64,000 nucleotides of DNA, taken from assembly GCF_009914755.1 (NCBI RefSeq), contig NC_060947.1; one strand, 5' to 3'. The notes beneath the pieces are model-generated. The model saw only the letters and a program-made list of their open reading frames with translations, was not told where the DNA came from and did not search any database. A program made the position numbers and the translations under genes. This stretch comes from the human T2T-CHM13v2.0 reference genome, Homo sapiens. Numbering within the stretch: position 1 is the first letter of the stretch; every line of letters begins with the position of its first letter. This document shows positions 1 to 64,000 of the stretch, one piece after another.

Positions 1-589
1 TTCTGTTTTTGATAGACTCAACCTAAATGGATAATGTTCTTTGTAAAAGGTGAGCAAAACATCAGCACTGGTGATATTTATTTTACAGGATGTGCCACAA
101 GCCTGGCTCACTCCTCTTACTTAGAAGGGCATTACCTGCTGAGACCATTTGGATTTGTTGAGTCCAGTGCAAACTGAAACAGTGACCTATGTGAATGACA
201 GCCAGGTAAATGTCAGAGGACAATGCCAAAAAGACATATTAAGTTCAGGAGTTGAAATTGTGGTAAGCATTAGTGCCCATCCTCAAAGAAGTCTTCTCTG
301 ACTTTCCTGTGCAAGGCAGTTTCCTCTCTCCCCAATTTATGATGCTATATCAAACTCAACAAACCTTGGTAATGGATTGAATGATGTGGGTGAAGGAACA
401 GAAGGAAGAATCAAGAATGTCTTGGCCCTAGGATTATTATCTGGCTCACGGTAAGCTCTAAATAAATATCTGTTGAAAGAAAAAATAGCTGGGAATAATA
501 CACATTTTGTCACCCTCAGCCACACTATGCAGACTATAAAATTGATGCTTGTTTACATCATTAGGTGGCCATATTTACATTAAAACCAC

Positions 590-815
590 AGTTTTAAGAG
601 CCAAAAAATCCTGGGTTCAAATCCTGACTTCACCATTTGAGCTATGAGACATTAGGAGAGTTACTTAACTGAGTCTTTCTTTCTCTTCTTATAAAAAGGA
701 AATCATCTCATACCACCCTCACAAGATGATGGTGAAGATTAGATGAGATAATACATTTATCGTACTTAGAAGAATACCTGGCAGAAAGTATTCGTAGAGG
801 GTAGTTATCATTGTT
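590..815 (+). mobile_element. MIR SINE
   Basis: Core motifs ctgggttcaaatcctgactt...ttacttaa...ggtgaagattagatgagataatacat. Confidence 0.65.
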
Positions 816-1360
816 GTCAGAATGTAATGTACTTAAGTGTCTTGAAAATAGTAAATATTCAATAATTGTTATCTAAAAGTATTATAATTATCACTACCAT
901 AATAGTTTTATAGTAAATTATTTTCAGTAGAATGCTTATGGTGACAAAAATTACACTTTTTCATATTATTGCACACAAATTTTTAGTCTTAATTTCAGTA
1001 ATTGTTATTTCTTAAAATATTTGGTATAGACATGGGATATCTTTTTATTTAAATCAATAAAGGGAATGGTTGTTGCTCTTATAATTTATGCAAATTGTTC
1101 ATAAATGAATAAATTAAAGCATTTATTTGTACTAACTCTGGTAGTTTGCTAAAAAAAAAATCAGGACAGGCTAAAAGAAGATATGGATATAACGGCTGCA
1201 TTGTTTTTGCTTTTTTTGATAAACCATATTTCAAATTCATTCACAGACATTTTCGCTTTCATGAATCCAAGATATCTTCTCTAGTTTCTAAAAGTATATA
1301 TACACATATACACACACAAGGTATACATATACTCACACATTCACAATATTAAAATGTTTG

Positions 1361-1531
1361 GGCTAGGTGTGGTGGCTCATACCTGTAATTCCAGTAATTT
1401 GGGAGGCCAAGGCATGAGGAGCTAGAGGAGGCTGAGTTGATAGGATTGCTTGAGCCCAAGAGTTTGAGGCTGCAGTGAGCTATGATTGCACCACTGCACT
1501 CCAGCACCTGGATGACAGAGCAATATCCTAT

Positions 1532-1564
<33 letters not shown>
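1361..1564 (+). mobile_element. Old (AluJ/FRAM-like) Alu, about 200 bp, internally deleted or monomer-like, with A29 tail
   Basis: Left-arm start ggctaggtgtggtggctcat joins right-arm ggattgcttgagcccaagagtttgaggctgcagtgagctatgattg; degenerate TSD aaaa(t)gtttg. Confidence 0.85.
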
Positions 1565-1568
<4 letters not shown>

Positions 1569-1890
1569 GCTGCCTGCTGCTGCCTAGGACCACAATGGAG
1601 AATGGAGAATAGTTGAAGAAAGTGCAGTACAGAAGTTTAGGCAAGTGGTAATTGTTGTTGGTATCCATAGATTGAGCCAATGCAAATTTGCAGGCTTTAG
1701 AAAGATACCTCTGCTGTTCTCCAGATTTATTTTCTAATTTCACCTTATATGTTTTTTTTCCTACACGTTTTTCTTTTACTGTCTCATAAATTTTATGTCA
1801 GTATGCTATGACTGGATATCTAGGAGGAAACAAAATTGCATTGTTAAAAAGTTCAGTCTTTTTTTTTTTTTTTCTTGAAAATGAGCTGCT

Positions 1891-2215
1891 AACTGGGCAC
1901 AGTGGCTCACGCCTGTAATCCCAGCACTCTGGAAGGCCGAGGCAGGCAGGTCACTTGAGCTCAGGAGTTCAAGACCAGCATGGTGAACATAGTAAAACCT
2001 TATCTCTACAAAAAATACAAAAATTAGCTTGGCATTTTCCCACATGCCTGTAGTCACAGCTACTCAAGACGATGAGGTGGAAGGACTGCTTGAGCTGGGT
2101 GGTCGAGGCTGCAGTGAGCTGTGTTCACACCACTGCACTCCAGCCTGGGCAATAGAGTGAGACCCTGTCTCAAAAAAAAAAAACACAACAACAAACAAAA
2201 AAAAAAAAAGAAAAA
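1891..2215 (+). mobile_element. AluJ (Jb-like)
   Basis: Dimeric Alu with J-type gaggctgcagtgagct and gagtgagaccctgtctc; degenerate TSD gaaaatgagctgct / gaaaatgggttgct. Confidence 0.9.
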
Positions 2216-2379
2216 GAAAATGGGTTGCTTTTTAATGCTATGGTTAGTGGTTAGCAAACCAATAGCATCAATCCAGAATCTTCATCGAATAACTATGGTG
2301 TGTCGCATTCTAAGGGAGTAAATGGAGTAAGTATGAGACTTTGGCTCTGTAAGGAAGTAAGAAAAGTGAAAGACAAAAT

Positions 2380-2620
2380 TGAGCAGAAGTAGAAGCTGAC
2401 CGATAATGTAGTTGCCTACGGCCTCAGCAGATCTTACAGGGAGATCTGGAGTTAGGATGGGTCTCTGGATGATTATCCCAAATTGAAACAAGGGGGCTAG
2501 GCTTTTGAATTCCTTCATCAGGCAGTCTTTGGCCATACGCCACTCCCTGCTAAGGTGTTACCTTTGGGCATACAGCTCCTTATAGCCAAGGACAATTCCC
2601 ATTGTTGTGGCTCTAGCTGC
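2380..2620 (-). mobile_element. MLT2-type (ERVL) LTR fragment
   Basis: ggcctcagcagatcttacagggagatctggagttaggatgg...cccaaattgaaacaagggggctaggc resembles antisense MLT2; boundaries approximate. Confidence 0.5.
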
Positions 2621-2869
2621 AAGGATTGGTAACTTGATATTCTCAACAGTTGTGGGATAGGTGCATTGGCCCTAAAGAACCTACCCTTGACCAAGCACCA
2701 GAGCATTTACTATAAGGCATTGCAACTTGAACTGCCCTTTAAAGGCTGGATAGAATTTAAGTAGATGTAGAGGAGAATTGACATATATGCATTCCTGGGT
2801 GGGGAATGGTATGGGAAAGGACAGGCTGTACTGGAGACAGCAAATAAATCAGATTTTAATTCAGCTTAT

Positions 2870-3107
2870 ATTTATTGAATTACTACTTTGTAAAGGTACT
2901 ATGTTGTGCTGGGAATTTTCATAATGTGGTACCTCATTTAATTGTTATAACCCTTTGATTTAAATATTATTTCCATTTTATATATGAGGAAAATGTATCT
3001 CAGCATGGTTATGAATTGCCCAAAGTCACCCATGAAAACAGTATTAGAGCTGGCACTCAAATCCAAGTTTCCTAGCTCTAAAGACTCTGCTTTTTCTGCT
3101 ACACCAT
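2870..3107 (-). mobile_element. MIR SINE
   Basis: ccattttatatatgaggaaaa...ttgcccaaagtcac...agagctggcactcaaatccaag. Confidence 0.6.
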
Positions 3108-3329
3108 GTTCATATGTCTAAAAATGGAAAATTACACTTGCAAATGGTGGCAGTAGATTATGGAGAGTCTATAGGATACATTCTGGTTCTTGGTCCCATA
3201 CTTTATTGTTTTGGTCTCTAGTTGTCTCAGAAATTAACTGTAATTTAATAATAATAATAATACATTTAGTAATAGTAGTTTTAATTACCATTGGTTATCG
3301 TTCACCAATACTATGTTAAATTTACTCAC

Positions 3330-3516
3330 TCTTTCTCTGTGGATTATTGCATTGAGTCTTTACTGTAAATCTGAAAAAGGTAGTATTGTTTTTATTTTAT
3401 GTATGAGGTAACTGAAACTTAGAAATTGTCCACGATCACATAGCAAGAATGTGACAGAGCTGACATTAGAACCCAGGTCTCTCTGACTCCTAAAGTCCAT
3501 GATTTTAAGCACTACA
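3330..3516 (-). mobile_element. MIR SINE
   Basis: atgaggtaactgaaacttag...cacgatcacatagcaag...gaacccaggtctctctgactcc. Confidence 0.55.
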
Positions 3517-3824
3517 TTTTAAGCCTACCTCTTTGTATGTTTTATAGTCCTTTATACATCACCGAGCACATGGTTTTGTGCTATTACTATACTTAACTAT
3601 TACTTATCACCTTAGCAACTTGGGATAAGTAATTTTGTCTGTCTGCTTCAGTGTCTAAAATTTTTACTCAAGTGAAGCAATACCTACCCATGGCTAATGG
3701 GAATACTATATGAGACCAGAGAGTGAAGCAGTGAACTCAAAAAAATGGGCTTATACCTGATTTCTTTCAGGCTCTAGGCCTATGTCAATTGGATTGATTT
3801 TATTCATTGTTTCATGCCTACTCT

Positions 3825-4245
3825 TCATCCATCCTTTATTACAACAAATATTTATTGAGTCTTACTGTGTGCCTGTCACTGTTCTAGATGGTGAAAAAAA
3901 GGCAAAGTCCTGTCCTCATAGAGTGTACGTTCTAGAGAGTGAGACAGTTGATTCACTACTAAATATATAAATAAATAATAACTCAAGATAGTAATAGGTG
4001 CTCTGGAAAAAAATTAAAGCCTGGAAGAGAATGGGAAGTGGCATAGGGTGGGGAAGGGGGCTGATAATTTAGATAGGGTGGTCAGGAGAGGCTTTTTGAT
4101 AAGATGATATAAAAGTAGAGACCTGTGGGAAGAAAAGTAAGCCATACAGATATTTTGAGGAATAGTGTTATAGGCAGAGAAAGTGAATAACAAGTGTGAA
4201 AGCCCAGGGGTAGGAGCTTGACTGGCATGTTTGAGAGCCACCAAG
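3825..4245 (-). mobile_element. L2 3' fragment
   Basis: caacaaatatttattgagtcttactgtgtgcctgtcactgttctag is the typical antisense L2 3' end, followed by L2-like body. Confidence 0.65.
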
Positions 4246-6767
4246 ATCCAATTAATGATATGTTATTATAATATTTTGCCAAATGACTCACCAGTGATAT
4301 AAAAGATTTAAAAGCCGTTTCCAAAGTATTTCCCTGTAGAGCAGATTTGGAATGTGATGAAAGAGGGAACAGGACCAATGGGAAAATATTAAAGTGTTTG
4401 AAGCCAACTCATCAGGATGAAATAAATGAGATGGGCTATTTAATGATTATCTATAGCAGTTCCATATAAGGTTTTTATAAAGAAGCAGTGGAATAGCCTT
4501 CTAAAGACTAAGCTCTTCCCTTTCTCTTAGGAGGTAGGTACGAATTAGAAAATTAATCAAGAGAGAATGTGGCCTCTGATGACATGAGAGTTGTTTGAAG
4601 GTGGCAGGAGGCAGGAGGGTGGTTGCATTCAGTCAATAGTTGAGCAATTTACAAAAATAAATAGAATTGAGCAAATTCAGAACAGATTTAATCTCCATTT
4701 TATTTTCAAGCTAAACAAAAGATGCTGATATAAGGGGGAAATTACTCCAAAAATCCAGCTTTACTGACATATTTTGAGTCATTTGCATGAATAAAATGGT
4801 CCTAGAGACAAGTGCGAACTTGACTTTAAAGTGAATAGGCCTGGAAGTGTTTTCTGACGGAGAATTAGTTTGGTGCATTCATTCAATATTTATTGATATA
4901 ATATTTATATTCATGTTATTCCAAAAAAGAGTTGAAGCAGATTGCAAAGCTATGTATATAATCCACAATACAAAAACTAAGAGATGAAATCAGGAGGAAA
5001 TAATAAGAATAGGAGAAATAAGATAAGGTCAAGTTTGGGTAAAATAAATGTCTAAACTGTATGTCGTAGTTAGAGACAGGCCACACACATTTAGCTCTGA
5101 GATTTCTAGAAACAACTGAAAGAGTCCTGGAAACTGAGATAATAGACTTGTATTGTGTTAAGCCACTAAACTCTCTTTCAAACCATTCCTTAGTTCTCAA
5201 GGGAAGACATGAGGATGGGATAAACCTCCAGGGGAATTGGGGTACTAACTTTCATAAAGATTTTTACTTCTTGAAGAGGACTTAATTTCAAGTCTATGTA
5301 GAAGCAGAATAAATGGGTTATGTGATTGTTTAAGGTTGCTGAAAGATCTTTCCTTATATGTAGAAACCTGTATTGGCTTTTGAGCTACTTGAATGTAGCA
5401 AACTAAATATTCTGGAATAGGATCTGTCATCCTCTACATGGGACGCTCTTTTGTATGATACCCATCCACTCTTTTGCACTTTGAACATTTCAGGCCTTTA
5501 CTGAGTATGTAATTACTGACTGCTAAACAATTATGTCATTTGCTGAATTCCTTTATCACCAGACACATAATCATCAGTTCAAAAACAATTAGGCAAGATT
5601 CTCATTGATCTTCAGAATGTCCTTAAAGCTTTTCAACTTATAATTAACACATATACTTGTCTTCTTTCCTTTAGCACACGTGAAACAGAATAGTGTTCCT
5701 GCTGTAGGATTTTCATCATTTGCCAATCTTCACTGTAATCCTTGAAAATGTGAAGGTGGATGGATGCATTTTACTTTACAATTCAGTGTGATAAAACCCA
5801 CAGCTGCTGTTCAAAGTTCTATTTAATTTAGAAGGGAAAGGACTACTTTTATCGTGCAGGAGATTGATTGAATTATATAATTCTCTCAAATAAGGTAGAT
5901 AATAAAATTTTAAGATATATTTTACAATTTCACTATTATATACTACCTAGAAGGCTAGCTATTTTTATTCCTTCACAGCCTGAGGGGGTAGGAAGTTTTA
6001 TAAACTCCACGCCCGCCCCCCAAAGACTACAGGTTCTATCCTCAACAATAAAGGACCCTACAGTGTTATCAGTGAGAGAAATTATTCTGACTAAGCAGGT
6101 CTGTTATTTCACTAAAATATCGCTTATGCCTTCTAATCTCAACATTCCAGAAAATGTATTTAAAAAACAGGCAGGCTATCAGTAAAAAAGAAAACCAAAA
6201 ATAAATCTAAATATTTTGTTCAGTTAATGATCAGTGTGATTTATTTATTTTTATTGTATATATTTGTAGGGAATAATGTGATATTTTGATCTATGTGTAT
6301 ATTGTAGAAAGAGTCTATCAAGTTAACATATCCATTTTATGTTTTTGTGGTGAGAATGTTAACAATCTATTGTTTTAGTAACTTTAGAATATACATTATT
6401 ATTAACTGTGGTTATCATGCAGTGCAATAGATCAATAAAACTTATCTTTCCAGTCTAACAGAAACTTTGTACCCTTTGAGCAACATCTCCCTTTGTCTTA
6501 TCCCTTTTCCTCCCCTCTCCTTTACCCTCTGGTAACCACCTTTCTATTCTCTGTTTCTATGAGATTAGCTTTTTTAGATTTCACATATGAGTGAGGGCAT
6601 GCAGTATTTGTCTTTTTGTGTCTGGCTTATTTCACTTAGAATAATACCCTCCAGATTAATCTATGTTGTCACAAATGACAGAATATCCTCATTTTTTAAG
6701 GCTGTATAGTATTGCATTATGTATATGTGTGTATAAATGTTATATACATGTGTTTATATATATGTGT

Positions 6768-6826
6768 GTATATATATATAATATATATATATATATATAA
6801 TATATATATATATATATAATATATAT

Positions 6827-6861
<35 letters not shown>
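6768..6861. repeat. (TA)n microsatellite with 19-bp higher-order periodicity
   Basis: Pure TA run with AA interruptions at 6780, 6799, 6818 and 6837. Confidence 0.95.
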
Positions 6862-9271
6862 TCTTCATTCATTCATTGATGAACACTTAGGTTGCTTCCA
6901 TATCATTGCTATTATAAATAATGCAGCAATGAACAAGGGAATGCAGATATCGCTTTGACATACTGATTACAATTTTTTTTGGAGGTATGCCCAGAAGTGA
7001 GATTGTTGTATCATATGGTAATTCTAGTTTAGTTTTTTGAGGAACCTCTATGCTACTTTCCAAAATGGCTGTAATAATTTACATTCCCACCAACAGTATA
7101 AAAGGGTTCTTTTTTCTCCATATCTTTGCCAACACTTGTTAGCATTCATCTTTTTGATAATAGCCATTCTAACAGTTGTGAAGTGATACCTCATTATGAA
7201 TTTAATTTTTATTTCTCTGATAATTAGAAATTTTGAGCATATTTTTTATATATCTCTTGGCCATTCATATCTCTTCTTTTAAGAAATATATATTTAGATC
7301 CTTTGCCCAATTTTTTAAACCTGGTGATTTGTTTCCTTGCTATTGAGTTATTTGGGTTCCTTATATGTTTTTGATATTAGCCCCTTATCAGATGTATTGT
7401 TTGCAAATATTTTCTCCCAATCCATGGGTTATCACTTCACTCTGTTTCTTTTGCTGTGCAAATTCTTTTTAGTTTGATGCAATCTAATATATTTTTGCTC
7501 TTGTTGCCTATGCTTTTGTAGTTCTATTCAAGAAATCATTGGAGCTTTTCCCTGTGTTTTCTTATAGCGGCTTTACAGTTACAGGTCTTACGTTTAAGTC
7601 TTTTATCCATTTTGATTTGATTTTTGTTTATGATGGAAGATAGGGGTCCAATTTCGTTCTTCTACCTGTGGCTATTCAGTTTTCCCAACACAATTTATTG
7701 AAGAGACTATTCTTCCCCGTTGTATGTTCTTGGCACCTATATCAAAAATTAATTCACTATAAATACTTGATTTTATTTCTGTGCTTTCTGTCCTTTTCCA
7801 TTGGTCAATGTATCTCTTTTTATGCCAGTACAATGCTGTTTTGATTACAATAGCTTTATAGTATATTTTGAAATCAGGCAGCATGATGCCTCCAGATTTT
7901 TTCTTTATGCTAGAGATTGCTTTGGCTCTTTGGGGTTTTTTTCTGGTTCCATATGAATTTTAGGATTGTTTTTTCTATTTTTGTGAAAAAATGATGTTAG
8001 AAATTTGATAGGGATTACACTGAATCTTTAGATCACTTTGGGTATTACAGGTGTTTTAATAATATTCCTTCAATCTGTACAGGGTATATTTTTCCATTTA
8101 TTTGTGTCTCCCTCAATTTTTTAATCAATGTTTTACAATTTTCAGTGTGCAGATACTTCACCTCCTTGGATAAATTTACTCCTAATTACTTTTTTGATGT
8201 TCTTGTAAATGACGTTTTAAAAAAAATCAGATAGCTCATTGTTAATGTACAGAAATGCTACTTATTTTGTATGTTGATTTGGTTATGTGCAACTTTACTG
8301 AATTTCTTTATTGATTCTAATAGTTTTTTGTGGAATCTTTAGGGTTTTTCTACGTATAACATCATGTCATCAGCAAACAGAGACAGTTTCACTTTTTCCT
8401 TACCTATATGGATGCATTTTATTTCTTTTTCTTGCCTAATTGCTTTAGCTAGGACTTCCAGTACTATGTAGAATATAAAAGGCAAGAGTGTACATCCTTG
8501 TCTTGTTCCTGCTCATCAAAGAAAAGATTTTAACCTTTCTTGTTGAGTATGATGTTAGCTATAGGCTTGACATATATGGCCTTTATTGTGTTGAGGTACA
8601 TTCCTTCTATACCAATTTTTCTGAGGGTTTTTATTATGAACAGATGTTGAGTGTTATTGCAGGCTTTTTCTGCATCTATTGAGATGATCATGTGGTTTTT
8701 GTCCTTCATTTTGTTAATATAATATATCACATTTATTGATTTACATATGTTGATGTATCCTTGCATTCTTAGGATAGATCCTGCTTGATCATGGTGAGTG
8801 GTCTTTTTAATGTGCTGTTCAGTTCAATTTGCTACTACATTGTTCAGGCTTTTTGCTTCTATGTTCATTAGGAATATTGGCCTGTAGTTTTGTTTTCTTG
8901 TGTCCTTGTCTGGCTTTGAAATCAGGGTGATGGTGTTCTTATAAAATAACTTTGGGAGTATTCCCTCCTCTTAAATTTTTTTGGGGGAGAGTTTGAGAAA
9001 GATTGGTATTAGTTATCTAAATATTTGGTAGAATTCAGCAGCAAAACCAACAGACTCTTGGCTTTTCTTTAATGGGAGATTTTTTATTAGTGATTCAATA
9101 TCCGTACTCAGTAATGATCTTTTTAGATATTCTGTTTCTTCTTGATATGGTCTTAGCAGGGTACATGATTCTAGGAAATCATCCAGTCTTTTTAGGTTAT
9201 CTAATTTGTTGATGTATAGTTTGTCATAGTAGTTTATTATCTTCCTTTTTATTTTGTGGTATCAATTGTAA

Positions 9272-9777
<506 letters not shown>

Positions 9778-11544
9778 TGTGTCTTCTCTTTTTTCTTTGT
9801 TAGTCTAGCTAAAGTTATGTCAGTTTTGTTTATCTTTTCAAAAACACAACTTTTAGTATTGTTGGTCTCTTTTTCTAGTTTCTTATTTTTTTTCCTTCTC
9901 TGATCTTTATTATTTTCTTCTTTCTGCTAAGTTTGGGCTTAGTGTATGATTTTTTCTAATTTCATAGGTTGTTTATTTAAAATTTTTATTTTTTTAAGTC
10001 AGGTTTTTGTCACTTTGAACTTCCCTCTTAAAACTGCTTTTGCTGCATTCCATAAAGCTTGCTGTGTTGTTTTCATTTTCTTTATCTCAAGATATTTTTT
10101 ATTTTTATTTTTATTTCTTCTTCAACCCATTGGTTGTTCAGAAGTATGTTGTCTAATTTCCACATATGTGTGCATTTTCTAAGATTCATCCTTTTATTGA
10201 TTTCTAGTTTTATGCCATTGTAGTCGGAAAAGATACTCAATATGATTTCAGTCTTCTTAAATTTGTTAAAATTTGTTTTATGGCCTAACAGATTATCTGT
10301 CCTGGAATGCTTCGTGTGTACTTGAGAGGAATGTGTATTTTGTTCCTGTTGGGTGAACTAGTCTGTAAATATCTATTAGGTGTTTTTGTCTAAAGTCTAG
10401 TTCAAATCCAATGTTTTCTTATTGATTATCTGTCTAGATGATCTGTCCAAAATTGAAACTGGGGTGCTTAAGTCTTCTGCTATTATTGAATTATAATTTA
10501 TCTCTCCATTTAGTTCTATATTTGCTTGATTAGTTGCCCTGATGTTGGACATATATATACTTGCAATTGTTATGACTTCTTGATGAATTTACCCCTTTAT
10601 TATTATTTAATGACCTTCTTTATCTCTTTTTACAGATTTTGACTTAACATCCACATTATCTAATATAAATATAGTTACCCTGCTCCCCTTTGCTTTTTAT
10701 TTCTATGGAATATCTTTTCAGTACCTTCACTTTGAGTCTATATGTGTCTTTAGAGATAAAGTGAGTGTCTTGTAGGCAGCATGTAGTTAGTTCTTGTTTT
10801 TTATATCCATTCAGTCACATAGTGTCTTTTGATTGGAGAATTTAATTCATTTAAACTTAAGTCCTTACCTATCAATAATTACCTATTACTATTTACTTAC
10901 CTATTGGCATTTGTTAATTGTTTTCTTGTTAATTTGCAGATCCTTTGTTCTTTTTTTCCTCTCTTGATATCTTCCTTTGTGGTTTAATGATTTTCTTTAA
11001 TGGTTTACCTTGAATCATTTCTTTTTGCATTTTGTGTATCTACTAAGAATTTTTCATTATGGCTAACATGGGGCTTATATAAATAATCTTAAAACATGTT
11101 ATACTAATAACAGAATATTTTAAGCTGGTGACAACTTAACTTTGAACACTTGCACACACTCTACGTTTTATGCCTTCCCACACTTTGTTTTTCATGACAC
11201 ATTTTGTATCTTTTATAGTTTATATCCCTTAACAAATGATTGTATCTATAGTTGTTTATAATAGTTTTATCTTTTAACTTTCATAGTAGATATAATTGAT
11301 TTTCACACCATCATTTCAGTATAAGAATGTTCTTAGTTTGACTATGTATTTACTTTTACCAGTCAGTTTTATTTTTTCATATATTTTCATGTTGCTACTT
11401 AGCAACATTTTCCATTGGCTTGAAGGAATTCTTTTAGTATTTCTTATGAGGTGGTCTAGTGGTGATAAATTATCTTAGCTTTTGATTGTCTGAGAAAGTT
11501 TTTTTTTAATCTCCCCTTCATTTTTGAAGGACAAGATTGCAGGG

Positions 11545-11978
11545 TGCTATGGTTTGAGTTTGTCTCCTCTGAAACTTGTGTTGAAATTTGATCCCTAATG
11601 TGTTGGTGTTGAGAAATAAGGTCCAGTGGGAGGTTTTTGGGTCGTGGGGACACATCCCTCTTAAATAAATTAATGTCCTTCTCTGGCAGGAATTTCTCAC
11701 TCTCATAGGAGTAGATTAGTTCCTAAGAGAGAAGGTTATTAAAAAAAATCTGGCTTCCTTGGTTTCTCTCTCTTGCATCCTGTCTTGCCATATGATCTCT
11801 TTGCATGTGTCTATTTTATTTCTGCTTTCTGCCATAAGTGGAAGCAGCCTGAGGCCCTTACCAAATTCAACAACCCAATTCTGGACTTCCTAAGCACCAA
11901 AATTGTGAACCAAATAAACTTACTTTCTTCATAAATTACCCAGTCTCAGGTTATAGCAACACTAAATAGATTAAGACA
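11545..11978 (+). mobile_element. MST (MSTA/MSTB-like, ERVL-MaLR) solo LTR nested in L1
   Basis: Starts tgctatggtttga, ends ttatagcaacactaaatagattaagaca (TG...CA), 434 bp, 5-bp TSD caggg/ctggg; L1 sequence resumes after it. Confidence 0.88.
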
Positions 11979-13429
11979 CTGGGTATAGTATTGTTAGTTG
12001 GCATATTTTTTCTTTCAGCTTTATGAATATATCATTCTATTCCCTCTGGCCTGCAGGGGTTCTGTTGAAAAAATCTGCTGGTAATCTTAGAGAAGTTTCT
12101 CTGTATATAACAATTCACTTTTTCTTTGCAGCTTTCAATATTCTACCTTTGTCTTTAACCTTTGACAGTTTAATTATTAAGTGTTTTGGTGTGAGTTTCT
12201 TTGAATTCATCCTATTATAGATGACTGTTAAGCTTACTGAATCTGAATTTCTATTTTCTTCCTCACACTTGGGAAGTTTTCTGCCATGATTTCTTTGAAT
12301 ATATTTTTCTGTTCCTTTCTCTCCTCCTTCGGGTACACTGAAAATGTGTATCATATTCTGTATGATGGTGTCCCATAAATCCCTTGGGCTGTCTTTAATC
12401 TTTTTTATTCTTTTCCCTTTTTGCTTCTCAGATTGGATATTTACCAGTGACCTGTCTTCCTGTCTTCTTCTGCTTGATCAAGTCTGATGTTGAACCTCTT
12501 GTTGGATTGTTTCATTTAGTTAATATATTCTTTTGCTCAATTATTCATGTTTGATACTTTTTAATATTTTCTGTCACTTTGTTAAAGTTCTCAATTTGAT
12601 CATGCATTGCTCTCCTTAATTCAGTGAGCATCTTTATAATGATCCTTTTGATTTTCCTGTCAGGTAAATCACATATCTCCATTTCATTAAGGTCTACTTT
12701 TGGAGATATATCTTGTTCATTAATTTGAAAAACATCTCTCTATTTCTTCATTTTACTTGACTCTCTGATACTTTCTGTGAATTAGATAAAAATTCTCCTC
12801 TCTCAGTCTTATTAGACTGGTCTCATGGAGGAGATATTTCTCACCAATCAGCCCACCCAGAGATTCTTAGTGCCTCTAAATTCCTTGTGCTTGTCCAACC
12901 TGCTGTTATTCTTCTTATTGGATTCCCCCAAATTAGACAGTGTCAAGTCATGTTATTGCCTTGAGTAAGGTGAGATTGAAGCCAGTCCTTTGAGATACAG
13001 CTGGAGAGGTTGGGGTGTTAGATGTGTGTTCCAGCTTTTCCTTTCCTTGCAGAGAAGCTGGGGGCTAGATTTTATCTCACATTTATTCTGCCGTAACCAA
13101 AGTGGAGGGTCTGAGACATATGACTGTATTCTTGATCAGACTGCTCATTTTGAACCTGGGGAGATAGCTGCTGAATGTTTGTAATTTTAAAAGTCATCTT
13201 TTTGTTTTCTGTAGTTTAGGAGACTCAGGACTGCACAGACCCAACAACTTCTAGAGCTATTTGATTTAGGAGTGAGTTGCTGGTAAGGGCTATAAAAGTT
13301 GAGATGCTCTATCTGTGCCAAATCTACTTCCATGGAGAGTCTGAAAACCTGGATTTATTGCTGGAGCAAGCCAGGGAAGAATGTGTGGGGCATGACCACT
13401 CTCCTGTTAGAGCAAGCAGAATATTCATT

Positions 13430-13720
13430 TCAAAAGTGGTAAACTGACCATATACAGGTCCATATATCTATTCTGTTTTAAAATTTTCACTAGTTGCCAT
13501 CATTTAAGCAGCTAAGACTAACATAAAAATCTGTTTAGCTTCACTTTAATTCCCTTATACCAATAACATCTAGAACTGAGTAGCAACCATGCCTTTTCAA
13601 AAGGGAATATATTTTCCAGGTTATGCAAGTCACTACTCTTCCCTATTTTCTTACACCTTGGCCCATTCATTTAATTATATTGCCAGCCTGACTTCTATAG
13701 CAGATAAGTTGGGGAACTCT
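13430..13720. mobile_element. Possible MER102-like hAT DNA transposon remnant
   Basis: tagaactgagtagcaaccatgccttttc...ttttccagg resembles MER102; highly diverged. Confidence 0.35.
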
Positions 13721-13744
13721 TGTTATTTTGCAAGAGATAAATAT

Positions 13745-14998
13745 TTATTTTATCTTATTTTTTAGACTTTTAGGTTCAGGGGTGCACATGCAAATTTGTT
13801 ACATAGGCAAATTGCATATCATGGGGGTTTGGTGTACAGATTATTTTGTCACCCAGGTTATGAGCATAGTACCCAATACGTACTTTTTCTATCCTAACCC
13901 TCCTCCCACCCTCCACCATCAAATAGGCCCTGGTGTCTATTGTTCCCTTTTTTTGTGTCCATGTGTACAAATTTTTAGCTCCATCTTGTAAGTGAGAACA
14001 TGTGGTATTTGGTTTTCTTTTCTTGTATTAATTTACTTAGGATAATGGCCTCCAGCCCCATCCATGTTCCTGCAAATGACATGATATAATTCTTTTTTCA
14101 TGGGTGCGTAGTATTCTATGGTGTATATGTAACACATTTTCTTTACCTAGTCTACCATTGATAGGTACTTAGGTTGATTCCATGTCTTTGCTCTTGTGAA
14201 CAGTGCTGCAATGAACATATACATGCATGTGTCTTTATGGCAGAATGATTTATATTTCTTTAGGTATATACCCAATAATGGGATTGCTGGGTCAAATGGT
14301 AGTTCTCTTTTAAGTTATTTGAGAAATCACCAAACTGCTTTCCACATGGCTGAACATGGCTTTCCACGTGGGATTTACATTCCCACCAGCAGAGTATAAG
14401 TGTTCCCTCTTCACTGCAGCCTTGCAAGCACCTGTTGTTTTTTGACTTTTTAATAATAGTCATTCTGACTGGTGTGAGATGTTATCTTATTGTGGTTTTG
14501 ATGTACATTTATCTAATGACTAGTGATATTGATCATCTTTTATGTTTGTTGGCTGCATGTATGTCTTCTTTTGAAAAATGTCTGTTCATGTCTTTTGCCC
14601 ACTTTTTAATGGGCTTGTTTTTTGTTAATTTATTCAAGTTCTTTATAGATTCTGGACATTAGACCTTTGTCAGATGCACAGTTTGCAAATACTTCCTCCC
14701 ATTATGTAGGTTGTCTCTTTATTGTATTGACAATTTCTTTTGCTGTGAAGAAGTTCTTTAGTTTAGTTAAGTCCCATTTGTCAAATTTTATCTTCATTGC
14801 AATTGCTTTTGATGTCTTCATCATGAAATCTTTGCAAGGGCTGATGTCCAGAATGGTATTTCCTAGGTTTTCTTCTATAGTTTTTATAGTTTTATGATGT
14901 TACATTTAAATATTTAATCCATCTCGAGTTGATTTTTATATATCGTAAAAGGAATGGGTCCAGTTTCAATCCACTGCATAAGGCTAGCCAGTTATCCC
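13745..14998 (-). mobile_element. 5'-truncated L1 (L1PA15/16-like)
   Basis: 3'UTR ttttaggttcaggggtgcacatgc...atgggggtttggtgtacagattattttgtcacccagg, plus ORF2 C-terminal remnants (IIKKSKNNRC...LCWWECK). Confidence 0.88.
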
Positions 14999-15684
14999 TA
15001 TTTTGAAAAAATTAGAAGACAAAAGTAAGGAACAAAAAATTACCATCTATAGACCTACCACTCAGAGTCAGCCAAACTTCATATTTGGTATATATTTTTC
15101 AGTTCATTCTTTCAGATAGATCAGTAGGTAGGTATGTAAACAGCCAGCCAACCAGATATGTTTAGAATATTTTTATACTAATGATGATAGATCAATATTA
15201 TTTATTATTTTTCTTATTTCAATGAAGACAGATTGTTCAGAGAATGAGGTTTTAAGTTACTTTTATAGTAAACTGAGAGATGAACACAAACACCATTTGT
15301 TTTAATGCTTTGCATGGAAAGATCCTTCAAATATGCCATTATAATTTTTGGTGCAATAAACCAGTGATGAAGATTCAAGTAGACTAGTCTAGACTAGGAT
15401 ATTTAAAATCCTTATGGTCCTTGATATCTGAGATGATATCCCGTTCAGGGAATGGAAGTAGTTGAGGAAGGTATAATAGATTGGTACTGAATTCAGGATG
15501 ACCCCTAAATCTTGAAGCTTCACATAAATTCATTTCTCTTCATGCCTCCTGAGCTGGAATTCTCTCCATAGCATCATTTTCACAGGTTTTTAAGTTCATA
15601 CTTGAATGCCTCTAACAACAGAAGACTTATTACCTCTTAAGCTACAACCTGTCCTTTTTAACCAACTATTAAAAAGGTCTTTTA

Positions 15685-15981
<297 letters not shown>

Positions 15982-17366
15982 GTCTTTTAATCAGCTTAAA
16001 TGTGGGTTCCTAAAACTTTTTAATGTTTAAGTTCAGGGGTACATGTGCAGTTTTGTTAATAGGTAAACTTGTGTCATGGGGTTTGTTGTACGGATTATTT
16101 CTTCACCCAGGTATTAAGCCTAATATCCATTGGTCATTTTTCCTGATCCTTTCCATGCTCCCAACCTCCACCCTCCGGTAGGCCCCAGCATCTGTTGTTC
16201 CCCTCCACATGTCCATGTATTCTCATTATTTAGCTCCCACTTATAAGTGAGAACATGTGGTATTTGGTTTTCAGTTCCTGCATTAGTTTGCTAAGGATAA
16301 TGGCCTCCAGCTCCATCCATGTTCCTGTAAAGCATGATTTCATTCTTTTTTATGGCTGCATAGTATTCCATGATATATATGTACCATAATATGGCTGCAT
16401 AGTATTCCATGATATATATGTACCACATTTGCTTTATCCCTTCTACCATTGATGGGCATTTAGGTTTATTCCATTTCTGTGCTATTGCAAATAGTGCTGC
16501 AATTAACATATGTTTGCATGTGTCTTTATGATAGAACAATTTATATTCCTTTGGGTATATACCCAGTAATGGGATTGCTGCGATGAATGGTAGTTCTGTT
16601 TTTAGGTCTTTGAGTAAGTGTCACACTGTTTTCCACAACAGCTAAACTAATTTACATTCCCACCAATGGTGTATAAGCATTCCTTTTTCTTCATAATCTT
16701 GCCAGCATCTGTTATTTTTTGACTTTTTAATAGTAGACATTCTAACTGGTATGAGATGAAATCACATTGTGGTTTTGACCTGCATTTCTCTAATGATCAG
16801 TGATACTGAGCTTTTTTTTCATACAGTTGTTGGCTGCATGTATGTCTTTGGAGAAGTGTCTGTCCATGTCCTTTGCCCACTTTTTAATGGGGTTGCTTGT
16901 TTTTTTCTTGCAGATTTGTTTAAGTTCCTTATAGATGCTGGATATTAGCCTTTTCTTTGATACACAGTTTGCAAAAATTTTCTCCCATTCCTTAGGTTGT
17001 CTGTTTACTCTGTTGATAGTTTCTTTCACTGTGAAGAAGCTCTTTAGTTTAATTAGATCTCATTTGTCAATTTTTTCTTTTGGTGCAATTACTTTTGGCA
17101 TCTTTGTCATGAAATCTTTGCTCGTTTCTGTGTCCAGAATGGTATTGCCTAAGTTGTCTTCCATGGTTTTCATAGTTTTAGGTTTTCTATTTAAGTCTTT
17201 AACCCATCTTGAGTTGATTTTTGTATATAGTATAAGGAAGGGGTCCAGTTTTAATATTCTGCATATGGCTTGCCGGTTATCCCAGCACCATTTGTCAACA
17301 ATAAATGAGTAGGGAGTCCTTTCCCCATTGCTTGCTTTTGTCAGCTTTGTTAAAGAACAGATGGCT

Positions 17367-17672
17367 GGTCTGGGCGCAGTGGCTCACTCCTATAATCCCA
17401 GCACATTGGGAGGCTGAGGTGGGCAGATCACTTGAGGCCAGGAGTTCAAGACCAGCCTGGCCATCCTGGTGAAACCCCGTCTCTACTAAAAATAGAAAAA
17501 TTAGCCAGGCATAGTAGCACACACCTGTAATCCCAGCTACTTGGGAGGCTGAGGTATGAGAATTGCTTGAACCCAGGAGGCAGAGGTTGCAGTTAACCAA
17601 GATCACACCACTGCACTTTAGACTGGGCAACAAGAGCAAGACTGTCAAAAAAAAAAAAAAAAAAAAAGAAAG
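17367..17672 (+). mobile_element. AluS nested in L1
   Basis: Full dimer; TSD aaaga(a/g)cagatggct at 17352-66 and 17673-87. Confidence 0.95.
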
Positions 17673-18197
17673 AAAGAGCAGATGGCTGTAGGTGTGTGGC
17701 CTCTATTCTGTTTCACTGGTCTATGTGTCTCGTTTTGTACTAGTACCATGCTGTTTTGGTTACTGTAGTCCTGTAGTATAGTTTGAAGTCAAGTAGTGTG
17801 ATGTCTCCAGCTTTGTTCTTTTTGTTTAGGATTTCCTTGGCTATTCGGGCCCTTTTTTGGTTTCATATGAGTTTTAAAATAGTTTTTTTATTCTAATTCT
17901 GTGAAGAATATCATTGGTAGTTTGATAGAAATAGCATTGACTCTGTAGATTGCTTTGGGCAGGATGGCCATTTTAATGATATTGATTCTTCCTATCCGTG
18001 AACATGGAATGTTTTCCATTTTTTTTGTGTCATCCCTGATTTGTTTGAGTAGTATTTTGCAGTTCTCATTATAGAGATCTTACACCTCCCTGGATAGCTG
18101 TATCCCTAGGTATTTTATTCTTTTGAGGCAATTGTCAATGAGATTGTATTCCTGATTTGGCTTTTGGCTTGGTTGTTGTTGGAGTATAAGAATTCTA

Positions 18198-18495
18198 GGC
18201 CAGGCACGGTGGCTTATGCCTGTAATGCCAGCACTTTGGGAGGCCAAGGCGGGTGGATCACGAGGTCAGGAGATCGAGACCATCCTGGCTAACACGGTGA
18301 AACCCTGTCTCTACTAAAAATACAAAAAATTAGCCGGGCGCGGTGGTGGGCACCTGTAGTCCCAGCTACTTGGGAGGCTGAGGCAGGAGAATGGCGTGAA
18401 CCCGGTAGACGGAGCTTGCAGCGAGCCTAGATGGCGCCACTGCACTCCAGCCTGGGTGACAGCGAGACTCCATCTCAAAAAAAAAAAAAAAAAAA
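18198..18495 (+). mobile_element. AluY nested in L1
   Basis: Y diagnostics gagatcgagaccatcctggctaacacggtg, gaatggcgtgaacccgg, ggagcttgcag; TSD aagaattcta at 18188-97 and 18496-505. Confidence 0.95.
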
Positions 18496-18759
18496 AAGAA
18501 TTCTAGTGATTTTTTACCCTGAGACTTCACTGAAGTTATCAGCCTAAGGAGCTTTTGGGCTAAGTGTATAAGGTTTTCTAGATATAAAATCATACCACCT
18601 GCAAACAGGGAGAGTTCAACTTCCTCTCTTCCTATTTGGATGCTCTTTATTTCTTTCTCTTGCCTAATTGCTCTGCCCTATAAAAGTACTCCATCTTGAC
18701 AGAGTCAGAGTCCCTAGGCCAGTCAGACTTTTGCCAGGTATCCTAAAGAACAACAATCT

Positions 18760-19145
<386 letters not shown>

Positions 19146-20449
19146 CTAGACTTGACTTTCTGGGAATTGGTTAACTTGTTTGAAGAAAATATATTAAACA
19201 TTTATTGCCTCATTGCTTGCTTTCAAGATATTTTTCTATGCCTTCATTTATGAGAAGCTGGCTCAGTTTGTTGAAATCCATCAATGATTTGAACTATAAC
19301 ATTCATAATGTTCTTTATAACCCAGAACTTGATTACATAATGGTATTTATTGTTCTCTAGTTTTTTCATGTGCACAAGTCTTGTCCTGCCAACTGTTTCG
19401 TAAGTTTTTCAAAACCAAAGCTCATGTCTTCTACTTATTTCATGGTTTTCCTTTCCTCACAATATCTAGTACAGTAAGCACTTAATAATTATTTCTTAAC
19501 AAAACAAGATCTGCATGTGGGCTGTGTAGCTTGGCTCAATTCTTACATTCCAGTTTGTGCCATTAACCCCAACTAGCTTTCTAGGAAGACTTGTCACATG
19601 GGGCCTGGGCAACGAAGATTAGATGATTAAGAAAAGCCAGGCTTCATTGCTACACAGAAAAACTGAAGGTCCTATGCTACTGCTCAGATGTGAGTATCTC
19701 AGTTCATACAGATGATATACTTATTGAGGCTAGTTGGTCCCAGTAAATTTAGAGTTCTGCATGTATCCTTAACATGCTCTTTGTGAACCATTGACAAGGC
19801 ATTCACAAATTAGGCCAAGTGCTCCCCCAAGTCATGGTTTACATGTTTGCTTTGAGAGATTTACTTTTCCTTCTGGCAAGTATTCTTCCCTCTTCCTCCT
19901 GTAAGAAATATGAAACTTGTCTCTGGTCATGAAGGTTTTATATTAACCTATTTTTTAATACTTACTGGGGAAAATCCCTTTTTCTGCTGCTGCTGCTTTG
20001 ATTGGCTGAAAAATGGCAGCTACCTTACTCTGGAGCTTCTAAGTCTGCTTCTCAGCATTTCTCAAATATCTGAGACTTTGTTGTTCTTCATAGTAAAAGA
20101 TAAACCCTTAGACTCTTTTTTTATTTTTCAGAAATTATCACTATTCTAAAAGAGCCACTGAGTTCCTAGTCTGGATATTTTAAATAAATATGTATTTCTG
20201 TTATTCTTTTCCAAGTCATGTCAGCATAATAGGAGTAGGTGTATGCAAGGAAAACTAGTTATTGATTAAAGAGGATTTTGAAGTGGTCTAATTGTCCTTT
20301 TTAATGATATCAACCTATAGGAAATTCCTAAAGTGAAATTTGAAGTAATTTTGTCTTATTGAACAATCTGTATGTTGATTGTCAATCAGTGGACAAAATT
20401 ACCAAATCAGCTATGCCATTCATCATTTGACACATTAATTTATTACTTT

Positions 20450-20878
20450 TTTCAGTTAAACAGCTTTATAAATTCAAAAACAAATGCATATATACAGTGA
20501 ATAAAATGTTTGAGCAGCATAAACATTGCAGGTAACAAAAGTAATTCCATCTTCTGCCCCACACTGTCAGTCCTGCTTTGAGAGGCAACCACTCTTAACA
20601 GATTTTTTGTATAAACTTTCCCCAAATTTCTATAGTTACACAAGCTTAGAGGATGTGTCTGTGTTGTCTATACATTTTTTCTTTTACACAAATGGGGGCA
20701 AACTTGATATTAAGTTCTACATTTTGTGTTTTCTCCTCTTCGTAATGTGTTTTAGAGATTTCATATTAGCATAGATTGATCTAATCATTTCTTCAAATTG
20801 CTGCCTGTAATTTCATTACATGGGTATTCCATAATTTATTTTTGTCAGACCCTTCCCCAAATTGATGAATATTTAGGG
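20450..20878 (-). mobile_element. Very old L1 (L1ME-like) 3' fragment
   Basis: agaggcaaccactcttaacagatttttt...ccataatttattt...attgatgaatatttagg motifs. Confidence 0.45.
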
Positions 20879-20879
20879 G

Positions 20880-20901
20880 TATGTGTGCATGTGTGTGTGT
20901 C

Positions 20902-20933
<32 letters not shown>

Positions 20934-20953
20934 TGTGTGAGAGAGAGAGAGAG
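20880..20953. repeat. (TG)n-(GA)n compound microsatellite
   Basis: Imperfect TG run followed by a GA run, read directly. Confidence 0.95.
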
Positions 20954-23094
20954 ATGAATACTGAGATAATCTTAAGTATTTAATTGCTCTATACCTAAAT
21001 TTGCCAAACAGACTGGATTTCCTGTTTGTTAATCTGATCTTTTTCTTGGTATTTGAAAGTCATGCTAGTTAGAAAAAAAATCAGTAATTTTAATTCTGTA
21101 CATATTTATGAAGGTTTATGCTGCATCCAGCACTTTGCTAGATACTATTGGATATAAGAAAGTTATAAGACAAAGTTTCTGCCCATACATATTTTTCTCT
21201 GTAGTTTAGAAGACCAGGTTTACTCATGTAAAATAATTAGTGAATCATATGAGATAGAGTACCATGAAAAAGAAACTCCAATGTGAACTTACTTAGGTAC
21301 TCATTATAAATAGGCAGGCTCCCATCATAGCAGTAAACTGTGTGTGTAGGCCAGTTGAAGAATACCACACTTGGAAAATAGACTGCTTTGGGGAGATATT
21401 TGAGGTTTAACCTAAACTCAAACTTGAAGACCATTTGAAGACTATGAAAACGCTTTCCTCCCAGATAAATGACTATAAAAAGTAAGCAAATCTGGAATTA
21501 AAATCTTACAAATTGAAATAATATTTCTCTATAACAAGGCCATTTTGCCATCAAAAAATGGAATAACAGTCTCTCCAAAGTGTGCATATATGAGCTTATC
21601 TACACTGTATAGATACAGTAGCATAACTACTCTAATTAGTTTTCAAAAGGACATTCTCCTTGTTTCATGGAAACTATTGGATGATAACAAATAGTCTGTA
21701 CTTCAGAGAAGCAAAGGAGAAAAAAATAGCAGAATAGGCTGATGTCAGTTAATTGTTAATATATGAGGTTTGAGGTAGAAGGTAGATTCTTGAAGTTTGA
21801 AATATTTTACATGAAAACTGAGAGGGTAAAAGTTTGAGAGACATAGATCACCATTTTCACTTTATGAAGAATGCTGTCTTTTATTTACGCCTTTCAGCTT
21901 ATATTTCTAAGCTAGCAATTTAAGGACTTATGAAAGATGGAAGAGGTATAGATTAGAATCCAATATTTTGGTGGGTCATAGGCTTGTATGATTCTTCCTT
22001 GTGCTAATACAATCATTTAAGCAGAATGATATGGTGATAAAAGCTAATAAAATACATTTAGGGAAAAGCATGCTGTGTTGGATATTCAGAATTTGAGGAA
22101 ATGTGTTGTGATAACAGAATGAGTGAGCAGCTTTCATAGAGTACATGCAGTTAAGATGAAAGCAGGGATTGAGAAAAAAATGTTTTTTCTGAAACAGATT
22201 TTGTACCTAAACTGAAAAACATTTAGTGACGTACACTTTTCCTTCCAAATAAATATTTCAGTCAGCCATTTACCTTCTATTCTCTGTAACATGTTCACTA
22301 ACTAGGAGCATGTTCTCTCACATTTAATAAAGTAAAAAATGCATCAGCTTTTCAATGTTTTCCCCAACTTTCTATTCTATTTAACAAATATTTCTTGAAT
22401 AGCTACTATGTGCGGAGCATCACAATAGACATTGTATGGGATGCAAAGTCAAGAGTGAGGCCACTGGTCTTAGAATCAGGAAACTTGCCTTCTAATCCTA
22501 TTTTTGCCAGTTACTTGTATGACCTAGAGATTCACTTCTCATTTTAGAGCCAAAGTCCTGGATTTAATGATGTCTGAGGTCTTTTTCAGCTATATTGTAA
22601 TCCAACCTAATGAGTAAAACCATTTGTTTCCCCTAAAACTTTACAGTATTCTATGGGGGGTCGAAACTATTACAGAAATAACTATGAAAGAAAGCAGAAT
22701 GTTATCGGTAATTTCAAGAGAGAGTTACAAAGTGATGTAGGCCATTAATAGCTTCATGGAGGGAGTGACCTTGAGGGATTAGGTTTTGATAGGCAGAAAT
22801 AGGGGTCATAAGAACAACTCTGTTCCTATTGTGGGCTTTCTCCATCCTGGATATTACTCAGAATTTGTCAGTGGCAAAACAAAAGTAGTAGAAAGTTAGC
22901 CTTTGAAGGATTTTTATCAGTCTGTTTCCGAACTAGCCAATGAGTGTAGATTGGAGCTGTAAGCAATGAAGTAAAAGTAAAAGAGATGAACATGAAACAT
23001 AGGGAGGGGTCATAGAAATGGAATTTCTTCACAAATGCTAATAGCAACTATCCCTTACATTTGTATAATGGTTAAAAATCCAGGATATGAGGGT

Positions 23095-23350
23095 ATGACA
23101 GAGCTGTTAAGAGCATGGCCGAATATGCTCCTAACATGGACTAAACCAGACCTGGGTTTCTATCCCTGCTCTGACATTTACCAGTGGTAGAACCTTGTAC
23201 AGTCACTTAGCCTGTTGCACCTCAGTTTCATCATTTGTAAAGTGGAGATAACAACTACTCCATGAGATGGCTGTAAGATTAAAATAAGATTGTGTATTTA
23301 AAGCAGTTATCAAAAGGACTGACACATAGAACTTACTCAAAAAGGGTAGC
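23095..23350 (+). mobile_element. MIR SINE
   Basis: ccagacctgggtttctatccctgctctgacatttacc...cctcagtttcatcatttgtaaagtggagata. Confidence 0.7.
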
Positions 23351-24464
23351 TAGGAGGTAGTATGTCAGGTATTGTTCTTTCCTTTCAACAGAAAGTCAAA
23401 ACTGGGGCTCTGAGATTCTGAATCATTTATTAGAATCCAGTATTCTTTCTATTACAAGAGTGACTCCTAACCTGAGTTTTCTGCCCACACCCTATCCCTG
23501 GGGGGCATCTGTGAAGGTAATAATGAGAATCTATGAGTTATTTTCAATATTTGAAAGAAGCCTAACAGAGAGCATTAATTTACTCGTGATAAATTACACA
23601 ACCTGACTAATATGTCAAGTTTCTTTGCTTTTGCCTGAAATTATATCAACTCATTTTGGTAATACTGGCTATCTCATGCTGATGGGAAACTGATTGGCAG
23701 CTATATATGCCTTTGATGAATAGAAATGAGGAAAACGAATTTTATATCATAAATGCAGTTGATCTGGGAGATATTCTTTTCAGCTTGGGAGAACATAGAG
23801 AAAAATAAAATGCTCCTTTGTTGCTGAAACTATTGAGAAGCACTGTATTTTACACCATGCTTTCTGATTCAAGGGAAAAGGGGGTTTAAGGGGCTTAGAA
23901 AGATAGGCAGTTGTGGTCAGAGAGAATTTCAGACTTTGAGAGCTTATGGGTAAATTGTTTTCATATAACATACCTGATTGAAAGGAGGATATGACGTGTT
24001 TTTCTCCTGTGAGAAAGAGATGAGGCAACTGAGGCCTAAAGAGGGATAATGAATCAGCCAAGTTAAAAAAGCAGCTTGTAACAGAACCAATATTTCAACC
24101 CAGTCTTGTGACTCTGTTCCATAGCTCTCTCTACTCTGAATCAAAGAAATATAGTCATCTTGTCTTGATTTTGCCACAATGTCCAAAAAAACATTTTCTC
24201 AGGTCTGATTTTAATATTGACTTTTTCTAGTGAAAGAGAGAAAACACTGTTAGAAGATGAATGAAAATGAAGTTAGGGACTTACAGACAGCTGACATACA
24301 AAGGTCTCCTTTGTATTGATTGGCTTCTTTATTGATTTGACAATATAGATCAATATCTCTTCCTCTGAGGCTGTAGTGTTATAGTGTGAATTCTCTGGGT
24401 TCCATTTCACTCTGCAGAATTGATACAAATACAACAGGTGCAGAGGTAATAGGGGGATGAATTA

Positions 24465-24820
24465 TCATATTAGCTATTATTTACTATGTGCCCACTATGG
24501 CCAGGAATGTTATTCAGGCATCTATATTTATTGAGTGCTTGCTGTGGGCGAAATGCTAGTCTAGGAAGTGACAGAGTAATGAACAAGACAGAGAAAAGTC
24601 CCTACCCCCATAGAGCTCATATTTTATCATTCTAAGTATTTTTGTATGGATTACCTTACAACAACCCTGTAAGTTTGGTACTGTTAGTACTCTCAATTTA
24701 CAAATGAGAAAGTGGAGACAGAGTTAGTAAGTTACTTGCACAGGGTCACACAGCTAGGAATATTAAATTTGGAAGTTGATGTAAGATCTGTCTGACTCCT
24801 AAATGTACATTTTTCTATTA
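24465..24820 (-). mobile_element. MIR interrupted by an L2 3' fragment (about 24520-24625)
   Basis: MIR motifs (caaccctgtaag, aatttacaaatgagaaagtggagacagag, cagggtcacacagctagg) flank tatttattgagtgcttgctgtg...gaacaagacaga...cctacccccatagagctc. Confidence 0.55.
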
Positions 24821-25134
24821 TTCTTTTCAAGTTTTATTCCCCACTGTGCTACTTCATCAGACAGCTTCTTTCTGCCATTCTTCTCAACACTCTCTTCCTC
24901 TCGTATCTATCTTTCCTTTTGGTTATAATGCTGAAAACATGCAGTTATTAAACCAAAGACAGAGAGGCAAAATACATTCATGTGGATAAAGTAAAATGTA
25001 CGTAGGCTTGCTCACACACTAAACAGAGAGGGCACTATGCAGAAGCTGTTTGCTTTGGGGAGATTAGATAGGAGATGTTATACGATAATAGACAAAATTT
25101 ATTGACTGCTTATTATGTGTTAGCCAGTATACTT

Positions 25135-28800
<3,666 letters not shown>

Positions 28801-28814
28801 AGTCAATATACTCT

Positions 28815-29010
28815 TTACGCATTCAATTCTTAGAACAACCTTATAAGATAGGCACTGTTATTATTATTGTCTTCATTATTTATATGGGAGAAACTAGGGT
28901 ACAGAGTGGTTAATTAACTTGCCAAGAATCCTCTGTTTATAAGGGGCAGAACTGAGATTAAAGTTCAGGCAGACAGTATCCAGAGTTTGTTGTCATAATC
29001 ACCAGGACAG
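28815..29010 (-). mobile_element. MIR SINE
   Basis: aacaaccttataagataggcactgttattatt...gtggttaattaacttgccaag...ggggcagaactgagattaaag. Confidence 0.6.
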
Positions 29011-30745
29011 TACTTACAACATAGTACATCATACCATAAGTAATTGATTATTTTTAAAAATCCAGGTATGAGAAAATAAATGTATAAACTATAGTAGTAA
29101 CAATGAGAACAGAAAAAAGGCTATGAATGCAATAGGCATTTTAGAGAAAGGGGCAACAACATTTACTAAATCTCAGATTTGAATGACAAGGAAAGTGATT
29201 ATAGCAGTGACATTAAAAAAAATCTAAAGAGATCAAAGTCTTGGGAGGGGAAATAGTTTGGTTTCTGACATTCTGATATTAAGTTGATGGTAAGATGTCC
29301 AAGTAGAGGAACTATTAAGTAAGTGAAATATGGGACTGAACTCAAATTTGAAGACAAATCCCTTCAGACTCTTTGTCCAGAGTCTGCAGGCCATAGAGAG
29401 GTATGAAGAGAGAGGATAGAACGTAGAAGGAGCAAAGGCTTTCACCACGTAGACATTTCCTCCTTTCTTTTTCCAGTAATATTATTATTGAAATACAATT
29501 CAACCTTAGTTTTAACTTTTTCCAGGCTAGGATGTTTCTTTGCTTCCTCATACTTTTCTCCACCAACATCAAAATATAATAGGATGCAGTCCATTCAGAA
29601 AAGAAACCAGTTAACAAATTATGCCTTCAAAGGAAGAAAATTTCCTGTGATCCCCGATTGTGGTCTAAATTATGTTTATTATACGTTTTATAAAATTCTG
29701 AACAGGTATTGAACTATTTTAAATTTCTTGGATTTATTGCTTTTATACAAAAACAAACTTACAAATGAAATATAAATAAAACCACAAAACTAATAAATCT
29801 AAAATTAATTTTAATTATATTTGTCTTACTGAAAAAAATCACTGTTTGGAATGTGACTATGTACTACTGAAAAGTGCAGGTTTGTTTGAGTTGTACATGG
29901 CTGGATTTCTGTGTGCTACGAGGTGCTTTTAAGTCTCCACCACTTAGATTGCAGTGTGCTATGATGTATTTTTGTTCTCATGTGACATGAAGGCATCATT
30001 TATATACATTTATATGTATACATTTATATACAGTACTACTTTGTGACAATATAATCATAAACGAATATGTAAAAGCTGGCACTTAAATAATGCAATAGTA
30101 TCATCATGAGGTGATCACCTAGAATACCCAAAATCTATTTTCTTAATTTATTTTAATTCAAACATAAAGTTTGAAACATATACACACAAAAATATTATAG
30201 AAAAGTCCTACCCTCCCGAAACTCTAGTTTGAAAAATATTAATCTGAAGGCAGGAGATAAATATACTGTCTTGTTGTGGCTTTATAAATTTGTACATTTT
30301 CCTAGCATGACTAAATTTAATCCTGCCTATGTGTTCATATAATGAATGTGGGATTTAGGAGACATGAGATCTCAAACTGGCTCTGCCATTATTCTATTAT
30401 AGAATCTCAAGGAAAGTGTTTTACCTCCCTGGACCTCATTTTTCTCGTGTATAAAATGGAAATTGGAGAGGAAGAAACAGGATGAACCACATGATCTCTA
30501 ATTAGGACTCCTTGTGATTTTCAAGTCAACCATACATTTGAATTTCAGAATGGATGATACACATTTCACTATATATGTATATGCACTTATGTGCACTTAC
30601 TGATATAATGTTTACTTAACACCATGGATATTAGTTCATTTGCCAAGGAAGAGTGTTACTCAAAATTCATGATAAAGAATTTTTTTTTTTTTGCTGCTCT
30701 TTTGGACCTGTAATAAGATATTGTTAACCTACATGTACTTCATAA

Positions 30746-31063
<318 letters not shown>

Positions 31064-31339
31064 TCCCTATGTGCATTTTCTAAAAAATGTATCTAACTTA
31101 ATGATTATGAGTAGACAGTTCTGTTGAATTTTATTTATGCAATCACATGACCATTTCTTTACTATGAAACATATAAAATTGTACTGTAAGTGAAACAAGT
31201 AGTTCCATTGTGTAATTGTTTCATCATTACATATAATTTAATAAATACTTCTTTTCAAATTAGGGAATAACAGACTTGGCATTTATATACTTTAAACACT
31301 TAAGACTCCTTCAGCTTCTAAAGAATTTAGGTTAATTTA

Positions 31340-31801
<462 letters not shown>

Positions 31802-31884
31802 CTAAGCAAAGCATATAGAGTATACATGATCACATTAAGAAATACAGCAAGATGTTTTGGGTCAAACCAAATATTTTACCAAAG

Positions 31885-31920
<36 letters not shown>

Positions 31921-33271
31921 AATGATGATTCAACACTAATACCATGAACAAGACAAAATGAATTGTTGTGAGCACAAATTTTCTGCAAACATTATTTTAA
32001 AACTTGGCATATTTATGCCTATTAGTGAATACATCTTTATAATTTACAGCTTAACCTCTTCAGGTTTATAAGAACAAGCCAGTTTGACCATTGGAAAAGA
32101 AAAAGGAGAGACAGAGCAATAACCACAGTCTGTGAAGAGGCCTACTCAGTAACGGTCTAGTTTATGCTTAAAAATACTGGAAGGCTTGCATCCCTCAATC
32201 TCTCAGTCAATTACTTTAGTTCTTTGAAATCACCCCATTAATTAGGACAAATCCTGCGTTTTCTTATGTCTAGATTTATCAGGGGTTTTTTGCATCTCTC
32301 TCTTATCCACAGTTTAGTTTTATATAATACAACCTGATAGCATCTTGTTATCATTTTGCCTTGATTTGCTTTGTGTCTTATTACATAAAAGGGGTACTAA
32401 TCTTTGGGAATTCACTCCTTATTAGAGTCAATTGAGATTTGTAACTTGAGATGCAAGCTTATATTTTTATTATAAATAATTGCCTACAAAGGAATTCCTA
32501 GCATGATATGTTATCAGCATAAATTACTATGTTTTAATTGTAATGTATTTTTTAAATATGCCCACAGGAAAGGTTTTTCTCCTACTTAGTTTTGTAGAAG
32601 ATTATTTTGTGTCTTCCCACTTCATTCCTAGTATGGATTCCAAATATATCACTTGCTTGATGGTAGTATAATTTTATAATTATATTGTTATTGGCAATTC
32701 AGAAAATGATTTCTATAGTTTCTTTGACATAAAGTGGATAACCAGAATGAGTTGATTTTCATTTATCTTTGAAGCCAATTATAATTTTAGTACCAACCAA
32801 CAGTTGGCACTTAATTTGCCTGGTCTACAGATAACCAAGAAAAGATATTGCCATTCATTGGTCTCCTCACTCTCTTCTATAACCAGAAGCTAGGCTGTAA
32901 ATTGCCATTTTCTGTAAAAGTTGGCCCATTTGACTCCCTCTCTTAATTACCGAACGCTACTGGTTGTGATGGTTTTAACTTGATTATGTACAGTTGTTAG
33001 GCAAATGCCAGTTAGGAGTTGTGAATGTTTTAGAAACATTTCCTCAGAATAATTGTGCTCAGTTTTTAAGGATAGGAACTGGAGGCTAGTCAGATATACA
33101 TTTGATAAACAACCAATTACTCATCTCATGTTGTTCTTTACTGGGGGTATTTCTGGTTTTCTAGGGTGGAATAAATACAGAGGATGGTTCACTTTGCTCT
33201 GTCTGGATGAGAAGCTTTGATCTCCAGGATAGTTCTTTTTTAAATGAGATGAATGAATTTTCACCTTTAAG

Positions 33272-33405
33272 TAGGGTGCTTATATAATTTATTATTCAAA
33301 TGAGAAAACTTTTGAGAACAAAAGAGGTTATTGCTAACTGTTATGCTGGGAGAACTGGCATGAATTGGGGATTTATGCCAGGCAAACTGTATTACATGGT
33401 CTGTC
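33272..33405. mobile_element. MER94-like MITE (hAT-Blackjack)
   Basis: tagggtgcttatataatttattattcaaa...acttttgagaacaaaagagg...ggcaaactg...catggtc; length about 134 bp. Confidence 0.65.
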
Positions 33406-33689
33406 ACTTTGGGACAACATGGAGATTTGCCTCCCCACCACTTCTCCCAACCCTGTCCCTCTCCATCCACTCACACCCCAGCCTAAGAAAATGTTCTGTG
33501 AGACATATATAGCTCAGGGGATCTTTGAACATACTGATGTGTGTTCCTCTGCAGGGATTACTTAAAAAATAAAAATCCCCCTACTCATCTATCTTCAAAT
33601 CAGTCAAAACAAGGTTTTTCATTATGTTTCCATGTCTCCCTCCTCTGCTGTTGTATCCCTTTAACAGTCAGACTCTCAGACAAAAGATA

Positions 33690-34005
33690 AGATACCATGC
33701 TCTTTCTAAAATGTAAATCTAATCATATCACTCTACTCTGTAACACACTTCAGTGGGTTTCCATTACTATGGACTTTGTGATCCAGCCCCTGCCTCAAAT
33801 CCCACCATTCTCTACCTCCCTCCTATTGCCAATCGAGAATCTCTTTCTGTTCACAAAGTAGCATTCCAAAGACATAGAAATATTCATATTGTTATATCCT
33901 AGCTAGTAAGAAATGTACCTACACATGAAAATTGCCCCATCATCTAGCACGGTGCCTGACGTATAATTGGCATTTAATAAATGTTGAATAAAGGAATGAA
34001 TGAAG
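33690..34005 (+). mobile_element. L2 3' fragment
   Basis: Ends catctagcacggtgcctgacgtataattggcatttaataaatgttgaataaaggaatgaatgaa. Confidence 0.6.
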
Positions 34006-34860
34006 AGTTAAATGCCCTGAGAGAAATTTTATTTAAGGCAATCTATTTAAAATATGAATGAGTATATAGCAGCAATTATCCTCTTGATCTGCTTAGTTAA
34101 GAGTTAACTATATTGTTGGGCTCTTTTTTTTTTAGGCAAAGCATAGAGATATTGCTTTATAACATAACATTCCCCCCACTGTCTTAAGGACCTTTAATAT
34201 GCTTAAGGGAAGTTAATGTATTAATAATAGCCATTTCCTAGGGCCTAATTAGCCATATTTCAATCTTTGTAATTCCGTATGAGAAAAATATCCTCACAGA
34301 GTTCAAGTATCTGCGGCATACGTTTTGGCCTCTTATATATCTAGGGTGAAAAGCTAACCTGGTAAATATGCATTCCAGATGGCTTTCATCAGATAAATCT
34401 AGTGAATAAGAGGCCCACTGATAAAAATGGAAGTTATAAAAATTAATAAGAAAATGGATGTTGGAATAAAGACCTGGGATAACCATCACAGATCTCACAA
34501 TGATGCTTTACATTATAGCATGCAAAACACTTTTACAGACATTTTCTTCATTTAATTCTTGGAATTGTGGGGAGAGACTCTGTAAAGTAGGTAAGGCAAG
34601 GTAGTTGTTTTTATCCATGTTTCGCATATGATGAAACTAGCTTATGATATTTTGTTCGTTTATTTCAGCCAGTGTAACTAGGCTTCACTTATTTATGAGA
34701 CTTCAGAATGAATAATAATCATGTTATAGGGTGCCTGAAGAAATTAATGATATCTAAGGAATCGCAGTCCTTAGCATAACTTTGGTTTATTTAAAATGTG
34801 CTGATCTGTAAAACCAAACCACTAGGGTTTGAAGAAGACTGGCTGTATCTAAAGATTAGC

Positions 34861-35710
34861 AAGATAAAGATGAACAGACACTTCTCAAAAGAAGACATTT
34901 ATGCAGCCAAAAAACACATGAAAAAATGCTCACCATCACTGGCCATCAGAGAAATGCAAATCAAAACCACAATGAGATACCATCTCACACCAGTTAGAAT
35001 GGCAATCATTAAAAAGTCAGGAAACAACAGGTGCTGGAGAGGATGTGGAGAAATAGGAACACTTTTACACTGTTGGTGGGACTGTAAACTAGTTCAACCA
35101 TTGTGGAAGTCAGTGTGGCGATTCCTCAGGGATCTAGAACTAGAAATGCCATTTGACCCAGCAATCCCATTACTGGGTATATACCCAAAGGACTATAAAT
35201 CATGCTGCTATAAAGACACATGCACACGTATGTTTATTGCGGCACTATTCACAATAGCAAAGACTTGGAACCAACCCAAATGTCCAACAATGATAGACTG
35301 GATTAAGAAAATGTGGCACATATACACCATGGAATACTATGCAGCCATAAAAAATGATGAGTTCATGTCCTTTGTAGGGACATGGATGAAATTGGAAATC
35401 ATCATTCTCAGTAAACTATCGCAAGAACAAAAAACCAAACACCGCATATTCTCACTCATAGGTGGGAATTGAACAATGAGAACACATGGACACAGGAAGG
35501 GGAACATCACACTCTGGGGACTGTTGTGGGGTGGGGGGAGGGGGAAGGGATAGCTTTAGGAGATATACCTAATGCTAAATGACGAGTTAATGGGTGCAGC
35601 ACACCAGCATAGCACATGTATACATATGTAACTAACCTGCATGTTGTGCACATGTACCCTAAAACTTAAAGTATAATAATAATAAAATAAAAAAATAAAA
35701 AATAAAAAAA
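34861..35710 (+). mobile_element. Young 5'-truncated L1PA3-like element
   Basis: Uninterrupted ORF2p C-terminus [11 protein letters not shown]...[10 protein letters not shown] (stop 35470-72), 3'UTR and A-rich tail; TSD aaagattagc at 34851-60 and 35711-20. Confidence 0.97.
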
Positions 35711-36520
35711 AAAGATTAGCCAGGTCCTGTTGGCAACTTATTCTGAATACTTAATAGGCTCAATTGGAAGCTAGTGAGGTTTTAATCAGTTGTCCATTTA
35801 GGACCCCTCATCAGCACCAGTTCATAGGGCCTGTCTGAAATATTCTTAGGTAGCAGAGGTTGTACAGAAAGATCTTTGTGTTACTCTTCCCTCCTAAGCA
35901 CAAAACACCAAAATGAATAAATGAATAAATCAATAAATTATACACTCTAATCTTGACCTCAGTGCATAAAAGTTAAGTCGAGCTCTAGACCAGGTATAAT
36001 CACCTGGCACTTCAACAGTATTTGAATTACTGAATTGTCACCAAAATATATATCAAGTATTTTTTCACGTTTAAGACATTGTACAACATGCCATAGAGCT
36101 CAGGAGAAGATGAGGAACTTTGACAGTGACATTTTTTTAAGGTGCAAGTGGCATATTTGTGAGTTATGAGCCTTATTCTCTGTAGTCCTAATAATACATT
36201 TATCCCTCATAGAAAAAGGGTTTCATAAATCAGCCATGGCAATGTGCAATATTCTCAAATTCAGGTATGGAGATATATGTATAAATTTAGTATTCTCACT
36301 GGTTGTGCTGAAGTGTTGTTGAATGTGTGAGTGTGTATGTGTGTTTTCTCCAGATTCTGACTTTGATACAAACATTCAAAATCTTTAATAGACCCCCTTT
36401 TCAGGGTTAGCAAATCTTAGTAAATGTCTGTTGGCTCTACTCTTTAAGTCTATGATTCTTTTTTGCATCCATTTTAAAATTGGGATAACTGCTAGAAAAT
36501 AATTAGAACTAATGTACTAG

Positions 36521-37252
36521 CGTAATCAACCAATGAGTTCTTTCTGCCTGCTGCACAGACAAAATCAATTCACTAGGACTGCAGCAATGCAGTAAAGAAA
36601 GTTTAATTGACACAAGGCTGGCCACACGGGAGAAGAAGTTCTTGCTCAAATCAGTCCCCCTGAAGGCTCAGAGGTTAAGGTTTTTCAAGGATAATTTGGT
36701 GGGCAGGGAGCTAGGGAATGGGTGCTGCTGATTGGTTGGGAATGCAATCATAGGAGTGTGGAAAATGGTCCTCATGCACTGAGTCGTCTTCTGGGTGGGA
36801 GGCCACAAAAACAGTTGAGTCCTGAGTCATGATTCTACTTCTGGGTGGGATCAGTCATTTGCCAGAATGCAAAAGTCTGAAAAATATTTCAGAAGACCCA
36901 TGATAGGTTCTACAAAAGTGATATTATCTACAGGAGTAATTGGGGAAGTTACAAATCTTGTGACCTTCAGAACAATGGCTTGTTGTTGTTTAACCACACC
37001 TATATCTTAGCAGAATTCAGGTCCCTCTTATAAGCCTAACCTGTGGCCTTTTGTTAGTTTTACAAAGGTGGTTTAGTTTTGGGAAGGGCTGTTATCATCC
37101 TTGCTTTAAGGTTAATCTATAAACTAAATTACTTTCAAAGTTAGCTTCATCTACACCCAGGAATAACCAAAAGCAGCTTGGACATTAGAAGCAAGATTGA
37201 GTAAACTATGTCATATTTCTCTTACTGTCATAATTTTGTAAAGATGGTTTCC
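36521..37252 (-). mobile_element. LTR8A-like (ERV1) solo LTR
   Basis: cgtaatcaaccaatgagttctttctgcctgctgcacagacaaaatcaattcact...ctcaaatcagtccccctgaaggctcagagg...ttttgtaaagatggtttc; 732 bp; 4-bp TSD ctag at 36517-20 and 37253-56. Confidence 0.82.
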
Positions 37253-37319
37253 CTAGTTAAGAGAAATTTTCTAAGATTCTGGTGATCCCATGAAGACCTC
37301 AAATCAATAAATACTTTTG

Positions 37320-37470
37320 AGTGTAAAAAAATACATATTACTATGCTAGGCACTTTGACATATCTCTTCTCATTTAATGTACATGACTACACTCCGAGGG
37401 CATTATCAGCCTCCCTATTTCATAAGTGAGGAAACTGAGGCACAGATAATTAAAATGACCTATCTTAATC
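37320..37470 (-). mobile_element. MIR fragment
   Basis: ctatgctaggcact...ctcatttaat...gtgaggaaactgaggcacaga. Confidence 0.55.
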
Positions 37471-37989
37471 AAAGGTCTTTAACAAGTCATTGAATAATTT
37501 TCTTCTTTCCTAGAAAGTAAGTATAACCAGATTCACAGTTGATCATTTTAGCAATTGAGATGATGTTTGTGAAATGGCTTTGGATACTCTGAACTGTCAT
37601 GAGAAGTTTGTTTGTTGTCTAGTTTTACCAGTAGTGCTGGATTGCCTAATGGGCAGGCTAATCATGCATTTATGGCATTAGCAATGCAGCATATCTATAA
37701 GTCTTGGTGAATCTTTTTAAAGCATGAAAGTAGCCATTAGAAAAAGATCTTTTTGGATTTGCTAAAACTTATTTTATATTTTAGAGTTGTGTTTACTTTG
37801 AATTACCTGTTTGGGCATATGATCTTTTCAGAACTGAAGGCCTCTAAATGTCTTAATCTGGCTCCTTATTGCATTTTGAATGTTTGAGAACTCATTTATT
37901 CATTCAATCATTTACCATTTCTAAAATCTACAAAGAACTGACTTTTCCTTTCTTCTCATATTCTTAGAGAATCAGTCACCCTTCTTTGA

Positions 37990-38650
37990 GAGTCAACTGG
38001 CATTATATTAGTTTAGGCCCTCATTATCTCTTACTTGGGCCATTGTAGCAGCCTAGTAACTACTCTCCCATGTTCAGTCTTTCTCTTCTTCTAACCTATT
38101 TAATTGCTACTTATAAATTTACCTTACCAAAACTCTCCTTCTTTCATCAGGAACCTGTAAAGGATCTCTATTGTTTACCATATCAAGACCAACCCCTCTG
38201 CAGTATTTTCAAGATCTTCAAATACTGACTCCTATCCACCTATTTAGTCTCTTTTTCACTGTGTCCCTAGTCTTCTGTTCTGCTTAACCTGATTTTCTCA
38301 TTGTTTTCTACAGAAGCTATGCTCATTCCTACATCCAAGATTTTGCTCTTGGTATTGCTCTGACATGTGATGTTTTTTCTCCTTTTCTCCATGTATCCAA
38401 ATTTTCACCAACCACCAACATTCAGCTCAAGTTCTGAATCCTCTGTGAAGTCCTCTCTGCTACTTCAGGTGATGCTCAACTCTCCTTCCTCTGGTTACCC
38501 TATTATAATTGTGGCATATATTTTAGTAACTAATTGCCTTCTAATTATTTTATATGTGTTGGTTTTACCTCTGTAACCAAACTGTAACTCCCCAGAAAGT
38601 ATAGCAGAATACTACCTAGTAAATACTAAATAAATAAATATTTTTATTGG
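37990..38650 (+). mobile_element. L2 fragment
   Basis: tagtttaggccctcattatctcttacttgggccattgtagcagcct and later L2-like pyrimidine-rich body; boundaries approximate. Confidence 0.5.
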
Positions 38651-39344
38651 TTTATTAGCCAAGTAGTATAGAGACTCTATGAATTTTAAATTACCTAATG
38701 TGACTAAATGGAATTAGGAATAGTGATTAGAATGCTTTGTGTCTTTTTAAAATTCATAAATATATATATAGGCTTTATTCAAACACTCAGAGTTTGAAAC
38801 CGGAAACCACTTCTCAAACCAGTCTGCCCCCTCTGAGGCTGAAAGGGTTCTCACATATATCCTCATGGAGCCATCATAAAGAAAAAGAGATATTCTTAAT
38901 TTTTTTTAATTAAAAAAAAAGAAAAGAAGAGATATTCTTAAACTCATTTTAGAGATGAGTAGAGGCTGAGAAGAGTATAATGAGGAAGAGATGATTTATT
39001 TCGTAAGAAAGAAAGGTGAGAAACAAAGACATTCCAGATGTATAGAGCCCTGGAAAAGAGACATCATATATCTTCAGTACATTCAGTGTTGTATAAATAG
39101 TACAATATGGCTGGAACCTCAAGTTGATTCAAGGCAAGTGAATGTAGGGAAATAAAAGATGTGGTTTGAAAAAAATCTCAGTGTGTCCGAAATTGAGCTC
39201 ATCACATTTGTCATCCCCTTCCCAAATATTTTTATCTTCCTTCTCAGTGATTGTTCCACCACCCACCCAGTTTTTTAAGTCAAAAATTCAGATGTCATCC
39301 TTGACTTTCTCTTTTTTCTTCTCTTCTCTATACAGCCAAATGCT

Positions 39345-39512
39345 AGGTTCTGCTAAGTATGCATCTAAATTAACCTGGGAAATTGTTAGAAATGCAAATT
39401 CTAAAGTTCAACACCAGCTACTAAATCAGAAGCCCTGGGGTTGATGCCCAGCTCTCTGTTTTATCAAGTCCTCCAGGGGATTTTTTTGCATGAGAAAGTT
39501 TGAAAGCCATTG
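39345..39512. mobile_element. MER5A (hAT-Charlie)
   Basis: acctgggaaattgttagaaatgcaaattct...ctaaatcagaagccctgggg...aagtcctccaggggat...aagtttgaaagccattg. Confidence 0.7.
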
Positions 39513-39935
39513 CTGCTGGCAATGAGGAGTCATTGAGAGGCTTGAAGCAGGAAAATGACCTAGTAGAATATGCATTTTAGAAAGGTCATTCTGGTATTTG
39601 TATGGAAGATAGATGGTAAGGGAGCAAAATTAAAGGTAACAGAACTAGTTAGTAGAATACAAAAAATAAGATAATAAAAGACATAGAGGAAAAGATAAAT
39701 TTGTGAGGTATTAAAGAGCTAAAATTGATCAATTTATGTTACCATTCGGATGCACAGGGTAAAGAAGAGGGAGTGATAGGTGTCTGGTCTTGCACACTAA
39801 GTAAATATAATGATCAGGGTTTGGGGAACAATCATCAATGCCCCTTCCCTCCTTCCTTTTTTTAATAAAGTTGAGATGACTTTACGGTAATCAGGTATAA
39901 ATATTTTTTTAAACAGTTGTCTCCTTGAGTCTGGA

Positions 39936-40151
39936 CCTTGGGAGAGAGGTCAGGCTTATCGATAAGGATTTTGGAGTCAACAGTATACTAGCTGGTAATA
40001 GCTACTGTCTGAATGGATTAAATAACGTAAAAGACAAATCTTTTCCTCTATGTCTTTTATGTTATTTAATCCATTCAGACAGTAGCTATTACCAGCTAGT
40101 ATACTGTTGACTCCAAAATCCTTATCTACAGGCCTGACCTCTCTCCCAAGG
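39936..40151. repeat. Near-perfect inverted repeat: 101-bp arms, 14-nt spacer
   Basis: 39936-40036 is the reverse complement of 40051-40151 with 4 differences (39956, 39958, 39960, 40027). Confidence 0.97.
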
Positions 40152-40376
40152 AAGGAAGCATTTCAGGGTGAGAAGAGAACCAAGGATGAAGTCCTTGATA
40201 AGACCAATACTTAAGGGAGGTCTCCAGGGAATCCTGAGTAATGGTTAAAGAGTAAGGGAGAGAACCAGAAAATTGATATCATGCTGGTAGAGGAGGATAG
40301 AATTTCAATGAGACTAATAGTGTTGAATGCCGTAGATAGGTCAAGTAAGATAGCTAATTAGTTATATTAGTTAGTA

Positions 40377-40885
40377 CATAAGTTCCAAACCCCTGGGTCA
40401 TGTACCAGTATCAGAACCAGGCCACACAACAGGAGGTGAGTGACAGGTGAGTGAGCGAAGCTTCATCTGTATTTACAGCTGCTCCCCATCACTCATGTTA
40501 CTGCCTGAACTCTGCCTCCTGTCAGATCAGCAGCAGCATTAGATTTTCGTAGCAGCACAAACCCTATTGTGAACTGTACATGTGAGGGATCTAGGTTGCA
40601 TGCTCCTTATGAGAATCTAATGCCTGATGATCTGTCACTGTCTCCCATCACCCCCAGATGGGACCATCTACTTGCAGGAAAATAAGCTCAGGGATTCCAC
40701 TGATTCTACATTATGATGGGTTGTGTAATTATTTCATTACATATTATAATGTAATAATAATAGAAATAAACTACCTAATAAATGTAATACACTTGAGTCA
40801 TTCTGAAACCTGCCACCTCCCCAGTCCATAGAAAAACTGGCTTCCATGAAACCAGTTCCTTGTGCCAAAAAGGTTGGGGTCATTG
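40377..40885. mobile_element. MER1A (hAT-Charlie) DNA transposon
   Basis: gccacacaacaggaggtgagtg...gagggatctaggttgcatgctccttatgagaatctaatgcctgatgatctg...tgccaaaaaggttgggg; about 510 bp; degenerate 8-bp TSD agttagta/agttaggg. Confidence 0.85.
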
Positions 40886-42899
40886 AGTTAGGGGATCACT
40901 GTCTTTAGCAATTACAACTTCAAGGAAGTTTTGAGAACAGAAGGTGGCAGTACATTAAGGAGTAAATTGGAATAAATAAATGGAATTTTTAGCTATTACT
41001 AGTTTATGAAAGGAAGGAAAGAAAGAGGGAGTGACAGCTAGATTGAGACAAAACATCAATGGAATTTTCTTTTATTGACCAAGATAATTGTGTATGTTTA
41101 CAATCTGAAAGAAAAAGTGAATTGGGAAGAAAAATTTGAAGATACATAGAGAAACAGAGAACTTGATGGAATAAGATCTCAAAGAATAAGTGAGGGGATA
41201 AGATCCACAGCAGAGTAGGAGGTATTTGCTTTAAATATTGTATTTTTATTGTCTCTTAATGCATTGGCCTCTCCCAAGTAAATTGAGAACCCCTCAAATG
41301 AATAGACACAGTCTTTTTCAGTCCCTAGTTTAGGGCTCAAAAAATTTTTTGCTGAATGAATTAAGATCATTTCTTGATTTACTTTGATGCTTCTTCTCTC
41401 CCCCACTTACTCTTTTTTTTTCCCCAATTTTCCATCCTTAGCTCTCTTCTCTTGTCACTGTATTCAGTTGCTCCAGGAGATCTCAAAAATGCCTAAAGTT
41501 TCTTTTTCTGAGACAGGAGAGGTTGAGATGTGACTAGACCTTTTATACTCAGAGTAATGCTGAATCATTAATTATACCGTCCCTTCCTGTTTGCCTTCCC
41601 ATGGAGCCACACTAAGTAGAATTGGATTGGATTTGAGGGTTGTTTTCCAACATGCTGCAGACACTTGATATACAACCTTTTATTTTTTTATTTTTATTTT
41701 TGGCAGGCCCCTTCTTAACCCTACAACCTCAGAAACTTTCCATTTTTGTACCTGCTCAGTTCTTCCAGTAGAAAGTAACCCTTGATGCATAGCTTCTTGG
41801 ACTGGGAAGGTCATTAGAGTTTTTTGATGATGATTCCAAATGCAACAGAGTAGCTTGCCTGTTTCAATAGATTTTCCTTTGTTTTGACTTTGTTGACCTA
41901 TCATTTGCTGAATGATATAAGCAGCTTCACAATAAAAGAGGGTATATTATACACAGGTTGAAGCAGGGTAAGTATTTTTGTCCTGAGAGAAAAATCCGAT
42001 CTAAAGATATATTTGATTTTTTTTTGTGTGTGTGTATGTAATTAGGAATGACCATTTGAAGTAGAAGCAGAGATGTCTGAGAGCCCAATTTTCAAAGTAA
42101 TAATTTGCTATATTTATTTCAAAGTAAGGCTCTATGGCTAATTTTAGGAAAGGCCTTGGAAATGAACCAACATGCTTTAGGAAGATTCAGATGTTTAGTT
42201 TTAAACCTTTCCATACATGCTTTAAAACATTCTAATAGTTATCTGTGAAAGAAATGCATTTTAAATATAAGAAAAAAATGCTATTTCCTTTTCAGTGCCT
42301 TTCTACAGCAACTGAAAGTTAAATTAGAATGCCAGCTGTTATAAGGAGCATGTTAATCTTCCTCTAGGGCAAGACTGTTCTTCTGATCTTCTCCTGTTTT
42401 CTCTACAGTGCCCAACACAGTGCAGAGAAACCAGCGGAAACTTAGTCCATACTTGTTGACTTGACAGTTTACAGAAACATTTTGTCCTCTACAACCTCCT
42501 TCAGACTATCCCTGTCGACCCTATATTTAGAAAATGGGTTCTTGTCTAAGTCTGGAGACAAGGTTATATCTGTGGAACAGATGCTCATTATAGTTCACAT
42601 GCATATTGAACAAAAATTCAGAAAAGCAATGAGGTGAATTTTATAATCTTCAGAAATCCCCTTGAAAGGGCCACAAGAATAGGAAGCTGGTGCATATCAT
42701 CCTCATAATTTGTCTGCTCTCTAATTGGCACCACCAATGTTTTGGGTTCCAATTCATTGACCCATTTTTTTATTCCTCTGCTTTTTCAAAAAAATATATA
42801 AACTTTAAAAGACACTCTGTTACTATTTACTAATGCCACTTGACTGGTTACTTTTTGTACTTGTCCTTATAAGCAGTGTATAGGTCAAAATCAATGTAA

Positions 42900-43680
42900 A
42901 CATTACCTATACCTCTCAAGCAGTCTCTCCCCTTACCATCCCTATCCTTCTTAGAGGTCGCTTCCTTAATACTCCAAACATATGCTTCTCTCTATCATAG
43001 AACTGATCACCCTATATTGTAATTGCCTATTATGTTTGTCTGTGTCCCCCATATTGAACCACAGGCAGAAACTATCTTCCATTTTTGTATCTCCTGTACC
43101 TGACACAAAGTCTGGCATATAATAAAATATTCAATATATATTTGTTGGATGAATGAATGTATGATGCTCCAATATAGGCAAATTTGCCAGTCTACTTTTA
43201 AGGCCTTCATTAATCTGATGCTATTTTAATTTTTCAACTTCATTTATTTATGAGCACCTATTATGTTCCAAGCACTGTAGATATAATGGTAAAAAAATAG
43301 AAATTATCCCTACTTCTATAAAACTAATAGTTCAGTGGAGGAGGCAGACATATTATCACACAAATAAGTATAAAATTACACCTGTGGTGTCTTGAATGAG
43401 AGGTACACAGTGCTGTAAAGGCTAATAATGGGGCAGGGTGGGAAGTTTTCCTAATTTAGGAGGAAGTGATACTTAATCTGGGATCTGAAAGACAATTAGC
43501 ATTAGTTAAGTAGAAATCAAAAGAAAATATTCTGGGAAGTGAGAACAGTCTCCTGTGCAGTAGAATCCCAGGCAGCAGAAGGGAGAGATGAAGCTGGAGA
43601 AGTAAGCAGGTGCTAAATCGTGTATTACCTTACAAACCATGTTAATGAGCTTTTGTCTTTATTCTAAAAGCAACAGAAAA
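42900..43680. mobile_element. Two L2 3' fragments in opposite orientation
   Basis: Plus-strand end gtctggcatataataaaatattcaatatatatttgttggatgaatgaatg (to about 43160) and minus-strand end catttattttatgagcacctattatgttccaagcactg (from about 43240). Confidence 0.55.
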
Positions 43681-44380
43681 CATATCCTACAACATTCTTG
43701 GTCTTTCTGTTCTTTTTCAAAACCACAAATCTTAGTCTTTGTACTTCTAATCATACTATCCTCTACTTGTATTATAGTCACCACCCTTTTCCACTGATTC
43801 AAATCTTGTTTTTTGTTCAGGTATAGTTCAAGTCTTATGTCCTTCAAGATGACTCCTTTATTAGTTCAGTCTAGACAGAATAACCTTTCATATTGTATAG
43901 CACAAATTTATACTGTTTATATACTTATTGTGCGGGCTCTTATATCATCCTACCTTATACTTTTATGATGATTTCATACATGGCTTTTCACTCAAGAGAC
44001 TGTGTAATATTTGTTTTCTGAATCCCTCTTAAATATCCATAGCCCAGTACTTGATTCACACTGGATTCCCAAGATATACTGAGCCATGAAACTTGATATA
44101 AACCAAATCTTAGAATATATTAAGGGAAATACTTTGATCCTAATGCTGTTGGTGATGACACAAGTGCATGCATTTGAAAAATAAAAAATGCAGTTATATT
44201 ACCTGGTTTTATTGGCTACATCATAGCAACTACTTCACTAAGTTAACTTGTCTTTTCACTGCACTTATCAATCTGCATTTTACTCATTCAATAAAAATAT
44301 ACTGAATGTAGATTTTGAAGCAGCTACCGTGTAAGTAAGGACTGGGAATTAAAAACTGAATACAATATGGTCTTGACTAT

Positions 44381-44768
44381 TATCTTACTCTGTTTTGTGC
44401 TGCTATAACAGAATATCTGAGACTGGGCAATTTATAATGAACAGAAATGTATTGGCTCACAATTCTGGAGGCTGGAAATCTGATACTGAGGTACCACCAG
44501 GTTTGGTAATTCTGATTCCAACATGGTGCCTTCAGCACTGTGTCCTCCAGAGGGGAGGAACAATTAATATTCACATGGCAGAAGGCAGAAGATCAAAGAG
44601 ATAAGAAGAGGACAAACTCATTCCTTTATAATGGCGTTAATCTCACTCATGAGGGTGAAACCTTCATAGCCTAATCACATCTTGAAGGTCCCACACTTTC
44701 ATATTGTTAAAATTGTAATTACATTCCAGTATGAGTTTTGGAGGGGCTGAACATTCAAAATATAGCAA
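44381..44768 (-). mobile_element. MaLR solo LTR (MSTD/MLT1A-like)
   Basis: tgtgctgctataacagaatatctgagactgggcaatttataatgaacagaaat...ggctcacaattctggaggctgg...atgagttttggagggg...tatagca. Confidence 0.8.
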
Positions 44769-47700
44769 TCATCACAGAGCTAAAAATATGGTGTCCAAAG
44801 CTATTAAAAATCACATTTCTATTGCCAAAAGGTTATATGAGATTGGTTGACACTCAGGATCCTTAAGCAGAGTACAAATGATATATTTCATTTTCACAGG
44901 AAATGTAGCCTCACCATAAGTTTATGGATACAAAGTCTGGATATTGTGGAATGTGCTCAGCATTAAAGTAATACAACAAAAATAATTTCCTCTGTGAGTA
45001 TTATAGTCTTTGATATTGAACCTTTAGGCACTGTACAGGTAATGCTCTGTGAAAAGCAGAGTTTTATAGGGATAACAATTCATCTATACTTTTCAGTAAG
45101 GCTAGGTAAAATTTCTTCCAACTGGGAGGCAGTCCAGAGCTAGGACTCCCTTAGGTTGGTGATTTTCTTTATGAAGCCATTAAGAAGTTATGAAGGTATC
45201 TAGAGATAGAGATCATCAATCAGTGATTGATTATTAGCTTTTTTAAAAGAAAGACTTTGGCCAAGTATATGAAATTCTGATTATTTACTCTAATTCTTAT
45301 GAAATCTTAGGGTAACTGTTAATATAAAGTAATTGACATTAAAACATTAATATAAATTCTTAATAATTTAGTTAACTCTTTGAGTTAACCAAAACCTGAC
45401 TAAAATCTTTGTCCTATTAGAGGAGACACAGAAAACTACTTATTCTATTAATTAGCATACATTTTAAAGTATCCTGAAGGTAACTAGCAAAGTTTAGGTG
45501 CTTGAAAAAAATTGTCACTTTCCTAATCTGCCATTTGAAGAAAAATGCTCCTAAAATTAAACTATTACTATGTTTTGTTCATGGGACATGTTACATCAGG
45601 GGATGTTTCCTAAAGGTTTCATAGAGGAGTAGTCAATACAACTTTCAAAAATGAAAATAAAATTTAAAAATAACCTAATATTAATTTTGACTCCTTTTTT
45701 AAAATCTTCAGTTATTTCATCTGAAGTAATACAGAGTTGCAAGGCATTATCACTCAATCATAAGGATCTTTCAAAAATTATACCACCCTGCTATGAAAGA
45801 CTCAATTTCAAAATATTAATGATTACAAGCCAGAGCTTCTGTAAACATACATCTCAACTTTGAATACTGGCAACACTTTCAGCAAGATAAGGATGACAAG
45901 AAAATGTACTTTCCTAGCCTGTTTTCAAAGCACATACACATTTTTAAAAGGTCAAGGGGAGGGACTTTGTAAGAATGTATTATTATAGCTTTTTACTGAA
46001 CTGATTTGTTTTAGGTATCTTTTTGTTCATATCTTTTATGTCTCCATCATAGTAATTGTATTCTTATATGATGAAAATAGGATGAAACAAAACCACTGAG
46101 AATACACACACTGTCTTTGTTCCTGAAGGACAAACGGTGACCCAAGTCATGGGCTGCTTTGGCTTTGATTAAAATTAAAATCTTGTACAGATTCCAGTTC
46201 TGAACATATGTCTCATACTCTATGTGCTCACATTAGGGTGCGTTAAAAATATTTTATGCTAACAGATTACAGTAGGTAACAGTATGCCTTTGTTTCCTAC
46301 AAAAGAATGAGTCAGTAAATTGTTCTACTTAATGGATAAAAGACTAGCTCAAGATGCAAATATATCCCAATAGCTCTAAATCCCACTGTAATTCTTCCTA
46401 ATTTAAGGCATTTATTAACTCATAACAGAGGCTCAAGCTATTCATATTTCTAGCTTATTTTATTTATCTTTCTCTTATTACCTGTTCTACTCTAAGCTTT
46501 GCAAATCTTGAAAATCCTAAAAATGTCAAAGGAGAGACTTCACCAATTAAAGTGTGCTGCAACATAGTGGAGAGAATGGAACCATTGTGTGGTTCATATT
46601 GAACTGCATGATTTATATGAGTTTTCTTTCCTTCCCATGATTTGTTGTAGCAACCAACTTCACATAGTCATGTAAAAATTAGAGGGTTCTAAGTTCTTCC
46701 AATTGGCTCTGTATTTCAAAGTACCTGTTGAACTAGGCAAACAGAATAGCATCATTTTTTTTAATAATCAGTGATTTGGTGAAACAGGTGGAAGATACAT
46801 TTTTGTTTCCAAATGCTTTCTAAGAATGACTATAAATGCACAGTTTATTAAAGAGATTCAACAATGCCATTTCCCTGGTGCTTCTCTACCAAGTAAATGA
46901 CATTTTGAAATATTATTTTTTTTCTAAAGTATAAAAGACCCACCCAGCCATTATATAAAATGAGGGAACACTTCTTGTTGTGTTAACATCTTGAATCTAG
47001 TCTCAGGGAAGCTGTTTTATGAGATTTACTGGTGCAATTTGGTTGCAGATGCTCATGATTTATAGAAAAGCTCATGGAAACAGACAGAATCTGTATAAAG
47101 AACCAAAATAAAAACAAAAACATTAGGTAACTCACATGAGGTGGATGTCACATTAATCATGTTTTTGTCATTTTGGTTTAATGTTCATGTCTTGGGGAGT
47201 ATTTGAGAGTGATGCTATGTGACCTTCAGATCCCTGTAGAGTGGTTCAGGTTCAAACTCCTGGAAGGCTCACATGTGATAAGGTTTGGGCTACTACCTTT
47301 CTCAGCCTGTGAAATTTGAGACTTTCCCCACATTTTCCCCTAACCAATTTATCCAAACCTCCACACCTCCAAACGGCCATTAAATTTTGAACTCCTACTG
47401 CTCTTATTCTCTTTCTTCCCTCTTTTGTTAACGTAATAATTTACCAACCAGTTTTTCTTTAGGAAACAAAAATGTATTGCTGCCTACTCTGATGTTTGCA
47501 CAGTGTTTTAGAAGGCAAACTTCTTATAGATGGTATACAGCCTGGTGCTTCTCCCTTCCAAAGTGCCTTATACAGTGCTAGTTATAAAGTTGATGTTCAT
47601 CATTGGCTTATTAATTGATTGATCCTTGTGTCCTGTCCCTCAACTAGTCTTAGACATTGTGTTTAGAAGATAAATAGAGCAGGGAATTTTTCATCTGGCC

Positions 47701-49044
47701 TCATTGTTCCTCCAACCACAGAGATGTGAGCCCACCTAGTGACAAAGTACTAGAAAAGAGAGCAAACTGTCAGCTTCATCCTTGTCTGTCAGAGCATGAG
47801 ACTGGTTTAGATGACTTTGCCTAGTTGATGTTAAGCACATTCTCATTTCCCATGTTAAGCCTTACAGATCAACTAGACTAGAGTAGTGCTGTGATATGTT
47901 CTCACCTCTTTTCCCAGCCCCTAGGTTACCTCATCACACCACCATGGATTAGACTGTTAGTATTTGTTGCTTTTATTACAGATGATTTCTAATATGTAAT
48001 TCATTTTCATTAAAGGATGATGCTTTATTCTTCCTTGAAATTTTCTGTTCTCCCTCCCCTTTTTTTCCTATTCTGTTCAGGGACAGGAGGGATGAGGCAC
48101 ATTTATTCCCAAAAAGGAGAGCAGATGTAGTGGTTGGTAGGGATGGCAGGTTCTCCTGAACTTACAATTCCATATTTTGCATATTTATATTCAAATGGTT
48201 CAACAAATATATAGGAAAGGATCCTGCAGGACCCTACAGTTTCCAGAACTGATGATTTGTCATCTGAAAAGGTATTTTTCTTCATAGCTTGAGAAGAAGT
48301 TAAAGCAAGGCTCTTAGTATACATTCAATCTAAAATTCAACAAAAGATTCTTCTCATTTACAGAATGAAATAAATGCATATTATTTCGCCATACTTTCAC
48401 AAGATTTTATTTGCTACTACATAGACACCTAGGTTATATGCTACCCTAACCAATAAATATTCTATGACCAAGTTTATGTATTTCCTATACAGGCAGATTT
48501 TTTGTATGTTTTGAAACATTCTAAGACAGTAGTGTTTATTCTCACATATGGTTATATACATATATATAGAGAGAGAGACTTGTTTTTGATAAGTGATGTA
48601 TGGTTCATGTAAGTGTCTTTACAATGTATTATATTTAAGGTTTGATTTTGTAGACATGTTTAGTTTGATTTTTGGAGTTTCAAAGCTTATGAAAATCATT
48701 TTGGTTCAGAATAATAAAATAAGTTAGATAATGAAATTTATATGCATTTTCATATGTCTGTACAGAACTTGATATAAATACTCAAACATTCTTCCTTTAT
48801 ATACCTTTAGGTTTAACTTTGATTTGATTTGGTAACATAAGATTAACAGTGATATAAATTTTGGTTCCTCTAGAGAAAGAAATACTTGAGACCACTAAAA
48901 TTAAAAATCTTGCATTAACATCCTATAATTGTATGAAAATTTAATAAGCTTCAGAAAATATAATATATTTGGAGCCTTTTATAACATAGTGTAGCATTTG
49001 CTTGGAACATGGAATGAAAATTAAGAGTGAATCCCAGGTTTTAG

Positions 49045-52000
49045 CCAAGGGCAGGAAGGTGGCAAAGGGAGGCGAATCCGAGTGGGTGGAGGGAGGGGAA
49101 GGGCGAGAGGAGAAAAAGGTGGGAGGAGGACCAGGTGGGAGGGTGGCGGCTCCCTCAGGACCCAGCAGGGGCAGCGCGATGAGGCGGGTGACCCTGTTCC
49201 TGAAAGGCAGCCCTAAGAACGGAAAGAGTAAGAGACTTAAATGAATATGACTGATTGTCACACAAAAGTGTGTCCTACTTCAACACTCAGCATTCAAGAA
49301 ATATTTATCAAAGACCTGCTGTAAGCCAGGTGGTTGCTGTATATGGAACTTTATCTGATTTGCTTTCTGTGGCCAGCAGTAAACTCGGCATAAAAGCCAC
49401 CAGTGTGTATAATGGGAAAGGTGGACTGATTGATGATATTGCTTTGATCAGGGATGATGATGTTTTGTTTGTTTGTGAAGGAGAATCATTTATTGATCCT
49501 CAGACAGATTCTAAGCCTCCTGAGGGATTGTTAGGATTCCACACAGACTGGCTGACATTAAATGTTGGAGGGCGGTACTTTACAACTACACGCATTACTC
49601 CTACCAGGTTGTAGCATGCATCTTTTTGAGAGAGCAGCTGGGATCGAGTATACTCTTGACTTAAATGTGTTTGTTTATAAAGACAAATGGAGAAATCAAT
49701 TTGTTTCCCTGAATTCTAAGGAGCACTTTAGTGAATAAAGAACCTGACAGTATGCTGGCCCACATGTTTAAGGACAAAAGTGTCTGGGGAAATAAGCAAT
49801 ATCATAGAGGCGCTTTCTTAATTGACCGAAGTCCTGAGTACTTTGAACCCATTTTGAACTCCTTGCGTCATGGACAGCTCATTGTAAATGATGGCATTAA
49901 TTTATTGGGTGTGTTAGAAGAAGCAAGATTTTTTGGTATTGTCTCATTGATCTAACACCTGGAAGTGGCAATAAAGAATTCTCAACCACCGGAGGATCAT
50001 TCACCAATATCCCGAAAGGAATTTGTCCGATTTTTTGCTAGCAACTCCAACCAAGTCAGAACTGCGATGCCAGGATTTGAACTTCAGTGGTGCTGATCTT
50101 TCTCGTTTGGACCTTCGATACATTAACTTCAAAATGGCCAATTTAAGCCGCTGTAATCTTGCACAGGCAAATCTTTGCTGTGCAAATCTTGAATGAGCTG
50201 ATCTCTGGATCAGTACTTAACTGTGCAAATCTCCAGGGAGTCAAGATGCTCTGTTCTAATGCAGAAGGAGCATCCCTGAAACTGTGTAATTTTGAGGATC
50301 CTTCTGGTCTTAAAGCCAATTTAGAAGGTGCTAATCTGAAAGGTGTGGATATGGAAGGAAGTCAGATGACAGGAATTAACCTGAGAGTGGCTACCTTAAA
50401 AGATGCAAAGTTGAAGAACTGTAACCTCAGAGGAGCAACTCTGGCAGGAACTGATTTAGAGAATTGTGATCTATCTGGGTGCGATCTTCAAGAAGCCAAC
50501 CTGAGAGGGTCCAACGTGAAGGGAGCTGTGTTTGAAGAGATGCTGACACCACTACACATGTCACAAAGTGTCAGATGAGAATTTTAGAGGCTGGAGGAAG
50601 ATGTACAAGATGAAAATGTTTTCCTTATCACTTTTCTTTCTCCACTCACTCAGTTGTCTAGAAGAAATAACACTGTAAGGAAATTAAAAAAAAAAAACAC
50701 ATTTAGAGGATTATGCTTGTTCTGAGCGGTGCATAAGGGAAAAAACTGACTTTTTTTCCATATTCTGATTTTTAACAGAAAAGCACTCATTTAATAGATG
50801 TAGGGAAACTAGATATTGCTGCCTTTTGAACGGGGTAGGGGGGTTTACCTGGTTTTATGACCAGGAATAGTATCTATTATATTTGCTTTTAAATAGGCAT
50901 GATGTGGAAATACCATCTTGGTTTGAGATGCATTTGAGGATTTTAATTTATGGAAAGTACAACATATGCAATTATATTTATTGAATACCTAGATGCAGTA
51001 TGGATATTTAAATTGTTAAAACTTTATGAAAACTTGGAAAAGGTTGTTCAGGTTTATAAATAGCTTTAGTGACGCCTCCCCTCTTTAAATACCTGTCATA
51101 CCATATGAATATGGTGAGATTAGACTCCCTAAGACTCTTTTCAGGTTCATTTTTATAATGTTTACTTTTTAGGTTAGGACAAAACAGTAGCTAAATTAAA
51201 GTAATATCCAGTTCTTACTGATTGAGACAGAGTGGAAAGAAAGACATCGTTGTACTTCACTGTCATTCCAAAGGTACAGTGGAACTCCGGATGGAGGAAT
51301 AACTTACCTATCACTACAACACTTATAAATGAGAATTTCTCAGAATTTCATTCTAGGCAAGTTCCACTCAACACCAGACCAAGCAATTCTATCTATTTAC
51401 ACTATTAGCTTAGTTTTCTCATACAATCATCACAAGCATAGGAAGATACTTCAAAACCAAAAAACCAAGGTGCATCATTAATATTCATTTAATTCAAATA
51501 CCAAATAGTTTACATAGGGCCAGCTTAGAAATAGATACTAAATCCAGAGCTACTGCAATCAAAGCTTATATGAGTGAATATGGTAGAGTTGCCTGCTAAA
51601 AGGCAATGTAATATAATTGCAGCTAGAACCCTACAGTGGAGAATGAGGAATTTTAAACACACATTTTATTATAGCCACCAAAAAACAGATGTAAAGTAAA
51701 AATAAAGGCATTTGGCTGGTCCAAGATGTAATACCAATCAGTCAGCACCTGTGATTCTTTTACTTATATTTTTTGTGTTTTTTTAAACAAATTTTAGCCC
51801 AATTTTCTTGAGTCATTATCTCTCTGCAGCAGCAGAGGAAGGGCCTGTACCTCCCTACCAATGACCTGGTGTCCTTATTTTCTACCCCAAGAGCAGGGAT
51901 ATTAGCTGTGTCCAAATGGGTTCTGAATTCTACAGACTCATCAACATGAGGCAAGGAATCATTGAAAACCACCTGTGTCTCCTTTGGGAGAATGACATAT

Positions 52001-52418
52001 CTTTAGTATTTACGTAGCTTATTCTTCTATATCTACATATGCAAAGCTTTCCTTAACAGTAAAGGGTACATATGCATAGTGGGAGGAGATCAGACCTTTA
52101 CAAGTGAAGGAAAGCAACTTCAGAAATGAATTATTTTCTTTGCTTTGTTATTTTTACCAAGACAGAGAAGTATTGTATTGAGAGATAATCTATTTTCATA
52201 ATCAATATATGCCTAAATTATATTTAAATCATTTCACTCTGTACTATATTTTCAGGAATTATAGAATGTGTTATTCATTCACTTAAAGGTACCTCTGTAG
52301 AAATAACCTAAAACTGCAGAAGGATCTGAAAGATCTAAACATGGTGTGCTTAGAAACTGCAGATTTTAGATCTAATGTATACAGCATTAATAAATGATAT
52401 AAAGTGTTGAAAAAAAAA
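49045..52418 (+). pseudogene. KCTD9: Processed pseudogene (retrocopy) of KCTD9 (KHA, BTB/POZ and pentapeptide-repeat protein); possibly human KCTD9P2, number not verified
   Basis: ATG at 49179 gives MRRVTLFLKGSPKNGK. Later blocks read VVAVYGTLSDLL...WLTLNVGGRYFTTTR, STLVNKEPDSMLAHMF...LIDRSPEYFEPILN (BTB) and pentapeptide repeats ending EEMLTPLHMSQSVR* (TGA 50576-50578). No long introns. Disablements: TAA 49953-55, +1 T at 50031-36, TGA 50194-96 (likely CGA>TGA), 2-nt deletion near 50203. AATAAA 52389-94, poly(A) from 52410. TSD aagagtgaatcccaggttttag (49023-44) / aagagtgaaacccaggttttag (52419-40), preceded by TT (TT|AAGA, L1 endonuclease-like site). Confidence 0.96.
50579..52409 (+). other. 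3'UTR portion of the KCTD9 retrocopy, with polyadenylation signal
   Basis: Repeat-free stretch between the stop codon and poly(A), inside the TSD pair; AATAAA at 52389-52394, 15 nt before the A-tail. Confidence 0.88.
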
Positions 52419-52889
52419 AAGAGTGAAACCCAGGTTTTAGATATACCTCTACCAGTTACTTGCTATATGATTTTGGGAAAACTATTTTTTTGTCTCTGAG
52501 CTTTAATGCCATTATCTGTAAAATGCAGTGTTACAATAGATCATTGTAAGTTATAGCCAATATCAAAATTTTTCTTATGGCTGATAGGAGGTTTATTTCC
52601 CAAATCTCTCTCTTTAGAAATGCTTAGGTATGTCTACAAGCATATAGCTTAATATTTCAAACAAAACATTGATGTTTACCTTTATTAAATTTTTTCACAG
52701 CTTTAATTTTTGAGTACCTATGCCTCCAAACCAGTCAAATCAATTTTTCCAAACCTATGCCTCCAAACCAGTCAAAATAACTTCTATATATTGAAGTTTT
52801 TGAAAGCACATGTAAAATTCAGGATAAATTACCATTGCCATGAAAAATGCTATAGGTTAGGTGTTCTTTAAAAAAATTATATACATCTA

Positions 52890-53337
52890 ACAATTATTTA
52901 TTGGAGACACTACTATGTTCTAGGCATTGTCTTAGAAGCAGGTGATACAAAAGTGACAGATAGCATCTCTGCTCTCACAAAGATTATACTCTTTTGGGAG
53001 AGAGAAAGTGAAGAAGAAAACAAAACATACAAAAATTATCAGCTAGTGGTAAGTGCCACCCAGATGAACAACATATGTGATGTGGTAGAAATTGAGGAGA
53101 TGGAATGGACCAGGTAGTAAGGGAAAGCAGAGATCTGAATGCCATGAAGGAGCCAACCACATGAAGATGAGTGGGGAAAAAATTCCAGGCTCATATTATG
53201 TGAAGGCCCAAAGCAAAAATGAACTCAGCATGTTTAAGAAATTGAAAGATTAGTGAGACTGAAGCTTAGTGGGAGAAGTAGAGAATGGTAGGAAATGAGG
53301 TCAGAAAGGTAGGCAGGGACCAAATTGGCTTTGATTT

Positions 53338-53406
<69 letters not shown>

Positions 53407-54075
53407 TAGATAGAGTGTGGGGGGGGTTGGAAAACATATTTTAAACAAACAGTATAGATTTGGGGTATGCTTAAGATTTAGAGTCAACAGCACCTGTTAG
53501 TGAGATGAATATGAACAGTAAAGGAAAGAGAAATTGGAAAAACACCTAGAGGTTTGGTTTGAGCACCTGGATAAATGGAGGTGCCATTAATTAAGATAGC
53601 GGAAGACTTGAGGGAAAATCAAGTGTAGGGTGCAAAGAAGTAAACATCAACAACTCTATTTAGTCTTATTAAGTTTGATATATTAATTAGCCATCCATAT
53701 AAAGATGTTAGGTAGATAGTTACATAGAGAAGCCTGAGTTTCTGGGTAGAAGTCAAGGGAGTAGATCCATATATGGGAGTCATCAGTATCTATATGTTAT
53801 ATAAAGTCATGAAGCAGAGGAGGAGAAGTTAGCAAATAGAAGTATTGGTTGGTGAGGTAGGAAAAAAATAAAGAGAGACTATAGGAGGAGGCAACACCAA
53901 GAGAAAGAGAGCATTTAAAGTGGGAGGGATTAGTAAACTATGCCAAATGTTACTGAGAAGATAATGAGGATGAGAGCTGAGAAATGGCTATCAGACTGCG
54001 CAAAGTGGAGACTATTGAGTGGTGGTAAAGGAAGCCTAATTAATGTTGATTGAGAAGAGGATATAGAGTGAGGAA
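52890..54075 (-). mobile_element. L2 (long 3' fragment)
   Basis: attatttattggagacactactatgttctaggcattg; gagatctgaatgccatgaaggagcc; gagcacctggataaatggaggtgccatt. Confidence 0.65.
53341..53412. repeat. Compound tetranucleotide STR (GATA)11(GACA)5(GATA)2
   Basis: Counted directly from the sequence. Confidence 0.97.
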
Positions 54076-54154
54076 ATGAAATTTCTTCACACTATTTCCC
54101 CTCCTGGGATAGGCTTGGTACTTATAGGCCAGGAGAGAATTGGAAGAGATACTC

Positions 54155-56365
54155 AAAGTACTTAAAGAAAAAATAAATCAGCCAAGAATACTATATCCAG
54201 CAAAGTAAGTTATCCTTCAGAAATGAAGTAGGAATAAAAACCCCCTGAGAGAAGGAAAGACTGAGAAAATTAACCACCACAATACTGGCTTTGCAAGAAA
54301 TGCTTAAGGGATTCATACATCTGGAAGTGAAAGGATGACATCTACCAATGTGAAAACATGTGAAAGTATAAAACCCATCAGTATAGATAATTCCAAAATC
54401 ACACTCAGAATACCCCAGTGCTGTAATGTTGCTATGTAAGTATTTCAGTCCTCTAGTATGAAAGTTTAAAGTTAAAAGTGTCAAAAGCATCAACAGCTAT
54501 AATTAGTGGCTAAGGTAGAAACAAAGATAAAGTTATAAATTAAGGCAATAAAATACAAATTATGTGGGAGGAGAGAAAAATCTAGAGCATTTTTATGCAA
54601 CCAAAGTTAAGTTGTTATCAGCTTAAAATAGTCTATTGTAATTCTAAGATTCATTATGTTAGTTCCATGATAACCACAAACAAAGAAATCACAGCAGATG
54701 CAGAAATAATAAAGAGAAAGAAAACAAAACTTAACACCACAGAAAACCACCAAACCATAAAGGTAAACAACAAGAGAGGAAGAAAGGAGCAAATGATCTA
54801 TAAAACAACCAGAAAACAATAAACTGGCAGAAGTAAGTTCGTACCTATCAATAATAACCTTGAATGTAAATAGATTAAATTCCTTAGTGAAAGATATAGA
54901 GTAGATGAATGCATTAAAGAAAACCACAAAACCCAACTATGTGCTGCCTACAAAAGGCTCACCTCACTATTAAAGACAAACATAGACTGAAAGTGAAAGA
55001 ATGGAAAACAATATTCCATGCAAATGGAAACCAAAAGTAAGCCGGAATAGCCATACTCATATCAGATAAAATAGACTGTAAGTCAAAAACAGTAAAAAGA
55101 GACCAAAAGATTATTGTATAATGATAAAGGGATCAATTCAACAAGATGATATAACAATTGTAAATATATATGCACCCAGCACCAGAGCACCCAAATACGT
55201 AAAGAAAATATTATTAGATCTAAAGGGAAAGATAGACTGCAAAACAATAATAGTAGGGGACTTCAACACCCCACTTTCAACAATAGAAAGAAAGTCAACA
55301 AAGAAACGTTGAACTTAAACTATATCGTAGACCAAATGTATCTAACAAACATTTACAGAACATTCCAATAAACAACTGCAGAATACACATTCTTCTCAAT
55401 TTCACATGGAACATCCTCCAGGATAGATCATGTGTTAGGCCACAAAACAAATATTGACAAATTTAGGAAGAAAAAGAGCACATCAAGTATCTCTTCTTAT
55501 CAAAATGCTATAAAACTAGAAATCAATAAAAAGAAAAACTTTGGCAATCTTACAAATACATGGGAATTAAACAACATAGTCCTAAGTAACCAGTGAGTCA
55601 ATGAAGAAATTAAAAAGAAAACTTAAAAATTCATTGGGACAAATGACAATGGAAAACACATCATACAAAAACCTGTGGGACACAACAAAAGCAGTTCTAA
55701 GAGGGAAGTTCATAGTAATAAATGCCTACATCAAAAAAGAAGAAGTATCTGACTCCAATATTTATTGTAGCACTATTTACAATAGCCAAGATATAGAATC
55801 AACCCACATGTCCAACGCAGATGAGTGATAAGAAAAATGTAGTATATATATATATATATATATATACAATGGAATACTATTCAGCCATAAAAAAGAATGA
55901 AATCCTGTCATTTACAGCAACTTGGTTGGACCTGGGGGACACTATGTTAAGTGAAGCCAGCCAGACTCAGAAAGACACATACCATACCATCTCACTCATA
56001 TGTGGTATCTAAAAAAAGAAAGTTGATATCATAGAAGAGTAGAGTAGAACAACGGTAATAAGGGAAACAGAGACTGAGGCAGAGGTGGGAGAAAGAAGGA
56101 AGGATGTGGCGAAGTTGGTCAATGCATGCTAAGATACAATTAGAAGGAAGAAGTTCTGGTGACAATGCTTATCAGTAAGGTATAGTGTATTACAAAAGAG
56201 CTAGGAGAGAGCTTTTGAATGTTCTCACTGCAAAGAATTATAAACACATGATGTGATGAATATGCTAAGACTATGATTTGATTATTATACAACATTTATG
56301 CATCTAAACATTGATTTGTACTCCATAAGTATGTACAACTACAATATGTCAATAAAAAATAAAAA
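54155..56365 (+). mobile_element. Old L1 (L1MA-type) with large internal deletion
   Basis: ORF1 end, inter-ORF region, endonuclease remnants (MIKGSIQQDDITIVNIYAP...IIVGDFNTPLS; NLWDTTKAVLRGKFI), then a jump to the ORF2 tail (YTMEYYSAIKKNEILSF) and 3'UTR. Confidence 0.88.
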
Positions 56366-56747
56366 TTATTCTGATGAAGAAAAATATATTTGGAGTTTAG
56401 CAATTTCTTCTAATTGACTTTGATTTTTGTTAAATTCAAGGAAAATTACTGAAAGTAATGCATTTATTCAAAATATAATATGGAATGTTACCCTATTTTT
56501 TAAAATTATTTTTCTTTCCAATTTTCTATCTATATCTCTACATAGATGGCTGGAATGATGTTTAATAAATGTTAATAATGAATGTTTCAGTGTGGTAAGA
56601 TTCTGTATTACAGTATATGTAATTTATTTTCTGTGCTTTTCTATATTTTATGAATTTCTGTCATAAGAACGTATTGTTTTTATAAAATATCAAATTGATT
56701 ATTTTAAAACATTGTGCTAATGTCGATAACATGGGTTTTTTTCCCCA

Positions 56748-57243
56748 TGTGGTAAACAGAATAATGTCCCCCTCAAAAATATTCACATTATAATCACTGG
56801 AACATATCAGTATGTTATGTTATATGGAAATGGGAGGAGTAAGGCTATTAATTAGCTGACCTTGAGATAGGGTGATTATCCTATACTATCCAGGTGGGCC
56901 CAGTGTAATCAGAAAGGTCCTTATAAGAAGAAGAAGGCAGAAATGACAGAATCAGAGAGATGACAGCAGGAGAGGGAGTCAGTCCAGCTCTACTGGCTTT
57001 GAAGATGGAGCCATGGGACCATGAGCCATGGAATGTGGGTAGCTTCTAGAAGCTGGAAAAGGCAAAGGAATGGATTTTTTCCTAGAGTCTCCAGAAGGAA
57101 TGCAACCTTACTTACAATTTCATTTTTAGCTCATCAGGACTCATGCTGGAATTCTAATCTATAGAACTGTAGGAATACATTCTTGTTATTTTAAATCATT
57201 ACGTTTGTGGTAATTTGTTAAGTAGTCATAGGAAACAAATACA
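56748..57243 (+). mobile_element. MLT1D-like MaLR solo LTR
   Basis: tgtggtaaacagaataatgtcccc...tatccaggtgggcccagtgtaatc...ctagaagctggaaaaggcaa...tgtggtaatttgtta...ggaaacaaataca; about 496 bp. Confidence 0.85.
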
Positions 57244-57304
57244 CTCACTTCCACTTAACTATTATCTAATTTATTCTCTACTCAGCAGCCACAACAAACG
57301 TTAT

Positions 57305-57629
57305 AGGCCTGCATTGTCCAGTATAATAGCCATTAGCCACATGTGCTAAATGAGCACATAAAATGTGGCTGGTCTGAAATGAGATGTGCTGTATATGTAA
57401 AATACACACTGGATTTTGAAGACTTAGTATGATAAATGTAAAATAGCTCATTAATAATTTTTAATATTGACTTCATGCCAAAGTGATAATATTTGGGCTA
57501 TGTTTGGTTAAATAAAATACAATACTAAAATTTATTTTCCCTGTTTCATGTTACTTTTAAAATATTTGTCTACAGGAAAGCTTAAAGCTACTTATATGGC
57601 TTACATTGTATTTCTATTACACAGTGCTG
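57305..57629. mobile_element. MER33-like (hAT-Charlie)
   Basis: gcattgtccagtataatagccattagccacatgtg...gtaaaatacacactggattttgaagacttagt...tatttctattacacagtgctg. Confidence 0.75.
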
Positions 57630-57663
57630 ATATAGAAGGCAAATAAGACACTATCATTTTCTT

Positions 57664-57951
<288 letters not shown>

Positions 57952-59919
57952 AACACTATCATTTTCTTATTAAAGGCCTTCAATGTCTTCCCACTATACA
58001 TGCAATATTCTTCAAACTCCTTAACTTGAATTTATAAGATCTTGCATCATCTGGCTTCTGGTACCTGTTTAGCCTCATCTTTTGCCTCTTATACTCCATT
58101 CTAGTGGGCCAAGCTTGTTTCTGCACAGGGGCTTTCCATGTGAGGTTCAGTAGACCCAGGAAACTCTTCATTTCACTATTCATTTGATTGAAAAGCTCTC
58201 ATCCTTCCCTCTCAGCTCAAGTGTCACTCAGGTATACCTTCTCTGGAATCCCAATGTAGGTACATTTTGCTGCCTCATTCATAGCATGCTGTTATTTTTG
58301 TTAATGGCACTTTTCACAACATGTAATGATAAAGTTTTTGTTTATTTCTAAAATTCTCTTTGAAAATGATAAGCTCAGTGTATGCTTTATGTATTAGGCA
58401 AAGCACAGATGCTCAGTAAATATTAAATTAATGTAGAATAATCAAATAAGATAATGTTTATGTGAACACATTATAAGCTATAATTTACTGTACAGATGTA
58501 ATAATAGTAATAGTCATAGAAAGAGAAGGAGGAAGATAAGGGGGAGGAAGAAGGTAAGAAATTAAAGTCTTTGCTTTGCATCAATTTTTAATAGATTTTT
58601 TTCCAGTCTCTTATGTCTTTAAACATTTGGGAATAAGTAACACAATAAGTAGCTATATTCCATTGCTTTAAAATAAAAGATCTATTTTCAAAGACATATC
58701 CCAATTTCTTCTTAAAGGAAGTTTTCTAAATTGTTTGCTGGTGACTCGGGTTCCCTTCTCTAAGGCATAATATGTATATCCACAGTAGTGAACACAATGG
58801 GAATGGAGTGTGGTGGAGTAGGTGTTGGAGAAAGCAAAGCAAAACCAGCATTAGGATGGTTATATATAATAGGAATGGTTATCATATAATAGGAAGTCAG
58901 ACTGTGCAAATATTTGTTACTGCTATACCTACTCTCTTAAATATGGGAGTAGCATTATTTGTGTTCTAGGTGAAGCTGTCCAGAGCTATATGTCTATTTG
59001 AGATTGTTAGTTTTTGCAACAGGAACATGAAATTTGTGTCCCTAATTGTAATGCTCAACAGTCTTGCTATAAATAAGTATAATTGCACTGTACTTTCTTT
59101 ATATTTTTTTCTAATTAGAAATTTATTTTTCCCTGTCAAAGTCAGAGCTTAAGCACGGCCTTTCTTAAATGATCTTAAAGTAAATTTTCCTACTTATGTG
59201 CCTTTTCTACAATCATTTCTGACTTAAAGTTAACCTTATAATTAGCATTTTAATAGCCCAAAAGCCTTCCTTGTACTTAGTAGCACATTACGATCTGCAT
59301 TGAAATAGGAATGTTATAAAAGAACAAAATAAAAAAATTACTTATGTTAGAAAAGTTGTTTTTCTAGGTTTTGTTTTTGTGTTTTCCTTATGGCATATCC
59401 TCTCTATATATTAGACAAAGATTAAAACATCTCTTTTTGAAGTTACTGAATTTATTATTGGGGAAAGTTATCAAAACCAATCCTCTACCTTTAATAAAAA
59501 TGCCTTAATGTGATATTTTAAAAATAATACCCAGGAAATGATGCTTTCAAAATTAAGATTGATCTACTCATTTCCAATTTGGAGAACCAAAGGCAAACTA
59601 AAACCTTTTGGCTTATATTTGTTAGTTATAGATAGATATGGATATGGATGTAGGTATAGATATAGATAAAATCAGACTTGAGACAGCATTGAAAAATTGA
59701 AGTGTGCCATTATTATAAGATACCATTTAATAAGCCACAATAAAAAAAATCTTATTACGTGATTCCTGTATATGTGACACTGTTTGCCTTAGATACATCT
59801 CTATCTTTTGCTGCTATTTCCCCATCCACTCATACACACATACTTATTTTATCAATGTCTCAACACCTGAAGTACTCCCACTTCTGCCTCTGTGCCTTGT
59901 CTAATCATCGCATCTCCAA

Positions 59920-60130
59920 TCAGATTGCCTGAGTTCAAATGTTCTTTTCACGACATTATTTGCTGTGTAGCCTTGGTAAGTTACCTAACGTCTCTGTCCT
60001 TCAGTATTTGTATCTGTAAAGCAGGAAAAATGATGGTACTTCTTCATAGAATTGTTATGAAAATGAAAAGTAATGCATGTAAAGTATTTTGGCATAATCT
60101 TGGCAATAAATGTAAACTATTATTTTTACT
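59920..60130 (+). mobile_element. MIR SINE
   Basis: cagattgcctgagttcaaat...gctgtgtagccttggtaagttacctaac...tatctgtaaa. Confidence 0.65.
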
Positions 60131-60717
60131 CCTTTAAATTATACGATTAATACTACTGCTACTATTTTCTCTACTGCCAGCCCTCTATATACTCTATATT
60201 TATTAAATCAGTTCTTAAATAATCCTTCTCTCCGTAGCCTTCCTGTATTAAAGAGGAAAGATAAGAGCTCTTTTCTCACCCCACCTTTGCTTCTGTTTCG
60301 CTTGCTTCTCATTGTCTTAAGAAAGAGACTTGCGGGGTTAACAGCAGCATCTCTGGCTGATGTAATCCAAACCTCAAAAGCAACATATTAAAAATAAAGC
60401 AGAACATCAAAGCTGGTTCTTTAATAAGTCCTCTGTTTCCTTCGGGTCCCACACCTAGGCGACAGTATTTTTTCATACTTTGTTCTTGTCCCCTATTCCA
60501 TGTCTTGCAGATCTAGCTCAGTTTTGTAAATTGCAACCTTTTCTCCTTTCTTCTGTAGTTAGTTCATTTCATTTGAAATAAAGCATTTAATGATCATCTA
60601 GCCCTGTGCTAGGGAGTCAGGATATGAGGGAGAGTTCTTAAAGAAACAAAATCGTGAGATACTGCCTCTTCTTTCACCAAACAGGAAATTAGATTTGTAT
60701 AAGATTTATATGAAGTA

Positions 60718-61008
60718 GGCCGGGCGCAGTGGCTCCCGCCTGTAATCCCAGCATTTTGGGAGGCCAAGGCAGGTGGATTACCTGAAGTCAGGAGTTCAAG
60801 ACAGCCTGGCCGACATGGTGAAACCCCATCTCTACTAAAAATACAAAAATTAGCTGGGTGTGGTGGCGTGTGCCTGTAATCCCAGCTACTTGGGAGGCTG
60901 AGGCAGGAGAATCACTTCAACTAGGGAGGCAGAGGTTGCAGCGAGCCAAGATCACACTGTTGCACTTCAGCCTGGGCAACAGAACGAGCCTTCGTCTCAA
61001 AAAATAAA
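60718..61008 (+). mobile_element. AluSx-like
   Basis: Full dimer, short tail; TSD core gatttatatgaa on both sides. Confidence 0.94.
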
Positions 61009-61339
61009 TTATGTGATTTATATGAAATTATTAGAAAATCCTGAAAGAAAGAGTATTCATTTGGTCAGCATTCATCACATGTACTAAAATTATTTGTTTT
61101 TACATTTTTCTCCATTACCATAGTATGAGTTCCCTTGGGGAAAAGTCAGTGCCTCAGTAATACTGTTTATCTGCTCAAGTTCCTGTCTTGTAGGAGGCAT
61201 TGAAGATATTTTTTGAATGAGTAAATGGCAGGATGAAAAGATGAGACCTAGATCTTATCCTCAAGAAGCTTCTAGTCTGTTAGAAAGGATCACTTGTGTA
61301 CATAAGTAGTAGTAATCCTTATTCTAGCCTACATTTATA

Positions 61340-61785
61340 GACTCTTCTCTCCTCTACTTCCCAATGTACCCAGTCCATAGAGAATATGACACGTATGCTT
61401 ACACCTCTCTTTCATAATTTCTTCTGCTGAGAATACCCTTTCCTCTTTTTCCACTTATGAACTTGTATTCATTTATCAAGGTACAACTCTTAATAGTATC
61501 TTATCAGTAAAGTCTTCTCTGAGTCTTTTCCCCATGTAGAACAAATCCCTCTCTCCTCTGCCCACTTACAGCATTTTTCATATACCTCGCTTAGCTCTTA
61601 GTACATTAAATCATAATTACTTATCATTTTTTCAGCTTTAATGTGAACTCCAAAAAGAGTGAGACCTTATCTAATTGATCTTTGTAATTCTAGGGCCTAC
61701 AACCGTGTCTGGCTTATAGTTAGTGCTCAACACATAGTTGACTGAAAAAAAAAATGAATGAATGGATCAATGACTCAATGAATAA
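61340..61785 (+). mobile_element. L2 3' fragment
   Basis: Ends tctttgtaattctagggcctacaaccgtgtctggcttatagttagtgctcaacacatagttgactg...aatgaatgaatgg. Confidence 0.6.
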
Positions 61786-64000
61786 TTGTGACAAATACCC
61801 TAAAAGAAGTGGGAAAAAAACTGATATATGATTGTTATTTTGTATAGTAGGGTCCCAAGAGCCAAATTCAAATTCCCCCTTTTTGGTTAAAGCTCTCCCT
61901 GCCTCAGTCTCACTCCTTTTTTTTCAGTTCCTATACCTTCTGTCTGTTCTTGACTTTGCCATAACCGTTGCCTGTTATGACAGATTCCGTGAGCATCCAG
62001 CACAGATGTATGTATAAAAACAAGTAAGATTAACCATAGGTGAGATTTTGTCACTTGAAACATAATAATATCATGTATAACTAATTGTTGCATGTTCTAA
62101 TTAATTGCATATTTTGATTAATTCTTTGGCAGGGAATAATCCTGGACTAATTTTCACAGAATTAGAAGGCAGTAAAATATACTCACCACTGCAATTATAC
62201 TAAACATAGTTGAATGGAGAAGATTGGTTTGAATCTACACTAATCCCAAGATGTACATGGGAATTTGTTCTTTAAAAAAATACCCAGCATACTTGTCATT
62301 TATCATATTGTTATAAAACTCAAGAAGAGAAAAGACCCCAATTACTTTTGCTTTCCAGTTGTTTGGAGATCTGATAAAAGGAGGTATTTTGAAAATGGCT
62401 CAACAACAACTGACAAAAGTCCCTAATGGATCATATGCTTTGTCATCCTCAGTAGCATCACTGGTTTACTCTGCAAACATTAGCAGTTTCCTTAATCTCC
62501 ACAGTCATTGGCTTGAGAGTGAAAACACTGCATCACCTAGTTAGAACCACAAAAACTAGATTGGTTTTATATTTAAGTGCTTTGAAAATTTAGAATAACA
62601 CCTGGTAACTTATAACAATTGTCCAGGGAACATCTATAACGTGCAATTGCTCAGGGAGTGTTTCGGTAAAATTTATCCTGAAACAAGTTGGCCAGCAGCC
62701 ACATCTTGAAAACATCTATGTTATAAAGAAAAATTTCATCATACTGGTACATTTTTCCATAGAGTTTGGCATGTATTATCAATCCACTATTACTTTAGAA
62801 GTATAATCTTAATAATATTTTTTGAAACCACAAGGTTTACATTTATATTTTCCTGATTTTCTAGGAAAATTAGATGGACCTGTGATAGAAGTAGCATTCA
62901 GTATAATAAGTATATTTTACAGTCACCACATACACAGTTACTTTGAATATCTGTCTTCATTCTATATCTACCAAGGATTCCACGTCTCACTATTTCCAGA
63001 AGGCTTTTTCAAAGCACGAATTCTACTGAATTGAGAATGGGGATGTTGTTTGTTGTTTTCCAGAAATAGACTTGCATGCTACTATATTTTGAGCAAATGA
63101 TCACAAACACATCCGCATGAGAAGGCAACAGATGTAAAGAAAAAACTTCTATATTTATTACAAACCAAGGGAGCAATGCAAGTATCACAGCAAATTTGTA
63201 CCAACAATTATATATATTCTTTTGCTGACAGCTTGGTCTGCAAAGCTGCTAGAGTGCAGAATCAGCAAGTCTAACCCAGAGGCAACTCCAATCTGATGGA
63301 TAATATTTGATTCAGTAAATGAAGTCAAGTAGGAGTTTAAAAACCAGTTACATCTTCTTTCATCAGACATTGCTTCATCTTGTCAGTCTTTTTTTGTAGA
63401 CTGTAAATTGAATAATACAAAATGTTATCTGCAAAAAATTTTTCAGCTTGTTATAAAGTGAGACCATTTGTGAAAGGATGAAATAGTTACAAATGCGTAT
63501 TTGTTACTGATAAATGATGGCATGTATGATCCAGTGTTTTGAACTTTCCTCCACATTAAAAAAAAATGTTGGAGATAAGAAAACTAACCCAGGTTTTTTT
63601 TTTTCTTCTGAGTACAACAGATAAAAGGAAAAGTTAGCCTGGGAGGGATTTTTGAAGTTCTTTGGTTCACTGATTTTCTAACCTGCTTTCACATTATAAA
63701 GCACCTAAAGTACTTTTTGAAAATATAGTGTTAGGCTCCACTCTGAAATTTTGATTCAGGAAATCTGAAACTACCTACTAAGTACTGTCACCACAACAAG
63801 TCTATGCACTTATTCAGAACTACTGATCTAATTCAACTCCTTACTCAATGCGGAATCCTCTTTACAAAAACCTTAAAATGTGGCTGTTCACTGACTCAAG
63901 GCAGCATAGTCCATTGTTGGACAATTCTAGTTCAGAGAAAGTTTTTATGTATTAACCCCAAATCCTAGAAACTTCTCCCCAATATTGTGTGTCCAGCAAC

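What the first reader, a model, noticed from the sequence alone, without database searches (positions are those of the whole stretch)
39936..40151. Young 101-bp near-perfect palindrome inside an ancient L2: candidate de novo hairpin RNA or cruciform
Seen: arms 39936-40036 and 40051-40151 match at 97 of 101 positions, including a 66-bp perfect stretch (39961-40026), with a 14-nt loop. In a + strand RNA, two of the four differences are G-U wobbles. The host L2 is heavily diverged, so the duplication is far younger than the element or is being homogenised between arms. It is not a MITE: no TSD, and L2-like sequence resumes after 40151. Established: TE-derived inverted repeats can give rise to new miRNA/endo-siRNA hairpins, ADAR substrates and fragile cruciforms. 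Function here is inference only.
Basis: partly seen in the sequence, partly recalled or inferred. Interest (0 to 1): 0.7.

Follow-up and report, generated by a model that had tools for sequence, protein, structure and literature searches.

The report
Template-switch insertion forming intronic hairpin
A 101-base-pair inverted repeat in an intron of the human gene IL1RAPL2 is real and is likely the scar of one DNA-copying accident that pasted neighbouring sequence in backwards; it likely has no function and is a clear but ordinary example of a known mutation type.

Summary
In detail: arms 39936-40036 and 40051-40151 match at 97 of 101 positions around a 14-nt loop, with a 66-bp perfect core. Paralogues of the old host repeat show that the left arm is the resident copy and that about 120 nt (about 40027-40146) were inserted. 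The three clustered mismatches look like a change in the left arm that completes a 12-bp mini-palindrome. Best reading: a young three-switch templated insertion (MMBIR/FoSTeS type) with a 6-nt microhomology at the first junction. It is not a MITE, not two facing L2 insertions, and not an old palindrome kept alike by conversion. The hairpin would fold in IL1RAPL2 pre-mRNA (z = -24) and may be edited by ADAR. But the stem is about three times the 35 bp preferred for microRNAs, Rfam has no match, and only 0.9% of suitably sized template-switch hairpins are listed in miRBase. The 14-nt spacer argues against a strong cruciform. Age, polymorphism and expression could not be tested. New member of a known kind; low interest.

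The parts
39936..40036 (.). Left arm. 39936-40026 is the resident copy of the old repeat; 40027-40036 belongs to the insertion (inferred fold-back copy of the donor-derived piece).
40037..40050 (.). 14-nt loop; 13 of its 14 bases (40038-40050) are part of the inverted copy of the upstream donor
40051..40151 (.). Right arm. 40051-40060 comes from the donor, 40061 to about 40146 is the inserted inverted copy of the left arm, and the last 6 nt are the inferred pre-existing microhomology.
40027..40146 (.). Inferred insertion of 119-120 nt (edges uncertain by about 4 nt)
   Evidence: in-silico removal fuses two profile hits into one colinear hit; five best of 750 removals are 119-120 nt
40038..40060 (-). 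Exact 23-nt inverted copy of 39674-39696
   Evidence: chance expectation 3-5e-7 in the window
39674..39696 (+). Donor site of the centre of the palindrome; preceded by a 6-nt match to the end of the resident arm
39955..39966 (.). 12-bp perfect mini-palindrome in the left arm only; overlaps the three clustered mismatches (39956, 39958, 39960)
39936..39941 (+). 6-nt microhomology with 40146-40151 (inverted), inferred first switch point
39527..40217 (-). Old dispersed repeat hosting the event (L2 LINE by recall); profile matches at 40156-40217, 39867-39989 and 39527-39627 in colinear order; about 69% identical to the family majority

Best explanation
The palindrome contains an insertion of about 120 bases made of copies of two nearby stretches, likely laid down in one recent DNA-repair or replication accident with three template switches, and it likely has no function. 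Read on the minus strand, the inferred order is as follows. (1) A 3' end stalled or broken at about 40146 annealed by a 6-nt microhomology at 39936-39941 on the opposite strand and copied about 85 nt up to the old junction at 40026; running off a broken end would explain why the copy stops there. (2) It jumped to 39674, next to a 6-nt microhomology, and copied 23 nt. (3) It folded back on itself, leaving a 14-nt loop, copied back through its own product, and rejoined the resident arm with no detectable loss. A further 5-nt short-range switch, in the same event or later, likely made the three clustered mismatches in the left arm. Shown: the sequence relations, the insertion size, which arm is resident. 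Inferred: strand, order, one event, break versus fork, neutrality. The hairpin would form in IL1RAPL2 pre-mRNA and may be A-to-I edited as a bystander.
For: Exact 23-nt third-site donor (expectation 3-5e-7 in the window; 1 of 1979 random probes had an inverted match of 23 nt or more within 1 kb). Removing 119-120 nt fuses two profile hits into one (46-47 bits against 31.7 intact); removing left arm plus loop leaves no hit. 6-nt exact microhomology at junction 1, 6 nt then a mismatch at junction 2. The left arm's inner 9 nt equal the donor's start, which fold-back predicts. The right arm holds the family base at two of three clustered sites (T 21 vs G 2 of 29; C 20 vs T 6 of 29; third tied 13/13); clustering P = 0.013. 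No TSD, no second locus. The class is common: 33 of 103 and 26 of 99 germline templated-insertion calls in two people were multi-template (PMC8421209); 53,666 template switches in genic regions of the human lineage (PMC10710096).
Against: No primate or population sequence was available, so the pre-insertion allele is inferred from paralogues about 30% diverged, and the profile was built from motif-selected copies. Junctions 2 and 3 are imperfect: each needs a 3-4-nt slip relative to the donor, and the base at 40027 fits neither template. The proposed fold-back primer and the mini-palindrome are thermodynamically weak (-0.6 and -0.5 kcal/mol). A plus-strand version with four switches also fits. 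Neutrality rests on base rates and geometry; no expression, editing or conservation data were seen.
Confidence: 0.8

Rival explanations
1. Same origin, but the hairpin is functional: a de novo microRNA or endo-siRNA source in the IL1RAPL2 intron, possibly targeting other copies of the host repeat in 3' UTRs.
For: Very stable hairpin in the sense strand of an intron (hub annotation); 81 of 99 intragenic template-switch miRNA loci are sense-intronic (PMC10710096); L2-derived miRNAs exist in human brain (PMC6433296, search listing only).
Against: 101-bp stem, 76 bp unbroken from the apex, against a preferred 35 bp; no basal junction at 33-37 bp (PMC10710096). No Rfam match at gathering score in the window; the weak matches are far below cut-off (41.5 vs 100 bits, 28.9 vs 56). 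No miRNA in the RefSeq table. Base rate 57 of 6,054. siRNA production from long dsRNA is the bottleneck in mouse cells (PMC6391682 abstract).
Confidence: 0.04
2. An old palindrome kept near-perfect by arm-to-arm gene conversion or hairpin repair.
For: Inverted arms can convert (general knowledge); an old conserved orthologue could not be excluded directly.
Against: 23 of 23 identity to a donor outside the arms: P = 2.7e-4 at 30% divergence and 0.006 at 20%; loop alone 13 of 13, P = 0.01 and 0.055. The stretch was picked as the maximal exact match, so these values are somewhat flattering.
Confidence: 0.06
3. Stepwise origin: a short palindrome or the loop piece came first and the long arm was added in a later, separate switch.
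For: Repeated template switches at one locus are documented (hsa-mir-4713, PMC10710096); the left-arm cluster may itself be a later event.
Against: All pieces are near-identical to their templates, so the steps would have to be close in time; one event explains the 9-nt inner match without coincidence.
Confidence: 0.07
4. Active fragile site: the repeat extrudes as a cruciform and breaks the IL1RAPL2 intron at a meaningful rate (compatible with the best explanation for origin).
For: Arm/spacer ratio 7.2 with 4% mismatch meets, as I read it, the Lirex 'recombinogenic' rule (PMC5414712); DNA hairpin -109 kcal/mol.
Against: The ratio is below the 16 called strong. In yeast, Alu-arm repeats lose about 80% of breaks once the spacer reaches 9 nt and Mre11 attack needs loops under 9 nt (PMC8053094); these arms are about a third of an Alu's length.
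Confidence: 0.05
5. Assembly or sequencing artefact (fold-back read), a MITE, or two independent facing L2 insertions.
For: Fold-back chimeras do make palindromes; facing L2 copies made miR-28/151 (recalled).
Against: The arms differ at four sites, with the family base in one arm at two of them, which a read chimera would not give. No TSD and no second locus. The arms are 96% alike while each is only 71-78% like the family.
Confidence: 0.02

Closest known systems
Complex germline MMBIR-type templated insertions (MMB-TI, 'complex' class; Osia et al. 2021, PMC8421209)
   Same: Insertion built from several nearby templates, partly inverted, with short microhomology or microhomeology at the junctions and return to the original site.
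   Different: One template is 340 nt away (their search covers 100 bp); their events are differences from the reference in two people, whereas this one is in the reference and its frequency is unknown.
Short-range template-switch mutations and the hairpins they create (Walker et al. 2021, PMC7954356; Monttinen et al. 2023, PMC10710096)
   Same: One-step creation of a near-perfect inverted repeat in a sense intron; the 5-nt cluster fits the quasi-palindrome-to-palindrome type.
   Different: Needs three switches, not the two of the four-point model (they note such cases escape their algorithm). The copied piece (about 85 nt) is in the upper tail (median 12, maximum 128), and the stem is far longer than a pri-miRNA.
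Fold-back inverted duplications at double-strand breaks (Yu et al. 2024, PMC11724301, abstract)
   Same: Microhomology-primed fold-back next to a break; two pieces from one locus in inverted orientation.
   Different: The yeast events are mostly 5-34 bp; the enzymes here are unknown.
Human long inverted repeats, 'recombinogenic' class (Wang and Huang 2017, PMC5414712)
   Same: Arms over 30 bp, identity over 85%, short spacer, intronic.
   Different: A descriptive class with no mechanism. Whether this locus is in the 2006/2009 catalogues could not be checked (2009 paper not held; 2006 not requested).
L2-derived microRNAs such as miR-28 and miR-151 (origin recalled; PMC6433296 seen as listing only)
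   Same: Hairpin made of antisense and sense repeat sequence in an intron.
   Different: Those come from two old facing insertions and are conserved and processed; here one copy was duplicated recently and there is no sign of processing.

Membership tests
Complex templated insertion (MMB-TI / multi-switch TSM) | Inserted sequence matches nearby template(s), at least one inverted | tested here: met
   40061-40126 and 40132-40151 match the left arm, 40038-40060 matches 39674-39696
Complex templated insertion (MMB-TI / multi-switch TSM) | It is an insertion relative to an ancestral allele | tested here: met
   indirect: removing 119-120 nt restores colinearity with the repeat family; no orthologue seen
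Complex templated insertion (MMB-TI / multi-switch TSM) | Microhomology or microhomeology at junctions | tested here: inconclusive
   6 nt exact at junction 1; 6 nt then a mismatch and a 3-nt slip at junction 2; 3-4 nt only after a 4-nt slip at junction 3
Complex templated insertion (MMB-TI / multi-switch TSM) | Arises in one step on one branch of the primate tree | not testable with these tools
   the genome has no relatives in the collection
MicroRNA gene (canonical) | About 35-bp stem with single-stranded basal flanks | tested here: not met
   101-bp stem; pairing continues past 33, 35 and 37 bp
MicroRNA gene (canonical) | Unstructured apical loop of 10 nt or more | tested here: met
   14-nt loop
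MicroRNA gene (canonical) | Match to a curated family or annotation | tested here: not met
   0 Rfam matches at gathering score; none in the RefSeq table supplied; miRBase and MirGeneDB themselves not available
MicroRNA gene (canonical) | Precise 5p/3p reads, Drosha/Dicer dependence, AGO loading | not testable with these tools
   no RNA data
MITE | Target-site duplication | tested here: not met
   no flush duplication of 2-12 nt at the palindrome or insertion edges
MITE | Dispersed copies sharing the terminal repeats | tested here: not met
   only this locus found; the search scores few candidates
Host element = L2 LINE | Old, dispersed, high-copy repeat | tested here: met
   motif 60 matches vs 16 control, 11 vs 0; 54 of 78 columns identical to the family majority
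Host element = L2 LINE | Reverse-transcriptase remnant | tested here: inconclusive
   family majority reads YADD, but no Pfam RT match in 9 window frames or 18 paralogue frames and no PDB match for the alignment
Host element = L2 LINE | Match to a Dfam/Repbase L2 consensus | not testable with these tools
   no repeat library; the name is recalled
Cruciform-prone fragile palindrome (PATRR-like) | Spacer under about 9 nt | tested here: not met
   14 nt against the yeast threshold in PMC8053094
Cruciform-prone fragile palindrome (PATRR-like) | Very AT-rich arms | tested here: not met
   arm G+C 40%

The most novel reading that the evidence does not exclude
A single three-switch repair event, perhaps ape- or human-specific or still polymorphic, gave the brain-expressed gene IL1RAPL2 an instant 100-bp intronic duplex. 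The duplex is edited or diced into small RNAs complementary to other copies of the host repeat, making it a datable, fully reconstructable birth of a regulatory long-hairpin RNA in humans.
Probability: 0.04. Interest if true: 0.65.

Novelty: new member of a known kind. Interest (0 to 1): 0.2.

Why it matters
As it stands it is a clean, readable example of how a multi-step template switch builds a long hairpin in one go. It is useful for models of germline MMBIR and for methods that miss events with more than two switches. It answers no open question by itself. It would matter more if it proved human-specific or polymorphic and processed in brain, because the ancestral allele can be rebuilt exactly and tested side by side.

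Tried and rejected
A plain 14-nt motif search for paralogues was not enriched (125 matches vs 118 control); of its 30 loci only two looked like family members by eye, and the set was not used for counts. Pfam and PDB searches for an RT remnant gave nothing (the HybE and Tom22 hits are chance). Rfam mir-4782 and mir-379 matches were rejected as structure-only. MITE, facing L2 pair and read chimera were rejected. Whether the donor's two short extra stretches are ancestral could not be decided, because the profile did not reach the donor. A wider genomic sample for the background rate was not obtained, so rarity rests on 257 kb. Literature searches for IL1RAPL2 with 'palindrome', 'novel miRNA' and 'inverted repeat' listed 1, 4 and 1 papers, none on this locus by title and abstract start. 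Supplement searches found no row for the locus in PMC10710096 (one file too large to read, and no chrX string in the rest), PMC8421209 (no chrX string at all, so a weak test), PMC7954356 or PMC9380744 (one file not searched). The GRCh38/hg19 positions used for these were my approximate recall. Supplements of PMC6433296 and the 2009 catalogue of human long inverted repeats could not be read, so the locus may be catalogued there.

Full report
Observation. The arms at 39936-40036 and 40051-40151 match at 97 of 101 positions, with a 66-bp perfect run and a 14-nt loop. The differences are 39956/40131, 39958/40129, 39960/40127 and 40027/40060; the first and last are G-U pairs in a + strand RNA. Both strands fold about 24 standard deviations below shuffles. 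In 257,422 bases (window plus 64 loci from elsewhere in the genome) no other inverted repeat with arms of 22 bp or more and a spacer up to 60 was found, except AT-rich simple repeats. The arm sequence matched only this locus in the genome. By the hub's annotation it lies in an intron of IL1RAPL2, on the sense strand.

The missed clue. Positions 40038-40060, which cover 13 of the 14 loop bases and 10 bases of the right arm, are an exact inverted copy of 39674-39696. The chance expectation is 3-5e-7 for the whole window. Empirically, 11 of 1979 random 37-nt probes had a match of 23 nt or more within 1 kb. Only 1 of 1979 was inverted, and it looks like an Alu (name recalled); the direct ones are microsatellites, local tandem repeats and A-tails. 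The centre of the palindrome was therefore copied from a third site.

Which part is new. Gapped motifs taken from the window pulled out a dispersed family: 11 matches vs 0 control, 60 vs 16 with one mismatch (30 of the 60 fetched), and 8 vs 5. A profile from these paralogues (35 examined) maps to the minus strand in colinear order at 40156-40217, 39912-39988 and 39527-39627. In the intact sequence the first two are separate hits (31.7 and -4.9 bits). Removing 40027-40145 in silico fuses them into one (43.5 bits), and removing the left arm plus loop leaves no hit. Of 750 candidate removals the five best are 119-120 nt, starting at 40023-40027 (46.1-47.4 bits). So the left arm is resident, and right arm plus loop is an insertion of about 120 nt with no detectable loss. 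The copies were chosen by window-derived motifs and also built the profile, so its scores are not independent E-values. The right flank that drives the fusion was not part of any motif. The host is about 69% identical to the family majority (54 of 78 columns). I recall it as L2, and the majority reads YADD, but Pfam and PDB did not confirm an RT.

The mismatches. Three of four lie within 5 nt (P = 0.013). In 29 of 35 paralogues (6 dropped for lacking a profile hit across the seed; ungapped offsets) the right arm has the family base at two sites (T 21 vs G 2; C 20 vs T 6), and the third is tied (13 vs 13). The left-arm state completes a perfect 12-bp palindrome at 39955-39966, the pattern of a short template switch. 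Its hairpin is weak (-0.5 kcal/mol), so an ordinary multi-nucleotide mutation is not excluded. The arms then differ by about two events.

Age. At an assumed 1e-9 substitutions per site per year per copy, one point change in 91 nt gives about 5 Myr (95% interval 0.1-31), and all four in 101 give about 20 Myr (5-51). Conversion between arms cannot keep them identical to an outside donor: 23 of 23 has P = 2.7e-4 at 30% divergence and 0.006 at 20% (the stretch is the maximal match, so this is somewhat generous). A primate-era origin is likely. Orthologues were not available.

Mechanism (inferred). On the minus strand the product reads: right flank, forward copy of 39936-40026, forward copy of the donor, then the reverse complement of the donor's first 9 nt and of the arm. 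A 3' end at about 40146 can anneal at 39936-39941 by an exact 6-nt microhomology and copy to the old junction; run-off at a broken end would explain the exact stop. A second switch lands beside a 6-nt match just upstream of the donor, followed by a mismatch and a 3-nt slip. A fold-back then copies the new strand and rejoins the resident arm; it would be primed by 3-4 nt that follow the copied stretch in the donor after a 4-nt gap. This needs three switches and explains why the left arm's inner 9 nt equal the donor's start. Against it: junctions 2 and 3 are imperfect, base 40027 fits neither template, the primer hairpin is weak (-0.6 kcal/mol), and a four-switch plus-strand path also fits. There is no target-site duplication.

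Function. The hairpin would form in the pre-mRNA (-175.7 kcal/mol for the 216 nt, 60 adenosines in the arms), so bystander A-to-I editing is plausible from general knowledge of ADAR, but untested. As a microRNA it fails the geometry: 101 bp, 76 unbroken from the apex, against a preferred 35 bp (PMC10710096). Rfam gives 0 matches at gathering score in the window. Of 6,054 suitably sized template-switch hairpins in genes, 57 (0.9%) are in miRBase. siRNA production from long dsRNA is limiting in mouse cells (PMC6391682). As a cruciform, a spacer of 9 nt already cut breaks by about 80% for Alu-arm repeats in yeast (PMC8053094). The repeat does meet the looser Lirex rule as I read it (ratio 7.2) but not the strong one (16).

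Known kinds. The closest is the complex germline templated insertion: 33 of 103 and 26 of 99 calls in two people (PMC8421209). Single template switches in apes copy a median of 12 nt and at most 128 (PMC7954356), so this one is long but within range. Three text searches and four supplement searches found no mention of the locus (23, 37, 54, 59, 68). These tests are weak: the coordinates were recalled, some files were unreadable, and the 2009 catalogue was not held.

What I saw of each paper. PMC10710096: parts 1-3 of 6, passages, three supplements searched. PMC8421209: passages, part 1 of 2 of section 10, supplement searched. PMC7954356: passages, supplements searched. PMC8053094 and PMC7999016: passages. 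PMC5414712: whole text. PMC6391682 and PMC11724301: abstract and outline. PMC9380744: listing and supplement search. PMC6433296: listing only.

Verdict. Real, young, and mechanistically legible; most likely a neutral repair scar. New member of a known kind, interest 0.2.

Noticed in passing
window 38886-38941: A 20-bp perfect T8-AATT-A8 palindrome (38900-38919) sits between two exact 14-nt direct repeats (38886 and 38928); possibly another small duplication or template-switch scar.
   Followed up: partly
window 6755-6828: Interrupted (AT)n tract that pairs on itself over up to 53 bp with no spacer; a better cruciform candidate than the finding itself.
   Followed up: no
window 39188-39327 and 38009-38087: Further pieces of the same old repeat family on the + strand, opposite to the minus-strand fragments around the palindrome.
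   Followed up: no
window 40373-40890: A different element interrupts the host repeat right of the palindrome; it looks like a MER1-type DNA transposon (recalled, not tested) and has 16-nt inverted arms at 40536-40551 / 40608-40623.
   Followed up: no
window 52716 and 52753; 16351 and 16390: Short local tandem duplications (24-nt exact repeats 37 and 39 nt apart).
   Followed up: no
window 53326-53385: (GATA)n microsatellite.
   Followed up: no

What the first reader, a model, noticed from the sequence alone, without database searches (positions are those of the whole stretch)
49179..49730. KCTD9 retrocopy preserves an unproductive splice isoform with two extra, stop-containing blocks
Seen: the KCTD9 reading frame is interrupted by 103 nt (49227-49329, between ...AACGGAAAG and GTGGTTGCT, c.48/49) and by 128 nt (49593-49720, splitting CG|G of Arg104, c.311/312). 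Removing both restores continuous KCTD9 coding sequence. Neither block has its own TSD or poly(A), and neither starts with GT, so they are not later TE insertions or whole retained introns. Each shifts the frame and adds an early stop (TGA 49242-44; TAG 49612-14). Recalled: these positions match KCTD9 exon junctions. Inference: L1 machinery reverse-transcribed an NMD-type KCTD9 mRNA in the germline, so the copy was non-coding from the start and records ancestral poison splicing of KCTD9.
Basis: partly seen in the sequence, partly recalled or inferred. Interest (0 to 1): 0.8.

Follow-up and report, generated by a model that had tools for sequence, protein, structure and literature searches.

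The report
KCTD9 pseudogene copied from mis-spliced mRNA
A dead, intronless copy of the KCTD9 gene on the X chromosome was made from an alternatively spliced, non-productive KCTD9 messenger RNA, so it preserves two extra pieces of intron; this is a tidy example of a phenomenon that is already known.

Summary
KCTD9P2 (window 49045-52412, +) is a full-length L1-type retrocopy of chr8 KCTD9. It has a 22-nt target-site duplication and an A11 tail.

- **Block 1** (49227-49329) has one other match in the genome. That match lies inside parental intron 1, where 102 nt are bounded by a pyrimidine tract plus AG upstream and GTAATG downstream. It is a cassette exon.
- **Block 2** (49593-49720) is the last 128 nt of parental intron 4, directly preceded by tttttgtttcccAG. 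It is an upstream alternative 3' splice site for exon 5.
- **Junctions:** both blocks sit exactly at exon junctions (c.48/49 and c.311/312).
- **Stops:** the in-frame TGA and TAG are shared by the retrocopy and today's parental DNA, so the copy was non-coding at birth.
- **Age:** both blocks differ from their intronic sources by about 3%, like the rest of the copy, so they are as old as the insertion.
- **Other copies:** 0 of 5 other KCTD9 retrocopies carry either block. One of them (chr8:31.5 Mb) joins exon 1 to exon 4.

Not tested: whether the isoform was a regulated, NMD-controlled "poison" form or splicing noise, and what primate orthologues show. Retrocopies that archive transcript isoforms are already described, so interest is modest.

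The parts
49023..49044 (+). 5' target-site duplication (22 nt)
   Evidence: Matches 52419-52440 at 21 of 22 positions. It is preceded by TT, giving a TT|AAGA L1-endonuclease-like target.
49045..49226 (+). Copy of KCTD9 exon 1 (5' UTR 49045-49178; ATG at 49179; 48 coding nt)
   Evidence: Aligns to chr8:25733600-25733419 at about 96%. The parental exon ends GGAAAG|gtaacg.
49227..49329 (+). Block 1: cassette exon taken from inside parental intron 1, with in-frame TGA at 49242-49244
   Evidence: Its only other match in the genome is chr8:25725599-25725699. The parental copy is 102 nt and is flanked by tatttttttaccctaatgacAG| and |GTaatg. There are 3 substitutions and 2 indels against the parent. 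The TGA is shared with the parent.
49330..49592 (+). Copy of KCTD9 exons 2-4 (122 + 44 + 97 nt), precisely joined
49593..49720 (+). Block 2: the last 128 nt of parental intron 4, included through an upstream alternative 3' splice site; in-frame TAG at 49612-49614
   Evidence: Contiguous with exon 5 in the parent (chr8:25715010-25714883) and preceded there by cacgtttttgtttcccAG. 4 of 128 substitutions. The TAG is shared with the parent.
49721..52409 (+). Copy of KCTD9 exons 5-12 including the 3' UTR. Later defects: TAA at 49953-49955 (E182*), TGA at 50194-50196 (R262*), a 1-nt insertion near 50031, and a 2-nt deletion near 50206
52410..52420 (+). Poly(A) tail (A11), about 20 nt after an AATAAA signal
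52419..52440 (+). 3' target-site duplication (its first two A's overlap the tail)

Best explanation
KCTD9P2 is an L1-mediated processed pseudogene. It was reverse-transcribed from one full-length, polyadenylated KCTD9 mRNA molecule that carried two non-canonical splicing events.

1. A roughly 102-nt cassette exon from the middle of the 11.9-kb intron 1 was included.
2. An alternative 3' splice site 128 nt upstream of exon 5 was used.

Each event places an in-frame stop early in the message: codon 22, and 7 codons into block 2. The template could not encode KCTD9, and the copy was dead on arrival.

Shown here: the intronic origin of the blocks, their splice signals, their exact position at junctions, the shared stops, the equal divergence, the TSD and the poly(A) tail.

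Inferred: the event happened in the germline or early embryo, since it is fixed in the genome, roughly 12-25 million years ago. The template is an NMD candidate by the position rule.

Undecided: whether the isoform was a recurrent low-level product of two good splice sites (I lean about 55%) or a one-off splicing error.
For: - **Collinear mapping.** The retrocopy maps in 13 collinear pieces onto the 35-kb parental locus. Piece 2 is block 1, inside intron 1. Piece 6 is block 2 plus exon 5 as one uninterrupted 191-nt match.
- **Splice signals.** The cassette has acceptor ...tttttttaccctaatgacAG| and donor CAG|GTAATG. The alternative acceptor is ...tttttgtttcccAG|. In a crude comparison, the cassette donor matches 7 of 9 consensus positions, against 6-8 for the 11 constitutive donors. 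Pyrimidine counts are 13 and 15 of 20, against 11-16 for the constitutive acceptors.
- **Uniqueness.** Block 1 has 2 matches in the genome and block 2 has 3. None lies outside KCTD9 sequence.
- **Same age as the rest.** Substitutions are 3 of about 96 in block 1 (gap-tolerant alignment), 4 of 128 in block 2, 4 of 133 in the 5' UTR, and 70 of 3120 over the whole copy.
- **Shared stops.** The TGA and TAG are present in both parent and copy.
- **Retroposition marks.** TSD, A11 tail and no introns.
- **Canonical junctions are older.** 0 of 5 other, older retrocopies carry either block.
Against: - No transcript evidence (GENCODE, ESTs, RNA-seq) could be consulted, so the isoform has no independent confirmation.
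- A plain global alignment of block 1 gave 11 mismatches and 1 gap (10.8%), which would make it look older than the rest. That figure drops to 3 substitutions plus a 4-nt and a 3-nt indel when gaps are allowed, so it depends on the alignment.
- The first stop lies only 21 codons after the AUG. From general knowledge, such start-proximal stops often escape NMD, so 'NMD-type' is weaker than the position rule suggests.
- Primate orthologues were not available.
Confidence: 0.93

Rival explanations
1. The template was an incompletely processed pre-mRNA, and the blocks are retained intron sequence rather than products of alternative splice-site choice.
For: Block 2 is contiguous with exon 5 in the gene, so it is formally a partial retention of the 3' end of intron 4.
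Against: Only 102 of the 11,949 nt of intron 1 and 128 of the 912 nt of intron 4 are present. Each is cut exactly at an AG or GT. All 9 other introns are removed precisely. The rest of each intron was spliced out, so spliceosomal use of these sites is required.
Confidence: 0.03
2. The blocks entered after insertion, either by DNA-level exchange with the chr8 gene (gene conversion) or by template switching of the L1 reverse transcriptase onto KCTD9 pre-mRNA.
For: Nothing found here supports it directly. Template switching by L1 reverse transcriptase is a known process (general knowledge).
Against: Conversion or switching would have to start and stop exactly at two splice-site pairs and exactly at exon junctions of the copy. 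The blocks show the same roughly 3% substitution divergence as the flanking exon-derived sequence. Later conversion would predict lower divergence.
Confidence: 0.02
3. The blocks are unrelated later insertions, such as transposable-element fragments or filler DNA.
For: None.
Against: Each block's only non-self matches in the genome are KCTD9 intronic sequence, in the correct introns and in the correct order. There is no TSD or tail of their own.
Confidence: 0.01

Closest known systems
Processed pseudogenes as 'genomic fossils' of splice variants. Shemesh et al. 2006 PNAS: I saw only its citation in reference lists, and the paper is not held. Carelli et al. 2016, PMC4772013: one passage read, stating that retrocopies served as archives of transcript isoforms.
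   Same: An intronless L1-made copy whose differences from the reference mRNA are splice-site-bounded pieces of parental intron, so it records an alternative isoform of the parent.
   Different: This is a specific, apparently undescribed case with two independent unproductive events on one molecule. It therefore records that the two events occurred together. KCTD9P2 appears in 2 of about 8.4 million searched papers. I saw only that search listing, in which neither title nor abstract contains the name.
Poison (PTC-containing) cassette exons and NMD-coupled alternative splicing (general knowledge; no paper read)
   Same: Including the cassette or using the alternative acceptor introduces a premature stop many exon junctions upstream of the last one.
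   Different: No evidence here of NMD sensitivity, regulation, autoregulation or sequence conservation. The first stop is close to the start codon, a context in which NMD is often inefficient (recalled).
The five other KCTD9 retrocopies in this genome (chr8:31.5 Mb, chr17:20.06 Mb, chr9:37.5 Mb, chr11:112.19 Mb, chr5:37.75 Mb)
   Same: Same parent and same full-length 5' end.
   Different: All are older: 3.7-5.6% from the parent, against 2.2% for KCTD9P2. 0 of 5 carry either block. Four have the canonical exon 1-2 and 4-5 junctions, and one joins exon 1 to exon 4.

Membership tests
L1-mediated processed pseudogene (retrocopy) | An intron-bearing parental gene elsewhere, with its introns absent from the copy | tested here: met
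   The parent is on chr8 with 12 exons and 11 GT..AG introns. 9 introns are removed completely and 2 are removed except for the splice-bounded blocks.
L1-mediated processed pseudogene (retrocopy) | A 3' poly(A) tail at the mRNA cleavage site | tested here: met
   A11 at 52410-52420, about 20 nt after AATAAA. The parental genomic sequence has no A run there.
L1-mediated processed pseudogene (retrocopy) | Flanking target-site duplication and an A/T-rich endonuclease target | tested here: met
   22-nt TSD with 21 of 22 positions identical. The target reads TT|AAGA. The L1 consensus TT|AAAA is recalled.
Retrocopy of an alternatively spliced isoform | Extra segments map inside the corresponding parental introns, in order | tested here: met
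Retrocopy of an alternatively spliced isoform | Extra segments are bounded in the parent by canonical AG/GT signals and join the neighbouring exons exactly | tested here: met
Retrocopy of an alternatively spliced isoform | Extra segments are as old as the rest of the copy | tested here: met
   3 of about 96 and 4 of 128 substitutions, against 70 of 3120 overall. The numbers are small, and the block 1 figure depends on gap treatment.
Retrocopy of an alternatively spliced isoform | Independent transcript evidence for the isoform (annotation, ESTs, RNA-seq junctions) | not testable with these tools
   No transcript databases are available. Literature searches for KCTD9 with 'nonsense-mediated' (2 papers) and with 'alternative splicing' (14 papers, 12 listed) showed nothing on KCTD9 isoforms in titles or abstracts. 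The one review I checked by passages does not discuss KCTD9 splicing.
NMD-coupled 'poison' splicing | A premature stop more than about 50-55 nt upstream of the last exon junction | tested here: met
   The stops lie in the second exon and in the extended exon 5 of a 13-exon message. The 50-55 nt rule is recalled.
NMD-coupled 'poison' splicing | The isoform is stabilised when NMD is blocked, with regulated or conserved inclusion | not testable with these tools
   No expression data and no other mammalian genomes are available.

The most novel reading that the evidence does not exclude
KCTD9 has run a long-standing unproductive-splicing programme in the germline, using the intron-1 cassette and the upstream acceptor of exon 5, possibly together on the same molecules. 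These isoforms were abundant enough to be captured by L1. 2 of the 6 KCTD9 retrocopies in this genome derive from frame-disrupting isoforms: this one, and the exon 1-to-4 copy at chr8:31.5 Mb. That would hint either at substantial germline unproductive splicing of KCTD9 over tens of millions of years, or at a bias of L1 trans-mobilisation towards poorly translated, stop-containing messages.
Probability: 0.12. Interest if true: 0.5.

Novelty: new member of a known kind. Interest (0 to 1): 0.25.

Why it matters
The copy gives a dated, single-molecule record showing that two cryptic-looking KCTD9 splice sites were already used by the spliceosome roughly 12-25 million years ago, and were used together on one transcript. 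Short-read RNA-seq cannot show that kind of linkage. In practice it explains the three-"exon" RefSeq model of KCTD9P2. It also warns that reads from real KCTD9 transcripts containing the cassette or the extended exon 5 could be mis-assigned to the X-linked pseudogene, and the reverse. It adds no new mechanism, because retrocopies that archive isoforms are an established idea.

Tried and rejected
1. **Later TE or filler insertion.** Rejected by the block-only genome searches.
2. **Whole-intron retention.** Rejected, because only 102 of 11,949 nt and 128 of 912 nt are kept.
3. **Block 1 being much older than the rest.** A plain global alignment gave 10.8%. I set this aside after a gap-tolerant alignment placed the excess in two small indels in a CACACAAAA stretch.
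4. **The chr10:37.6 Mb hit to block 2 as a second retrocopy with the block.** Rejected. It is collinear with about 1.5 kb of parental genomic DNA including introns 4-6, interrupted by repeats, so it is a DNA-level duplicate.
5. **A suspected ancient-repeat (MIR-like) origin for the 3' half of block 1.** This came from memory only. No repeat library is available, and the genome search found no further copies, although that search is insensitive to old repeats. Left untested.
7. **Shemesh et al. 2006.** Not held. What it found is therefore cited only through another paper's one-line description.
8. **Literature on KCTD9 unproductive isoforms.** Searches for KCTD9P2, KCTD9 + nonsense-mediated and KCTD9 + alternative splicing gave nothing relevant in the listings. 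Supplementary tables of NMD-target studies were not examined and might list KCTD9.

Full report
**What is in the window**

The stretch 49045-52412 (+) is an intronless copy of KCTD9. It is bounded by a 22-nt direct repeat, 49023-49044 and 52419-52440, identical at 21 of 22 positions. It ends in A11 about 20 nt after an AATAAA signal. The pre-insertion target reads TT|AAGA, close to the L1 endonuclease preference (that consensus is recalled).

A search of the whole 3.1-Gb assembly with the 3368-nt copy gave 37 matches. They fall into four groups:
- the copy itself;
- a set of short pieces spread over chr8:25,703,254-25,733,600 on the minus strand, which is the intron-bearing parent;
- five other intronless copies (chr8:31.5 Mb, chr17, chr9, chr11, chr5);
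- a fragment on chr10.

**Checking the observation**

- AACGGAAAG ends at 49226, 103 nt follow, and GTGGTTGCT starts at 49330.
- ACTACACG ends at 49592, 128 nt follow, and GAGCAC starts at 49721.
- Translated from the ATG at 49179, the frame stops at TGA 49242-49244.
- In the KCTD9 frame entering block 2, the frame stops at TAG 49612-49614.

I fetched 35 kb of the parental locus and aligned the copy to it. This gave 13 collinear segments. Splice-aware borders define 12 parental exons, all 11 introns are GT..AG, and the joined exons encode a 389-aa open frame.

**Where the blocks come from**

Block 1 searched alone has 2 matches in the genome: itself and chr8:25725599-25725699 (91%, E 1.8e-33). 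That site lies inside the 11,949-nt intron 1, about 7.7 kb downstream of exon 1. There the homologous 102 nt are preceded by tatttttttaccctaatgacAG and followed by GTAATG. This is the signature of a cassette exon.

Block 2 searched alone has 3 matches: itself, chr8:25714883-25715008 (98%, E 1.5e-53), and chr10 (88%). In the parent it is the last 128 nt of the 912-nt intron 4 and runs without a break into exon 5. It is immediately preceded by cacgtttttgtttcccAG. This is an upstream alternative 3' splice site.

By a crude count, these sites look no worse than the constitutive ones:

| Site | Measure | This site | Constitutive range |
|---|---|---|---|
| Cassette donor | matches to the 9-position donor consensus | 7 of 9 | 6-8 (11 donors) |
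| Cassette acceptor | pyrimidines in the 20-nt tract | 13 of 20 | 11-16 |
| Alternative acceptor of exon 5 | pyrimidines in the 20-nt tract | 15 of 20 | 11-16 |

No proper splice-site scoring model was available.

**Were the blocks there from the start?**

Three lines of evidence say yes.

1. The junctions are exact, and the remainder of each intron is gone. Only splicing of the template explains this simply.
2. The in-frame TGA of block 1 and TAG of block 2 are present in both the copy and today's parental introns. By parsimony they were in the template.
3. The divergence matches the rest of the copy:
   - block 2 differs at 4 of 128 sites;
   - block 1 differs at 3 of about 96 aligned sites, plus a 4-nt and a 3-nt indel, under a gap-tolerant alignment;
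   - a plain global alignment of block 1 instead reports 11 mismatches and 1 gap, so this figure depends on the alignment;
   - the 5' UTR differs at 4 of 133 sites;
   - the whole copy differs at 70 of 3120 sites, or 2.24%.

I used the chr10 duplicate as an outgroup for block 2. Of the 4 differences, 3 fall on the retrocopy lineage. The fourth is a CpG site and is ambiguous. The alternative acceptor AG and its pyrimidine tract are also present in that older duplicate.

Because block 1 is 102 nt in the parent, its frameshifting length in the copy (103 nt) may be secondary. The stop codon does not depend on this.

**Age and decay**

I polarised the 70 differences using the five older retrocopies. 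This assigns 43 to the KCTD9P2 lineage (1.4% of 3120 sites), 25 to the parental lineage and 2 as ambiguous. In the 3' UTR the two lineages changed about equally, 17 against 23.

I set this against recalled per-lineage primate divergences: about 1.5% to the orangutan split, about 3% to the macaque split, and lower on the X. On that basis I infer an age of roughly 12-25 million years. This is an inference and was not tested.

Besides the blocks, the copy has since acquired E182* (TAA 49953-49955), R262* (TGA 50194-50196), a 1-nt insertion near 50031 and a 2-nt deletion near 50206. Its 22 lineage-specific coding changes fall 8, 3 and 11 on codon positions 1, 2 and 3. That gives no clear sign of constraint.

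**Relatives**

Of the 5 other retrocopies, 0 carry block 1 or block 2. Four join exon 1 to exon 2 and exon 4 to exon 5 canonically. They are older, at 3.7-5.6% from the parent against 2.2% for KCTD9P2. The canonical junctions therefore predate this copy, and the blocks are not an ancestral constitutive structure.

The chr8:31.5 Mb copy joins exon 1 directly to exon 4 (…AACGGAA-G|ATCCTCAG, with one A missing from a run). It omits exons 2 and 3, which total 166 nt, a frame-shifting length. This looks like a second isoform fossil, although a later deletion with borders at the junctions by coincidence is not formally excluded.

The chr10 fragment is collinear with about 1.5 kb of parental genomic DNA including introns. 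It is a DNA-level duplicate, not a retrocopy.

**Mechanism**

- **Shown:** an mRNA from the normal KCTD9 start site to the normal poly(A) site, with a cassette exon and an extended exon 5, was copied into an intron of IL1RAPL2 with L1 hallmarks.
- **Inferred:** this happened in germline or early embryonic cells.
- **By rule only:** the template was an NMD candidate, since both stops lie many junctions upstream of the last one. The first stop is only 21 codons from the AUG. From general knowledge, that context often blunts NMD.
- **Open:** nothing here shows that the isoform is regulated, recurrent or conserved. Splicing noise at two decent sites remains a live reading.

**Comparison with what is known**

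Retrocopies have been used as archives of transcript isoforms. A passage in Carelli et al. 2016 (PMC4772013) says so and cites Shemesh 2006, Huang 2008 and Podlaha & Zhang 2009. The Shemesh paper itself is not held, so I did not read it.

KCTD9P2 occurs in 2 searched papers (listing only). Searches pairing KCTD9 with 'nonsense-mediated' (2 papers) or 'alternative splicing' (14 papers) showed nothing on KCTD9 isoforms in the listings. One KCTD review, checked by passages, does not discuss KCTD9 splicing. Supplementary tables were not examined.

RefSeq's three-piece model of KCTD9P2 already implies the two insertions.

**Verdict**

This is a new example of a known kind of feature, of modest interest.

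Noticed in passing
L002:4181-4459 (G000 C8, about 31,502,026-31,502,304, minus strand): Another KCTD9 retrocopy joins exon 1 directly to exon 4, omitting exons 2 and 3 (166 nt, a frame-shifting length). One A is missing at the junction. It probably records an exon-skipping isoform, which would make 2 of 6 KCTD9 retrocopies derive from unproductive isoforms.
   Followed up: partly
L015:4629-6737 (G000 C10, about 37,607,629-37,609,737): An intron-bearing duplicate of about 1.5 kb of KCTD9 genomic DNA (end of intron 4, exon 5, intron 5, exon 6, part of intron 6), at about 87-92% identity and interrupted by Alu-like repeats. It is a DNA-level duplicate, not a retrocopy. It keeps the alternative acceptor AG.
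   Followed up: partly
L013:4751-5008 (G000 C8:25,725,751-25,726,008), about 50 nt upstream of the parental cassette exon: Two Alu-like fragments in opposite orientation abut each other just upstream of the cassette exon's acceptor. They were recognised by eye and from Alu-type cross-matches, with no repeat library. Whether they influence cassette inclusion is unknown.
   Followed up: no
window 50585-52409 (3' UTR part of KCTD9P2) versus the parental 3' UTR: Since the copy was made, the parental 3' UTR has changed about as much as the pseudogene (23 against 17 polarised substitutions over 1818 sites). This suggests little constraint on most of the KCTD9 3' UTR.
   Followed up: partly
window 49045-52412: By the hub's gene table, the retrocopy lies in the sense orientation inside a very large IL1RAPL2 intron and brings its own AATAAA signal. 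The RefSeq pseudo-exon borders (49224/49328, 49591/49720) are 1-2 nt off the splice-aware borders (49226/49330, 49592/49721).
   Followed up: no
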